Sequence record: PV037056.1
DNA length: 64,000 bases
Reading direction: 5' to 3' (one strand)
DNA from: Staphylococcus phage Fi4S2
The translations under genes were made by a program, and so were the position numbers. This document shows, one piece after another, positions 1 to 64,000 of this stretch; positions within the stretch are counted from its first letter, which is position 1; each line of letters begins with the position of its first letter. Below the pieces are notes generated by a model. That model did no database searches, was not told the origin of the DNA, and was given only the letters and a program-made list of their open reading frames with translations.

Positions 1-619
1 GGTAAGAGGTAAGTAACTTATCAATCTGACTTTCTAATACTTTCTTATCTAATAACTTTAAGTCTGTAGTATATAAGGTAGTCATTAATACAGACTCATC
101 TGTTGGTGCTATTGTTTGATATAGTTCTGCATCCATCTCAGATATAGGTTTTAATTTACCACCTTGGATTAACTCTTTTAATAGAGAAACCCATATGTCA
201 TTATTTGTTACTACTTCATCTATAAAGAATAGAGGGTATACAAGTCTATAGAGCTTTTTCAAGCTAGGTTTAGTTGCTTGTGGCATTTGAATACCATTGT
301 CTATAGCTAAGCCATCATTCAAACCGATGATAGTGATTCCTGATTCTACGTCAGGAGCAATAACAACATCTTCAATTGTACCGTCTTGAGTAGTAAAAGT
401 TTCAATACCACTAAGGCAAGAATCTAGTACCTCATCAGAGCTGAATAAGTTGCTTTCCAATTCATCTAATGAGTATAGACCCTCATCTAGGTCTTCTACT
501 TCTTCCTCTACTAAGTCTGCATTTAGCTTAGGGTTACTTTCTATTGGTTTATTAATATTCTTCTTTCCATTGCGCAGGTTATTAATGATGTCGTTATAAC
601 TTTCATACTCTTGACTCAT
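1..619 (-). CDS. hypothetical acidic protein, 5' part only (gene runs off window start)
   Basis: Minus-strand ORF with ATG at 619-617 preceded by GGAGGA; no stop before position 1; translation MSQEYESYNDIINNLRNGKK...; not in ORF track because it is truncated. Confidence 0.5.
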   Translation of the reverse strand, partial: MSQEYESYNDIINNLRNGKKNINKPIESNPKLNADLVEEEVEDLDEGLYSLDELESNLFSSDEVLDSCLSGIETFTTQDGTIEDVVIAPDVESGITIIGLNDGLAIDNGIQMPQATKPSLKKLYRLVYPLFFIDEVVTNNDIWVSLLKELIQGGKLKPISEMDAELYQTIAPTDESVLMTTLYTTDLKLLDKKVLESQIDKLLTSY

Positions 620-630
620 ATAAGTTCCTC

Positions 631-1086
631 CTAGTTTGTTTTTCTAGAACCACCATTTGCATTATTAGCGCTACTAGTTCTTACAATATTACGCTTACGG
701 TCTACGTTTAAGCTATCTAAGATGTAGTAAACTTGATTACGTTTTAATTTGTGTGTCCACATTACAAACTCTAAAGAAGAGTTTTCATAGTCCTTTAGAA
801 ACTGCTTTAATCTATTTTCATCATTCAAGATGTATTTTACTTTTTCATAAGTTCTACTTTCTCTTCTCTGAGGTACATTATTCTTTCTAAGAATCGTATA
901 CAACTGACCAGCAGATATGCTAAAGTCTTCTGCAATCGTCTTAAAAGGAGTCCCTTTAATATAAGAGTTACAAATGTCAACTTCCTTGCCTTTACTCTTA
1001 TTAGTTTTTTGATGCTTATCTTTTACTGATACCTTTTTCTCATCACTAATCTTTTCTAAATGTTTTTTATTTACTTCAATGTCCAT
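631..1086 (-). CDS. small basic protein with helix-turn-helix-like segment
   Basis: 151-aa ORF; segment TIAEDFSISAGQLYTILRKNNV resembles an HTH (sigma region-4/resolvase-like); tightly packed in same-strand operon. Confidence 0.5.
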   Translation of the reverse strand: MDIEVNKKHLEKISDEKKVSVKDKHQKTNKSKGKEVDICNSYIKGTPFKTIAEDFSISAGQLYTILRKNNVPQRRESRTYEKVKYILNDENRLKQFLKDYENSSLEFVMWTHKLKRNQVYYILDSLNVDRKRNIVRTSSANNANGGSRKTN

Positions 1087-1097
1087 AACTATTCCTC

Positions 1098-1589
1098 CTA
1101 TTTTTGAAGTTTTACTTCTTCTGATTGGTAGAGATACTCATCTCCTGATAATTCAAACAGATAGTCTGATTCATTAACTAAATGTTGGTATATTGCTGTA
1201 ACCAGTGCTACATCAGTCTCTCCTGTATCAGCTCTGTTATAAATTACCTTATCTCCAACTCTTATGTCAGTATAATACTTAATAAATGTTTTGTCAAGGA
1301 AAACATCAAACTTTTTCAAAGTATTTAATGTAATGTCTGATACTGTCCAGTATTTTTGGAAGAATGTATCGACATCATCTTTATAAGATTCTAAAGAAGT
1401 CATAGTATATTGATGGTCATCATCACTTATTCTAACTAAAACATCTTTTTTTGAACGTTCAGCACCAATAATCCTGATTGTCTCACCTTTGGTATATAGC
1501 GTATCTATAATCTCTACCATAGATGTTAATTTCTTAGGTGTAATCAGTTCTTTATAATCATCTTCAATTTGTTCTTTAGTAAATGGCAT
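1098..1589 (-). CDS. hypothetical protein
   Basis: 163-aa ORF in operon context, 11-nt gap to next gene. Confidence 0.5.
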   Translation of the reverse strand: MPFTKEQIEDDYKELITPKKLTSMVEIIDTLYTKGETIRIIGAERSKKDVLVRISDDDHQYTMTSLESYKDDVDTFFQKYWTVSDITLNTLKKFDVFLDKTFIKYYTDIRVGDKVIYNRADTGETDVALVTAIYQHLVNESDYLFELSGDEYLYQSEEVKLQK

Positions 1590-1600
1590 ATTTAGTCCCC

Positions 1601-2581
1601 CTATAGTCTTATGTCTGTATTCTCTACAGCTTTCATTAATCTCTTACCTTCATCAGTTAAGTCCATATTTCTATAGAACTCTTCTTCTTTTTCTTTCATT
1701 GCATCTAATATTACTTCATGTAACTCTTCAGGTACGTGTTCCATCATAGCTTCAATCATAGCTGATTCTTTAGCTACTTGTTTTAGCTGTATTTCTTTCA
1801 TAGCATTTAAGGTTAATCCTTGAAGTTTGTTTCCTGTTAATTTAGCACGCAGTTCAATAGCTTTCATCATAATAGGTGCATCTACATAATCCACAGTTTG
1901 AATGGTTCTAAATCCTTTGTCTATCACAGCCTCTAAGACTTCTATGTCACTCACTGTTTTTTCAAACTTATCAAAAGAACCATCATAATGGCTTAACATG
2001 TCCCCTACCTTGCTAGAGTCTGCTTCTCTATCTAAAATACTAACTATTTTACTAGAAGGCTTTCTACCATCTATAAGCTCACCTAAATCCATACCTGTTT
2101 CCAATGATTCTTGTCGTTTCTGTTTGTATCTAGTTATAGAAGCTTTAGATAGCTCTAAGTCATAACGCTCACATAAGCTAATAATATAACTGTAAGAACG
2201 ACCTTCATCCAAAGCATTATCAACTTTAGCTCTTAATGGTTTATTGTCATAAAGCTTTTGGATTAAGCTTTCTCTCCCTGCTTTCTTTTTAGGCTCTTCC
2301 TCTTCTTCCTCTTCTTCCTTTTCTTCTTCTGTACTTTGAGCTTCATCTAAACGCTCTTTATAATCTTCTAGGAATGAAGATAGGTCTTCTGTGATGTCTT
2401 CTGTTACATCTTCCCACCCATCTTTATTACTATCCTCATTTAATTCTTCCTCAACATCCTTCTTATTTGGTTCTTTATTCTCTTCTTGTCCTTTAATGCG
2501 TAGCTTTTTTCTTGACATACTATTGACTCCTCTTCTATTTTTAGTTGTTTTAATTGTAACAGTAAAACACAATAAAAACAA
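1601..2581 (-). CDS. hypothetical protein with poly-Glu tract and HTH-like segment
   Basis: 326-aa ORF; EEEKEEEEEEEE tract (nt ~2285-2340); YIISLCERYDLELSKASITRYKQ HTH-like. Confidence 0.5.
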   Translation of the reverse strand: MFLLCFTVTIKTTKNRRGVNSMSRKKLRIKGQEENKEPNKKDVEEELNEDSNKDGWEDVTEDITEDLSSFLEDYKERLDEAQSTEEEKEEEEEEEEPKKKAGRESLIQKLYDNKPLRAKVDNALDEGRSYSYIISLCERYDLELSKASITRYKQKRQESLETGMDLGELIDGRKPSSKIVSILDREADSSKVGDMLSHYDGSFDKFEKTVSDIEVLEAVIDKGFRTIQTVDYVDAPIMMKAIELRAKLTGNKLQGLTLNAMKEIQLKQVAKESAMIEAMMEHVPEELHEVILDAMKEKEEEFYRNMDLTDEGKRLMKAVENTDIRL

Positions 2582-2802
2582 TAGTTATTTAAACCCCTAT
2601 ATTATCGCATTTCATAGTATTTCATAATGATTAAAGGTGTTAACTATAAAAATTTGTTATATTTCATAAATCGGGGGTCTATAGTAGAAAACCCTACTGT
2701 TATGTATATAACATTTTTATTATGTAAAATGAAAAACCTATAGAAAAAAGTAATAGGTCTTACCGTTTCATCATAAATAATATAACAACTCTGAAACAAG
2801 AT

Positions 2803-2841
2803 TATAAAAGCATACTGATTAGTGTAGTATAACCAGTATGC
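2803..2841 (-). terminator. putative rho-independent terminator (minus strand) after gene 2853..3764
   Basis: Stem gcatactg/cagtatgc with long loop, U-rich tail on minus strand (tttta). Confidence 0.3.
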
Positions 2842-2852
2842 AATGCTGGACT

Positions 2853-3764
2853 TTAACCAAAATACACTTCTATTTGCTCTCCATTTTGAAGATTTATGAC
2901 TAGTTTGTAGGCTCTAGTATACTTATCTACTTCTACAAAATCTGAGTTTTTAATAGCAGTGTGTTTAAACATTAAGTTAGATTCACCACTAAATATAGCT
3001 ACATAGGGTTCCTCATCTAAACTATCAATGTCAGCTACTCTAGCTACAATACCTAAGTCTGTCGTATCTAGCAATCTATGTTTAGCACCACTCTTACTTT
3101 CCATCATAACTCCGATAATACGTCTACCAAAGAAAGCACTGTCCTCAATTACTTTTAAAAACTTAATTGTTTCTAATCTCTTTAAGGTTTTTCCACTTAA
3201 AGAACCTAGTAACGTTTGACCATCATACTCTTTCTCCATCAAAGCTATATATAACGTAACATAAGTGTCTAAGTAAGTTACTGTAAACATGTATACTGTC
3301 AACTCTACGCCCTTAGTTACTTTGTAAGTTGTCTTTTTCATCTGTTTCTCACTATCAAATAGTAACAAAGCGTTACAGTCGTATGTCAATTCATCTGTAA
3401 TTTCTAAGGCTCTAGATACATCTTGAAAGCTTCCTATAGAACCTGCACTTCTTACTTCCTCTCCTGTCTCTGAATCCATAGGAGTATAGGTATCTTGTTT
3501 AGTCCATAGTATAGAACCTACACCACTGTCTATTAAGCTACCATTTAAGTCCCTAAGCATTCCTAACTGAGCTTTTGTAGGTGTTAATAGTACCTGTGTT
3601 GAGAAGGATTTACCATCTATAGCAGGCTCAAACAAAGCAGGCTCTGCTCTAATACCTATAGCACTATCCGAGTCTAATCTAACTCCTACTAGCTCTTTAC
3701 TATTTAAATCTTTATTTAATTGTGAAAATGTTGTATTGTGGTCTTTTGCTTTTAATCCTAACAC
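2853..3764 (-). CDS. hypothetical protein
   Basis: 303-aa ORF, operon context. Confidence 0.55.
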   Translation of the reverse strand: MLGLKAKDHNTTFSQLNKDLNSKELVGVRLDSDSAIGIRAEPALFEPAIDGKSFSTQVLLTPTKAQLGMLRDLNGSLIDSGVGSILWTKQDTYTPMDSETGEEVRSAGSIGSFQDVSRALEITDELTYDCNALLLFDSEKQMKKTTYKVTKGVELTVYMFTVTYLDTYVTLYIALMEKEYDGQTLLGSLSGKTLKRLETIKFLKVIEDSAFFGRRIIGVMMESKSGAKHRLLDTTDLGIVARVADIDSLDEEPYVAIFSGESNLMFKHTAIKNSDFVEVDKYTRAYKLVINLQNGEQIEVYFG

Positions 3765-3770
3765 TATCCA

Positions 3771-4178
3771 TCAACCTTTCTGTTTGAATGATATAATTAA
3801 TATGTCTTTTTTAAATGTATATTGCTGTCTTATACTTACCTTACCTATTACAACATTGCCATACTTTACATAATAACTCAATGTATCTGTTGTTAAAGTA
3901 CTATCTGAGGCATACTGTTTGAGGTGTAAGTACTTACGATTAATTGTACTATAATTAGCTACAATGTCAAGAGCATATTTTTCTTTTAATTCCATTTGAG
4001 CATCTGTTAGCTTATCGAACATCTTGGTGCACACTAGCGTATACTTACCTTTTTCTCTTGTTTTAGGGTGTGCCATTGTTCTGTTAGAGCCTACACCACT
4101 GTTTTTATACCTAGCTAAAACACGTTTAGTTGAATAGTGAGAGGACTTGCCTTTATTCATATTTTTATAGTTCATCAT
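3771..4178 (-). CDS. hypothetical protein
   Basis: 135-aa ORF. Confidence 0.45.
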   Translation of the reverse strand: MMNYKNMNKGKSSHYSTKRVLARYKNSGVGSNRTMAHPKTREKGKYTLVCTKMFDKLTDAQMELKEKYALDIVANYSTINRKYLHLKQYASDSTLTTDTLSYYVKYGNVVIGKVSIRQQYTFKKDILIISFKQKG

Positions 4179-4989
4179 TGAAATCTCCTCTGTACTTCAA
4201 TTCAGCAGGTTTACGGTATTGGAAAGGATGTTTAGAAACCTGTTTCTCAGAGTCCTTGATACCTAATACCATTGCCTTACCAAATAATGCTTTTAGTTGT
4301 TTATCATTTCTTACACCAATCATGTCTTGAATGATGGCAGGTTTTCTTAATGAGTTATTTAACATACCACGTGCTTCATGTCTTAGTTTGTCATGAGGCA
4401 TAACTTTATCTTTAGATGATGAGTTGTTTTTAAATCTATCTTTACCATGCATACGTATCAATTCAGCTTTCCATAGTACATCTAGCATGTGATAGTTAGA
4501 ATGTATTGGAGAGGGCATAGCTTGTTTGTACTTACCAAATATAGGCTCTCCCTCAAAAGATATATAGCTGATAATACCTACATGATTATGTTTGTATCTT
4601 TTTATTACTTGCTCTACCTTATCAATAAAGTCATCATGACAAACTACGTATACATACTCACAAACTAAGCTATACATACGTAGTTGTTTATTAAGTCGAG
4701 TGGTAGAGTCTCTTTCTGTCTTAATCTCTAGACCTATAGAAGTTCCTTCAGTGTCTATCATTAAACAATCCATGATACATTTACCTCTCATAATTGCTTT
4801 CTCAAAGATTGCAACCCTAAGGTCATCATCCTTAACTAACCCTTCTTCTCTCTCAAACATGTGAGATAAATAGAGTAAGCCATCTTTTATGTCCTGTTCA
4901 TAGTAACGTTCTTCTTTAGCTTTCTTGACTTCTTTTTCATTATCTACAAACTCACTTCTATACTTATCTTTTTTTACTCTCATAACCAC
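4165..4989 (-). CDS. hypothetical protein, possible PD-(D/E)xK-type nuclease motif
   Basis: 274-aa ORF; segment MIDTEGTSIGLEIK (D...E-x-K) resembles a restriction-endonuclease-like core; weak. Confidence 0.4.
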   Translation of the reverse strand: MVMRVKKDKYRSEFVDNEKEVKKAKEERYYEQDIKDGLLYLSHMFEREEGLVKDDDLRVAIFEKAIMRGKCIMDCLMIDTEGTSIGLEIKTERDSTTRLNKQLRMYSLVCEYVYVVCHDDFIDKVEQVIKRYKHNHVGIISYISFEGEPIFGKYKQAMPSPIHSNYHMLDVLWKAELIRMHGKDRFKNNSSSKDKVMPHDKLRHEARGMLNNSLRKPAIIQDMIGVRNDKQLKALFGKAMVLGIKDSEKQVSKHPFQYRKPAELKYRGDFNDEL

Positions 4990-5498
4990 ATGTCACTACC
5001 TTTTTTAGCTAACTCATCTTTTAGTATAGCTGTAGGTGTAATGTAAGTTTTGACCCATTCAATAGACTCTAAGGAGATAAATACCATTGTTATCTTCTCT
5101 TCTATCATTTCTTTTTTTGCATAATCCCATGTACTTGGTTCTCTCTCAAAGAACCCTAGACCTTCTTTACCTGTAACTGTATCTATACCAGGTACAATAG
5201 GTGCTATAAAGAGTGGTGGGTTAGTTCTTCTTATTTTCTTACCAGTTGTTCTAGGTAATACTTTCTTCAGGGCATCACTTAAAGCTGTACCCCCTACAAT
5301 ACCAGTAGTTTGTTGTTCTATTGTAAAATCTTTGATAGGTTCTTTACCATCTTCAACATCTGCAACACCATAAACAATAACAATACCTTTGTCATCTTCA
5401 GGTATCTCTACAATATAAAAAGGCTTTCCTTTAAAGTAAAGGATACCTCGTTGCATGAGTGTAGCAGGTGACTTGCTATTCTTAATATTAATTTTCAT
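4980..5498 (-). CDS. hypothetical protein
   Basis: 172-aa ORF. Confidence 0.5.
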   Translation of the reverse strand: MKINIKNSKSPATLMQRGILYFKGKPFYIVEIPEDDKGIVIVYGVADVEDGKEPIKDFTIEQQTTGIVGGTALSDALKKVLPRTTGKKIRRTNPPLFIAPIVPGIDTVTGKEGLGFFEREPSTWDYAKKEMIEEKITMVFISLESIEWVKTYITPTAILKDELAKKGSDMWL

Positions 5499-5559
5499 AC
5501 ACTATCTTCCTTCCTTTAGTATTATTAATAGTATACCATACATATTAATATAAGTAAAC

Positions 5560-5592
5560 AAAAAACCAAGAAATTAATCTTGGCTTTGACTT
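5560..5592 (-). terminator. rho-independent terminator (minus strand)
   Basis: ccaaga-AATTAA-tcttgg hairpin followed on minus strand by TTTTTTGTTT; overlaps stop of 5574..5954. Confidence 0.45.
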
Positions 5593-5954
5593 TGTTTTTT
5601 CATATAGTTTGCTTGTGCGATAGACATGATTAGGATATATACAATTCTAAATAAGGAGCCTATAAGCATAATAAATACTATTTTTAATAGTACAAATATT
5701 AAGCTATTCATAACTAAGGCAGGAGGTATCACTACTAGTATAAAGTATCCGACAACTAGACCTACCATACATAACCCTTCTCTTAGTAAAGTATTGACAA
5801 AGTGGTAGGCTGTTAAACCATTACCACCTTGCTCTTTTAACATCCTGCTGTTAGATATGTCAGCAAAGATGGATGACATCATGAAGGTAACACGCTGTAG
5901 TAATAATGTTATTAAGATAACTAGTTCTACCAATACCATATTAAGCATCTCCAT
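5574..5954 (-). CDS. small hydrophobic membrane protein
   Basis: 126-aa ORF, strongly hydrophobic (LVELVILITLLL..., VVGYFILVVIPPALV...). Confidence 0.5.
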   Translation of the reverse strand: MEMLNMVLVELVILITLLLQRVTFMMSSIFADISNSRMLKEQGGNGLTAYHFVNTLLREGLCMVGLVVGYFILVVIPPALVMNSLIFVLLKIVFIMLIGSLFRIVYILIMSIAQANYMKKQSQSQD

Positions 5955-7200
5955 TCAAGAATACTGGAATTATCTCAGGTGAGCGTTTTTCATTGTCTGA
6001 TAAAATCATAACTGTTTGACTAGGGCTTGTATAACCAAACATATGCTCCTTAGAGTAGTTATTATACCCAATAGGGCTAGAGTTAACTACATGTAAGCTA
6101 TGCTTGTTCTCTTGAATAACATAGAAGTGATGTACATGACCAGTAATTAAGATGTCTACAGACTGACTATTAGGTAGTTTGTGCATTACAGGTTTTTTAT
6201 TAGGTAAAGACTCCCCGTGATTTAAGGCAATGTTATAGTTATATACCGTATCAACTGCATTGTGAATGTCTTTTCTGTTATCTATAATGTTTACACCTTG
6301 GAAAGCACCATGTTCTTGTAAGAATAATAGTTGGTCTAAAGCAATGTAAGCTACACTGTCATTGTAAATCTTATCATTCTTATTACCTTGTAGTCTATCG
6401 TGATTACCATGGACGATACTGAAAGTAACGTTACCATACTTGTTAAGGTCTTCAATGATGTCAGCTAGTAACCTAATACCCTTAGCAATCTGTTCAGATA
6501 ATGTAAACTCTGTCTCAAATGCTTGGTTAACATTTCTCATAGAAACGTGCTCAATAAGGTCTCCTACAAAGTAGATACGGAAGTTTGAGATATTTCTATC
6601 AGCAATCATTTCATGTACTCTATCTAAGTAAGTTTTTAAACGTTTTTTAAGTACCTCAAAGTTATACCCATCTGATAAAGAGTCAGTAAACGCAAAGCCT
6701 ACATGGAAGTCAGACAAGGTAAGCACCATAGTCTCTGAATCATCTTCCACAAAGTTAACCACTTCAGGTTTTTTATACTCAACAACATCAAAGTCACTGA
6801 ATGCATCCTCTAAGTCTACTTTAAGGTTATTCATTAGTGATGCCATATAAGCTCCACTCTTCATTACCTTATTAAAGTGTCGCATAGAAGCACGCTGTTC
6901 TTCCTGTGCAATAATAGATGGTGTTACCTCATTGATGTAGTCATTAGACTCAAATACCTGCTCTGATTTATAGTCTCTCAAGTCTTCTAACTTATATTCC
7001 CCTTGAATAGCTTTTGTAATGATTTCATCATAAGTAGGGTCATTAGCTAAGTCGTTGTATAGTTCTTGTATCTCCAAAGCGGGCATACGTTCATAACCTA
7101 GTTTATTTACTGCTATCTTGTTTACCTTTGCTGATGTGATTTTATTTTCTGTAGCTAATAACACTCCAAAAATTATTGCATACTGTTTTTCCATTTCCAT
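5941..7200 (-). CDS. calcineurin-like metallophosphoesterase
   Basis: Motifs GDLIEH, HGNHDR, ITGHVHH typical of metallophosphoesterase (Mre11/SbcD-like PP2B fold) family. Confidence 0.7.
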   Translation of the reverse strand: MEMEKQYAIIFGVLLATENKITSAKVNKIAVNKLGYERMPALEIQELYNDLANDPTYDEIITKAIQGEYKLEDLRDYKSEQVFESNDYINEVTPSIIAQEEQRASMRHFNKVMKSGAYMASLMNNLKVDLEDAFSDFDVVEYKKPEVVNFVEDDSETMVLTLSDFHVGFAFTDSLSDGYNFEVLKKRLKTYLDRVHEMIADRNISNFRIYFVGDLIEHVSMRNVNQAFETEFTLSEQIAKGIRLLADIIEDLNKYGNVTFSIVHGNHDRLQGNKNDKIYNDSVAYIALDQLLFLQEHGAFQGVNIIDNRKDIHNAVDTVYNYNIALNHGESLPNKKPVMHKLPNSQSVDILITGHVHHFYVIQENKHSLHVVNSSPIGYNNYSKEHMFGYTSPSQTVMILSDNEKRSPEIIPVFLNGDA

Positions 7201-7229
7201 AAAGAAAATTCCTCCTGATTATGTTTTAT

Positions 7230-8120
7230 TTAAAATTTTGTTATGTCTTCTCTAGTTGTTAAATACTCGAACAGCTTATCACCTATCATTGAATTTACAG
7301 GACTGAAGTACACACTAGAGGCATGTGAGTTTCCTCTACCATTATCAGGATTGATAATTCTAGCTATAGCATCAGCTGATATATTCTCTGTTCTAATTAC
7401 TAACTTGTCAGATTTAGGTAAATGCTTACCTACAATTACAACCTTCTTATTGTACTGACTTAAGCTCGTGTTATTCATTATAGCATGAGCTACTTCATTT
7501 GTAAAGCGTTCTGCATAAAGAAAGGCTATACCTACATCATCTTTGTTATAAATCTGAGCTGACTGTTGTTTATGTGTAAGGTATTCCTGTCTTTGTTTAT
7601 GTACTTGCTCTATGATATACACATGTTGTTTAATTAAGTTAGTTACATTGTACTCTGCTTGAGTAAAGATGTCTATAAATCTTTCTTTATAGGTCTCTAA
7701 CAGGTCTCTGATAACTAATACCATTCTATCAGACAAATCATATTTATGATAACTATCAAGTAAGTTTACAATCGTGTCTGCCTCGACACCTAAGAGTAAA
7801 GCTAAGTGATGTATAGGTGCCTTAACAGAGTTATCTACATAAGAGCGTTGGTCAGGTATCATGTCACCATAACTGCACGTGTGTACAATCTCCATACCTC
7901 TATACGTACTTTCTACTTGATTTACAGGTCTTCTATCACGTTTTTCTTTGTAAGGAAACCCAAAGAGAACAATTTTATCTACATTGCCTAAGTTCTCTTT
8001 AGTTAGGTCTTTAAAGTCAAACTTATAACGATAGTGTATCTCTGCTTCTTCCTCTCTTAATAAGTAAGGTACATAATAGCTATCAGGCAATCCCTTATTT
8101 AAAATAGCTAATGTTTTCAT
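7230..8120 (-). CDS. hypothetical protein
   Basis: 296-aa ORF. Confidence 0.5.
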   Translation of the reverse strand: MKTLAILNKGLPDSYYVPYLLREEEAEIHYRYKFDFKDLTKENLGNVDKIVLFGFPYKEKRDRRPVNQVESTYRGMEIVHTCSYGDMIPDQRSYVDNSVKAPIHHLALLLGVEADTIVNLLDSYHKYDLSDRMVLVIRDLLETYKERFIDIFTQAEYNVTNLIKQHVYIIEQVHKQRQEYLTHKQQSAQIYNKDDVGIAFLYAERFTNEVAHAIMNNTSLSQYNKKVVIVGKHLPKSDKLVIRTENISADAIARIINPDNGRGNSHASSVYFSPVNSMIGDKLFEYLTTREDITKF

Positions 8121-8121
8121 A

Positions 8122-8361
8122 CTATTCCTCCTTTTTTACAAACACATAACCAATGACTGTATCATCTACATCTGAGATACCTTGCTCTTTTAAGATGTAG
8201 TTATGTTCTCTTGCAGTAGTATCTGTGAAGTTCATGATACTCTCAGCCTTACCTGATAAGACAAAAGGTGCATCTAACACCAATTCAATCTCAGGGTCTC
8301 CTTCTTTCATAGCTTTCTTAATCTTTGGCATGTCGTTAATGTTTCTCAGTACTAACTTCAT
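8122..8361 (-). CDS. hypothetical protein
   Basis: 79-aa ORF, 1-nt gap from upstream gene (coupled). Confidence 0.4.
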   Translation of the reverse strand: MKLVLRNINDMPKIKKAMKEGDPEIELVLDAPFVLSGKAESIMNFTDTTAREHNYILKEQGISDVDDTVIGYVFVKKEE

Positions 8362-8363
8362 AT

Positions 8364-8864
8364 TTATTCCTCCTCTAGACTATTAAAAAATTCATAAGTT
8401 TTTTGTATCTTATTACATTCTACCATGTTACCTTTATTTCTGTCAAGCCCTATTTTTAAGAAATCTTCAAGGGAACCTTTCCAACATCCTGCAAATACTG
8501 TATCCTCTGTCACGTTATAAGTAGCTTTACCCCAATATGTCCCTATATTATCAACTGAATAGAGCTCTATACCTTCTAAGTTAGTGATATGAGCTTCTGT
8601 AAAGTCATTACCGCTTATCTCACAATCATCTAAGAAGAGTGTAGAAGAGAAGTCTGTATACTCAAAATTATTGTCCTCTATTCTACAGTGCTTAAATATA
8701 CAACCTCTAAATGAAGCTTCTTCTAAATCCTTATTAATTAGTGTTACATTTTCTAGCTTTTTATTTCTTAAGTCCAATCTCTCTCCTGATTTACCATTAC
8801 TATCTAACCATTCATAGTGTAAACTACAGAGTATTGCCATGTCTTTTTGGTTTACTGTTTTCAT
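8364..8864 (-). CDS. pentapeptide-repeat protein
   Basis: Repeats of A(D/N)LxxA/F-type pentads: LENVTLINKDLEEASFRGCIFKHCRIEDNNFEYTDFSSTLFLDDCEISGNDFTEAHITNL. Confidence 0.55.
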   Translation of the reverse strand: MKTVNQKDMAILCSLHYEWLDSNGKSGERLDLRNKKLENVTLINKDLEEASFRGCIFKHCRIEDNNFEYTDFSSTLFLDDCEISGNDFTEAHITNLEGIELYSVDNIGTYWGKATYNVTEDTVFAGCWKGSLEDFLKIGLDRNKGNMVECNKIQKTYEFFNSLEEE

Positions 8865-8919
8865 ATTTTACATACTCCTCCTTCATATGTATCTACTATA
8901 TCACACTCTTGATAAAAAG

Positions 8920-8952
8920 TCAAAAAAAAGACTAGGAAATTAATCCTAGCCT
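8920..8952 (-). terminator. rho-independent terminator (minus strand) after Ig-like gene cluster
   Basis: ctagga-AATTAA-tcctag hairpin with 8-nt U-run on minus strand. Confidence 0.5.
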
Positions 8953-8966
8953 ATCTACTAACCTTA

Positions 8967-9182
8967 TTATGCTGGTGCTGAAGCATTTGTCGTAAATGCA
9001 GGTACATCTACTTTTTTAGATTCCTTAGAACCATCCGTGAAGGATACTTGGAAATCACCTTCTGCATAGTCAGTGCCTGCTGTAAGCCCAGTAATCTCTA
9101 CTGTGGTAGCTCCTGTGCCACTAACTTCTTGTTGAGCAACTTCTTCTCCTGATTTCTTGTATACTTTTAATGTTTTAGCCAT
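8967..9182 (-). CDS. Ig/FN3-like single-domain protein (paralogous module)
   Basis: 71 aa; LKVYKKSGEEV...VEITGLTAGTDYAEGDFQVSFTDGSKESKKVDVPAFTT, paralogous to N-terminus of 9202..9723. Confidence 0.55.
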   Translation of the reverse strand: MAKTLKVYKKSGEEVAQQEVSGTGATTVEITGLTAGTDYAEGDFQVSFTDGSKESKKVDVPAFTTNASAPA

Positions 9183-9201
9183 TATTTAATCATCCTTCCT
9201 A

Positions 9202-9723
9202 TTAGTCTACTGAAATTGTAGCTGACTCTTCTGCTGGTGTTACATTTACATTAGTAGGTTCTGCTGGTGCTGGTACAGTTACGTTTACTGTTACTTCTGA
9301 AGAAGCATTACCATCGTTAGATGCTACTAAAATTGTTGTACTACCTTCACCTACAGCAGTAATCTGACCACTGCCATCAACTGTCGCTACTGCTTCATTG
9401 TTTGAGACAAATCCTAAAGTCTTATCAGAAGCATTGTTTGGTGTTACTGTAGCACTAATAGTAGCTGTTCCACCCACTTCTAAGTCTTCTGTAGCATTAG
9501 TTACTTGAATAGCTGATACTAAAATAGCTAAAGTCTTGAAGCTTGGGACATCTACTTTATTAGACTCACCACTATCATTACTGAAAGAAACCTTATAGTC
9601 ACCTTTGGCAAAGTTTGTATTAGACTTTAACCCTTCGATAAGCACTTCAGTAGCACCTTCTTGGTTTGCATCTACAGATTTTACTAGTTCGGTTCCCTTA
9701 TACAAGTTTAGTTTGTTTGCCAT
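9202..9723 (-). CDS. Ig-like (Big_2-type) domain protein
   Basis: 173 aa; C-terminal ATVTPNNASDKTLGFVSNNEAVATVDGSGQITAVGEGSTTILV = bacterial Ig-like group 2 pattern. Confidence 0.6.
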   Translation of the reverse strand: MANKLNLYKGTELVKSVDANQEGATEVLIEGLKSNTNFAKGDYKVSFSNDSGESNKVDVPSFKTLAILVSAIQVTNATEDLEVGGTATISATVTPNNASDKTLGFVSNNEAVATVDGSGQITAVGEGSTTILVASNDGNASSEVTVNVTVPAPAEPTNVNVTPAEESATISVD

Positions 9724-9791
9724 TTGTACATCTCTCCAGTTGTTTTAAAATATTTATAATCAGCAGAGTTGCCCCTGCTGTTATATGCTAC

Positions 9792-10637
9792 CTATTCTGC
9801 TGATACATTAGCGCTTGTCTCTTGTGCATCTACTTGGACATTTGTAGGTGCTTCAGGTTCTTGACTACCTGTGCTAGGCTTTACTGTTACTGTAGATGTA
9901 GCACGTAATTTACCATCAGCTGTTGTAACAGTGATAGTTGCTGTACCTTCTGCTACAGCTGTAATAAGACCTGTGCTGTTAATCTTAGCTACCGTCTCTT
10001 TAGAAGATGTCAGTACAACATCTTTATTAGAAGCATAAGTAGGTGTAATAAGCGTTAAGATTTGTTCTGTTTCACCAATATTTAATTCAACAGACTCTTT
10101 ATCAAATGCTACAGATTGTACGTGAGCATTCTTATCGAATTTACCTTTAACAATTTCTTCTGAAGCTTGAGCGTTAGTTTCTACTAAGTTACCAAAAGCC
10201 TCTGCATGAGCTACTGAAGAGAAGCTACCTTCACCGTCAGCAATCATAATGTGGTAAACTGTCATAGAGAAACGTGAGCTAGCAAAAGCTAAGAATGCTT
10301 GAAGTACAGCATGTTCTTTTGTTTGCTTTCCAACACTTTCTTGTTTAATGATAGGATGTTGGAATGGGTCATCCATAGTACTAACTACAAAGTGTACTTC
10401 CTCTCCATCTGTCATGATGATTGGAGATTTCTTAAACACTTTAAGCTCATTAGCTCCTGTAGTTTCAATAGGGTAAACACCATACTCTTCTCCATCTTTT
10501 TGAACTAGGTAAGAATAGAACCCTTCATAAGTTCCTGTGTAACCATCAGGTGTTGTCTTTACTTGTAAATATGTGTTATCAATAGCTGGGGCACTCTCTT
10601 TGATGATTTCAAGAATGTCTTTTGATTCAACTGCCAT
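9792..10637 (-). CDS. Ig-like domain-containing 'major tail protein'-like protein
   Basis: 281 aa; C-terminal Big_2-like segment LTLITPTYASNKDVVLTSSKETVAKINSTGLITAVAEGTATITV; equivalent gene sits in replication block of K/Twort-like phages (from memory). Confidence 0.6.
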   Translation of the reverse strand: MAVESKDILEIIKESAPAIDNTYLQVKTTPDGYTGTYEGFYSYLVQKDGEEYGVYPIETTGANELKVFKKSPIIMTDGEEVHFVVSTMDDPFQHPIIKQESVGKQTKEHAVLQAFLAFASSRFSMTVYHIMIADGEGSFSSVAHAEAFGNLVETNAQASEEIVKGKFDKNAHVQSVAFDKESVELNIGETEQILTLITPTYASNKDVVLTSSKETVAKINSTGLITAVAEGTATITVTTADGKLRATSTVTVKPSTGSQEPEAPTNVQVDAQETSANVSAE

Positions 10638-10667
10638 AGACTTTCAATCCTCTCTTATGTATATATT

Positions 10668-11012
10668 TTATTTATTTTGCTGTTTGTACTCTTTTTTATC
10701 GGGTATAGCCTGTTTAGCAACTTCTGCTCTAGCACGTCCGCCTTTAGTGATGTTAAGGTTTTTATACGCTGTAACAGCAATTGCAATAGTTGAGATAATT
10801 AAGTTTACATATGAAGCTAATTCATCATCTGTAATACCTAATAGTGAGTTACCAGTAATAGATGTATAAACCATGTTTAGTAATGTAATGATAGCTACTA
10901 CTAATGGTGTAAATTGTAGGTAGTTAACTCTAGTCTCTTTAGCACCAGGTACGTAAACCTCAACTGTATCTAATTTTTCTGTTGCTTGGTCTTTATCAAT
11001 AGGAGTTCCCAC
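10668..11012 (-). CDS. small membrane protein
   Basis: 114 aa, two hydrophobic helices. Confidence 0.45.
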   Translation of the reverse strand: MGTPIDKDQATEKLDTVEVYVPGAKETRVNYLQFTPLVVAIITLLNMVYTSITGNSLLGITDDELASYVNLIISTIAIAVTAYKNLNITKGGRARAEVAKQAIPDKKEYKQQNK

Positions 11013-11103
11013 GAAAAATTCCCCTTTCTGTATTTGTTTTCAAAATTAATATAGCACTACTGTAGTGAGCCTTATAGACAATATAGCAGAAAGGGCAGGG
11101 TAG

Positions 11104-11757
11104 TTACAAGTTATCTACCTTAGTATTAACGTGTCCTTTTTCATTTATTCCTAGGTTTGGAGACAAAGCTTCAAACTCTTTACAACGGTCTTTAATGTAT
11201 GTATAAAGACTATTGTAAGCCTCTACAACTTCTTTACGATTTATGTTTTCTGACTTAGAAATGATAGATATGATTCTAGGGTGTTCTAACTTGTATTTAT
11301 TACTAACTAAATAAGAGAGTAGTAACTTTTGAAGGTCAGTAAACTCCCCTTCCTCAATAACATAACTAAAGAGCTCTGCATCTTCTAATGAGTCATCTGT
11401 AGCTTCTGCTAACATCTCAATAGAATCATCGTTACTACCTAAGAATTCATTGTGTTCTTTTTTAACTCTATTCTTTACATAGCTTTCTTTTACACGTAGA
11501 CTTAGTTTGGTTTTTATATAACCAGGAAAATCTACAGAAGAACCAACATTGTATTCCTTAGTTAACAAGATAAACTGCTCATCTATATACTCTCTCAGTT
11601 CTTCTTTCTTGACATGGTTATCAAATCTCCAAGCATGTTGTTGATAGATAGCGTGTCTTAGATTAGCATACTGAAGATATAGTTTATCTAAGTCTCTTTG
11701 GAATGTAACATTAAGTCCATCTGTATCAGTAATGTATCTATTACCATTAGACTTCAT
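11104..11757 (-). CDS. possible phage sigma-factor-like protein
   Basis: 217 aa; position directly downstream of recA-like gene matches the sigma factor gene of K-like phages; no strong motif seen, so weak. Confidence 0.35.
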   Translation of the reverse strand: MKSNGNRYITDTDGLNVTFQRDLDKLYLQYANLRHAIYQQHAWRFDNHVKKEELREYIDEQFILLTKEYNVGSSVDFPGYIKTKLSLRVKESYVKNRVKKEHNEFLGSNDDSIEMLAEATDDSLEDAELFSYVIEEGEFTDLQKLLLSYLVSNKYKLEHPRIISIISKSENINRKEVVEAYNSLYTYIKDRCKEFEALSPNLGINEKGHVNTKVDNL

Positions 11758-12094
11758 ATGGGTTTTCCTTTACAGGTACGATACGTTTTTTAATTGTAGG
11801 GTTCGTGATATATAGGTCTGAGTAATGAATAGTTTCAGGTACTTTAACTACCTCACCTAAATACCATACTTCAGAGTATCCTCCAACCCATCTATCTCCT
11901 ACATAATTAATATAAATCTTAGTTGAGCTAGAACTAGGGAAACTGCTATCTTCAACTAAGATTGGTTCTCCTGATTCAAACCATTCTTGCATTCTACGTT
12001 TAATGTCTATGTAAGGGATAGGGGTCTTATTGACCCCTTCTTGCTTTAAGTACTCTTCTACAGCTTGCTCAAACTTAGTCTTCTGTGCTTCCAT
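11747..12094 (-). CDS. hypothetical protein
   Basis: 115-aa ORF overlapping neighbours by a few codons. Confidence 0.5.
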   Translation of the reverse strand: MEAQKTKFEQAVEEYLKQEGVNKTPIPYIDIKRRMQEWFESGEPILVEDSSFPSSSSTKIYINYVGDRWVGGYSEVWYLGEVVKVPETIHYSDLYITNPTIKKRIVPVKENPYEV

Positions 12095-13403
12095 CTGTAC
12101 TTACCTCACTTTCTTCTGCTTGTGAGTTCTCTGTAGCTTCTTTCTCTTCAAACAAACGTTTTAGTTCTTTCATACCTAGCTTATCAGAAACGTCAATTAG
12201 CTGATTATTAAATGCAGGGTATCCTTTTTGGAACATCTTGAAGTAAGTTCTACCTACAATCTCTTCAATTAGTTCAGGGTCTTCATTATAGTAAAAGAAC
12301 ATTGTCCAGTCTTTCATGTATTTCTTATGTTCTTGACCATGCTTATCTACAAACACTTTCCAAGAACCTCTAGAATCTAAAATCTTATTGTTGTCTGCTG
12401 ACATAGCAAAGTTAACCATAGGGTCAAAACCATTAATCTCTGTACCATCATCTAACTCATATTCACTAGCAATGAAAGCTTTAGCTTTTTGGTTAGGTCT
12501 AGATACTTTAGATTTTTTAGTTGTTACTTGCATGTTATGTCCTACATAGTCACCATATTGGCTAGCAGAAGTAGGTTTTTTCTGATTAAACTTACTAGCA
12601 TCTACTTGGTTAACTAGTAATTGAAGTGATACAACGTGTTCAAGAGCTTTACCTCCTGGAGAATCAATGTTATCTCCATGACCAAAGCTACCACCCATGA
12701 CATCACGAGCTTGGTTGATACAAACTAAAGCTACGTTATAACCATTTACTAATGGTGTTACTTTGTTAAAGAATTTAGCTAGAGATTTAGCTTTTAAACC
12801 AGGTCTTTCTGAGTCATAGTCACTTTCCATTTCTACTTTAGAAGAAGTGGCCGCTATTGAGTCCCATATGATTAAAAGAGGTGTATTGGGGCTGTTATCT
12901 CTAAATACCTTTAAGAGGTTCTCAATCTTCTCACCAATAATTTCTACTGTAAGTGGGTCTACCATGTTAGTTTTAGGATTAAATTCAGGCTGAATAGCAA
13001 AAACCTTTTCAGTGTCAATCCCTAACTGAGTTAAACGGTTTATGTCACTAGTTCCTTCTACGTCAATCCATACAGTTACTACATCAAGGTCACTAGCTTG
13101 TTTTGATAAGGCTAAAGCAAATGTACTCTTACCTGATGCCTTCTTACCAAAAATCTCAGTTACACGACCAAAAGGAATGCCTCCTCCTAAAATCCTATCA
13201 TATTGAGGAATACCTGTAGGTAGCCAATTAGATACATTAGCGTAAGTGTTATCTCTCATTAGTGTTAGACCTACGTCCTTACCTAGTTTTAATACTGATA
13301 AGGCATCTAGTGGTTCTCCTGCCACCTGTGTTGTGTTTGTATTTTCACTTTGTTTTTTACGTGACATGTATATAAAACTCCTTTTTTTATATAATTTATT
13401 CAA
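12075..13403 (-). CDS. RecA/UvsX-like recombinase ATPase
   Basis: Walker A GKKASGKST, RecA-fold order of motifs, 442 aa. Confidence 0.7.
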   Translation of the reverse strand: MNKLYKKRSFIYMSRKKQSENTNTTQVAGEPLDALSVLKLGKDVGLTLMRDNTYANVSNWLPTGIPQYDRILGGGIPFGRVTEIFGKKASGKSTFALALSKQASDLDVVTVWIDVEGTSDINRLTQLGIDTEKVFAIQPEFNPKTNMVDPLTVEIIGEKIENLLKVFRDNSPNTPLLIIWDSIAATSSKVEMESDYDSERPGLKAKSLAKFFNKVTPLVNGYNVALVCINQARDVMGGSFGHGDNIDSPGGKALEHVVSLQLLVNQVDASKFNQKKPTSASQYGDYVGHNMQVTTKKSKVSRPNQKAKAFIASEYELDDGTEINGFDPMVNFAMSADNNKILDSRGSWKVFVDKHGQEHKKYMKDWTMFFYYNEDPELIEEIVGRTYFKMFQKGYPAFNNQLIDVSDKLGMKELKRLFEEKEATENSQAEESEVSTDGSTED

Positions 13404-13442
13404 AATGAAAGCTAGGTTATCACCTAGCTTATAAAGTTACTA

Positions 13443-14633
13443 TTAACCGTTTAATACATCATCTAGTAATGACTGCACATCATCAGGCATGTTATCCTGA
13501 GTTGGCTGTTGTGGAGGTTCTACATTTGTATTAGGTTGTTGTGGCTGTTGTTGTTGTTGTTGTTGTTGTTGTGGCTGAGTCTGTTGAGGTTGAGCCACTT
13601 CAGGTTGTGCTTGTTGTTGACTTACTGGAGTACCTTGATATTGATTTACTCCTGGTTGATTGTATTGACCAACCTGTCCTTGCTGTTGTTGGTTATAAGA
13701 CTGTTGTGGTTGTTGCGGTTGTTGCGGTTGTTGCTGTACAGGCTGTTGTACTGGTTGTTGTACTGGTTGTTGAGGTGGTACATTAGCCTGTGCTTGTTGA
13801 TTAGATTGTTGTGGTGTAGCTTGTGATTTAAATGGTGAGTTGTAATCAGGAGTAGCTCCTTGACCACTATCTTCACCCATCATTGGTTGTTGTGCTTCTA
13901 CATAAGGTGCTACAAACTTGTCAATTACTGTATCTGATGTTGTTTTAGACAACTCTTGTAAGTCTGCTGAGTTCTCTTTCCATCCTTGAGGTAATGGAGG
14001 TAACACAACATTAGTGTATGGTTGAATTGTCCATTTCTTAACTTGGTCTGATTGTTTTGGTTTCTCAAACTTAACTAATGTACCAAAGTCTTCTGATACA
14101 AAGCTGTAGTCTGACGTACAACCTGCTGGACGTAATTTAGCGTCACCAATTAATTTCATCAAATCAACATAAGCACCATTTGGAATCTCCATAGGTTGAA
14201 CAATTGGATTTCCTTGTGCATCTACATTATATTGGAATCCTTGGTTTGTTTCAAATACTTTAATCACGTTAAACATAAATGTAGGTTTTAATGAAGGTGT
14301 GAATCTACCTAATGGGTATCCTTTTTGTAACCACTCATTTAATTTAGCTTCTGCATAAGTTGAGTTATCATCAAGAGGTACTTGAATTGATTGATACTTT
14401 GTTTGACCTTCTTTAGGGAAAGATACTAACGCTTTACGAGTCATAACTCCAAAATGACCGTCAGGTTGTACAACAGGTACAACACGTACATAAATTTCAT
14501 ACCCGTCAGCTTTTCCTTTACCCATTTGAATGTGTGGATGAGGTTGTTTGTATCTATCCTGATTACCTTCTCCGTTACCACCGTTGTTATCGAATTTATT
14601 GATTTCTGATTGTACTAAGTCTGCAAATGACAT
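13443..14633 (-). CDS. putative ssDNA-binding protein with Q/P-rich low-complexity tail and acidic tip
   Basis: 396 aa; C-terminal 120 aa almost pure Q/P (VQQP repeats, polyQ) ending DDVQSLLDDVLNG, the architecture of SSB C-terminal tails; N-terminal domain not recognisable by eye. Confidence 0.4.
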   Translation of the reverse strand: MSFADLVQSEINKFDNNGGNGEGNQDRYKQPHPHIQMGKGKADGYEIYVRVVPVVQPDGHFGVMTRKALVSFPKEGQTKYQSIQVPLDDNSTYAEAKLNEWLQKGYPLGRFTPSLKPTFMFNVIKVFETNQGFQYNVDAQGNPIVQPMEIPNGAYVDLMKLIGDAKLRPAGCTSDYSFVSEDFGTLVKFEKPKQSDQVKKWTIQPYTNVVLPPLPQGWKENSADLQELSKTTSDTVIDKFVAPYVEAQQPMMGEDSGQGATPDYNSPFKSQATPQQSNQQAQANVPPQQPVQQPVQQPVQQQPQQPQQPQQSYNQQQQGQVGQYNQPGVNQYQGTPVSQQQAQPEVAQPQQTQPQQQQQQQQQPQQPNTNVEPPQQPTQDNMPDDVQSLLDDVLNG

Positions 14634-14715
14634 ATTAAATGTCCTCCTCTAATTTGTTTTATTATTTGTTACTTATTTAGTATAACATAGCTGTTTAAGC
14701 ATGTCAACCCTTATT

Positions 14716-15210
14716 TTAATTTATTTTCCAATCTCTTGTTCCGTGCTCAATGTCTTTACGTAAATGAGCTGTGTATTGAACTAACATGTCTTTACGTTGC
14801 TCAAATGCTTTAAGAATTGTCTTAAGTTGCTCTTTTTGATAAGTTAATGTATTAACATTATGTTGTTGGTCAGTATACTTTTGTCTAGTCATAATCTCTG
14901 CCTCAATAACGTCTTTAGTAGGTGGCTTATCTCCTCTAGCTTTATACTCCTGTCTAATAGATAAGTTAAGCTCACTTCCTATCATAGAAAGCCTTGTTTC
15001 AGCTTCCTCTAAGTAAAAGCTAATACGGTTAAAAACATCTGCATAGCGTCTATACTTTACGTGCTGTTCCTTTAACTCTGAGTTAGCATTATAATCATTT
15101 ACGGACAAGTCTTGTAAGACATCGTAGTCTATGTACTGTCCTTGATTATCTACTACCCTAATAACATCATGGTTTATTGCATCTACTCTAATCTCTAACA
15201 GATTGTTCAC
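14716..15210 (-). CDS. hypothetical protein
   Basis: 164-aa ORF. Confidence 0.5.
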   Translation of the reverse strand: MNNLLEIRVDAINHDVIRVVDNQGQYIDYDVLQDLSVNDYNANSELKEQHVKYRRYADVFNRISFYLEEAETRLSMIGSELNLSIRQEYKARGDKPPTKDVIEAEIMTRQKYTDQQHNVNTLTYQKEQLKTILKAFEQRKDMLVQYTAHLRKDIEHGTRDWKIN

Positions 15211-15276
15211 AACAACACTCCTTTCTTCTTACTTTAATAACTATACCATACGAGTTAATAGAAGTCAAGACCTATT

Positions 15277-15957
15277 TTAAATATTTCTATATAGGTCTTT
15301 TTGTGACTCTACTTTATCCACTAAAGTATCGTACTGCTCTTTAGTAATAACTTTTGACTGTTTTGTATACTTGAGTTTAGCTAGGTCTCCATAAAACTTA
15401 AGGTACCCTTTTACTGAATTAAATGTGTTATAATCTTCAGGATGTAAATCAACCATGTCATTATAACTAGCACCTATTTCAGCATCTGCTGTTACAGGGA
15501 ATCTCATACGCTCACCATTGCGTTCAATGAATAAGAAGTCATACGGTAAGTTTTCCATAATATACTTAACAGCTTTAGAAACCTCTAGTACCTCATCTTC
15601 AGGAGAATCTACAACAATACTATCATGTACTGTTAGTATAAGTTTAGACTTATAATTGTGTTTTGTCAAGAAGTCATCAATAAAAGTTAAGGCCATATTA
15701 GTTAAATAAGCACCTGTACCTTGAATAATAGCATTAAAAGATTGTCTTAAGGCTCTATTCTTTATTTGATTATCTCTACTTTGTGCTCCTTTAAGAATAC
15801 GTCTATGACCGTGCATAGTCTCTACATAGCCTACTTTAATAGCCTGCTGATGCACATCATCAATAGCTTGTTTTACCTGTGGCTTAGTTCTATAGTATTG
15901 CTCAAATATACTCTCTGCCTCTTCTACAGACATGTCATTCTTAGCAGAGAATGACTG
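15277..15957 (-). CDS. polA: DNA polymerase (family A) exon 2
   Basis: Translation ..SFSAKNDMSVEEAESIFEQYYRTKPQVKQ...GYVETMHGHRRIL...ILTVHDSIVVD aligns with E. coli Pol I post-motif-B region and motif C (QVHDELV); reading frame open upstream of the annotated ATG back to ~15960. Confidence 0.8.
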   Translation of the reverse strand, partial: QSFSAKNDMSVEEAESIFEQYYRTKPQVKQAIDDVHQQAIKVGYVETMHGHRRILKGAQSRDNQIKNRALRQSFNAIIQGTGAYLTNMALTFIDDFLTKHNYKSKLILTVHDSIVVDSPEDEVLEVSKAVKYIMENLPYDFLFIERNGERMRFPVTADAEIGASYNDMVDLHPEDYNTFNSVKGYLKFYGDLAKLKYTKQSKVITKEQYDTLVDKVESQKDLYRNI

Positions 15958-17057
15958 CGGAGTTTCCGATTATACCGCTAGTTTCCTAGTACTTTAACAC
16001 TCATTTAAGAGTCGGACTAGACTACATCTTCAAACAGAGCGTTACCTCTGAATGCTAGGTTGTTCCATGTGGGTATGAGCCACATGTACTCTACTCAGTT
16101 ATATTGCTATAAGTCCTCTCGACATAAAGCTCACCTTTCGATAGTCGTTGAATAAAATTAATTAAGTGAGTTATTTACATTATATTTGTCTCTATTTTGT
16201 ACCTTAAATGTATAGTTACCTATTGGTTCTAAGTTTCTTATCTTTAATAGATTTTTGTCACTTTCTGCTAAATTTAGGAATCTTAAAACTAAAGTTCTCT
16301 TCTGATGACAATACACTTCCTTACCTTCTTTGTAGGCAACATAGTGAGGGACTAGTAACTTCTTAGGCTCTCTCGGTTCTAGCTTGTAATCATTCAAGAT
16401 TTTAAAAGTCCATCCTTTGTGATGAGGTCTCTCACCTAAAAGGACTTTACTTATTTTAGTTTGTTGTAAGTCATTTTCTTTAGCAAATTGAGTTTGGTTG
16501 TAGAATACATACTCATTACCATAGGGGTCTGTAGCTAACATCTTTCTTTTCTTAGATGGTAAATTTTGTAAGTTTTCTTTTTTAGTTACCCATTTACAAG
16601 TGTCTACACTATAGATGTAATTATTATCGTACTTAATGTCCTTATCTAGTTGTAGCTCACCTTGTATGAATTTATCTAAATCCCATGAGTCAATAAGTTC
16701 TACATCCTTTAAAAACCTATTAAAGTCTTGCCATTTTTCACATACATAAACTCCTTTAGCTCCATACCACTTGTACTCTTTGCTCTTAGGGTTATAACAC
16801 CTATCAATCATATGGTTCCATACGTGTGATATTTTACTGTATAAAGGATGTTTATTATGTCTTTCTCCTACTTTAAATTCTATGTCAATCTCACCTTTTA
16901 GTTTATTTCACTTAATTAATTCTACACAGGATTAGGATGCCAAACCCTCCCCTGTTAGCATAACTCTTAACTACCATTTACTATAGCTACTAAACGTGAG
17001 TTATACACCCTATACTCTATAGGTTTTCCTAGTTTTAATACGGCTAGTTTATAGTTG
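15958..17057 (-). mobile_element. group I intron in DNA polymerase gene (contains homing-endonuclease ORF)
   Basis: Pol ORF stops immediately after motif B (..NFGLAYGQL*) and resumes in frame 1.1 kb downstream; proposed splice: exon1 ..GGU | intron | ..CCG | CAGUCAUUC exon2 (U before 5'SS, G before 3'SS) giving NFGLAYGQSFSAKND; P7-like UAGUC element near 3' end. Confidence 0.65.
16158..16811 (-). CDS. intron-encoded homing-endonuclease-like protein
   Basis: 217 aa inside the pol intron; N-terminal RCYNPKSKEYKWYGAKGVYVCEKW motif and C-terminal ERPHHKGWTF tail as in phage intron endonucleases (I-HmuI-like C-terminus, from memory). Confidence 0.6.
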   Translation of the reverse strand: MIDRCYNPKSKEYKWYGAKGVYVCEKWQDFNRFLKDVELIDSWDLDKFIQGELQLDKDIKYDNNYIYSVDTCKWVTKKENLQNLPSKKRKMLATDPYGNEYVFYNQTQFAKENDLQQTKISKVLLGERPHHKGWTFKILNDYKLEPREPKKLLVPHYVAYKEGKEVYCHQKRTLVLRFLNLAESDKNLLKIRNLEPIGNYTFKVQNRDKYNVNNSLN

Positions 17058-19601
17058 ACCGTACGCCAAACCAAAGTTTACTGCTTTGGACTTAGTTCTT
17101 TCTTCATCTGTTACTTCATCCATAGGCTTACCAAAAACTATAGAAGCTGTAGACTTATGGACATCTTCACCATCTAAAAAGGCTTGAGTTAGTCCTTCAT
17201 CTTTAGTGAACAGGGCAATAATTCTCATCTCTAAGGCACTATAGTCGGCTTGTATCAAAGCCCCATTTTCAAATGAGGAAGTAAAAGTTCTTTTAACAGG
17301 ATGTTTATACCCAAACTCTTTTACATTTGTTGACTTACGAGGTAAGTTTTGTAGGTTTGGAGCACGGGAAGATAAACGACCTGTCTCTGTACCTGCACTA
17401 TTATAAGTACCATGTAACTTGCTAGTATTTTTATTATAACGCTCTAAGAATCCTGATGTAAAGGTAGAACGTACTGTTGAATAGTCTGAATAGGCTAACA
17501 GTAAATCCATGATGTCCTGATGTTCAGGATAGCTCTTAGCTAGATGAGCAATAACCTTTTTATCCGTCTTGTAATCTTTAGTTGTTATTTTATCTTCAGG
17601 TTTATTTGCATCTAGAGCTGATTTTTTAATAAACTCTCTATTGTAAGGTAATTCCATACCTAAAACCTCAAAGAGTAACTTAGCCTTGTCATCTATTGAG
17701 CCAGGGTTAAATACTTGCTTCTCAGGTTTATACTTAGTCTTATAGTTAGCTAACACCTTATCTCTTTCAGCAGGTGGTTTGGCAAACTCTTCTACACCTA
17801 ATTGGTATAGATAAGATTTCTCAGAAATAACCTCCTGAGCTGACCAGTGGTTTGTAATGTTCTCTTCTACTTCTCTTAACTTTTCCTCATAGACCTTATC
17901 ATTCTCTACAGCATAATCAACATCTAAATGAAGACCATTATATTGCATCTTAGTTAATGTTCTTTCAAGTCTAGGATAGCTAGTAGTTAAAAGGTATTCT
18001 AGCTTAGGCTTACCTTTTAAACGTTCTCTGACGTTAGTATAAATACGTCTACAACAATCAGTATCTCCTGAAGCATAAGGATGCATTAGTTCTAGTGGAA
18101 TCCAGTCATAGTCAAATGTACTATCATCTACTTGGTTACGAACCTTAGATGCTTCTTTGTTTGTATTAATTTGCTCTAATGCATTATCTAACACATAAGC
18201 TTTACTATCATCAGAAAGACCCATATATTCAGGTGACTTTTCTACTATCGCTTTGAATGACTCACTATTAATAAGAGATGTTTTTGTTACAGTCTCAGGT
18301 AACAAGTCTAGAGCAATAAATTGATTACTAACATCTGTATAAGACTTAGTTGTATCAATATTATCCTCTAACCATTGTTTATACTCAGTAGCTTTAATAC
18401 CATGTACCTTTTTAGCAAGCTTCTTGTTTTCTTTAACTTTTTCTTTTATCTCTTTTTCTAGATACTTCAGAAGGTCTCCCTTATACCACTTCTTAAAGCT
18501 CTCTAAAGGTGTATCATAACCGCCCATGTCTGTTACCTCATAAGCTAAGTCAGATAATCTCAAAGACTCTGCTGATTCTTGTGATACAGCTAAGTACCAC
18601 CCAACCTTAGTATCTTGGACACTTTCTATGTCTGTAAAACCTGCAACATGTCGTAATACATTTTCATCATAGTTACAGTTATGAGCTACTTTTTGTTGGC
18701 TCTTGTCTGCTAACCATTCTTTCCATAGTTGCATAATCTCTTGAACGTCTTGTTCTCCATTAGGCCACTCAAAGTCAGCTTTATGAATAGGTATTGTAAC
18801 ACCTTGACCAAACTTCCATGTCATAGTAAGCACTAATATTTTAGAACCTTCTTTATCAGGTTGTAATGTGTTAGTCTCTGTATCCCATGCTACAATTTTA
18901 TAATCATCATATTGCTGTTTTATGTCATTATTGAATATTTCTCTAACACGTTCTATATTGGTAACTAATTCATATTTAACATCTCCAGCCTCAAAAGCTT
19001 TATCTCCTTGCTTAAGATACTTAGATAATGTCATAAAGTCACTAGCTACTTGTCTTTCTAAGTTAGGTCTTACTGTAACATACTCAATAGAAAGTGTAGG
19101 TAGTACCCAAAATGTATGACTATCTCCTTCATACTCTATCGTTGTCTTAACAGGTACCCCTCTTGCTTTTGTTATACTAGAAATGTCTAGAAGTAATTTA
19201 ACCCCTAACTTACCCGTAGGTATAACGATGTCAGGCTTTAATTCAAGAATTTCTTTAGTTGTTTGTATATATGAAGAGCCTTTTCTTACCTCTTCACCAT
19301 TCTCATCTTTTTGTATATTACCTTCTTCATCTAATACAGCTCTACCTTTTTGCATCTCTGTAATAGTAGGTTCCTTATACTTAATAACCTTACCTCTACG
19401 CTCCTGTAATACATCAGGAACAAACTTACAAGTATTAAGATATGTAAAGTCCTTTGCGGTAATTCCTGCATACTCTTTGACTACAGCTTTAAGTGTACGT
19501 CCCATTTGAGTATTGAAGTAATCATAAACATCATTTTTATAATGGTCTAATCTTGGGTACTCTCCTAAAATAAGTACCTTTTTGTTGGCTTGTTCTGTCA
19601 A
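17058..19601 (-). CDS. polA: DNA polymerase (family A) exon 1 with 3'-5' exonuclease domain
   Basis: Exo I motif VAWDTETNTL; motif B RTKSKAVNFGLAYGQ at the very end. Confidence 0.85.
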
Positions 19602-19639
19602 ATCTATCCTCTCCTTCTAAACATAAACTAAGTATAACT

Positions 19640-19960
19640 CTATTTATCTATATAGTCAAGCTTTTCTACAGCTTTTTTTAATTTATATAATGGTGTTAGC
19701 TTTATTAAATGCTTAGGAGGTGTAATAGTGTACTGCTCTCTAATACCATCCCAAATTTCTCTTTCTTCTCTGTGTTTTATTCTTATCCCTACTGATGTAC
19801 CAATGTTTATCTTATTGTAACCATCTTCTACAGCTTTTGATATAGCATCCTCTAAATGCTGTAGTACATACTCAGCATCCTCTACGTAGATACCTGTACT
19901 CTTTGATATATACCTAGCTAAATCCTTTCTAGAAGCTGTTTTATTTTCCTTTTTTGCCAT
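19640..19960 (-). CDS. HU/IHF-family DNA-binding protein-like
   Basis: 106 aa, basic, KDLARYISKSTGIYVEDAEYVLQHLEDAISKAVEDGYNKINIGTSVGIRIK matches HU/IHF fold pattern. Confidence 0.55.
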   Translation of the reverse strand: MAKKENKTASRKDLARYISKSTGIYVEDAEYVLQHLEDAISKAVEDGYNKINIGTSVGIRIKHREEREIWDGIREQYTITPPKHLIKLTPLYKLKKAVEKLDYIDK

Positions 19961-19969
19961 TTTAGCTAC

Positions 19970-28800: not shown

Positions 28801-29879
28801 GAGACGATGATAATAAAAAAGATGGTAAGAAAAAAGATAAAAATAAAGGTAGAAAAGTAGACAAAGGAAGTCACTTAGGTGCTTTTTCTAAGGCCTTAAC
28901 AGCACCACTAATACCAGGATTAGGTGTAGGTCTAGGAATGTTCTCTAATGATGATGAAGATGAAGAGAAGGAAAAAGGTGACAAGGCTAAAGGTAATAAG
29001 AAGAAAAAAGACCGTATGTCAGCAGAAAGACTACGTGAAAAGAACAATACTACTGAAACTAAAAACCTTTCTGTTTATAGAAACCTCTTAGAGAGAGCTG
29101 AACAAGTCCTCAATGATGCTAAATCACTTGACATAAATGGTGGAGACTCTGAAGGTGGAGACTCTGAGGGAGGTTCAGCTTCAGACGTAGAAGGTAAAGG
29201 AAAAGAAAAGATTTATAAATTCCTTAAAGGTAAAGGGCTATCAGATAACCAAGTATCTGCTGTTATGGGTAACTTACAGCAAGAGTCTCAATTAGACCCT
29301 AAAGCTGTTAACTCTTCTAGTGGAGCTTTTGGTATTGCTCAATGGATGGGTTCTAGAAAAGCAGGCCTTGATGCACTAGCTAAGAAAAAAGGTAAAAAGA
29401 ATACCGACCTAGATGTCCAACTTGATTACTTATGGTCAGAGATGGAAAAAGGCTATGATGCTGACATGCTTAAAAATGCAGGTTGGAGTAAGAATGCAAG
29501 TCTAGAAAAGAATACTAAAGCATTTGCTAATGGATTTGAGCGTATGGGAGCAGACGAGGCTATGATGAGTACTCGTATCAACAACGCTAAGAACTATAAG
29601 AAGAAGTATGGTAAAGGCGGTTCAGGTGGAGGAACTGTACTAGGAGGTTCAGGAGGAGGAGTTGCAATGGCTTCTCTTGACAACAACGTAACACCTATGG
29701 TAAACTCTTCACAGGGAGGAAATAGTTCTTCAAATACAGATAACCGTACTTACAACGTTACAGTTAATGTCAATGGTGCAGGAGACCCGCAACAAGTGGC
29801 AGAAAGTACAGCTAGCAAAATAGAGAGTATGTTACAGAATTCTAATGACTTCTTCTCTAGACAGCAAAACAAGAGATAG
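25839..29879 (+). CDS. tail tape measure protein with C-terminal phage-tail-lysozyme-like domain
   Basis: 1346 aa, coiled-coil N-half, Gly-rich repeats (GGDSEGGDSEGG), C-terminal LSDNQVSAVMGNLQQESQLDPKAVNSSSGAFGIAQWMGSRKAGL lysozyme/transglycosylase-like motif; TTG start with RBS AGGTGAG. Confidence 0.8.
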   Translation: MDNYRIRVTGDGSNALNEIQKINKAMDNIDKRDSGKGFKGIESALKNVSKLTDEINKAVDNSSNKSVLSQSQLEKDQKNIQQTLDTLRALRTEVDRATKQASKKGLTLDPQAQRSYKALGKEIDKIVQKRDTLGSKNVKPDASMRQAISDAKVFESRTQKATDALREQQRVAKQLQRDNREATRASRIVNDGLTNGRVTYNDRQRLNSALDKGRDVGDTPSYYKQQSNKIQSNIESSGSTIRENREKIEALNKRPQNLENKERKAQLMDENEELEKLIRNLQKAKGRYEDMDATAKKNFNSTKTETGRDSFGTQAERGSFKATMADRAPSIAMAGIGATGFALTSSYMKGDTINKSNRDDMFFRGNLMGETDYGQVRRDMFSQGIDAGYGYNAENLNAMAGQYLEVNGYQGKESMEEGLTQYQRAGRSLNIDNEAFQQSYTNIGKTGGMKGGQEIADFTNTFVGALDKSKMTHKSEQQLKALDSMASQMGSTRTLGAKDVNEMTALQGTMAESGLKTLQGEKGADAVNKITTGLQQGKSDPFALQSVGYGSELTGVSGLREAYSRLDEGATPENIKNVISQSGGGDMSAVALQSQFGLSSEQADGMLKLYNDGKLNKENIDKYMEDSKKKGKKKADEDSDNVKDSKENKANKNEVARESQNSRTRENAQWVDDLASAGTSLNNAGYLLTAAAGALMVSATGSALMGGLSSMVRKLGSKGIKGTGQHYGGKVKEFGSKAKEWGGNVRRGGSDNAGKTSKGGESTKGGTKGGQSDSMRDFKTFDKDSTSGKTKGGRMRGFGKTITDAGRSFGDFIGLGGDTAKNQNGRGLGRSATGNTRRAKFGKGLKDFIFRDPMSKGGAGIISGGSKAGNVAKGAVGKLGLIGAGINAIDIGSSLAKGDDKAVSSKFGNFMGGIIDPLGLGYGDGLKKQATETADKAQNNKGLFGKGGLIDFSWSNGDKDGKNKPKDSVLGKPISKAWGGVKSFFSGGDDDNKKDGKKKDKNKGRKVDKGSHLGAFSKALTAPLIPGLGVGLGMFSNDDEDEEKEKGDKAKGNKKKKDRMSAERLREKNNTTETKNLSVYRNLLERAEQVLNDAKSLDINGGDSEGGDSEGGSASDVEGKGKEKIYKFLKGKGLSDNQVSAVMGNLQQESQLDPKAVNSSSGAFGIAQWMGSRKAGLDALAKKKGKKNTDLDVQLDYLWSEMEKGYDADMLKNAGWSKNASLEKNTKAFANGFERMGADEAMMSTRINNAKNYKKKYGKGGSGGGTVLGGSGGGVAMASLDNNVTPMVNSSQGGNSSSNTDNRTYNVTVNVNGAGDPQQVAESTASKIESMLQNSNDFFSRQQNKR

Positions 29880-29903
29880 GGTCTTCCCTATCTCTTTATT
29901 TTT
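29871..29903 (+). terminator. hairpin + U-tract overlapping TMP stop (partial terminator)
   Basis: aagagataggg-tctt-ccctatctctt-tattttt. Confidence 0.45.
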
Positions 29904-29923
29904 AATAGAAAGTAGGTAAAGAT

Positions 29924-32311
29924 GTGGTCATAAATAAAAAGTTTCCAGGATTTAAAGTTTCTTTTAAAAATGAAGAAAATGAATACTCAGTAAAGTACAA
30001 TACTAATGTAACCCCATCTTCTCAGCTTATAGAGGATAGGATAGTTGGAATGCAAAGTAAAAACGCCTTTGCAGATGATGCAGGAACATTTAGTGTGGTG
30101 TTAGCAGGAGACACTTACTGGGATAAACTTATAGATGTGAATGACATTATGAGAATATACATTAATCCTGATACAACAGATTCAAATAAGAGCTATCAGA
30201 TGGTTGCTATAGGTATGGTTAGTAGGGTTGCAAAACAAGGGTCATATGACCAAAATCAAAATACTTATTTAATAACTGGTCAATCATTTGCAAAACCTTT
30301 TATGAAGTTTGGTTTAGGAGTTATACAAGAGGTACAAGCAGTACTCTCTAATATTGGGTGGCTACCTGATGGTGGAGACACAGGTATACAATTTACAGGC
30401 TCTAACGCTAGAGATGTAGCAGAGCAGATACTAAATAGATTTTCTAAGTTTATGAAATATAACTATGACAATAAACAAACACCAATAACAGACTTTTTTG
30501 AATGGAGTCTAGATTCATGGACAGCCTATGAAAACCTTAAAGACCCAACACCGTACATAAACTTCGATGGTTCTTTGAAGCAACTGCTAGATGATGTAAC
30601 AGCAAAACCTTTTAATGAATCATTCTTTAGGAATAGTACAATCACTGATAAAGGTGAATACGTAATGAGAAGAACTCCTTTTAACGTGACAGATTGGAAA
30701 AACCTAGATTATGTAGGTATAACTACACGGGATGTAATAGAGGAAGATGTTAGTAAAAGTGATACAGAAACTAACTCTATATTTACAGTTACAAGCCCTC
30801 AAATGATTAAAGAGCTAGCTCCTGACGTATTCTCTGTACCTCAATTTCACCAATCATTAGTTGACAGATACGGGTACTCTAAGTTAGAAGTAGAAAATAG
30901 GTATATTGCTATCGACAAGGAATCAGGTGAGGATGATAAAGATAAGGACAAGGAATCTGAGACATCTAAAGGCACTGATAACCTTACCTACAATAGAATC
31001 AGTGTAATATTCAGTAACTATGACCAACAAACAGCTCAAGTAAACTCTAAGAAACTTACAGGTCAAATTGCAGGTACTTACAAAGGCGTTTCTAAAAAGC
31101 AAGCTAAAAAAGCTGTAGACAAGTTTATAAAAGCAGGTAAGTTTACAAAAGCTGATTATAGAGAAGCATTTAATAAAGACCCCGATGAAGAAGTTAAAGA
31201 GGATAAACGTGAAGAACCTACTGTAGCAAATGTTAAAGGTTATTTAAAAGACAAATACCCTGAAGCTAAAGGTCTTAAAAAGACAGATGAAAGAAATGAA
31301 GCAATAGATAAGCTAGTTAAAAAGTATAAGGGTGTAACTAATATTACAGGAGCCAACCTTATAAATAAGTATCTAAAGTCAAAAGGCCAACTACCTGATA
31401 GTGATTACCAAAGCTTTATTAAGAGCTTGGAAGATGGCCAAAACACAGCTATTGAAACTGATACGGATGAAGGAACTAATGGCTTGAAGGTCTTCTCTAA
31501 GATGCTGTTTAACTGGTATCACATGAACTCCAACTTCTACTCAGGTGAAATTACTATAGTAGGTAATCCCTATATAGAACTTGGTAAAAGACTATTTATT
31601 ATAGACAAACAAGATAATGATAACTGGGAGTTTTACATAGAATCTGTTGAGCATAAGTTCACTTTTAAAGAAGGGTTTAAAACCGTTATAGGAGTTACTA
31701 GAGGATTGAAAGAAGCTACAGTTCCTGAAGGAAGTCCATACAGATTTGGTGTGCTGTGGAACAAATCATCAGACTTTAAAGGTGGTTTACTTGGTGAGAA
31801 AGATTCAGAGCAACTTAAAAAAGAAGGTTATGAATCTAAGAAAAGTAAGGGTGACGATTCAGATAGCTCAGGAGCTAATGATGGTGGTAGTCTTGATAAA
31901 CTAAAAGATTTTGATGGTAAGTTACCTAAATATGATTTTAAAGCACGCTCAGGAAACTACTTTACTGTTAACCAATGTACATGGTATTGTTATAATAGAA
32001 GAGCCCAGCTAGGTGTTAAACTAGAGATAAGTCAAAGTAACTGGTGGCATGATGCTTGGAAATGGGTAGAAAGAAGTAAGAGAGACGGATACAGTGGAGG
32101 TAGAACACCTAAGCAAGGAGCTGTAGCTGTATGGCAACGTGAAGATGCAGGAGGAAGCCCTCAGTTTGGTCACGTATCTATTGTAGAGAAGGTTCTAGAT
32201 GGTGGTAAAAGAATGAAATTATCAGAGTATAATTTTGAACACCCTGAAGCCTATGGTGAACGTACAATAGATGTTGACAAGGACGTATATTTCATATATG
32301 ATAAAGGGTAG
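29924..32311 (+). CDS. tail-associated murein hydrolase with C-terminal CHAP domain
   Basis: 795 aa; C-terminal NQCTWYCYNRRAQLG...GAVAVWQ...FGHVSIVEKV = CHAP Cys/His pair; GTG start. Confidence 0.75.
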   Translation: MVINKKFPGFKVSFKNEENEYSVKYNTNVTPSSQLIEDRIVGMQSKNAFADDAGTFSVVLAGDTYWDKLIDVNDIMRIYINPDTTDSNKSYQMVAIGMVSRVAKQGSYDQNQNTYLITGQSFAKPFMKFGLGVIQEVQAVLSNIGWLPDGGDTGIQFTGSNARDVAEQILNRFSKFMKYNYDNKQTPITDFFEWSLDSWTAYENLKDPTPYINFDGSLKQLLDDVTAKPFNESFFRNSTITDKGEYVMRRTPFNVTDWKNLDYVGITTRDVIEEDVSKSDTETNSIFTVTSPQMIKELAPDVFSVPQFHQSLVDRYGYSKLEVENRYIAIDKESGEDDKDKDKESETSKGTDNLTYNRISVIFSNYDQQTAQVNSKKLTGQIAGTYKGVSKKQAKKAVDKFIKAGKFTKADYREAFNKDPDEEVKEDKREEPTVANVKGYLKDKYPEAKGLKKTDERNEAIDKLVKKYKGVTNITGANLINKYLKSKGQLPDSDYQSFIKSLEDGQNTAIETDTDEGTNGLKVFSKMLFNWYHMNSNFYSGEITIVGNPYIELGKRLFIIDKQDNDNWEFYIESVEHKFTFKEGFKTVIGVTRGLKEATVPEGSPYRFGVLWNKSSDFKGGLLGEKDSEQLKKEGYESKKSKGDDSDSSGANDGGSLDKLKDFDGKLPKYDFKARSGNYFTVNQCTWYCYNRRAQLGVKLEISQSNWWHDAWKWVERSKRDGYSGGRTPKQGAVAVWQREDAGGSPQFGHVSIVEKVLDGGKRMKLSEYNFEHPEAYGERTIDVDKDVYFIYDKG

Positions 32312-32325
32312 GAGGTAATTAACAG

Positions 32326-33243
32326 ATGGAAGTAACAAAAAGACTAGCAACAGACACTATAAACAAATTTCTATATAACACCAATGAATACATCAGTAAT
32401 AGTTTAGAAGAGCAAGCAGAAAAGGACAAAGAGTTGGATTTACTTGTAATACCCGACTTAATACAGTCAATAGCTGAAGTTAGACCTTACACTAACATTG
32501 TCACAGGAATGCGTATTGTAGACTATAATATTAATTATAATAGGTTAGATAATTATAAAGTAGATGCTGATGTTGAATTAACTTCTAGAAGTGCTTTGAC
32601 AACAAACACAACCAGCTCTACTAATGTGATAAAAATAAAGTTAGTTTTAGAACCTATTAATGAAAATTTATTAATTACAGAATACACTAAAGACGTAGTT
32701 AATATTAGTGAGGAAGATACTTACGATGAAGACATGGCAGAGGGTATACCTATGGTTATATCCTTTACTAACTCATTACTAGAAGACAAACCTAATTTAA
32801 CTAATTTATACTATGCTTATAGAGGAAGACCTTCTACAGACCCATTAGACTATATTAACGATAATCCTGTAGGCGTGGACATGTATACTATACTTTACTG
32901 GATGATGAAACATCAAGAAATACCTAATGACTTTAATTATCCGTTGACATCAGAGGACTTTATAAGCTATGATGGTATATATGAGGTATACTCTAAAGGA
33001 CATAAGTATAAGTATTATCTTGATGAGATGGAAAAAGGTGACTTTGTATTCTTTGATGATAATGACACTACAGTAGGTATATACATTGGAGACAACAGAT
33101 GTATCACCATTACAGGTAAACAGCCATATGACAGAAGTGGAGGTTTAGACTTTATTGTATTAGAGGATGAATGGTGGGACAGATTTAATGGTAGGATTAT
33201 GAGATTCAAAGAGGAGGATGTAGTAAGATGGGAGCTAATGTAG
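32326..33243 (+). CDS. tail/baseplate-associated hypothetical protein
   Basis: 305-aa ORF in tail module. Confidence 0.5.
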   Translation: MEVTKRLATDTINKFLYNTNEYISNSLEEQAEKDKELDLLVIPDLIQSIAEVRPYTNIVTGMRIVDYNINYNRLDNYKVDADVELTSRSALTTNTTSSTNVIKIKLVLEPINENLLITEYTKDVVNISEEDTYDEDMAEGIPMVISFTNSLLEDKPNLTNLYYAYRGRPSTDPLDYINDNPVGVDMYTILYWMMKHQEIPNDFNYPLTSEDFISYDGIYEVYSKGHKYKYYLDEMEKGDFVFFDDNDTTVGIYIGDNRCITITGKQPYDRSGGLDFIVLEDEWWDRFNGRIMRFKEEDVVRWELM

Positions 33244-36200
33244 TAAGAAGACAATCAGGACTTGGAACTACCTTTTCAGAAACAACTTCTGAAGACAATA
33301 AAATGAAGAGCTTGATTTTAGCTAGAATCATAAAAGTATACTATAAGTATCAAACTGTTGAATTAGAGGCATTATCAGGTAAGTTGTCACTAGGTAAAGG
33401 TAACAACACAGAAGGTAGATTTTCAGCTCCATATCCTAAGTCTTTCACAGGATTAACTCCTGAGAATGAAGTATATGGCTCTATACCTGTAATGTCTCCA
33501 GGCATGATAGTGCTTGTTGGTTTTATTAATGATAGCCCTAGTAATCCTATAATCATTAATAGTTATGGGCTAAATGAGCATAATAAGCAACTAGTTAGAA
33601 CACCATTATTAAGTGGTGACATGAGAGATGATAAGAACTATAAACTCAACTCAGCATCTTTTACGCTATCACCTAGTTTAACTTATCAGTTTAAAGATGG
33701 TGAAGGCAATGAAGTTAATACGTGGAATGGTTATACATTTCAATCTATAACTTCTGATGCTAATAACTTACCTGTAGCTACTGACTACATGGATGGTAGT
33801 TATTACATGGATTTATATACTAGTAAGTATGGTGACGATTCTTTAATTGAACCTAGAATTAAGCAAGCTCCTGCGATGTTCTTTAAACACCAAGGAGAAT
33901 ATACATCAGATGGTGAGTTAGATAATCATATATACATGGACTATATAGAACCTGATGGTACACATAGAACTACTTCTATGAATAGAGAAGAGCAATGGAG
34001 AACATCTGTTGAGCAAGGACATAAAGGTGACTGGAGAGTAAGATACCAAGCAGATAGTATCATATTAGATGATGCATTAGACTATATAGAATTTGGCTTA
34101 GATAGTGATAATCAACGGTTTTACATAGAAAACCCAAATCATTCTTTTGAAGTCACAGATGAGGGCATCATTGTCGATGGAAAGCCTCTATTAGCTAACA
34201 TAGATGACAGTATTGAAGAAGCCTTTAAACACCTAGATGAGATAGAAAGTCAAATGGAAGAAGTTCAGAACATACTTGAAGGCCTAGGTGAGAGAAGTTT
34301 AAGAGAACTTATAAATTCTACTAATGAAGCTATAGCTAAAACTGAACAAAATGAAACTAAGATAAGTGCGCTTAACAAGGCTATAAATGAGAACACTAAT
34401 AACATTACAGGTATGATAGAGAAGTATGATAACTTTATGGATACTGTAAGAACCTACATTCAAGATAATGATACTAATATTAACAGTATTAGAGACCGAT
34501 TGAGAGAGGTTGAAAACTCATCTGATTTAGAACCACTCAAAAAAGATTTAGAAAAATATAAATATAAAACATACAGAGACATTAGAGTGGAAGCTGATTT
34601 ACCTAGATACTTTGCTGGTTATGATGCTATACTATCGGGCTCCCAAAATACAAAGTATAACTTGCAAGCATTTGCTATGGATAGTAAATACTACTTCTTA
34701 TTGTTTAAACCTGAAGGTACAGGAGACAAAAGAAATATCTTAGTAGTTTATGATAAGTTTTTAAAAGAAATTAATAAGTATTTCTTTGGTCAAGGAGTAA
34801 TCCAAACGATAGCTATTGATGTTCCTGCAAACACTACTAATCGTTACCTCTATACTAAGCTCGATGACCAAACAATAGTTTCTTATGACTTAACAGCAAT
34901 AGATAGTAAGGATGTCTTGACATTTAATGACATTACTAGTAAAGAGCCTAGAGCATCTTATTCAGTACCTGTTCAGGATACTATACTAAAGGTTAGAGAT
35001 AACTGGATAGTTAAGACAGTAATTGACAGCTTTGGTTATGCTACTTACACGCTTTATGATAAGGATTTCTCTAACCCATCTAAGTTATACAGATTACGTA
35101 ATAATAGTAATGTTGTAGGCTCTATGATGGATGGTGGAAACTTAGCCCAAGTAATTCAAACCCAAAATACAGCAGGAGTACAGATAGTTAATTCTGACAA
35201 TAGTATTCAGGATTACACGTACAGTAACACAGAGTTAAACTCCTTTATTCAAAGTAAGATAGGAGTTTCTACTCCAACAGCTAAACAGGTAGGTGCTTTT
35301 AGTAGTTCTGATGTTTACTTATCTACTATAGTTTACAATGAGGATACAAGCTATGGAAAGACTAAGGGCATTGCGATTATAGAACATAAATCATCTAATA
35401 GGGATTACAAGTTTAGAGAGTTCTCTTTACCTGTAGACCAAAGACTTACAGTAGCCTGTATAGGTACAAAGCTATTTAACACAAATACAAACTCTGAGAT
35501 TAATAGTATAGAGGATTTACTCACTACTATGACAGACTTGAAGATGAGTTCATTTTCACTATATACAAATAATACTAATATAATTGATTTTAATTCATCT
35601 ACAAAAGTACCTACAGATGTTATTGTAACTATATCCATGTTAACGGATAAAACATTCTATGTTACCTATACATTTACTAAAAATAACCAAGAGAACAATT
35701 ACATCATAAAGAATACAAGTTCAGGTTACTCTTACGTAAGTATTGATAATGAACCTGTACTTAATAGCATAGATGTATATGCAATTAAAAATGTAGGTAA
35801 ATCATACGTAATAAATGGTACTAACCTACCTGAAGGAAGTACAGAAGGATTTGTAGAGCTAAGACAAACACCTAATGCAAGTTTGTTACTATTTATTGAT
35901 GCTACATCATTAAACCAATATGGTGCTATAAAAAAAGACACACAATGGGGAGAATGGAAACTATTATCAAAGGAGATTTTTAAACCAAAAGGAGGCGGGT
36001 CGGATAAGTATAAATCAATGACAGAGTTAATGAGTATTGTCCCTGCTGGTACACAATGGGAGATAGTAACTAAAAACCTATACTCTGATACACTAGTAAC
36101 AGCTATACATGGTGGAGGTATAGAGATAGGTACGTCAGAACTAGCAGAAGAAGTAGCAACGGAATCTAACAAGGATTACTTCTCCTTCTTAGGTAAGAAA

Positions 36201-36626
36201 TCATCAAATAACTCTGAATTACATGTTACCTCTACTAATTATGATGAGCCTACATTGTTTACTATGCTTAGACGTTCTTTATATTCCGTAGCAATACATG
36301 GAGCTAGTGGAGATGACAAAGTTATCTATATAGGAGGAGCAGACGCTACAAACAAGGCTATCATGAAATCAGAACTGATTAATGCTGGCTTTGATGCTCA
36401 AGATGCTCCTGATAACCTAGCGGGTCTAGAACCAAATAATATATCTAATCAGACCAAAAGAAAAGGGTGTGTTCAGTTAGAGTTGACTACAGCACTTAGA
36501 AAATCATTCTTTTTAAATGATGACTGGTCTAAAGCTAACAGAAGTAATAGAGATAATTGGACATCTACCTTATTTAACTTAACAACAGCTATAACAACTG
36601 CAATGAGTAAATTTGAAAATGACTAA
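33228..36626 (+). CDS. large tail protein with coiled-coil region and C-terminal PghP-like (poly-gamma-glutamate hydrolase family) domain
   Basis: 1132 aa; last ~215 aa contain AIHGGGIEIGTSELAEE, LHVTSTNYDEP, CVQLELTTALRKSFFLNDDWSKANR, as I recall them for the Zn-dependent PghP/YjqB (PF05908) family. Confidence 0.55.
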   Translation: MGANVVRRQSGLGTTFSETTSEDNKMKSLILARIIKVYYKYQTVELEALSGKLSLGKGNNTEGRFSAPYPKSFTGLTPENEVYGSIPVMSPGMIVLVGFINDSPSNPIIINSYGLNEHNKQLVRTPLLSGDMRDDKNYKLNSASFTLSPSLTYQFKDGEGNEVNTWNGYTFQSITSDANNLPVATDYMDGSYYMDLYTSKYGDDSLIEPRIKQAPAMFFKHQGEYTSDGELDNHIYMDYIEPDGTHRTTSMNREEQWRTSVEQGHKGDWRVRYQADSIILDDALDYIEFGLDSDNQRFYIENPNHSFEVTDEGIIVDGKPLLANIDDSIEEAFKHLDEIESQMEEVQNILEGLGERSLRELINSTNEAIAKTEQNETKISALNKAINENTNNITGMIEKYDNFMDTVRTYIQDNDTNINSIRDRLREVENSSDLEPLKKDLEKYKYKTYRDIRVEADLPRYFAGYDAILSGSQNTKYNLQAFAMDSKYYFLLFKPEGTGDKRNILVVYDKFLKEINKYFFGQGVIQTIAIDVPANTTNRYLYTKLDDQTIVSYDLTAIDSKDVLTFNDITSKEPRASYSVPVQDTILKVRDNWIVKTVIDSFGYATYTLYDKDFSNPSKLYRLRNNSNVVGSMMDGGNLAQVIQTQNTAGVQIVNSDNSIQDYTYSNTELNSFIQSKIGVSTPTAKQVGAFSSSDVYLSTIVYNEDTSYGKTKGIAIIEHKSSNRDYKFREFSLPVDQRLTVACIGTKLFNTNTNSEINSIEDLLTTMTDLKMSSFSLYTNNTNIIDFNSSTKVPTDVIVTISMLTDKTFYVTYTFTKNNQENNYIIKNTSSGYSYVSIDNEPVLNSIDVYAIKNVGKSYVINGTNLPEGSTEGFVELRQTPNASLLLFIDATSLNQYGAIKKDTQWGEWKLLSKEIFKPKGGGSDKYKSMTELMSIVPAGTQWEIVTKNLYSDTLVTAIHGGGIEIGTSELAEEVATESNKDYFSFLGKKSSNNSELHVTSTNYDEPTLFTMLRRSLYSVAIHGASGDDKVIYIGGADATNKAIMKSELINAGFDAQDAPDNLAGLEPNNISNQTKRKGCVQLELTTALRKSFFLNDDWSKANRSNRDNWTSTLFNLTTAITTAMSKFEND

Positions 36627-36629
36627 GTA

Positions 36630-36656
36630 GAAGAGGCTAACACCTCTTCTTTTTTG
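36630..36656 (+). terminator. rho-independent terminator
   Basis: gaagagg-ctaaca-cctcttc + TTTTTTG. Confidence 0.6.
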
Positions 36657-36700
36657 TTGTATGTTATATTAATTTTGAAGAAGACCACAAGATAAAATAC

Positions 36701-36728
36701 TTGCAATACCTTATAAGTATGGTATAAT
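36701..36728 (+). promoter_or_regulatory. sigma-A-type promoter with extended -10
   Basis: TTGCAA-16 bp-(TGg)TATAAT upstream of 36760. Confidence 0.5.
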
Positions 36729-36759
36729 AAGTGCATAGACTATAGAAAGGAGTTATATT

Positions 36760-37554
36760 ATGCCTCAATCAGACGGTACAAATACACTAAAAAGAATTGC
36801 ATTACACTTTTCTGATGACAATGGTAGTTTTACTAACTCTACTGAAGACATTTATAGATTTGCTGTAAACCCTGAAAATTATAGACATACAATGCCACAA
36901 CGTTCTAATGTTTTAAAAACTAAGTCAAGTATAATAGTAGAAGACTATGGCAAAGACATTGAAACGATTACCTTTTCAGGTACAACAGGCTTTAGAAAGA
37001 TAAAACAAAATGGTAAGGTAATGAATGGTAAACAAAGAATGGATGAGTTAATATCTCTAGTAGACTACTACGCTCAGTCAAGTGGAGGCAGTGGTAATAG
37101 ACCTTCACATTTAAGATTTTATAATCGTACAGACGATGTTAACAAACTAGTGACATTAGCACCTGAAGGATTAACAGTTACGAGAGATAAAGAAAACCCA
37201 TTGATGTATCAGTACGAGATAACATTAGTAGTTTTAGGTTTTGCCTGGGAAGATGGGGACAATGCAAAAACAGACCCTGAGTTTGGTAACGTACAACCTA
37301 GCCCCAGCCAAGATGCTACCAATAAGTTTTTAGACCAAAATGACTATGACTATGGGTATAGAGACCAAAATAATACTGCTATGAATAATGGTGACAATAG
37401 ATTCACTGACCATATCAAAGATACTGATAACAACATACAATCTAATAATACTAGTGGTACAGTAGCTAATCCAAGAGTTAACCTTAGAGGTATGTCGAGT
37501 TCTGTATCAAATATGGCTCAAATTGTAGGCTATGGGAATGGTGGTGTAGGTTAA
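36760..37554 (+). CDS. baseplate-associated hypothetical protein
   Basis: 264 aa, RBS AAAGGAG; stop overlaps next start (TAATG). Confidence 0.5.
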   Translation: MPQSDGTNTLKRIALHFSDDNGSFTNSTEDIYRFAVNPENYRHTMPQRSNVLKTKSSIIVEDYGKDIETITFSGTTGFRKIKQNGKVMNGKQRMDELISLVDYYAQSSGGSGNRPSHLRFYNRTDDVNKLVTLAPEGLTVTRDKENPLMYQYEITLVVLGFAWEDGDNAKTDPEFGNVQPSPSQDATNKFLDQNDYDYGYRDQNNTAMNNGDNRFTDHIKDTDNNIQSNNTSGTVANPRVNLRGMSSSVSNMAQIVGYGNGGVG

Positions 37555-38087
37555 TGGATTATAGAATAAGACAAACAAGTAGTTTACTAAGATTTTTAAA
37601 AACAATTGATGTCTCAGATGATACAAGAGTAGTAGCTAATAGACTAGATGGTGAGCTAACCTTTACTTCTAAGTATTATACACCTAATTTAATACTAAGT
37701 GAGCTAGCAGTAAAAGCTTTACAAGACATAAAAAGTGATGTAGTACCTTATACGGATACTGACATCAATAAAGAGAGTATAGTTAATAGCCTTAGAAAAA
37801 CAGATTTAGCTATAAGAGAGCCTGGTGTTTACCAAATACTGCAAACTATTGTATTAGAAGCTTTTGCATTAATAAACAGTGTTACTGAATCACCTACAGC
37901 CTTAAAGTATGTAACAAAGAAAGACATAGCTCTTACTAGAGATAACCTAAACTATGTATCTGATTATTTAGGTGATTACCCTGATTACATTACTGTTTTG
38001 GATAAGCTAAGGGAGCTAGACATTAGTTTTGGCTACATTGAGAACCAATTAGATTTAATGAAAGTAGGTGTTGTTGATGAGGTATAA
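37554..38087 (+). CDS. baseplate-associated hypothetical protein
   Basis: 177 aa, translationally coupled. Confidence 0.5.
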   Translation: MDYRIRQTSSLLRFLKTIDVSDDTRVVANRLDGELTFTSKYYTPNLILSELAVKALQDIKSDVVPYTDTDINKESIVNSLRKTDLAIREPGVYQILQTIVLEAFALINSVTESPTALKYVTKKDIALTRDNLNYVSDYLGDYPDYITVLDKLRELDISFGYIENQLDLMKVGVVDEV

Positions 38088-38784
38088 AAAGTATAGAATA
38101 CAATACCAAGACACCGTACAAGGTATAGCACAAAGATTTTATGGAGATGTTAGTAGTTGGTTTGAACTAGTAGAATATAATAATTTAGAGTACCCTTATA
38201 TAGTAGATACTAATGCAGAAAAACTTGAAAATTTAGAGCATTTAGTGACGATAGGTGATGAGCTTATCATACCTATAGAGGATGATTTAGCTACATATGA
38301 TGTAAGTAAAATAAATAAACATGACTCAAGTATTATGATGGATTGGTCTTTAGGCATGGATATAGACATGCTTAGTGGTGAACAGACTTTTAAGAATCAT
38401 GGTACAAGTGATGAGATTACAGAGTTAGATGCAGACCCTAGTACACATGACTTATCTTTAAGAAAAGGTGTATCTAATATGATTCAGTCCTTAACTGCTA
38501 GACTCTTAACCGCTAGAGGTAGTTTATTACTACATCCTGACTATGGCTCAGAGTTACATAACCTATTTGGTAAAGCTTTACCTGAGCAAGCATTACTTAT
38601 AGAAACAGAAATAACTAGATGTTTAATGAGTGATTCAAGAGTAAAATTAGTAACACAAGATAACTACACTATACAAGGAAATGAATACATAGGAGCCTTT
38701 ACAGTTGACCTAGAATCTGTGGAGAAATCGTTAAGATTTGTATTAGAGGCAGACCCATCAGGAATTATCGCTAGATTTGAATAG
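38068..38784 (+). CDS. baseplate wedge protein (gp25/GPW-like) with N-terminal LysM-like segment
   Basis: YRIQYQDTVQGIAQRFYGDVSSWFELVEYNNL (LysM-like); C-terminal DYGSELHNLFGK...RCLMSDSRVKLV resembles gp25/W family. Confidence 0.55.
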   Translation: MLLMRYKKYRIQYQDTVQGIAQRFYGDVSSWFELVEYNNLEYPYIVDTNAEKLENLEHLVTIGDELIIPIEDDLATYDVSKINKHDSSIMMDWSLGMDIDMLSGEQTFKNHGTSDEITELDADPSTHDLSLRKGVSNMIQSLTARLLTARGSLLLHPDYGSELHNLFGKALPEQALLIETEITRCLMSDSRVKLVTQDNYTIQGNEYIGAFTVDLESVEKSLRFVLEADPSGIIARFE

Positions 38785-38802
38785 GAAGGAAGGACAAACG
38801 AC

Positions 38803-39849
38803 ATGAAAACAAAAAAGCTATCAGAGATACTCTCTAGGCTTATAGATAAGACAATGATTTCTACAGGTAAAATAAATGATTTTACGCCAGGAAGTGTCAT
38901 ACGTTCTCTATATGAAGCTATAGCATTAGAGATAGAACAGTTCTACATGCTCACTAGACAAAATATACTATGGGGTATACAAGAAGGTGTATTACAGGCT
39001 TTTGACTTTAAGAAGAGAAAAGCTAAGAGAGCTTATGGTCAAGTGACTATAGAGTTTTATAATCCTTTGAAAGAGAGACTTACAATTTCTAGAGGTACAA
39101 CATTCACATCTAGTAAGCAAGAAATTACACAACAGTTTGAAACATTAACTGAATATTATGTTGAACCAGGAACAACATCTACAAGAGTAGAAGTTTATTG
39201 TACTTCTATAGGAGAAGTAGGAAATGTACCTGAAGAATCTATAAACATAATCAATACAAGCTCAACTCTAATAAGTAGGGTGTATAATGAAACTTCATTT
39301 AGCACGGGAACAGATGAAGAGCCTATAGAAGATGTAAAAAGAAGATTTAATTTATTTGTAGAAACTAGAGGTAGAGCAACAAATAAATCAATACGTTATG
39401 GAGCAACTCAAGTAGATGAAGTAGCAGGTGTATATGTGTATGAAGAAGTAGGTCATGTTACTGTTTTTACCCACGATAGAAACGGGGAGTTAACACCTGA
39501 GTTAAAGAGTACAGTAACACAAGCATTGGAGGATTATAGACCTAGTGGTATTATGCTAGAAGTAAAACCTGTTATAAAAACAACACAAGACATTAATGTT
39601 ACAGTAACATTATCAGATAAAAATAAAATAACAAACGATTATAAACTTCGCATTGAAAGCACTATTAGAAGTTACTTAAACAACTTTACAGTATCAAAAG
39701 ATTTAATATTATCAGACTTAACACAAGTTATAATGAACATAGATGACTATATGATTTATGATTGTAGTTACAATAATATTACAGGAAATGTTATAACAAA
39801 TCCTGAAGAAATATTGCGCCCAGGTAATATTAATGTTACACTAGTATAG
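38803..39849 (+). CDS. baseplate J-like protein
   Basis: 348 aa, position after gp25-like gene as in Myoviridae baseplate modules. Confidence 0.5.
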   Translation: MKTKKLSEILSRLIDKTMISTGKINDFTPGSVIRSLYEAIALEIEQFYMLTRQNILWGIQEGVLQAFDFKKRKAKRAYGQVTIEFYNPLKERLTISRGTTFTSSKQEITQQFETLTEYYVEPGTTSTRVEVYCTSIGEVGNVPEESINIINTSSTLISRVYNETSFSTGTDEEPIEDVKRRFNLFVETRGRATNKSIRYGATQVDEVAGVYVYEEVGHVTVFTHDRNGELTPELKSTVTQALEDYRPSGIMLEVKPVIKTTQDINVTVTLSDKNKITNDYKLRIESTIRSYLNNFTVSKDLILSDLTQVIMNIDDYMIYDCSYNNITGNVITNPEEILRPGNINVTLV

Positions 39850-39865
39850 AAAGGAGGGAATATTT

Positions 39866-42800
39866 TTGGGTAACTTTTTAAAATACATACATCCTCTACT
39901 GAAAAGAAAGAAAAGTGATAAGAATTATGAGGATGTAAACTACGCTATAATAAACGCACTAGACACTGAAATAAGTGACTTAGAGAAAGAAGCGATGGCA
40001 AGTAAAATACAATCCTCATTAAAAACAGCAAAAGGAGAATATCTAGACCTTTGGGGTGAGTGGTTTTACGTTACAAGAAGAGAGAATGAAGAAGATGACT
40101 TGTATAGAGAACGTATTATAAAGTTCTTATTATTAAAGAGAGGAACTAATAATGCTATTATTGAGGCCTTAAGAGACTTTTTAAATGACTATGATTCCTA
40201 CATCAACATATATGAGCCTTTCACAAATATATTCTATACTAATAAGTCTAAACTTGATGGTGAAGACCATCTTATGGGTGACTATTACCGATTTGCTATT
40301 ATCGACATCACATTAGGTCGTAAGTTTCCTGTAGAGATTATAGATGTTATTAATGAGTTCAAACCAGCAGGGGTTAAGTTTTATTTAACTTATGACCATG
40401 CTAGAGATGTCGAAGGTGATGGCATTATAGAGATGCCTCCAGCTAATGTAGAGATAACAGCTAGAACTCATATAAGCACATTAGGTGGCTATGGAGGTTA
40501 TATTAGAGGCCACGTTAATTTAGGAAATCTAACTTATAAATCCATTTTTGACTATGAAGATGATGGAGAGGGTAACAATAACATCTTTAGAACTGATGAC
40601 TCCCTAATCAACAGTTTAGATGTTCTAGGTGGGGAAGCAGGAGCAGGAAGTAAATATACTAATACTGCTATGTTAACATCAAAAGCTTACTACCCTACAC
40701 TTCAAGATACAGCACATACTTTTAGTGAAACAAGTGGTGTTACATTGCTAGACTCAGAGTTTAATAGAGGTACAAAGAAAATAGATAATCTAGTAGGCTC
40801 TTTAAAAACATTAGGAGGTAACAAAGAAAGTAACCTTTATATAGGTCTTGATGTCTATCGTTACTTAAATCTAAATTACCCTAGTACAGTTAAGAATTAC
40901 ACAGATACTTCAGAGCTAAAAAACAAAATTACTAAGGTAGCAAAAGACCCTAAGATAGTTTTTAAAGCTAATGCTCTAGTGTCACCTTCAGAACCCGTAT
41001 CAGCCCATACGTATATATTTAACTTTACTAACAACCAATGGGACTTTTTAGATACAGTAAATCTTGACTTAAATGGTGTTCATAATACCGCAGAGCTAGG
41101 TAACTTGTATGACAACATATCAGATACTGGAACTGTATTCTTGAAGGGTGTGGTAGACGCTACTGAAGAGCCGATACAGATAAATGTAGACTATCTAGAC
41201 CTGTCCTTTAAAGACTATGTAAAAGATTACTATACTATAATGCCTTATGAAGGTTCAGTAGAAGGTTATCATAAGATTGTAAATCTAGCTGTACAAGTTA
41301 ACGCCTATAAGACATATACAGGCTCTAACCCTGAAGTTATGTTAGATTCTTATTACAGACCAACGGGATTTTATAGGATTAAAGGTTTAGGCTCTACTAG
41401 AATATCTCATGTGTTGAAAGATGAAGATTATAATATGGGTATAGAATCTGAAGAGAACAGCTATCACTATTTACCTACAGGGCTTCTTAGTAAAGAATAT
41501 CTTAAACCCTTTACTATTACAGATGACAAAACTTATTTAACTTTGGATAATAATTTCAACTTTGCTGAATACTACACACTTAGCTTTATGCTAGATAATA
41601 GTGAGGACATTAACACCAGTGAGTATAAATTACACTTCTATCAAGAAAGAAAGTCAACAAATACTCAAGAGCTTGTAGCTACTTTTAACTTATCCGATAG
41701 CTCTAAAAGCTCAGAAGAGGTGTTTAGTCAAACTAAGCAATTCCTTAAGTTCCCGTACAAAGAAGCTATTGGTGACGATGACATTAACTTTTATGTTAAA
41801 GCTGAATATACTGGTCAGAATGCACAAGAACCTTTACAGGTTAAAGCATTTGTGTTAAAAAATTCTAGTATAGTTAAGGATGTTCCCTCAGATGCTAGCT
41901 CTATTTCTTATGGAGGTCAGAGTAATCTAAGAGATTACACAATAGAGGATACAGAAAATGGTGTGTACTTAAAATCACCTACTGATGGTATTTTTGACTT
42001 TGCCTTAAGTTTCCCTGATGCTCCTAAGACAGACAAGGAGAAACCCTATTATTACAATGAACTTATTGAAAAAGGACTTACACCGTCACTTTTAATACCG
42101 TACAAGGTTACTGATGGTACTAAAGGTAGTGGCATGGTTAGAGCATACATCAGAGACACTAATACAAGTTCTATTATTTCTAGCTTTTATATAAACAATA
42201 ACAAGGATTCAAGTTCTCCTTATGACTATATAAACATACCATTATCTAAGTTAAGTTCTTCTAGTAGCATTTACATGTCTACAAGTAGTATCACTGGGCT
42301 TAAGATTATAGGTAATATGAAAATAGCATTTTACACAGAAGACAATGCACTAACTTTATCATCAGGAATGTCTTACTTGCCTATAGTATCTAAAGAGTAC
42401 ATTGTTAAAGGTGAGATGACAGTTAGGTTTAAGATGAATAAGAAATATAGTACACAAGAACTTCAGTTGTATTATGGTACGAGTAACTCTCAGGGACTGG
42501 AAAATGTGCCTTACCCATTAGCTAATACCCAACAAGTTACTTCTACCGTTGTAGATGATACTACAAATGAGTATCTGTTTACGGTTAAAATACCTACAGC
42601 ACGTAGAGGTTATAATATAGAAGATGTTTACTCATTGTTAACTGACATGTCTAAACTTGAAGTAGAATCCAAAGATGATACGACAGAAGTTTATAATGAT
42701 TACGATGACACGTATACAATAATTAATTATAGTAACCCTATAGACGTAAGTATACCTATATATAATAGTACTGTATTTAAAGAGTATCCTGTTGTTAATA

Positions 42801-43879
42801 GCTCTGTTGATACCTATCAGTTATATTTAAGTCTGATGAGTCCTGTAGACACAACAGTTAAACTATCTACTACTGTATCAGAAGAGCAAACGTATGAGTT
42901 AGAGGCTAATAAAATATACCGACTACATATTCAAACCCCTATCTCAAATGGTCGTAATGCACCTATAAACTTGAATATTAAATCAAGCAGTACTGAGTTG
43001 ACTTATGGTTCATTTATTTATGTGAATGATGACCAAGACTTAGCTCGATTTATTAAAGAAGAAGAACCTATAAAGATAGCAGTACCTATGCAAGAAGACT
43101 CTTTACAAGTTAGAGACTTAGAAGTTACAGTACCACAGTCAGAAGATAGTGAAGATGGTGTTACTGACTCTTATCTAACGGTTACTTCAACAGACGGTAG
43201 TGAGATACCTCTATATGAGTATCGTGCGGATTCTTTAAATAAGGAGCGTAAAAACTATAGTCTTCATGGTAACTACACTAACATCAGTAAAGTTACTTAC
43301 CATTCAGACGGAATCTTGAAGAATGTTGAGATTGAGCGTTCTATTGATGGTAAAAACTGGAAGCCGATAGAAAGTATAATACCTGACCTAGCTGAAGGTG
43401 AGACATCAGTTATTAATAATGAGTTGATTGGTAAATATGGTATTGATGTCTTTAGTTTAGATACCATTAATGCAATGTCTAAAGTTCTTCTTAGAAGTAT
43501 ATGGGAGACAAAAATAGAAGAGTTTGAAAATGGTAGTGACATAGATGTCAATAGTGTCTCTGATGATTTCTTTAATACTACCTTTACTAACATTGTACAT
43601 ATGGCTGAATTAAAAGAGAATAAAATCACAGTCATTACTGATGTACGAGGCGGTAATATGGATAACTCATCAGGAGAGGTAATTAGTATGAGTGGCTCAG
43701 ACCCTATGTCAAGAGCTGTAATCCATATGAATTCAGAGACCGATACTAGATACAATCTACCATTATTAGCAGGTTCTTACGTAGCATTAGAAGAACTAGG
43801 TGACAAGACTTATAACGATACTGAGTATGAAGTTAATGAGGACTATAAAGCCTATTCTTATAGAAAAGAAAATAGTTAA
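39866..43879 (+). CDS. large baseplate/tail morphogenetic protein
   Basis: 1337-aa ORF in baseplate module. Confidence 0.55.
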   Translation: MGNFLKYIHPLLKRKKSDKNYEDVNYAIINALDTEISDLEKEAMASKIQSSLKTAKGEYLDLWGEWFYVTRRENEEDDLYRERIIKFLLLKRGTNNAIIEALRDFLNDYDSYINIYEPFTNIFYTNKSKLDGEDHLMGDYYRFAIIDITLGRKFPVEIIDVINEFKPAGVKFYLTYDHARDVEGDGIIEMPPANVEITARTHISTLGGYGGYIRGHVNLGNLTYKSIFDYEDDGEGNNNIFRTDDSLINSLDVLGGEAGAGSKYTNTAMLTSKAYYPTLQDTAHTFSETSGVTLLDSEFNRGTKKIDNLVGSLKTLGGNKESNLYIGLDVYRYLNLNYPSTVKNYTDTSELKNKITKVAKDPKIVFKANALVSPSEPVSAHTYIFNFTNNQWDFLDTVNLDLNGVHNTAELGNLYDNISDTGTVFLKGVVDATEEPIQINVDYLDLSFKDYVKDYYTIMPYEGSVEGYHKIVNLAVQVNAYKTYTGSNPEVMLDSYYRPTGFYRIKGLGSTRISHVLKDEDYNMGIESEENSYHYLPTGLLSKEYLKPFTITDDKTYLTLDNNFNFAEYYTLSFMLDNSEDINTSEYKLHFYQERKSTNTQELVATFNLSDSSKSSEEVFSQTKQFLKFPYKEAIGDDDINFYVKAEYTGQNAQEPLQVKAFVLKNSSIVKDVPSDASSISYGGQSNLRDYTIEDTENGVYLKSPTDGIFDFALSFPDAPKTDKEKPYYYNELIEKGLTPSLLIPYKVTDGTKGSGMVRAYIRDTNTSSIISSFYINNNKDSSSPYDYINIPLSKLSSSSSIYMSTSSITGLKIIGNMKIAFYTEDNALTLSSGMSYLPIVSKEYIVKGEMTVRFKMNKKYSTQELQLYYGTSNSQGLENVPYPLANTQQVTSTVVDDTTNEYLFTVKIPTARRGYNIEDVYSLLTDMSKLEVESKDDTTEVYNDYDDTYTIINYSNPIDVSIPIYNSTVFKEYPVVNSSVDTYQLYLSLMSPVDTTVKLSTTVSEEQTYELEANKIYRLHIQTPISNGRNAPINLNIKSSSTELTYGSFIYVNDDQDLARFIKEEEPIKIAVPMQEDSLQVRDLEVTVPQSEDSEDGVTDSYLTVTSTDGSEIPLYEYRADSLNKERKNYSLHGNYTNISKVTYHSDGILKNVEIERSIDGKNWKPIESIIPDLAEGETSVINNELIGKYGIDVFSLDTINAMSKVLLRSIWETKIEEFENGSDIDVNSVSDDFFNTTFTNIVHMAELKENKITVITDVRGGNMDNSSGEVISMSGSDPMSRAVIHMNSETDTRYNLPLLAGSYVALEELGDKTYNDTEYEVNEDYKAYSYRKENS

Positions 43880-43888
43880 AAATAATGC

Positions 43889-43917
43889 TTGCATACTACT
43901 TGTAGGTGTGTTATACT
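43889..43917 (+). promoter_or_regulatory. sigma-A-type promoter embedded in an inverted repeat
   Basis: TTGCAT-17 bp-(TGt)TATACT; flanked by atgcttgcatactact (43885-43900) and agtagtagcaagcat (43920-43934). Confidence 0.5.
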
Positions 43918-43952
43918 ATAGTAGTAGCAAGCATATACATGATTTATAGCTT

Positions 43953-44513
43953 TTGTATGTTATATTACTAAAAAAGAGGAGAGATTTAAAGATGGCAGTA
44001 GCTACTTATAACTCACATGTTGAGTCAGCAAAATACTTTTTAGACAAAAACGCATCAACATATTTAGCAATAGGAAAGACATCTACATGGTCTGATGAGG
44101 AAAACCCACCTCAAGACGACCCTAATGCAACAAAATTAGAAGAAGTAATAGGTTATAAAAAAGCTGATAAGGTTTCATTATGTAGACCTTTAGTTAGTGG
44201 AGAAGAGACTACATTTACAAAAATTGTTTATGGGAATAAAACTTGGGTCTTAGTACCTAAAGACCAAGCTACAGAAGAAGGAGCTAAGTGGCTATACGCA
44301 CATGCTACTATTGAAGCTGATGACTTACCATTAGGTATGTACCGACAAGTTGGTATCCACGTAGACTTAACACCTGGTAGTGGAATCTCTAAATTAAATC
44401 TTTTACCATCTGAAGTAAGTAATTTAGGTACTTTAATGGCTATTGATAATAGAGAGCATCAAAACCGTATTGCTTCAAGTTCTGTAGAAGAAGCTTTTAT
44501 CTTAGCATTTTAA
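43953..44513 (+). CDS. tail-associated hypothetical protein
   Basis: 186 aa; RBS AAGAGGAG. Confidence 0.5.
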   Translation: MYVILLKKRRDLKMAVATYNSHVESAKYFLDKNASTYLAIGKTSTWSDEENPPQDDPNATKLEEVIGYKKADKVSLCRPLVSGEETTFTKIVYGNKTWVLVPKDQATEEGAKWLYAHATIEADDLPLGMYRQVGIHVDLTPGSGISKLNLLPSEVSNLGTLMAIDNREHQNRIASSSVEEAFILAF

Positions 44514-44534
44514 TAAGGAAGGAGAACAACACTA

Positions 44535-47500
44535 ATGGCTTATGATTTTTCAAGCAGACCATATTATGATAGATTTAACCAAAGCAAGAATATAACAAGA
44601 GTTCTATTTAAACCCGATGTTCCCTTACAAAACTCAGAATTGAATGAGATGGCATCAATCCAATCTAGTTCACTTCAACTATTAGGAGATTCTATCTTTA
44701 AAGATGGAGACATGCAATCGGGATTGAACTATACGATAGATGGAAATAATGTATTAACAGTTAACCCTGGTTATCTGTATATACAAGGCAAGATGAGATA
44801 CTATGATTCTAACGATAGTGTTAAACTAACAGGAGTAGGTAAAGAGCAAGTTGGTATTAAAGTTGTTGGCTCTATTGTAACTAGTGATGATGACAATAGC
44901 TTATTAGACCCTGCTACAGGAGCTCCAAGTTATTTCTCTGAAGGTGCAGACCGTTTTAAAGAGGAATTAAAATTAACATTAAACGACCCAACATCTGCTA
45001 CTATCTATACATTCCAAAATGGAGACTTATTTACCAAACCGAGTGACCCTCAATTTGATAAAGTAGTTAAAGTTATGGAGCAACGTACTTTTGAGGAATC
45101 AGGTTCTTACAAAGTACAAGGCCTTACAATCTTCTCAGCGGAAGAGCAAGATGAAGAAAGTGGTTTTGTTAATATTGTAGTAGATACAGGAGTAGCTTAT
45201 GTAAAAGGTAGACGTATTGAAAAACCTACTTCTACACATATTGCTCTAGACTCAGCTACTGATTTAGAGAATGCACAGAATGAGAGTACTATTTATAACA
45301 AATCTACTGATAGAATTAGATTAGCTAATACACCTGTAAAAGACATTAATCGTGTATCAGCATCTGTTGCAATCACTAAAGAACGTAAAACAAGAGATGC
45401 TATTGGAGACTCTCAAGACTATTTATCTAATAATACAGCTTATAAGATTACTAGAGTTTGGACTGAGAACTCAAGTGGTGATGTAACTAAAGAATATAAA
45501 CAAGGAGAAGACTACAACCTGATTGATGGTCAAGCAGTAGATTGGTCTCCTGGAGGTCAAGAACCTTCATCAGGAGCATCTTACTATGTAGCATATGAGT
45601 ACACTAAAAGATTAGAAAAGGGTGTAGACTTTGTTGTAGAGACTGAAGGTGAAGGACAATTTAAACGTTGGTTCCTTAACTTCTCTAAAGCAACAGGTGT
45701 TAAGCCTATTGACCAATCATTAGTTCAAGTAGACTATACTTTCTACTTAGCTAGACAAGATTTACTTAGTTTAAATGTAGATGGTGAAGTAGTTGTACTT
45801 AAAGGTAAACCTAACTTAATGAGATTAGTTAACCCACCAATCCAGGAAGACCCTGAGACATTACAACTAGGTTATGTTACGGTCTTACCTAACTCTACAG
45901 AAACAGACTGTGTTACTGATGCTATAACTAACTTATCTATGGAGCAATTACAAAAAGTTAAAACACGAGTAGATAACTTAGAAATTAACCAAGCTATTAA
46001 TGCATTAGATGATGGGGCTATGGAAGGTCAGAACCCATTGAACTTACGTTCAGTATTCAGTGAAGGCTTTATTAGTTTAGATAAGGCTGACGTTTCTCAC
46101 CCTGACTTTGGTGTAGCATTTAGTTTTGATGATGCAGAGATTACGTTACAGTTTACAGAAGAAGTACAATCACCAATTGTTTCTGAACTTACAACTAATG
46201 CTCATGTATGGGGACGTATTATATCCGCTCCTTTTACAGAAGAACTTTCTATCTATCAACCATTAGCTTCTGAACCATTAAACGTTAACCCTTATAATAT
46301 ACCTAACAAACAAGGGGTTATGAAGTTAACACCATCTGAAGATAACTGGATTGATGAAGAACGTGTTACTATTACAGAACAGAAAACTAAGACGATTACT
46401 ATGAACCGTTGGTGGAGACACCCTGGTCGTGATTTTGGTTCTAAACAAGATTACTACCAAAGTAATATCCAACTTGATAAAGGCCAAGTGTGGGAAGGTA
46501 AGTCTTATGCTTATGATAAAAAGCATGGACGTACAGGTACACTACTAGAGTCAGGTGGTCATAGAACGTTAGAAGAAATGATTGAATTTATTAGACAAAG
46601 ACAAGTTAAGATTGATGTCAAAGGATTAAATCCTAATGATAATGACTTATACTTACTGTTTGATGGCATCCGTTGTGCCTTAACTCCTGCATCAGGATTT
46701 AGAAAAGGTAGTGAGCCTGGTACAGTCATGTCTGATGAGAAGGGTAGAGTTAAAGCAACATTTGAAATACCAGCAGGTGTACGTTGTGGTAACAGAGAGG
46801 TTACATTGAAAAATGCTAACTCTACAAGTGCAACGACTTACTCAGCTCATGGACGTAAGAAGATTACACAAGACATTATCTTAAAAACACGTGTTACAAT
46901 TAACTTAGTTGACCCATTAGCGCAATCATTCCAATATGAGGAGAACCGTATTATATCATCACTGGGTCTATACTTCGCATCTAAAGGAGACGCTAACTCT
47001 AATGTTACAGTACAGATTAGAGGAATGGGAGACCAAGGTTTCCCTAACAAAACTGTCTATGCAGAAACTGTGTTGAATGCTGATGAGATTAAAGTATCTA
47101 AGAATGCTAGTGCAGAAACTAGAGTATACTTTGATGACCCTATGATGGCAGAAGCAGGAAGAGAGTATGCTATTGTTATTATGACAGAAAATAGTGACTA
47201 CACTATGTGGGTTGGTACAAGAACACAACCACGTATTGACAAACCTAGTGAGAACATCTCAGGTAATCCATATGTACAAGGTGTACTATTTAGTTCATCA
47301 AACGCATCTACATGGACTCCACATCAAAACTCTGACCTTAAATTTGGTATCTATACACCAGTATTTGAGAAAGAGGCAGTAATAGAGTTTGACTCTATGA
47401 AGAATGTTAAAGCTGATAGACTTGTATTAATGTCTACATACTTAACACCTGAAAACACAGGATGTGCTTGGGAAGCTAAGATTCTGAGAGAAGACATGGA

Positions 47501-47996
47501 TTCTAGTGTAACGATTGACTCACTTCCATGGCAACCAATAGCTAACTACCAAGATTTAGAACTTATAGAGATTGCTAAAGAAGTAAAATTAAAAGCAACT
47601 TTTGATTCTAATAAATACATTTCTCCACTATTATCTGTTAGTGACTTGACATTCACATCATTCTTGACTGAATTAACAGGAAGTTATGTAGGTAGAGCTA
47701 TAGACATGGCTGAAGCTCCTTACAATACGATTAGATTCAGTTATGAAGGCTTCTTACCAAAAGGTACAAAGATTATCCCTAGATACTCTACTGACAATGG
47801 TGAGACTTGGAAGACTCTAAGTAGTTCTCCAACAACACAAAAAGCCAATAATGAGTTTACACGTTATGTATATGATGAAAAAGTTACTACTGGAGCTAAG
47901 TTTACAAAACTACAAGTTAGGCTAGACCTTTCTACTGAAAATAGTTTCTTAAGACCACGTTGTAGAAGATTGATGGTCACTACAAGAGATGAGTAA
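44535..47996 (+). CDS. large tail fibre/adsorption-associated tail protein
   Basis: 1153 aa; size and position match the adsorption-associated tail protein of K-like phages (from memory). Confidence 0.55.
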   Translation: MAYDFSSRPYYDRFNQSKNITRVLFKPDVPLQNSELNEMASIQSSSLQLLGDSIFKDGDMQSGLNYTIDGNNVLTVNPGYLYIQGKMRYYDSNDSVKLTGVGKEQVGIKVVGSIVTSDDDNSLLDPATGAPSYFSEGADRFKEELKLTLNDPTSATIYTFQNGDLFTKPSDPQFDKVVKVMEQRTFEESGSYKVQGLTIFSAEEQDEESGFVNIVVDTGVAYVKGRRIEKPTSTHIALDSATDLENAQNESTIYNKSTDRIRLANTPVKDINRVSASVAITKERKTRDAIGDSQDYLSNNTAYKITRVWTENSSGDVTKEYKQGEDYNLIDGQAVDWSPGGQEPSSGASYYVAYEYTKRLEKGVDFVVETEGEGQFKRWFLNFSKATGVKPIDQSLVQVDYTFYLARQDLLSLNVDGEVVVLKGKPNLMRLVNPPIQEDPETLQLGYVTVLPNSTETDCVTDAITNLSMEQLQKVKTRVDNLEINQAINALDDGAMEGQNPLNLRSVFSEGFISLDKADVSHPDFGVAFSFDDAEITLQFTEEVQSPIVSELTTNAHVWGRIISAPFTEELSIYQPLASEPLNVNPYNIPNKQGVMKLTPSEDNWIDEERVTITEQKTKTITMNRWWRHPGRDFGSKQDYYQSNIQLDKGQVWEGKSYAYDKKHGRTGTLLESGGHRTLEEMIEFIRQRQVKIDVKGLNPNDNDLYLLFDGIRCALTPASGFRKGSEPGTVMSDEKGRVKATFEIPAGVRCGNREVTLKNANSTSATTYSAHGRKKITQDIILKTRVTINLVDPLAQSFQYEENRIISSLGLYFASKGDANSNVTVQIRGMGDQGFPNKTVYAETVLNADEIKVSKNASAETRVYFDDPMMAEAGREYAIVIMTENSDYTMWVGTRTQPRIDKPSENISGNPYVQGVLFSSSNASTWTPHQNSDLKFGIYTPVFEKEAVIEFDSMKNVKADRLVLMSTYLTPENTGCAWEAKILREDMDSSVTIDSLPWQPIANYQDLELIEIAKEVKLKATFDSNKYISPLLSVSDLTFTSFLTELTGSYVGRAIDMAEAPYNTIRFSYEGFLPKGTKIIPRYSTDNGETWKTLSSSPTTQKANNEFTRYVYDEKVTTGAKFTKLQVRLDLSTENSFLRPRCRRLMVTTRDE

Positions 47997-48009
47997 TAAG
48001 TAATTAGGG

Positions 48010-48036
48010 AGGCTAGGTTAATTCCTAGCCTTTTCT
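48010..48036 (+). terminator. rho-independent terminator
   Basis: ggctagg-ttaatt-cctagcc + TTTTCTT. Confidence 0.55.
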
Positions 48037-48051
48037 TATATATAAAATATA

Positions 48052-48080
48052 TTGACGTACTATATTAACTATGGTATACT
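48052..48080 (+). promoter_or_regulatory. sigma-A-type promoter with extended -10
   Basis: TTGACG-17 bp-(TGg)TATACT, then AAGGAGATG RBS for 48108. Confidence 0.55.
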
Positions 48081-48107
48081 TGTTAAGTAACAAGGAGATG
48101 ATACATT

Positions 48108-48293
48108 ATGGCTAGAGACTACAGAGACCCTTATTCCAAGGCTTTAGTTTTTATACCAACAAAAGAAGACAAAGATAGACTAGAAGAACAAAAAGAGATG
48201 CAAAGAAAGAGTAAATTACTTGATGACAAACTGAGTCAAGCTGATGAACTAATAGCTAAATTAAATGCTCAATTAGAAAGGAAGGAACAATAG
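48108..48293 (+). CDS. small coiled-coil protein
   Basis: 61 aa with good RBS and its own promoter; stop overlaps next start (TAGATGG). Confidence 0.45.
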   Translation: MARDYRDPYSKALVFIPTKEDKDRLEEQKEMQRKSKLLDDKLSQADELIAKLNAQLERKEQ

Positions 48294-50249
48294 ATGGCTT
48301 TTAAGTACACTAAAGTTCAAGATACAGACTATGTAAGAGAAATATCTCATACACTAAATAGTGTAGGGGATTACCTCCAAACTATGTCTAATGAACGTGA
48401 CACACTACCATATATATCTCAACTATTAGTTACAGATTCTGCTAATATTTTACAGACAAATGTTGTATATTATTTAACAAACATACAAGGGTTTCCCCAA
48501 AGATTTGGGGCTAGTGCTAATGGGTATGGTATGTTATTGAGACGTAACCCATCAGTAACCTATTACACATTTGTATTTTTACCTTACAATAGCTCAGTAA
48601 TATACTATAGAGTTTTCAACGGAGCGTGGCAAGATTGGCAGAGTACTCTAACTACAGAAAACACTACTAATTATCAGAAGTATGCTTTTACAGATGAACA
48701 AGGTCAAGTAAGTAATAATAAATCTATAGACATTAAGAATACTACGGGCTACAGTAAGAGTAAAGGTACTCTAGTTGATGCGCCAACTGAAGACTCTAAA
48801 GGATGGATAGACTATTCTGATACACAGGGTGGGGAAGCATCACAAACACTATTTAACCCTACAGAAAGTACATCGTTATTTACAAAACAGAAGAAACAAG
48901 CAATTGTAAAACAAAATCCAAATATTATTCAAGATTCCTTATTTACAAATCATGTACCTTATACTTATATATTCCAAAATGATACAAACTATTGGGGAAC
49001 AAGTAAAGGAGTAGGTAGGGTAATAAGAACAGATAAAAAATTTAAAGGGCAGAATATAGTAGAATTAAATGACACTAAAGGTTCCTACGTAACGTTTAGA
49101 GGGAAAGCACTTACTGTAGGTGAAGGTAAAGACTTACAAGTAGGTAAAACTTATACTCTCTCAGCCTATGTTATGACACCTGATGTAAGTAAACTAAAAG
49201 AAAATTACCCTTATATAGAGGTGTCTTATCCAACATCACTAGACACTCAATCAAACCCGACTATAGATAGTCAGTTAGACATAACAGGGCTAGAGAATAA
49301 TCAATGGAAAAGAGTATCTGTAACTTTCACTGTACCTAGTAATGTTACTTACGCTAGACCAAATTTAAGGTTTAACATTTCTAAATCAGGAACTAATAAT
49401 GGAGGTCTTGTATACTATGCACTACCAAAATTAGAGGAAGGTTCTGAAGCTACACCTTTTATTACTAATTCTAACGATTCAAAACAGTTTGATGAACTTT
49501 GGTCTAACTGGAATGAATATATTTCTAAAGAAAAATTAGCAGAAACTGCTCCTACAGACATACTAGGAAAGGTAGGCTACTTTAAGTACCCTCTAACTAA
49601 AGAGTTCTTAGATAACTTAGGTATGGACTTTTACACTTATGTTGGTGACTTACCACAAGGATTCCATACTTTCTATATGCAAAATGGTGCACCAGGTAAT
49701 GTCTTTAATGATTCTGTCAGAGGTACTATCATGCTTGATTACTCTCAAGGTGACGAGATGTCTACTAATAAACGGTATGCAATAGTAGAGTGTGTAAATA
49801 ATAAAGGGGTTCATTATAGTGCTTTCTTTGACTGGGGTAATGAGCCTAGACAAATAGTTAGACAATCTGAAATGCAAACACTTCTATGGGAAGACCCTGA
49901 TACTTTTGACTTAGCAACAGGTGGGACGATAACTTTAAATGATGATTACACTAACTATAATGCATTAGACTTTGTAATATACTTCGGAGCATCTTCTACC
50001 TATAGAACTATAAGAGCATACCCGTCTTCATCTACTATAGCCTTTAGAGACCTTAACTTATCTAACAATAGTACGAGTGGTGGATTAGATACATTTGAAG
50101 GTAACATAAGCTTTGCAGATAGTAAAACAGTGAAGGCAGACTTTGCTAAACAAGTGTTGCTGAAGGTAGGGTCAGGTACTGAAACAATATCTTGGAATCA
50201 AACAAATACGGTTAAAATATACAAAATAATAGGTGTTCACACAGTATAA
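48294..50249 (+). CDS. tail fibre protein
   Basis: 651-aa ORF in distal tail module. Confidence 0.5.
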   Translation: MAFKYTKVQDTDYVREISHTLNSVGDYLQTMSNERDTLPYISQLLVTDSANILQTNVVYYLTNIQGFPQRFGASANGYGMLLRRNPSVTYYTFVFLPYNSSVIYYRVFNGAWQDWQSTLTTENTTNYQKYAFTDEQGQVSNNKSIDIKNTTGYSKSKGTLVDAPTEDSKGWIDYSDTQGGEASQTLFNPTESTSLFTKQKKQAIVKQNPNIIQDSLFTNHVPYTYIFQNDTNYWGTSKGVGRVIRTDKKFKGQNIVELNDTKGSYVTFRGKALTVGEGKDLQVGKTYTLSAYVMTPDVSKLKENYPYIEVSYPTSLDTQSNPTIDSQLDITGLENNQWKRVSVTFTVPSNVTYARPNLRFNISKSGTNNGGLVYYALPKLEEGSEATPFITNSNDSKQFDELWSNWNEYISKEKLAETAPTDILGKVGYFKYPLTKEFLDNLGMDFYTYVGDLPQGFHTFYMQNGAPGNVFNDSVRGTIMLDYSQGDEMSTNKRYAIVECVNNKGVHYSAFFDWGNEPRQIVRQSEMQTLLWEDPDTFDLATGGTITLNDDYTNYNALDFVIYFGASSTYRTIRAYPSSSTIAFRDLNLSNNSTSGGLDTFEGNISFADSKTVKADFAKQVLLKVGSGTETISWNQTNTVKIYKIIGVHTV

Positions 50250-50265
50250 GAGGGGGAATTTATAA

Positions 50266-50589
50266 ATGGCATGGGTTTACAATAATGTAGAAGCATCAGG
50301 AATGTGTTTACTAACAATAGATGAGATAGACCATAAGACCTTAGTTATGGACTTTATGACAGAGGGTTGGTATGACGACACTGACCCTAACTTAGTTCTC
50401 AAACCAAAAAGAATATGTCCTTATGTTTGGTTTGAAGGATTTGAAACTGACTATTGGTTCTTTGCTCCAATGAGGTTCATGATTTTAAGTGCACGAGAAG
50501 AAATAATAGAAGATACAGATTGGAAATATTACTACACAGGTAAAGATTCTATACCAACTCCAGGAAGAGGTGAGCCATACCCATGGTAA
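50266..50589 (+). CDS. hypothetical tail protein
   Basis: 107 aa, overlaps next gene by 7 nt. Confidence 0.45.
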   Translation: MAWVYNNVEASGMCLLTIDEIDHKTLVMDFMTEGWYDDTDPNLVLKPKRICPYVWFEGFETDYWFFAPMRFMILSAREEIIEDTDWKYYYTGKDSIPTPGRGEPYPW

Positions 50590-51959
50590 TACAATTTTCA
50601 CCATTAACAAAAGACAATACCGTAAAAGACCTTTCAGAAACAGTTAATAGTATTGGGGCTGAGCTAACTAAGAGTAATAACATCTTTACTCAGGTTGATT
50701 CTATGTCTAAGACTTTGCAAAATGTCCAACAATTCTCATTAACTAATAAGGATGGCTATTCTAAAGTACCAGGTTCTTTAAAAAGTATCAGAGACTTGAG
50801 AGAGGCAGGTTATTACTATATATCTGCTTCTACTCTTGCTACTTTAGCAGATGCCCCACCAGTTAACTCTGATGTTGTAATTACTGTAATGCCCTCTTCA
50901 ACAAAAGATTATTGCATACAGTATTTACATACACTAAGAGCATCTATCAATCCTAGAGCATTGTTTAGGTACGCTACACCATCAATGTCTACAGAGTGGT
51001 TATCCGTAGTTACAACACCATTAACTATGAATACTACCATCAGTGATAAAGACTTAAACAAAGACATTATAGACGTAGGAACTTATTATTTCTATAATCT
51101 TAAAGGTGTTCCAACAGGGATAACACGAGGATTTTTAGATGTAAGAAAAGGCCAAAATGATTTAGCTATCTATGAGGTAACTAATGCTTCTACAGCTTTG
51201 AAATACACATCAATATTTTCACCTGACACAGGCCTTTCTAGCTGGGTAGAGGAAACTACATTAGATAATATAAATGCTTATACTATAGCATCTAAGACAG
51301 ACTCTTATACGTACCCTAGATTTGGTTTATATATTTATAAATCAGATAATATTTCTTTTGGGGATGCTATACAGAAGAAGTTAAGAGAAACTAACCAAGG
51401 GTCTTTCACCTTCTACTGTCAAGGAGGGGTAACAAATGCTCCTAGCTCCCATTCAACACGAGGATTATTTATATCTGACACACCTAAAGACTCAGGAGCT
51501 TCAACTAACCATGGTGTATATTATGCTATTGAGACTAGCGGTAAGTTAGTAACGGGAGCTTTATCTAGTGATAAATGGACTACTCCGAAGAAGGCTCCAT
51601 CTATAGATACCTTATGGACAGGCAATAAGTTATTTACAGATACAAGTAAAACAGAGAAACTATCAGCTCCTATCACAGAATATGATTATGTAGAGATTTT
51701 TATTAAACCTAGATTAACAACTAACTCATCAGGAGATGTATGGGACGTAGTAAATAATGAAGGTCGTAAGTTCTATATAGGTAATGATGACTTCTTCATT
51801 GTCTCTGGTACTATCGTAGACTCTAAAGCCAGTACTATAGGTGTTGACCATTATAGAGTGGACATCAGATTCGATGGAGATACTTTTAAAGTAGACGGTT
51901 CTGCTACTATCAACAAAAAAGCACACTATGTAACTAGAATAGTTGGTCATAGAGTTTAG
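50583..51959 (+). CDS. putative receptor-binding/tail fibre protein
   Basis: 458 aa, last gene of tail module before strong terminator. Confidence 0.5.
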   Translation: MVIQFSPLTKDNTVKDLSETVNSIGAELTKSNNIFTQVDSMSKTLQNVQQFSLTNKDGYSKVPGSLKSIRDLREAGYYYISASTLATLADAPPVNSDVVITVMPSSTKDYCIQYLHTLRASINPRALFRYATPSMSTEWLSVVTTPLTMNTTISDKDLNKDIIDVGTYYFYNLKGVPTGITRGFLDVRKGQNDLAIYEVTNASTALKYTSIFSPDTGLSSWVEETTLDNINAYTIASKTDSYTYPRFGLYIYKSDNISFGDAIQKKLRETNQGSFTFYCQGGVTNAPSSHSTRGLFISDTPKDSGASTNHGVYYAIETSGKLVTGALSSDKWTTPKKAPSIDTLWTGNKLFTDTSKTEKLSAPITEYDYVEIFIKPRLTTNSSGDVWDVVNNEGRKFYIGNDDFFIVSGTIVDSKASTIGVDHYRVDIRFDGDTFKVDGSATINKKAHYVTRIVGHRV

Positions 51960-51967
51960 AATTTAAG

Positions 51968-51998
51968 TACAGGATATTTCCTGTGCTTTTTTTTTTGT
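51968..51998 (+). terminator. rho-independent terminator
   Basis: acagga-tatt-tcctgt, GC, then 10 T. Confidence 0.6.
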
Positions 51999-52026
51999 TG
52001 CAAAATAAGTGAAAGTGTGATATACT
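51998..52026 (+). promoter_or_regulatory. sigma-A-type promoter with extended -10 for helicase operon
   Basis: TTGCAA-17 bp-(TGa)TATACT; AGGAGG RBS; GTG start at 52058. Confidence 0.55.
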
Positions 52027-52057
52027 AGTAAAAGACCATAGAATAGGAGGATTTATA

Positions 52058-54622
52058 GTGAAGATTATTGTAGACATTATAGACAGCAAGATAGAGTTTG
52101 AACCTGAAGATGAGCATTTAAAACCCGCTATTATCAACAGAGCACATACAGATTTAGGTGCTAGAGACCCAAACTTTTTGCATGATAGAAGGTATAAGTT
52201 AGGTATATGGGATGGGATGATAGACTTTTACGATGCAAAAAACCACTCATTCCCTACAGGACTTCTAGAAAAAGTTATGATTATGCTAGGGGACATGCAG
52301 TCACAGTATGGGTTTACATACTCTGTAGAGGACTTCAGACCTGACACATTTTTAGATGTTGATGAGATGGATGAGGAGATAGTTTTAAAGGATGAAGAGT
52401 TAGGCTCCATAACGCTCAGAGACTATCAACACGATGCAGTAAAAGGTATCATAGAACATATGAATGGTATTGTTAACCTAAGCACTAATGCAGGTAAATG
52501 TATCAATAAGAATACAAGAATACTTACAGCTCAAGGTTATAAAACACTGGAGGACATCTTTACAGAACAAGGTATAAGTTTAGATGGTGATGAAGAAGTT
52601 ATACCATTAAAGTATACGCTTATTAATCGTTATGGAAAGAGAGAGCAAACAAGTCATTTTACAAAGAATGGTATTAAGCCTACTAAAGTAATAACTACAC
52701 ACAGAGGAACAACATTGAATACAACCTATAATCATCCATTGTTAGTAGATAGAGAGGGCATACCTGAGTGGGTTAAAGCAGAGGACTTAAAAGCAGGAGA
52801 CAAACTATATGCTAGAGCTGGAGATAATGTATTTGGTACAGATAAAACAGTTAGGTCTGAGAGTGAAGCTTATAGAAGAGGTGCTTTACAAACTGCAACA
52901 ACACCTCTACCAAAGTATATTCATCAAGCCCCAAGAAAAATACAATTAGCATTTCTTACTGGGTTTTTAAATCTAAGAGAAGGTATTGATTTACTAAAAA
53001 CATTACATACTTATAATGAACGTATTGTAATAGAAAGTCCATGTAAAGAGCTTTTAGAGGACTTACAGCTAGTTCTATCTAACCTAGGTATCCTATCTTC
53101 CCTGAAAGATACAGAAAAATCATCTTTTACATATTACGGTTTATTGAACGTGTATGAAGGACAAGAAGAGCTTAACATAGAAACTCAAACCTATTTACAA
53201 GAAGTTGTATCTATAGAAGAAGGGGAAGAGATTCCTACATTTGATGTTAGTATGCCTGAGACAAACTCATTCATAGGACAAGGAATTATAAATCATAATA
53301 CGGAAGTAGCTAGTGGAATCATTCAGCAGTTACTCCCTCAGTTAGAAAGAGGAGAACGTATTGCTTTCTTCACTAATAACTCATCTATCTTTTACCAGTC
53401 AGCTAAACGTATAGGAGATAGATTAGGTATTAAAGTAGGGTTATATGGTGGAGGTAAAAAAGACATCCAACAAGTTACATGTGTAATGTTACCTACGATA
53501 CATGCTGGGTTGACAGACCCTGAAAAAAATGTTAAACTAACTGAGAAAGAAAGACTATTTAAACGTATAGCCAAGGAAGTACTACCTCAGTTTGAATCAG
53601 GGGTAAACCAACGTTATCTACTGAAGCTATTTATTGACCGTTTTGAGCCTAAGACTAAAGTTGACTTAAAGTTTAAGCATGAACTTGAAGAGGTCTTACA
53701 TAGAAGTGGTTCTGATAGTGAAGTATTGATGAACTTAACAAAGTATGCTAAGCTATATAGAGAAACAATACAGAAGAAAAATAATAAAGTATATAAGAAA
53801 AATAAAGAAGTGGTAGACTTCTTAGAGAGTGTTTCTGTTATGATTTGTGATGAAGCACATCATACGTCAGCAGATACTTGGTACTACTCACTCAGACGAT
53901 GCATCAATGCTCAATACAGAGTAGCCCTTACAGGTTCAATAGAAGAGAGCAATGAACTACTTGTAATGAGGATGAAATCGGTATTTGGAGAGATAGTAGC
54001 TAAAGTAAGAAATAAACAAATGATTGAAAGAGGTTTTTCTGCTAAACCTATTATAAAAGTTTTTCCTGTAACTCAACCTAAAGACATATCGGGACTAAAA
54101 GAGTTCCAAGAAATATACAGGAAAGGTATAGTTGAGAATGAGTATAGAAACCTGTTGATGGCTAAACTAACTAAAACATTAAACACACAAGGTAAAACAA
54201 CATTGTTAATAGTAAACCATACAAAACATGGAGAGGCGTTAGTAGAGTTATTAGAGCAACTAGAAATAGACCATAGATTCATTCACGGTCAATTGTCTAC
54301 AGAGTATAGAGAAGAGTCATTACAATTAGTGAGAGACGGGAAACTAAGTGTCCTTATAGCCACATCTATTGTAGATGAGGGTGTAGACATCTCAGCTATT
54401 GACGCTTTAATACTTTGTGCAGGAGGTAAATCTCTACGACAAACCCTTCAGCGTATAGGTAGAACATTAAGAAAGAAAAAAGGTGACAATACCTGCCAAG
54501 TATTTGATTTCACTGATTACACACATGACATTTTACTTTCACACTCTAAGAAGAGAAGAAAAATATATGTAGAAGAAGAGTTTGAGATAGTTGACATACA
54601 GCCAAAAGCAAAACAAGGGTAA
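52058..54622 (+). CDS. SF2 DNA helicase precursor (extein 52058..52498 + 53300..54622) interrupted by intein
   Basis: Motif I STNAGK|T split by intein; motif II ICDEAHH; motif III LTGS; motif VI QRIGRTLR. Confidence 0.8.
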   Translation: MKIIVDIIDSKIEFEPEDEHLKPAIINRAHTDLGARDPNFLHDRRYKLGIWDGMIDFYDAKNHSFPTGLLEKVMIMLGDMQSQYGFTYSVEDFRPDTFLDVDEMDEEIVLKDEELGSITLRDYQHDAVKGIIEHMNGIVNLSTNAGKCINKNTRILTAQGYKTLEDIFTEQGISLDGDEEVIPLKYTLINRYGKREQTSHFTKNGIKPTKVITTHRGTTLNTTYNHPLLVDREGIPEWVKAEDLKAGDKLYARAGDNVFGTDKTVRSESEAYRRGALQTATTPLPKYIHQAPRKIQLAFLTGFLNLREGIDLLKTLHTYNERIVIESPCKELLEDLQLVLSNLGILSSLKDTEKSSFTYYGLLNVYEGQEELNIETQTYLQEVVSIEEGEEIPTFDVSMPETNSFIGQGIINHNTEVASGIIQQLLPQLERGERIAFFTNNSSIFYQSAKRIGDRLGIKVGLYGGGKKDIQQVTCVMLPTIHAGLTDPEKNVKLTEKERLFKRIAKEVLPQFESGVNQRYLLKLFIDRFEPKTKVDLKFKHELEEVLHRSGSDSEVLMNLTKYAKLYRETIQKKNNKVYKKNKEVVDFLESVSVMICDEAHHTSADTWYYSLRRCINAQYRVALTGSIEESNELLVMRMKSVFGEIVAKVRNKQMIERGFSAKPIIKVFPVTQPKDISGLKEFQEIYRKGIVENEYRNLLMAKLTKTLNTQGKTTLLIVNHTKHGEALVELLEQLEIDHRFIHGQLSTEYREESLQLVRDGKLSVLIATSIVDEGVDISAIDALILCAGGKSLRQTLQRIGRTLRKKKGDNTCQVFDFTDYTHDILLSHSKKRRKIYVEEEFEIVDIQPKAKQG
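52499..53299 (+). mobile_element. intein (267 aa) inserted in helicase P-loop
   Basis: Begins CINKNTRILT (block A), block B ITTHRG, degenerate LAGLIDADG-like LAFLTGFLNLREG, ends FIGQGIINHN followed by +1 Thr; coordinates from ORF start + residue count. Confidence 0.75.
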
Positions 54623-54641
54623 CAAGAGGAGAGGAGAGCAT

Positions 54642-56285
54642 ATGCAACAGCTTAGAGAAGAAGATAATCAAGTAGTATTAACTAAGTCTACTGAACATTT
54701 TTTAGACTTTCTAAAAGACCAAGTTAATGAAGATGGGACATATGCTATAGGAACTAGGAAACAGCTAGAAGAATCCTATGGCAAGTCCCGTTCTGTTATT
54801 GACCGTAAGTTAAAAGAACTAACAGAAAAAGAAATTATTACTTGCGTTACAAAAAGAGGTAAGAATGGTGGTACTATCATTACTCTAAACTACTACAAAC
54901 CTAGTGACTTTAATGCTTGGGTTAAGAAAGATGATAGTGTTATTACTTCTAATGAAAAGTATGCAAGAGATTTACGGAAAAAGGTATTTCCTAAATATAA
55001 AAGACCTTTAGGCCAAGGAAGACCTAGACGTACAAAAGAAGAGATGAGAGCTTATAAGCTAGCTAGAACTGAATTTGAAAAGTTAATGGTAACAATGAAT
55101 CAGAGTACAAGTAACTTATACCCTTCTAAAGAAGTTTTTAATATGGCTCCTGACCCTGAAGGTTACTATAAAGCATATACTATGGCTAGACTATATGATG
55201 TTATGTGTTATGAATACATGAAGCAAGCATGGATAGACCATAAAAATATCAAAAATCCTACAGAAAAAGAGAAGAGTGCTGTAGACTTCTACTATACTAA
55301 GATGCTATACTATAGAAACAGTAACATATTAGGTAAAGACTTTTTTGGTACTAAACTATTTAATACCTTCTATAATGCCTACAATAAGCTAAAAGAGAGT
55401 AAGCTAATGATGAGTATAGAAGAGTATATGCATTCAGTATTCAAAAATTATGTTACTCACTTTGAATATTATAGAGGAACAAAGTATGGCTTAAAGAGTC
55501 CAGTACCTTACCCTAACTACTTACACAGTGAGACAGCATTCAAGAATTTCTACCAGCATAGAGACTACCTAAGAAAGAACAAATGTAACTTCGATAGTTA
55601 CTTACCTATAGGTAACTATGTTAGTATAATAGGTATAGCAAATCCAGTATACAAAGCTATATCAAGGTTATTTAATTCCGACTTCAACACCAAAGAAGAG
55701 CATAATATCATAGAGGATAAATTTAATGTGGTTATGAAGACACGAGGATTATATAGCCCTATTACAGATTCCTTATATACATCTGATGAGCTATCGGAAG
55801 AACCTGAGCTACAAGATACATTGAGCTACTTCAAGAAATATAAAGAAACAATTGATGAGGTTAAAGCAGTTATAGAGGATGAGAAGGAGTATAAACTAAT
55901 TGACTTATTCTTAAAACAACTATATATGATAAAAGTAGACCCTATGAAGTTAACTATATTTGATAGAATGACTATGTATCCTGTACAACAACGTTACTAC
56001 TTTGAAATGCTAGATTTCTCAGGAAGACTTAGAAAGGACAGAGAAGAGTCTTACGCTTGTATAGGTGCTGTAGGCCAACCTATAAAACAAGAACAGTTTG
56101 AGGATTTTGCTAGAGCAGGAGAAGAGTACTCTAATATCGCTAATGGAGGAGCTATGTATCAAATTATTAATATGTATATGGGTTACAATAGCACTGCCTT
56201 AAATGTACATGAAGTACATAATGTAATAAATAAATATAAATTAAATCACATTATAAAGCTTGACAAAAATGGTTTATTAGTATAA
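54642..56285 (+). CDS. hypothetical replication-module protein
   Basis: Preferred start ATG 54642 (MQQLREED) after GAGGAGAGGAG; track start 54591 overlaps helicase. Confidence 0.5.
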   Translation: MQQLREEDNQVVLTKSTEHFLDFLKDQVNEDGTYAIGTRKQLEESYGKSRSVIDRKLKELTEKEIITCVTKRGKNGGTIITLNYYKPSDFNAWVKKDDSVITSNEKYARDLRKKVFPKYKRPLGQGRPRRTKEEMRAYKLARTEFEKLMVTMNQSTSNLYPSKEVFNMAPDPEGYYKAYTMARLYDVMCYEYMKQAWIDHKNIKNPTEKEKSAVDFYYTKMLYYRNSNILGKDFFGTKLFNTFYNAYNKLKESKLMMSIEEYMHSVFKNYVTHFEYYRGTKYGLKSPVPYPNYLHSETAFKNFYQHRDYLRKNKCNFDSYLPIGNYVSIIGIANPVYKAISRLFNSDFNTKEEHNIIEDKFNVVMKTRGLYSPITDSLYTSDELSEEPELQDTLSYFKKYKETIDEVKAVIEDEKEYKLIDLFLKQLYMIKVDPMKLTIFDRMTMYPVQQRYYFEMLDFSGRLRKDREESYACIGAVGQPIKQEQFEDFARAGEEYSNIANGGAMYQIINMYMGYNSTALNVHEVHNVINKYKLNHIIKLDKNGLLV

Positions 56286-56317
56286 GATGAATATATAATA
56301 TTTTAGGAGGCACTTGT

Positions 56318-57757
56318 ATGAGTAGAAAAATGAAAGAGCTAGTAATTACACGTTCTTTAAAAGACTTAGAATTTGCAAGAGGGGCTTTATTAAAGCTCCC
56401 TGCAACAGTCTTTGAAGATGATAAGTCTTTACAAACTATTTACACAGTTTTAAAGAGACAGTTAATGAGCTCTCAAAATAGACCGAGCCAAGAAGTAATG
56501 ACATTAAAAATTGAAGACCTTTTAACAAAACAGGGTAAAGATGATGAAGTTATAGATACTGCCATATCTACACTTAACTCTTTATATGAAGTAGAGAAGG
56601 ATAAGAAGTTAGAAGATGAATCAATCAATACAGAAGTAGATAACTACGTTAAAGCTGAAATGACTAAGGATGCTATTATTAAAGCTGTTAGAAAAAATGA
56701 ATTAGAAGACGTAGATAAGATAGGCAAACTAGGTGAAGAGATTACAAAGATTGCAGTTCAGAATCTTTCAGGAGGTTCAGGAGACTTTTTAGACTTCTTC
56801 AATGACATAGACAAGAAAAAAGAATTGCTATCTAATATCTATTCTCATAAATATCCAACAGGATTTAAAACTTTAGATGGTATTATTGAAGGTGGATTAT
56901 CTAGAGGAGAAGTTGGTGTTATCTCAGGTATTACAGGTGGTGGTAAATCACTTACTATTACTAACCTTATTGCCAACTATGTCCGTAGTGGCTTGAATGT
57001 ATTGCTTGTATCACTAGAGGAGAACATGGAACGTATTGTATTACGTTCTGAGCAACAGATGTTTGGTATTAAAAAGAGTAGTATCTTAAATACAGACTAC
57101 ACATTAAATGAAGCTTCATATGAAGCTATTCAAAAGCTATACCAACAAAAAGGTAAAACGTTTGGGAACTACTTCATTTCTAAACACAAACCTCAAGAGG
57201 TAAGTCCTTCAAAACTAGAGCAAATAATTGTTAATACAACAGTGAGAGAAGATACAAATATTGATGTAGTCATTATTGACTATCCTGAGCTTATGATTAA
57301 TCCATATAATAATGCTAGTGAGTCAGAAGCTGGTTCTTTAATCTATGAACATATCCGTAAACTATCACAAGAGTATGACTTCTTATGTTGGACTATATCT
57401 CAGGTAAACCGTAATGCATCTCAAAATAGTGAAGTAATAACTAAGTCTCATATTGAGGGTTCTAAACGTAAACTGAACGCAGTAGAGCTTCACTTAACAT
57501 TAAACCAAACATCAGAAGAGTTTGAGGCAGGTTACTTAAGATTTTACTTAGATAAGGTACGTAACAACTCAGGTAGAGTATCTAGTAAAATCATACCTAT
57601 GAGAGTAGAGCCTGAAACTATGACAGTTAGAGATTGCTTACCTGAAGAAATACAAGAGCACTCAGAAGTAATGAACTCTAGAGATAGTCAAGTGTTTAAC
57701 AAACCTAAACAAGAGTCACCTACTTCAAGAGCTAAAAGTTTTGATAATGGATTTTAG
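56318..57757 (+). CDS. DnaB/RecA-fold replicative-helicase-like ATPase
   Basis: Walker A GITGGGKS, Walker B VVIIDYPEL, 479 aa. Confidence 0.65.
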   Translation: MSRKMKELVITRSLKDLEFARGALLKLPATVFEDDKSLQTIYTVLKRQLMSSQNRPSQEVMTLKIEDLLTKQGKDDEVIDTAISTLNSLYEVEKDKKLEDESINTEVDNYVKAEMTKDAIIKAVRKNELEDVDKIGKLGEEITKIAVQNLSGGSGDFLDFFNDIDKKKELLSNIYSHKYPTGFKTLDGIIEGGLSRGEVGVISGITGGGKSLTITNLIANYVRSGLNVLLVSLEENMERIVLRSEQQMFGIKKSSILNTDYTLNEASYEAIQKLYQQKGKTFGNYFISKHKPQEVSPSKLEQIIVNTTVREDTNIDVVIIDYPELMINPYNNASESEAGSLIYEHIRKLSQEYDFLCWTISQVNRNASQNSEVITKSHIEGSKRKLNAVELHLTLNQTSEEFEAGYLRFYLDKVRNNSGRVSSKIIPMRVEPETMTVRDCLPEEIQEHSEVMNSRDSQVFNKPKQESPTSRAKSFDNGF

Positions 57758-57768
57758 GAGGAAGATTA

Positions 57769-58350
57769 ATGAAATTTATATTTTTCACAGACAGTCATTT
57801 TCACTTATTCACAGACTTTAGTAAACCTGATGAGTTTTATCGTAATGACAGATTTAGAGAACAGATAGAAACTTTAAATCATGTTTTTACTCTTGCTAGA
57901 GAAAAGGAAGCTACAATTATTTTTGGTGGTGATTTATTTCATAAACGTAATGCTGTAGATACAGTAGTATATAATGAGGTATTTAAGGTATTTGCTAGAA
58001 ATAAAGATGTAGCTGTCTTATTACTCAGAGGCAACCATGATGCTACAACCAATTCAGTGTATACTGACTCAAGTATAGACACGTTTGAATACTTACCTAA
58101 TGTAAGTGTATTTCAATCTTTTGGAACTATAGAGGTAGGTAATGCAAACTTAGTATTTACAGCTTATGGTGATGAGACTGAAGAGATAAAGGACTACATT
58201 GAAGATAACTACAATACAGATAAGGTTAACATCCTTGTAGGACACTTAGGTGTAGAAGGGTCTTTAACAGGTAAAGGTTCACACAGATTAGAAGGAGCTT
58301 TTGGGTACCAAGACCTTTTACCTGATAAGTATGATTTTATTCTTTTAGGG
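57769..58350 (+). CDS. sbcD: SbcD/Mre11-like nuclease, exon 1 (motifs I-IV)
   Basis: GGDLFH (II), LLLRGNHD (III), ILVGHLGVEG (IV), ends YDFILLG where E. coli SbcD has DYIALGHIH; stop follows immediately. Confidence 0.75.
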
Positions 58351-58523
58351 TAGATGCCCTGCTTATTCGTAAAGAGTAAGTACCGAGTGTTAAATGCTAT
58401 GAATCCGTAAAGCTAACTAAACTGAAACAGAAGAGGAAACTCTAGATGGAAAAGTTGTGAAAACAGAAAAAATTAGTTAGATGTACTAAGGTTAAATCCT
58501 AAGGTATACACAATCGGTCTATA

Positions 58524-58680
58524 GCAGGGAAAGACCTAAGTTCAAATGAATAAGGGAGACCCTCAACGACTATTCCGTATAGGTGACGGAAGTAAAACCC
58601 TAAACGACTGAGGGAAGAAAAATACTCCTACCTTAACTAAGGTAGAACAAATAGTCTCCACCCGTACCGAAAGGTAGGGC
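58524..58680 (+). ncRNA. group I intron catalytic-core-like elements
   Basis: gCAGGGAAAg (P/P4-like, 58524-58533), GACUAU (58568-73) complementary to AUAGUC (58651-56) = P7-like, AAAUAGUCUCC (S-element-like), hairpin ttccgt/acggaa (58573-91), stem ctacctt/aaggtag (58626-46), cccgtacc-GAAA-ggtaggg GNRA-capped helix (P9-like). Confidence 0.5.
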
Positions 58681-58750
58681 TATAGATGAACTATAGGATT
58701 ACAAAGTGGTGTTTGTAATCAAAGAATGTTAAATAAATTATAACTTCCTA

Positions 58751-58779
58751 TTGACATTACTTCCCTAACATGTTATAGT
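58751..58779 (+). promoter_or_regulatory. consensus sigma-A promoter inside the intervening sequence driving tnpB
   Basis: TTGACA-17 bp-TATAGT, then TAAGGAGGTG RBS before ATG 58802. Confidence 0.5.
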
Positions 58780-58801
58780 ACATGTATAAGGAGGTGTAAT
58801 A

Positions 58802-60076
58802 ATGTCAGAAAGTACAACGTACAGAAAAATTAAAATAAGGTTAGTACCAACAAAAGAACAGGAAGAGTTAATGTGGAAGCATGTTCATGCTAGTAGATTT
58901 ATTTACAATTGGGGTCTTGAAAGGTGGTATAGTAATTTAGATAATGGAATAAAGAATACTACAAGTAATAAGTTATCTAAAGAACTAAAAACAGTGAAAG
59001 AAGAAAACCCATGGTTAAAAGAGGTATCTAATAAAACTTTAGTAAAATCATTACAAGTTCTAGAGTTTAATATGAAGAGGTTTTTTAAAAAACAAACTAA
59101 AAGACCTAAATTTAAGAGCTCTAAAAGCAGTATACCTTCTTTTAAAACACGAACAGAAACTAAGTGGGGTAATAAACATTTACCTAACATTGAAGGAGAT
59201 AGGATACGGTTAGAAAAACTAAAATTAGTTAAATTATCTTCTAAGATAACTAAATCTATGAAAGAAAAGAACATAAACCCTGTATTTTATTCTAGTACAA
59301 TCTATTATGATGGTAAATATTGGTATATTTCATTAGCATATAAAGTCGAGAACCAAGACAAAAAAGAACTCACCAATGAAACCATAGGTATAGACTTAGG
59401 AATAAAATCATTAGCTACTTGTTCAAATGGTAAATCTTATAAAAATATTAATAAAAGTTCTAAAGTTAAAAAACTAGAGAAAAGACTAACTAGATTACAA
59501 AGACAACTATCACGTAAGTATGAAATGAATAAAGATAAAATACGAGTAGGACTACTTAATACAGATGGAACACCTAAGATAGATAAGCAAGGTAGACACA
59601 TGTATAAGTATTCTAAAACTAAGAACATTATTAAGTTAGAAAAAGAGATAAAACTCTTACACAGAAAACTTAAAAATATTAGAAATAATCATGTTCATAC
59701 TATGACTAAAGAAATAGTAGAATTATTACCACAAGAAATAGTAATAGAAGATTTAAAAGTAAGTAATATGTTAAAGAATAAACATTTATCTAAACATATA
59801 AGTAAAGCTAATTGGTATGAAATACGTAGACAATTAACTTATAAATGTGAGGATAGAGGAATTCTTCTTACAATAGCAAATACTTATTACCCTTCAAGTC
59901 AAACCTGTAGTCATTGTGGTAATCGTTTAACCAAACAAGACAAACTTAGTCTTAAAGAGAGAACTTACAAATGTAAGAAATGTAATTCTAGTTTAGATAG
60001 GGACTTAAATGCTAGTATTAACTTAATGAACTATAGATACTCCAAATGGTGTCAAAATAATATAATTTCACAATAA
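58802..60076 (+). CDS. tnpB: IS200/IS605-family TnpB (OrfB; OMEGA RNA-guided nuclease)
   Basis: 424 aa; RuvC-I IGIDLGIKSLA, RuvC-II IVIEDLKVSNM, zinc finger CSHCGN...CKKC, RuvC-III DRDLNASINL; N-terminal OrfB_IS605-like region. Confidence 0.85.
   Translation: MSESTTYRKIKIRLVPTKEQEELMWKHVHASRFIYNWGLERWYSNLDNGIKNTTSNKLSKELKTVKEENPWLKEVSNKTLVKSLQVLEFNMKRFFKKQTKRPKFKSSKSSIPSFKTRTETKWGNKHLPNIEGDRIRLEKLKLVKLSSKITKSMKEKNINPVFYSSTIYYDGKYWYISLAYKVENQDKKELTNETIGIDLGIKSLATCSNGKSYKNINKSSKVKKLEKRLTRLQRQLSRKYEMNKDKIRVGLLNTDGTPKIDKQGRHMYKYSKTKNIIKLEKEIKLLHRKLKNIRNNHVHTMTKEIVELLPQEIVIEDLKVSNMLKNKHLSKHISKANWYEIRRQLTYKCEDRGILLTIANTYYPSSQTCSHCGNRLTKQDKLSLKERTYKCKKCNSSLDRDLNASINLMNYRYSKWCQNNIISQ

Positions 60077-64000: not shown

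Follow-up and report, generated by a model that had tools for sequence, protein, structure and literature searches.

Between the Lys and the Thr of its Walker A motif, a UvsW-like SF2 DNA helicase of Staphylococcus phage Fi4S2 carries a segment of 267 amino acids. This raises the question of whether the segment is an intein or a domain that the mature helicase retains and, in the former case, whether it can still home. We addressed it with profile, structure and homologue comparisons, starting from a 64,000-nt stretch of the phage genome (PV037056.1), which is called the window here. Our analyses suggested that the segment is very probably a degenerate, homing-deficient class-1 intein that belongs to the ~420-aa helicase inteins of Herelleviridae and interrupts Walker A of the UvsW-like helicase.

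The interrupted helicase gene

Several searches identified the host protein as a helicase. The precursor matched Pfam Helicase_C above its cut-off (E=1.6e-18) and ResIII as well, the top PDB relative of the spliced sequence was UvsW of phage T4 (2oca, E=6.3e-19), and the gene was 95.8% identical at the nucleotide level to a gene of phage Golestan-100 annotated as 'uvsW: DNA helicase'. The SF2 motifs are readable, with Walker A (STNAGK|T) across the two exteins and the DEAH box (MICDEAHH), motif III (LTGS) and motif VI (QRIGRTLR) in the C-extein. We use 'UvsW-like' of the helicase core only, because the UvsW_N profile reached 17.7 bits and thus stayed below its cut-off of 25.3; the term should not be taken to establish orthology with UvsW. 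The arrangement of ribosome-binding site, hairpin and promoter-like hexamers upstream of the gene (Table 1) is also conserved in Golestan-100.

Table 1. Positions of the helicase precursor gene, its parts and its upstream signals in the window.
Feature	Position	Strand	Remarks
Terminator-like hairpin with T-run, -35/-10-like hexamers	~51969-52035	+	upstream of the ribosome-binding site; by eye
Ribosome-binding site taGGAGGa	52044..52051	+	~7 nt 5' of the GTG start; by eye
Intein-containing UvsW-like SF2 DNA helicase precursor gene	52058..54622	+	ORF, GTG start, 854 aa
N-extein	52058..52498	+	147 aa; ends ...STNAGK (first part of Walker A)
Intein	52499..53299	+	267 aa; CINKNTRILT...FIGQGIINHN, between ...NLSTNAGK and TEVASGIIQQ...
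N-terminal HINT half	52499..52834	+	intein residues 1-112; block A (Cys1), block B (T76-x-x-H79)
Linker and LAGLIDADG homing-endonuclease remnant	52835..53197	+	intein residues ~113-233
C-terminal HINT part	53198..53299	+	intein residues 234-267; blocks F and G; ends ...FDVSMPETNSFIGQGIINHN
C-extein	53300..54622	+	440 aa and stop; begins with the +1 Thr (the T of GKT in Walker A)

The first-pass annotation had described an insert of this size that splits Walker A of the SF2 helicase, and the open reading frame with its translation reproduced its coordinates exactly. It had also given the spliced helicase a length of 587 aa, the same as that obtained by in-silico splicing and translation (854 minus 267). 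Removal of the segment extended the ResIII match, which covered profile positions 72-163 in the precursor at 35.7 bits, to a contiguous one over profile positions 2-163/164 at 56.0 bits. An alignment with orthologues that lack the segment had been proposed with the original annotation. Such orthologues are numerous (among them PMS3, Alsa_2 and A511/P100); they are collinear with the exteins over GK|T and read gap-free through ...GK|TE..., and the segment is very probably not a normal conserved helicase domain. In every orthologue interrupted at this site, GK closes the N-extein and Cys comes next, where the intein-less proteins have GK followed by T. Among the K|T-site helicases retrieved, the C-terminal junction was located in 67, and it was HN|T in all of them.

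The splicing residues that had been reported for the segment, namely Cys1, TxxH, the C-terminal HN and the +1 Thr, were all found in the translation and in an alignment of 44 sequences. Block B reads T76-Y-N-H79, and C1, T76, N78, H79 and P80 are invariant in that alignment; T247, D249, P253, T255, S257, F258, N265, H266 and N267 are nearly so, with H266-N267 directly preceding the +1 Thr (...IINHN|T). A profile search with the 267-aa segment, which had been proposed as a check, placed intein models above their curated cut-offs: Pfam Intein_splicing (PF14890) reached 51.7 bits against 35.8 (E=1.1e-13), NCBIfam TIGR01445 intein_Nterm 29.5 against 24.5 over residues 1-83, and NCBIfam TIGR01443 intein_Cterm 16.3 against 15.6. 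These intein matches are far beyond chance level. Pfam LAGLIDADG_3 matched as well, at 22.8 bits against 22.5.

The predicted structure gave a concordant picture. The AF2 model of the intein had a pLDDT of 92.7 and a pTM of 0.89, with beta strands in residues 7-106 at block-mean pLDDT values of at least 94. All 50 Foldseek matches in the PDB at E<=0.001 were inteins or HINT domains, and the best of them were the VMA inteins 7qsu (E=8.5e-14, TMq 0.75) and 7qst (with a degenerate endonuclease, HEN), both HEN-associated. This fold search was far more informative than the PDB search by sequence, which returned marginal matches such as the Pho RadA intein (E=1e-3). Thus, profiles, predicted structure, fold search and intein-less orthologues concordantly support a class-1 intein (Cys1, TxxH, HN, +1 Thr) at GK|T.

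It had further been proposed that the intein was one of three self-splicing strategies in the window. This could not be upheld, since Rfam scans of the window, one with gathering thresholds and one with E<=0.05, found no group I or group II intron. The only real Rfam match in the window is RAGATH-18, which adjoins a TnpB open reading frame.

Deletions and constraint in the endonuclease domain

Compared with allelic inteins of 418-432 aa, the alignment showed two missing parts of ~72 aa and ~78 aa, which correspond to the first LAGLIDADG half-domain (with the block C helix truncated) and the C-terminal accessory helices. The remnant contains the truncated first LAGLIDADG helix, AYRRGAL, and a second motif, LAFLTGFLNLREG. 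The latter aligns with block E of the full-size relatives (second LAGLIDADG motif, LAFLSGYLECE), which, together with the LAGLIDADG_3 match, bears out the degenerate LAGLIDADG-like segment noted at first reading. GYLECE of the relatives is replaced by GFLNLR here, so that both acidic residues are exchanged (E to N, E to R), and both replacements are identical in the metagenomic relative P0005. A Glu is found one position beyond the replaced catalytic residue (LNLREG). The domain is predicted not to be that of an active LAGLIDADG homing endonuclease, nor is the element a mini-intein, which would have ~130-200 aa and no nested domain, as it measures 267 aa and includes a folded remnant of ~110-120 aa. 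In the AF2 model this remnant folds as one half-domain (helix, strand, helix, two strands) with a single lobe, its elements being helices 121-130, 146-161 and 183-195 and strands 176-180, 200-208 and 211-218.

The size of the intein is explained by an ancestor of 418-432 aa having lost two internal parts, which left a predicted-inactive endonuclease remnant. Judged from its sequence, the element should splice but not home, and the loss of homing is expected because a half-domain and the accessory helices are deleted and the remaining motif has no acidic residues.

The leftover endonuclease domain is under purifying selection and is not decaying. Its dN/dS was 0.076 and 0.094, and against P0005 the ratio amounted to 0.028 for the exteins, 0.069 for the whole intein and 0.094 for the remnant; these are rough pairwise Nei-Gojobori estimates, with dS against P0005 near saturation (~2). 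Synonymous changes were in excess in the remnant against both P0005 (p=1e-12) and Golestan-100 (p=1e-7), and the C-terminal HINT part shares 100% amino acid identity with that of Golestan-100 and 94% with that of P0005. The low ratio of the remnant shows constraint and does not tell its nature. In addition, all partly shrunken inteins found at GK|T (250-316 aa, with at least five different deletion boundaries) still have the second half-domain, and in each it is the first that is gone. Tentatively, the intein may functionally require the half that it retains, and this half would have been kept convergently, although we think this somewhat unlikely. If it holds, with the remnant needed for HINT folding or splicing or serving a DNA-binding or regulatory role, the size series would be a natural experiment on the mutualism of HEN and HINT, and a regulatory or DNA-binding role would make helicase maturation conditional.

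Splicing, mobility and regulation

The proposed history begins with the ~420-aa LAGLIDADG-containing Herelleviridae helicase inteins of the Twort ORF006 type, from which the 267-aa form common to the closest relatives would derive. Class-1 splicing chemistry is well established, and applied to this protein it predicts the following course. Translation would yield the 854-aa precursor, whose HINT domain folds; Cys1 would undergo an N-S acyl shift, and the +1 Thr, being the Walker A Thr, would attack the thioester; Asn267 would then cyclise with the assistance of His266 and release the 267-aa intein, and an O-N shift would join GK to T in a 587-aa helicase with an intact P-loop. With mobility lost, the intein would now be inherited vertically in the lineage of the window phage. 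Most likely, the remnant would persist because the HINT domain now needs it in order to fold or splice, in line with the homing-cycle model and the HEN-HINT mutualism (PMC8966425).

It could be argued that the mature protein retains the insert, either as an ordinary insertion domain specific to this helicase lineage or as a HINT or bacterial-intein-like domain that does not splice. Its purifying selection is what a functional domain would show as well. However, the insert lies between K and T of GKT, so that an unspliced protein has no P-loop, while most orthologues are without it and read straight across GK|T. Furthermore, C1, TxxH, HN and the +1 T are all present and invariant or nearly so among the 44 aligned sequences, the match is to Intein_splicing and not to generic HINT models alone, and the same element carries an intein annotation in relatives. 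We therefore give retention in the mature protein hardly any credence. Splicing of the segment is also a premise of a further possibility, that the intein acts as a conditional post-translational switch on the helicase, responding to redox state, metals or temperature, with the remnant conserved for this purpose. As the ATP site of the precursor cannot function unspliced, helicase activity at this P-loop position would strictly depend on splicing, and selection is purifying over the whole intein, remnant included. Tuning of this kind has been proposed for the mycobacterial DnaB inteins. For DnaB, P-loop helicase inteins are documented to splice conditionally (PMC6195587, PMC7360933). Yet a switch has no direct support here, the need for efficient splicing explains the constraint equally well, most related phages lack the intein, and the size series at GK|T resembles plain decay, all of which make such regulation improbable.

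Concerning mobility, single-motif LAGLIDADG enzymes can act as homodimers and are well known as such, so the half-domain might home in an I-CreI-like manner, or an endonuclease might act in trans. A remnant that is folded in the model and under purifying selection, with a Glu adjoining the replaced catalytic position, would agree with residual activity. Against this stand the replacement of both acidic motif positions, shared with P0005, and the deletion of the accessory DNA-binding regions of the 418-432-aa relatives; moreover, the window has no free-standing endonuclease open reading frame in or beside the helicase gene. Within the coordinates of the intein, no other open reading frame of at least 50 aa was found on either strand. 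A trans-acting homing endonuclease was considered for the ~2-kb insertion that Golestan-100 carries 5' of its helicase gene, and was rejected: the insertion encodes a Sak SSAP, a DUF2483 and a DUF6551 protein, and it is absent from the window. We consider continued mobility very improbable, and the homing-deficient class-1 intein is the reading followed below.

Comparison with known inteins

P-loops are recurrent intein sites (PMC4760082). At this one, the helicases retrieved carry allelic inteins of 175, 250, 267, 271, 293, 305, 316, 386 and 418-438 aa. Because the deletion boundaries differ among them, the series indicates that inteins at GK|T have probably degenerated repeatedly and independently. 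The 175-aa form (P0065) is a true mini form at the same site in another lineage, and the 267-aa form is common to Golestan-100 and two metagenomic relatives (P0004, P0005). A word-indexed homologue search with the 267-aa intein as the query returned 3 proteins, and the whole precursor was needed as the query to recover the family. Three candidates for further short inteins (H36, H37 and H60), whose matches cover residues 1-218 only, are actually full-size (~420 aa), and two of them, from PSU6 and RSM-J51Sa, interrupt the helicase elsewhere, at ATN|SGKT.

Inteins at such a site had been called uncommon in staphylococcal-type myoviruses. This is right in so far as the intein is a minority allele, with an intein-like match in at most 48 of ~340 Staphylococcus phage records having this helicase; as a claim of novelty it was overstated, for the allele is well known. 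Twort ORF006, Twillingate, S25-3/4, Listeria phage LMTA-148 and Bacillus and Enterococcus phages all carry inteins of 418-432 aa at GK|T, and several of these were already annotated or published. 'Helicase with intein' stands in the GenBank records of S25-3/4, PSU6 and Bacillus phages, and PMC5526547 credits Kwan et al. (2005) with the Hint domain of the Twort helicase. In the literature searched, an experimental test was found for none of the allelic helicase inteins.

The intein is therefore genuine but ordinary, a shrunken relative of the helicase intein reported in Twort and its relatives, and it leaves current understanding unchanged. For annotation, the gene in this lineage, including that in GenBank LC647030, should be described as encoding an intein-containing helicase precursor whose mature product has 587 aa. 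The helicase P-loop site of Herelleviridae offers a full allelic size series, from empty through 175 aa to 438 aa, and the 267-aa copy, a stable intermediate with its remnant under purifying selection, lends itself to tests of the homing-cycle model and of HEN-HINT mutualism. As a compact Cys1/+1 Thr intein from a mesophilic Gram-positive phage, it could also be a candidate splicing tool.

The closest known counterpart is the intein of Golestan-100 (vB_SsapH-Golestan-100, LC647030), which likewise has 267 aa, 97.4% amino acid identity and the same deletion boundaries and gene context. Its GenBank annotation gives no more than the helicase name, and the paper on the phage does not mention an intein. 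Golestan-100 is an isolated lytic phage, so the precursor with the 267-aa intein occurs in a viable virus.

Twort ORF006 and the Sepunavirus proteins (Twillingate, Terranova, Quidividi, S25-3/4, phiIPLA-C1C) are the same UvsW-like helicase, interrupted at GK|T after extein residue 147, and their inteins have the same splicing residues (Cys1, TYNH, HN, +1 Thr). Over aligned columns they share 50-52% amino acid identity with the 267-aa intein, a figure that rises to 55-59% for the N-terminal HINT half. These inteins, of 418-420 aa, have both LAGLIDADG motifs (MIADSY, GYLECE) as well as the C-terminal accessory helices, whereas the 267-aa intein lacks ~150 of their residues and its remaining motif is without acidic residues. 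In a comparison of extein and intein identities, the closest inteins were those of Staphylococcus Sepunavirus and Twort, and the closest exteins those of PMS3 and Listeria phages; this incongruence is weak, and we draw no conclusion on horizontal transfer from it.

More distant inteins resemble it in part. The PhoVMA intein (7qst) also combines HINT with a LAGLIDADG domain lacking the catalytic acidic residues, which has been read as a step of the homing cycle (PMC8966425), but it resides in an archaeal V-ATPase, shares 16% identity and has a full two-lobed HEN, whereas the 267-aa intein has lost one complete lobe. Other replication or recombination ATPases likewise have inteins within Walker A, namely DnaB (site b), MCM (site a), RFC-S (site a), RecA/RadA and phage terminases (PMC4760082). 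These inteins belong to unrelated host proteins and are not allelic; those of Pho RadA and Npu DnaB gave weak sequence matches, and the similarity of this group to the 267-aa intein is limited to the HINT blocks.

The interrupted helicase gene and its insert

The host protein is an SF2 helicase; the motifs DEAH, LTGS and QRIGRTLR were seen in the protein alignment, and T4 UvsW (2oca) was the nearest solved relative (E=6.3e-19). In the translated gene the insert is preceded by ...NLSTNAGK and followed by TEVASGIIQQ..., and it contains no ORF of at least 50 aa on either strand besides the helicase frame. With a GC content of 33.3%, compared with 35-38% in the flanks and 34.0% in the window, the insert is not compositionally foreign.

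Features of the window discussed in the text
Feature	Position	Strand	Remarks
Helicase precursor ORF	52058..54622	+	GTG start, 854 aa
GGAGG ribosome-binding site	~7 nt 5' of helicase GTG start	+	By-eye reading
Hairpin with T-run (terminator-like) and promoter-like hexamers	5' of ribosome-binding site		By-eye reading
Intein	52499-53299	+	267 aa translated, CINKNTRILT...FIGQGIINHN
ORF with Metallophos match	57769-58353		One side of TnpB ORF
TnpB (IS605 OrfB) ORF	58802-60076		RAGATH-18 directly after
RAGATH-18	60120-60210		Rfam, 65.8 bits
ORF	60123-60677		Other side of TnpB ORF; no Pfam match
Hairpin	23298-23405		Rfam mir-315 model, equal on both strands, 42 bits vs gathering 63

A tblastn search of 50,697 phage records with the in-silico spliced 587-aa helicase matched 788 records, and many phages, such as Mammaliicoccus phage PMS3, Staphylococcus phage Alsa_2 and Listeria phages A511 and P100, gave single collinear matches of ~1,745 nt. 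In the protein alignment, intein-less orthologues read ...ATNGGK/TEIASG... ungapped where the window carries its 267 aa (a slash marks the insertion point). Among 123 helicase relatives retrieved from a large protein database, those of 576-596 aa had GK followed by T and almost all longer ones GK followed by C, with HN/T as the far junction in every such helicase where it was located; the exceptions found carried an intein at a different site. Removing the insert in silico extended the ResIII match from profile positions 72-163 (35.7 bits, precursor) to 2-163 of 164 (56.0 bits), and brought the DEAD model above its cut-off. At the sequence level, the collinear intein-less orthologues and the restored ResIII match rule out a normal conserved helicase insertion domain, the alternative that the first-pass annotation had set against its own proposal of an intein.

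Pfam Intein_splicing spanned insert residues 9-267 (profile 3-155/155; E=1.1e-13, 51.7 bits, cut-off 35.8), NCBIfam intein_Nterm (29.5 vs 24.5) and intein_Cterm (16.3 vs 15.6) scored above their cut-offs, and LAGLIDADG_3 barely so (22.8 vs 22.5). In a 44-sequence alignment of the intein with its relatives, C1 and the block B residues T76, N78, H79 and P80 were invariant, and D249, H266 and N267 nearly so. The AlphaFold2 model built from this alignment was confident (mean pLDDT 92.7, pTM 0.89), and all 50 of its 50 Foldseek matches in the PDB at E<=0.001 were inteins or HINT (splicing) domains, led by the TliVMA intein associated with a homing endonuclease (HEN) (7qsu; E=8.5e-14, TMq 0.75), with the PhoVMA intein (7qst), PI-PfuI and PI-SceI as other best matches. 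The insert is a real intein as judged from sequence and model, and splicing is predicted; the first-pass annotation had recognised it and placed its boundaries correctly.

The splicing chemistry of class-1 inteins is established. By this chemistry, an N-S acyl shift at Cys1 would be followed by trans-esterification by the +1 Thr and by cyclisation of Asn267 with the assistance of His266, after which an O-N shift would reform the GK-T peptide bond. Since the insert splits GK/T and the Walker A threonine itself serves as the +1 nucleophile, the precursor would be unable to bind ATP properly and helicase function would depend on the predicted splicing, which would also explain why the splicing residues are so strongly conserved.

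Other intein sites were seen in orthologous helicases. Three codons 5' of GK/T, at ATN/SGKT, PSU6 (locus L009, 2569-5583), RSM-J51Sa (locus L011, from ~2551) and the relative P0044 carry an intein (ATN/C...HN/SGKT; full-size, ~422 aa), so that there are two non-allelic sites within one P-loop. In motif II, inteins of 130-369 aa split the DEAH box as DE/C...HN/CHH in P0089 (Bacillus phage BSP18), P0090, P0097 and P0105, accompanying a P-loop intein in the same helicases. The intein-containing helicase of Alsa_3 (locus L008, 1513-4513) switches frame twice where the intein lies and has been split into three annotated CDS; the gene may be disrupted, or the sequence may contain errors. Its sister phage Alsa_2 (L007) has an intein-less allele.

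Endonuclease decay and selection on the remnant

The inteins of relatives are 418-432 aa long, whereas the window form has 267 aa, and alignment between them located two internal deletions. One removed ~72 aa directly after AYRRGAL, including most of the first LAGLIDADG helix (AYVLGCMIADSYMG in relatives) and the beta-sheet lobe; the other removed ~78 aa of the C-terminal helical accessory region. The second LAGLIDADG motif is kept as LAFLTGFLNLREG, but reads G-F-L-N-L-R in place of G-Y-L-E-C-E and is without both acidic positions. In the AlphaFold2 model, one half-domain (H146-161, E176-180, H183-195, E200-208, E211-218) remains with a short packed helix (121-130). This remnant lacks the features that define an active LAGLIDADG enzyme, and the intein is not a mini-intein because it is too large and retains a folded remnant. 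An ORF scan found no free-standing endonuclease ORF near the helicase gene in the window; with neither this nor an intact endonuclease, the intein is probably immobile and should be vertically inherited.

The 267-aa form occurs with the same boundaries in three other sequences: Golestan-100, whose intein shares 97.4% aa identity with that of the window, whose record reads only 'uvsW: DNA helicase' and whose describing paper makes no mention of an intein; P0004 (precursor 99% identical); and P0005 (precursor 90% identical), from a metagenomic contig of 42.9 kb on which the gene order is the same.

Among the retrieved helicases, inteins at the GK/T site measured 175, 250, 267, 271, 293, 305, 316, 386 and 418-438 aa, in addition to empty sites. 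Deletion boundaries differed among the shortened forms, which indicates repeated and independent erosion of the endonuclease, as expected under the homing-cycle model (PMC8966425). All 250-316-aa inteins (P0055, P0058, P0069, P0090, P0097 and the window) have lost the first LAGLIDADG half-domain, with another boundary in each lineage, and kept the second; in these alignments, shrinkage at the site follows a recurrent, directional decay pattern.

Rather than drifting, the remnant of the window lineage is under purifying selection. Pairwise Nei-Gojobori dN/dS between the window and P0005 was 0.028 for the exteins (the flanking helicase parts), 0.069 for the whole intein and 0.094 for the 121-codon remnant (78.5% aa and 71% nt identity), these ratios being approximate, with a clear direction, as dS was near saturation; between the window and Golestan-100 it was 0.076 for the remnant. 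Synonymous changes in the remnant exceeded non-synonymous ones in both comparisons (binomial p=1e-12 and p=1e-7, respectively). The simplest explanation of this constraint would be structural dependence of the HINT domain on the remnant, known as HEN-HINT mutualism (discussed previously, PMC8966425).

Other elements of the window

An intron and an IStron had been proposed beside the intein, giving three self-splicing strategies in one window. This count is unsupported: searched at gathering thresholds and again at E<=0.05, Rfam showed neither a group I nor a group II intron in the window, and its only real match was RAGATH-18. Relatives carry one 341-aa SbcD-like Metallophos gene at the position of window 57769-60677, whereas the window has two ORFs parted by the TnpB ORF; as Rfam found no group I intron at this locus, the IStron label was not confirmed. 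The mir-315-like hairpin is probably merely a long inverted repeat. In addition, Golestan-100 (L001) has a ~2-kb minus-strand insertion (~3885-5890), absent from the window (~51995), that encodes a Sak single-strand annealing protein, DUF2483, a 91-aa ORF and a DUF6551 protein (weak GmrSD_N match); its insertion point lies in the T-run of the terminator-like hairpin that separates the tail-fibre gene from the promoter region of the helicase.

Relation to known Herelleviridae helicase inteins

The window phage is assigned by sequence to Twortvirinae (Herelleviridae), and 92% of window 40000-64000 aligns with Staphylococcus saprophyticus phage vB_SsapH-Golestan-100 at 95.3% nt identity. With the intein as query, tblastn found same-site inteins in Twort (ORF006), in Twillingate, Terranova and Quidividi ('intein-containing DNA helicase precursor'; the Twillingate record adds an intein mat_peptide), in S25-3 and S25-4 ('putative helicase with intein'), in Bacillus BSP phages ('putative intein containing DNA helicase'), and in phiIPLA-C1C, Listeria LMTA-148 and Enterococcus phages. 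The N-extein is 147 aa in the window, Twillingate, Twort and LMTA-148. PMC5526547 attributes the finding of a Hint domain in the Twort helicase to Kwan et al. 2005, and P-loops are a recognised site of recurrent intein insertion (PMC4760082). The first-pass annotation had considered such inteins uncommon in staphylococcal-type myoviruses; the allele is indeed a minority form, with an intein-like match in at most 48 of the ~340 Staphylococcus phage records that contain the helicase, yet it is no surprise, being published and annotated in relatives. Only three points are new here, namely the lineage-specific 267-aa form, the missing annotation in Golestan-100 and the purifying selection on the remnant; the window intein itself is a degenerate, probably immobile member of the published, annotated family of Herelleviridae helicase inteins.

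Follow-up and report, generated by a model that had tools for sequence, protein, structure and literature searches.

A probable TnpB-only group B IStron in the recombination exonuclease gene of Staphylococcus phage Fi4S2

Host gene and insertion site

The DNA analysed here, termed the window, is a stretch of 64,000 nucleotides from Staphylococcus phage Fi4S2 (sequence record PV037056.1). Two of its open reading frames, at 57769–58353 and 60123–60677, together encode an Mre11/SbcD-like "recombination exonuclease A", one half each, with a DnaB-like helicase encoded on one side and a Rad50-like ATPase on the other. The halves are separated by an element that carries a group I ribozyme, a predicted promoter, a tnpB gene and the core of an omega-RNA (Table 1).

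The window comes from a Staphylococcus Twortvirinae phage; its closest public relative, phage vB_SsapH-Golestan-100 (95.2% identity, 24 kb), has an uninterrupted exonuclease gene, in which the empty site reads ...CTTTTAGGG↓CATTATCAT (tail TTAGGG↓CATTATCAT; arrows mark the junction). Comparison with this empty site defines a precise insertion of 1883 nt, with a 2-nt ambiguity (GG) at its boundary. Removal of positions 58351–60233 in silico restores the reading frame and yields a protein of 341 amino acids, identical to the Golestan-100 protein at 324 of 341 positions (95%). The same operation rejoins the catalytic motif as LLG↓HYH, the insertion having split GHxH between the G and HYH. A homologous element with identical ends is present in phages PSU6 and SPJ2.

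The protein part encoded by exon 1 ends in ...LLG, and the TAG that closes its open reading frame (58351–58353) already belongs to the intron. On the other side, an in-frame TTG at 60123 opens a reading frame that spans exon 2; reading of the sequence gave no in-frame ATG or GTG in 60123–60233 and no Shine–Dalgarno sequence before the TTG.

Table 1 Features of the interrupted exonuclease locus of the window.
Feature	Position	Strand	Basis and remarks
Exon 1, recombination exonuclease A	57769..58350	+	Pfam Metallophos, E=1.7e-13; colinear with the Golestan-100 gene; open reading frame list
Terminal exon bases TAGGG	58346..58350	+	5′ strand of P1 and predicted TAM; 5′ splice site after G58350
P1 hairpin	58346..58361	+	UAGGG↓U with IGS GCCCUG; 4-nt loop AGAU; 6-pair stem
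Probable IStron, whole, 1883 nt	58351..60233	+	Starts with U, ends with CGG; omega-G at 60233
IA2 ribozyme core	58362..58719	+	Rfam partial match, RNAalifold consensus, pair counts, nhmmer
Core helices P2; P3; P4	58362-80; 58385-89/58623-27; 58395-401/58520-26	+	Ribozyme core
Core helices P5; P5a-d extension; P6	58405-07/58515-17; 58413-58508; 58527-62	+	Ribozyme core
Core helices P7; P7.1; P7.2; P8	58568-72/58652-56; 58573-91; 58598-614; 58628-45	+	Ribozyme core
3′ helices P9; P9.1; P9.2	58661-79; 58680-96; 58698-719	+	Ribozyme 3′ part
AU-rich inverted-repeat stem, 5′ arm	58726..58749	+	Complementary to 60206-60229 at 22/24 positions
Sigma-70-type promoter, predicted	58751..58779	+	TTGACA, 17-nt spacer, TG-extended TATAGT; 11/12 consensus
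tnpB, 424 aa	58802..60076	+	Pfam HTH_OrfB_IS605, OrfB_IS605, Cas12f1-like_TNB
omega-RNA 5′-flank hairpin GGAU[UCCGUAA]AUCC	60096..60110	+	Second TCCGTAAA in loop; stem covaries
RAGATH-18 omega-RNA/reRNA core	60120..60210	+	Rfam RF03064, 65.8 bits, gathering 44.9, E=7e-11
Inverted-repeat stem, 3′ arm	60206..60229	+	Overlaps the RAGATH-18 closing stem (60204-60208) and most of the scaffold 3′ flank
Intron 3′ terminus ACGG	60230..60233	+	3′ splice site after G60233; empty-site comparison
Predicted omega-RNA guide, CATTATCATAGAAGACAGTA	60234..60253	+	First 20 nt of exon 2; identical in the Golestan-100 empty site
Exon 2, exonuclease gene	60234..60677	+	Starts HYHRRQ, completes the GHxH motif

Group I ribozyme

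Judged by its covarying fold, the 5′ 370 nt of the element is a complete group I ribozyme of subgroup IA2, comprising P1 to P9.2 and including the P3/P7 pseudoknot. A match to the Rfam model Intron_gpI (RF00028) was obtained when the 421-nt stretch 58340–58760 was searched alone; it extends over 58340–58679 and model positions 7–253, with a score of 24.9 bits (E = 2e-4) against a gathering score of 50. Rfam returned no group I match for the whole 64-kb window at the gathering threshold, nor for 2.2 kb at E ≤ 10. Since the match to the curated model is sub-threshold, the case for the ribozyme was built on homologues and covariation.

Sixteen diverse ribozyme copies were aligned (alignment A1). 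RNAalifold, applied to A1 independently, recovered P2, P3, P4, P5 and its extension, P6, P7.1, P7.2, P8, P9 and P9.2, with compensatory changes at 65 of the 84 consensus pairs. Scored against A1, the full structure with the P7 pseudoknot has 87.4% of cells paired, as against 36–43% in slid controls; both partners change in a compensatory way at 66 of its 98 pairs, and the covariation score is 0.518 (0.07–0.13 in slid controls); no shuffle out of 500 reached the observed values. P3 is compensatory at all five of its pairs, and P5 covaries, with CG in eight sequences and UA in the other eight. P7 does not vary in any of the 16 sequences, and the joining strands CAACGACUA and AUAGUCU are likewise invariant across A1. 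The insertion between P7 and P3′ that forms P7.1 and P7.2 is present, with compensatory changes at 4/6 and 3/4 pairs, respectively, and places the ribozyme in subgroup IA2.

A profile of the homologues, which contains the window's own row, matched 58365–58719 in nhmmer with E = 8.7e-90, and no second copy came to light when the window was scanned with the ribozyme profile. The same core aligns with two introns at an IMG/VR locus with a more distant tnpB (L007), both of which exceed the Rfam threshold (70 and 61.8 bits). Clostridium phage c-st has been published as a host of a group B IStron, and the window ribozyme can be aligned with that element too.

These results bear out much of a preliminary description that had been drawn from the letters of the DNA. 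The motifs listed in it are all present: GACTAT at 58568, AAATAGTCTCC at 58649, ATAGTC at 58651 and CCCGTACC-GAAA-GGTAGGG at 58661–58679. Its pairing of GACUAU with AUAGUC as P7 corresponds to the invariant helix GACUA 58568–72/UAGUC 58652–56, and the GAAA-capped helix that it had called P9-like is P9 itself. CAGGGAAAG, proposed as a P4-like strand, does occur at 58525–58533, where it forms the 3′, not the 5′, strand of P4 and continues into P6. The Rfam match covers nearly the full model, the P3/P7 pseudoknot can form, and P3 covaries throughout. The proposed group I core upstream of tnpB thus stands, and this arrangement identifies the element as a probable IStron.

P1 and splice junctions

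Relative to the empty allele, the junctions read ...TTAGGG↓UAGAUG...ACGG↓CAU. In group I introns, a near-universal U precedes the 5′ splice site, and a G at this position is atypical. Here the last exon base is G58350, not U, and the U-G wobble of P1 (U58351-G58356) is displaced by one position into the intron. A terminal omega-G, G60233, lies directly before exon 2. Among copies of the element, the end of the exon and the internal guide sequence change together (AAGG/CCUU, GCGG/CCGU and GGGG/CCCU).

A canonical 5′ splice after U58351 was considered and rejected; the intron would then have to end in C, and the histidine of GHxH would become tyrosine. A P10 pairing of GAUG (58353–56) with CAUU (60234–37) is possible in the window and absent from PSU6, and is not claimed. 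Taken with the fold, the junctions suggest that the intron would self-splice.

Terminal stem, promoter and TnpB

The 24-bp AU-rich stem begins after P9.2, and its 3′ arm stops four bases short of the end of the element, so that it loops out the promoter, tnpB and the RAGATH-18 omega-RNA. Equivalent stems of different sequence, 11–35 bp long, are clear in PSU6, SPJ2, SA11/L004, DH2, Romulus, qdsa001 and c-st; the exception among the TnpB-bearing copies examined is copy L005, in which the best stem match is weak and off-position. The TTGACA element of the predicted promoter is conserved as TTGACA or TTGAAA in PSU6, SPJ2, DH2 and SA11, and the promoter would drive expression of both tnpB and the omega-RNA.

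The product of tnpB is predicted to be an intact RNA-guided nuclease of the IS607 type. Its best PDB match is the ISFba1 IS607 TnpB (8iaz; E = 4e-51). The window protein retains the RuvC residues D198/E316/D399 and the CxxC...CxxC zinc finger. Among 10 copies with only 31–93% identity, the D/E/D triad and the four cysteines are conserved, which implies selection on nuclease function. The TnpB of the c-st IStron is 44% identical to that of the window. A serine-recombinase TnpA (ORF A) is absent, as 58351–58801 has neither room nor a reading frame for it; transposition would therefore need help in trans.

omega-RNA and predicted guide

RAGATH-18 is the core of the guide-RNA scaffold of IS607 TnpB (PMC11061315). 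In the window, only 23 nt separate it from the 3′ splice site, compared with a 3′ flank of 64 nt in the ISFba1 reRNA, and for this reason the window omega-RNA is regarded as a candidate TnpB scaffold. A minimum free energy fold of the omega-RNA region alone was no better than shuffles (z = -0.24); as this fold is uninformative, the identification is carried by the Rfam match. The stem of the 5′-flank hairpin varies as GGGU/ACCC and CCGU/ACGG in the alignment of this region (A2).

TAMs reported for IS607 TnpBs are AGGAG and GAGGG (PMC11061315). Golestan-100 carries the TAM-like TAGGG followed by 25 nt of unchanged target, and TAGGG with CATTATCATAGAAGACAGTA is the sequence that the TnpB–omega-RNA complex would be expected to cut.

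Assignment to group B IStrons

The insertion sites of published group B IStrons end in AGGG, TGGG or GAGG, and the elements themselves end in CGG (PMC13565253; PMC4227781), with the initial U lying outside the exon and splicing occurring after G rather than U (PMC4227781; PMC13565253). For BcISt1, splicing after G with a displaced U-G wobble was shown experimentally (PMC4227781). Members of the group have a long AU-rich terminal stem and an ISBth15-like ORF B (PMC4227781; PMC13565253; bioRxiv 10.1101/2023.11.20.567912), and their omega-RNA guide starts right after the 3′ splice site (bioRxiv 10.1101/2023.11.20.567912; PMC4227781; PMC13565253). ORF A is often missing or degenerate, for example in the "ORF B only" element CsISt1 (PMC4227781), so that TnpA is not a required feature.

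The window element has the group B order of ribozyme (58351–58719), tnpB (58802–60076) and 3′ end (60077–60233). It also has the AGGG↓U...CGG↓ ends, the stem paired at 22 of 24 positions, a TnpB of the IS607 type and an omega-RNA at the 3′ splice site. By these sequence features, 58351–60233 is very probably a TnpB-only IStron of group B (IS607 family), in which splicing and TnpB action would take place as described below.

Distribution and mobility

Homologues of the 451-nt region (58351–58801) were found by blastn at 321 places in 132 phage records, Clostridium phage c-st among them. A single Silviavirus genome holds up to six copies when counted by the ribozyme region, and up to five with a query spanning tnpB. 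Viable phages carry related copies in portal, tail-lysin and tape-measure genes. Ribozymes of this lineage are found with no open reading frame in CF5, Alsa_1 and Terranova and with other cargo reading frames in WV and PT1-4, and most of RAGATH-18 is gone from copies of the SA11 and DH2 types.

Between the window and PSU6, the element is 91–94% identical, as against 72–74% for the flanking exons and 60–69% for neighbouring genes. The element being far more similar than its flanks, the same site was reached recently in divergent phages. The two phages differ at six of the initial 18 positions of exon 2; there is thus no co-conversion tract in exon 2, and simple TnpB-driven homing between the window and PSU6 lineages is not seen. 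The shared site may have been reached through homing by way of intermediate phages or through transposition helped in trans.

Public records annotate "transposase", group I intron, RAGATH-18 and split genes separately. In the literature on IStrons and TnpB combined with Staphylococcus phage taxa, no description of the Staphylococcus phage elements as IStrons was found. The kind of element is already known, including from C. botulinum phages, and it is widespread in Staphylococcus phages.

Proposed mechanism and alternative explanations

In the proposed mechanism, the exonuclease pre-mRNA would self-splice after G58350 and G60233 with exogenous guanosine as cofactor, and the phage would thus still make the full-length nuclease. 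Transcription from the internal promoter would supply TnpB and the omega-RNA, the guide being the first ~16–20 nt of exon 2. The complex would then cut intron-less alleles (TAGGG followed by CATTATCAT...), either in co-infecting phages or after excision, and homologous repair of the cut allele would copy the element in. The intron and omega-RNA folds should compete in this scheme, because the terminal stem shares 60206–60208 with the RAGATH-18 closing stem and sequesters most of the 23-nt flank. Such competition has been described for CboIStron (bioRxiv 10.1101/2023.11.20.567912). That lytic Staphylococcus Herelleviridae phages have been invaded by TnpB-only IStrons, which spread in them in this manner as RNA-guided homing introns, is a tentative proposal that we consider plausible, at somewhat less than an even chance.

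A plain TnpB-only insertion of the IS607/IS605 type, without splicing, would leave a lost but dispensable gene, or fragments that act as separate subunits. Such an account would agree with PSU6 and other records, in which two CDSs and a "transposase" are annotated, with the TTG-initiated reading frame over exon 2 and with the missing Rfam group I call at the curated threshold. It is very unlikely in view of the ~370 nt of covarying group I fold, homologous to introns that pass Rfam, the split inside the catalytic GHxH with neither an ATG/GTG nor a Shine–Dalgarno sequence for the exon 2 frame, and the related copies in genes of viable phages noted above. We also regard as unlikely an ordinary mobile group I intron that carries TnpB as a decayed or domesticated passenger, with neither transposition nor RNA-guided cleavage. 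The intact catalytic and zinc-finger residues in 10 copies that have diverged to 31–58% identity speak against a passenger, as do the full-scoring RAGATH-18 and the IS607-type AGGG↓U...CGG↓ junctions retained in the window and the recent movement indicated by an element much closer than its flanks to that of PSU6; the lack of TnpA, the ribozymes without a reading frame or with other cargo, and the loss of most of RAGATH-18 from SA11- and DH2-type copies would be expected of one.

The preliminary description had likened the element to CdISt1, that is, to an IS200/IS605 IStron with subterminal hairpins, marked by TCCGTAAA, for a Y1 HUH transposase. The 8-mer does occur twice, at 58404–58411 and at 60100–60107 (the latter given earlier, off by one, as 60099–60106), where ~0.04 occurrences are expected per 1.9 kb, and "IS605" appears in the names of the TnpB Pfam domains. 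Yet the junctions refute this assignment, which we consider extremely improbable: the target is AGGG, not TTGAT/TTTAT, and the end is CGG, not TCAG; together with the long AU-rich stem and RAGATH-18, which is associated with IS607 TnpBs, they point to group B instead. The two 8-mers have separate places in covarying structures, the 5′ copy being a P5 strand with the start of the ribozyme loop L5 and the 3′ copy lying in a hairpin loop, and the 5′ and 3′ sites have diverged from one another in SPJ2, qdsa001 and DH2 (A1 and A2). With separate roles and no joint conservation, the match in the window is best explained as coincidence rather than as a transposase-binding pair. A hairpin CGTAAAT/ATTTACG around the second copy was also discarded, as A2 has the covarying stem GGAU/AUCC with the 8-mer in the loop.

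Implications

IStrons are the known case in which a single RNA has to double as self-splicing ribozyme and guide of TnpB, and work on them has so far concerned Clostridium and Bacillus genomes and C. botulinum (pro)phages. Intact, diverged, multi-copy TnpB-only elements in strictly lytic Staphylococcus phages offer a tractable system for asking whether TnpB can work as a homing endonuclease guided by RNA when phages co-infect. Were RNA-guided homing confirmed, it would constitute natural RNA-programmed intron homing without a transposase, with the ribozyme keeping the insertion harmless. It would also account for why essential phage genes carry several copies in their conserved motifs and why the element reached one and the same site in phages whose flanks are only ~73% identical. 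Many public Staphylococcus phage records, including those of therapy candidates, list a "transposase" with a piece of a "split" gene (exonuclease, portal or tail lysin) on either side; most probably, these genes are intact after splicing.

Comparison with known systems

Examples of group B are BcISt1 from bacteria of the Bacillus cereus group, CbISt1-4 from Clostridium botulinum and its phages c-st and D-1873, and CboIStron/CseIStron (Tourasse 2014, PMC4227781; Zedaveinyte 2023, bioRxiv 10.1101/2023.11.20.567912). With these the window element has in common a 5′ IA2 ribozyme, a GG-ending site, U as first base, a predicted splice after G, a CGG end, a long AU-rich stem around the IS part, an ISBth15-related TnpB and an omega-RNA that stops at the 3′ splice site, its predicted guide being in exon 2. 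It differs from them in its host, a strictly lytic Staphylococcus Herelleviridae phage, in having neither TnpA nor a remnant of it, in an L1 of only 4 nt and in a spacer of only 23 nt between RAGATH-18 and the 3′ splice site. A further difference is the presence of the family at several places in each Silviavirus genome, in structural as well as replication genes.

ISFba1 (PDB 8IAZ; Ren 2024, PMC11061315) shows full-length TnpB homology and likewise has RAGATH-18 downstream of tnpB. The window residues aligned with its D194/E290/D371 are conserved, and TAGGG resembles the reported GAGGG TAM. Unlike ISFba1, the window system lies inside a group I intron, and its 23-nt 3′ flank doubles as a strand of an intron helix.

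Group A IStrons (IS200/IS605 family), such as CdISt1 of Clostridioides difficile, are similarly chimeras of a 5′ IA2 group I intron and a 3′ TnpB-bearing insertion sequence. The window element has none of the features that set this group apart: insertion after TTGAT, ATTAT or TTTAT, a TCAG end, splicing after U, a terminal stem that is short and balanced, and subterminal palindromes on which a Y1 transposase acts.

The classical group I introns of Twort-like Staphylococcus phages (those of Twort orf142, and those of phage K and Romulus/Remus with HNH or other homing endonucleases) share with the window element the phage family, an IA2-type fold with P7.1 and P7.2 and insertion into conserved motifs of essential genes. 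The window element differs in its cargo, an RNA-guided TnpB with its guide RNA in place of a protein-only homing endonuclease, and in its predicted 5′ splice site after G.

Probable recent arrival at a shared insertion site

The IStron at 58351–60233 shares 91–94% identity with the element occupying the identical site in phage PSU6 (2095–3974), whereas the flanking exons of the exonuclease gene are only 72–74% identical between the two phages and the neighbouring genes 60–69%. Exon 2 opens with an 18-nt stretch in which the two phages show six differences, all synonymous, and a co-conversion tract is therefore absent from this exon. These sequence comparisons point to recent acquisition of the element at this site, by horizontal transfer, in the window phage and PSU6.

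A related IStron splits the same exonuclease gene at another conserved motif, FGG|DLFH, in phage SPJ2 (approximately 1472–3425) and likewise in LJLAME001; the TnpB of this SPJ2-type element is 55% identical to that of the window. Both insertion sites in the gene are located in catalytic phosphoesterase motifs.

Distribution in other phage genes

Members of the window family are also found inside the portal gene of Romulus (2438–4379), this gene being interrupted in Romulus/Remus, and in the tail-lysin gene of qdsa001 (approximately 2452–4334). Silviavirus records contain up to six matching places each with the ribozyme-region query and up to five with the tnpB-spanning query, and their annotation lists these loci as a ‘transposase’ between split genes.

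The match between window 30000–54000 and 29328–55351 of Golestan-100, the closest public relative, is composed of two pieces, with Golestan-100 longer by approximately 2 kb. This difference reflects an indel among the tail genes, and the additional Golestan-100 DNA is possibly another mobile intron or endonuclease that is absent from the window.

Ribozyme conservation and variation in cargo

The P5 extension of the ribozyme includes GGUUAAAUCC (58490–58499, within 58488–58502). The GGUUAAAUCCUAA motif of this extension is invariant in 16/16 homologues, including the Clostridium and IMG/VR copies, and may represent a tertiary-contact module.

Homologous ribozymes in phages WV and PT1-4 harbour different ORFs. 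The WV product has a weak, below-cutoff match to I-HmuI (NUMOD-like), and that of PT1-4 matches DUF4379/DUF2726. A single intron lineage thus carries TnpB as well as candidate protein-only endonucleases.

Coordinates of variant elements related to the window IStron
Phage or contig	Position	Feature
SA11	3701–3784	tnpB stop to 3′ splice site, only ~85 nt
DH2	4133–4216	tnpB stop to 3′ splice site, only ~85 nt
WV	3004–4299	Homologous ribozyme, 431-aa ORF
PT1-4	2792–3574	Homologous ribozyme, 260-aa ORF
IMG/VR UViG_3300045988_158589	1926–2258; 4430–4763	Two group I introns passing the Rfam threshold
CF5	~2452–2955	ORF-less mini-IStron
Alsa_1	~1222–1735	ORF-less mini-IStron
Terranova	~2455–2966	ORF-less mini-IStron

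Elements with little or no detected RAGATH-18 and ORF-less elements

In the SA11 and DH2 IStrons, RAGATH-18 is mostly lost, leaving the outer stem alone. As their TnpB proteins retain the catalytic and zinc-finger residues, they may be TnpBs without a cognate guide scaffold. In the IMG/VR contig, the tnpB between the two introns encodes a product 31% identical to that of the window, and RAGATH-18 was not detected there at E ≤ 0.1; this locus may have another omega-RNA type or consist of tandem elements.

The mini-IStrons of CF5, Alsa_1 and Terranova share the window-family ribozyme and the GG|UAA 5′ junction, possess the AU-rich terminal stem, with a loop of only ~60–85 nt, and end in UGG. They are positioned at or near the junctions of tape-measure and tail-lysin genes, that of Terranova lying upstream of the endolysin gene. 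These three elements resemble the derivatives of BcISt1 that lack an ORF.
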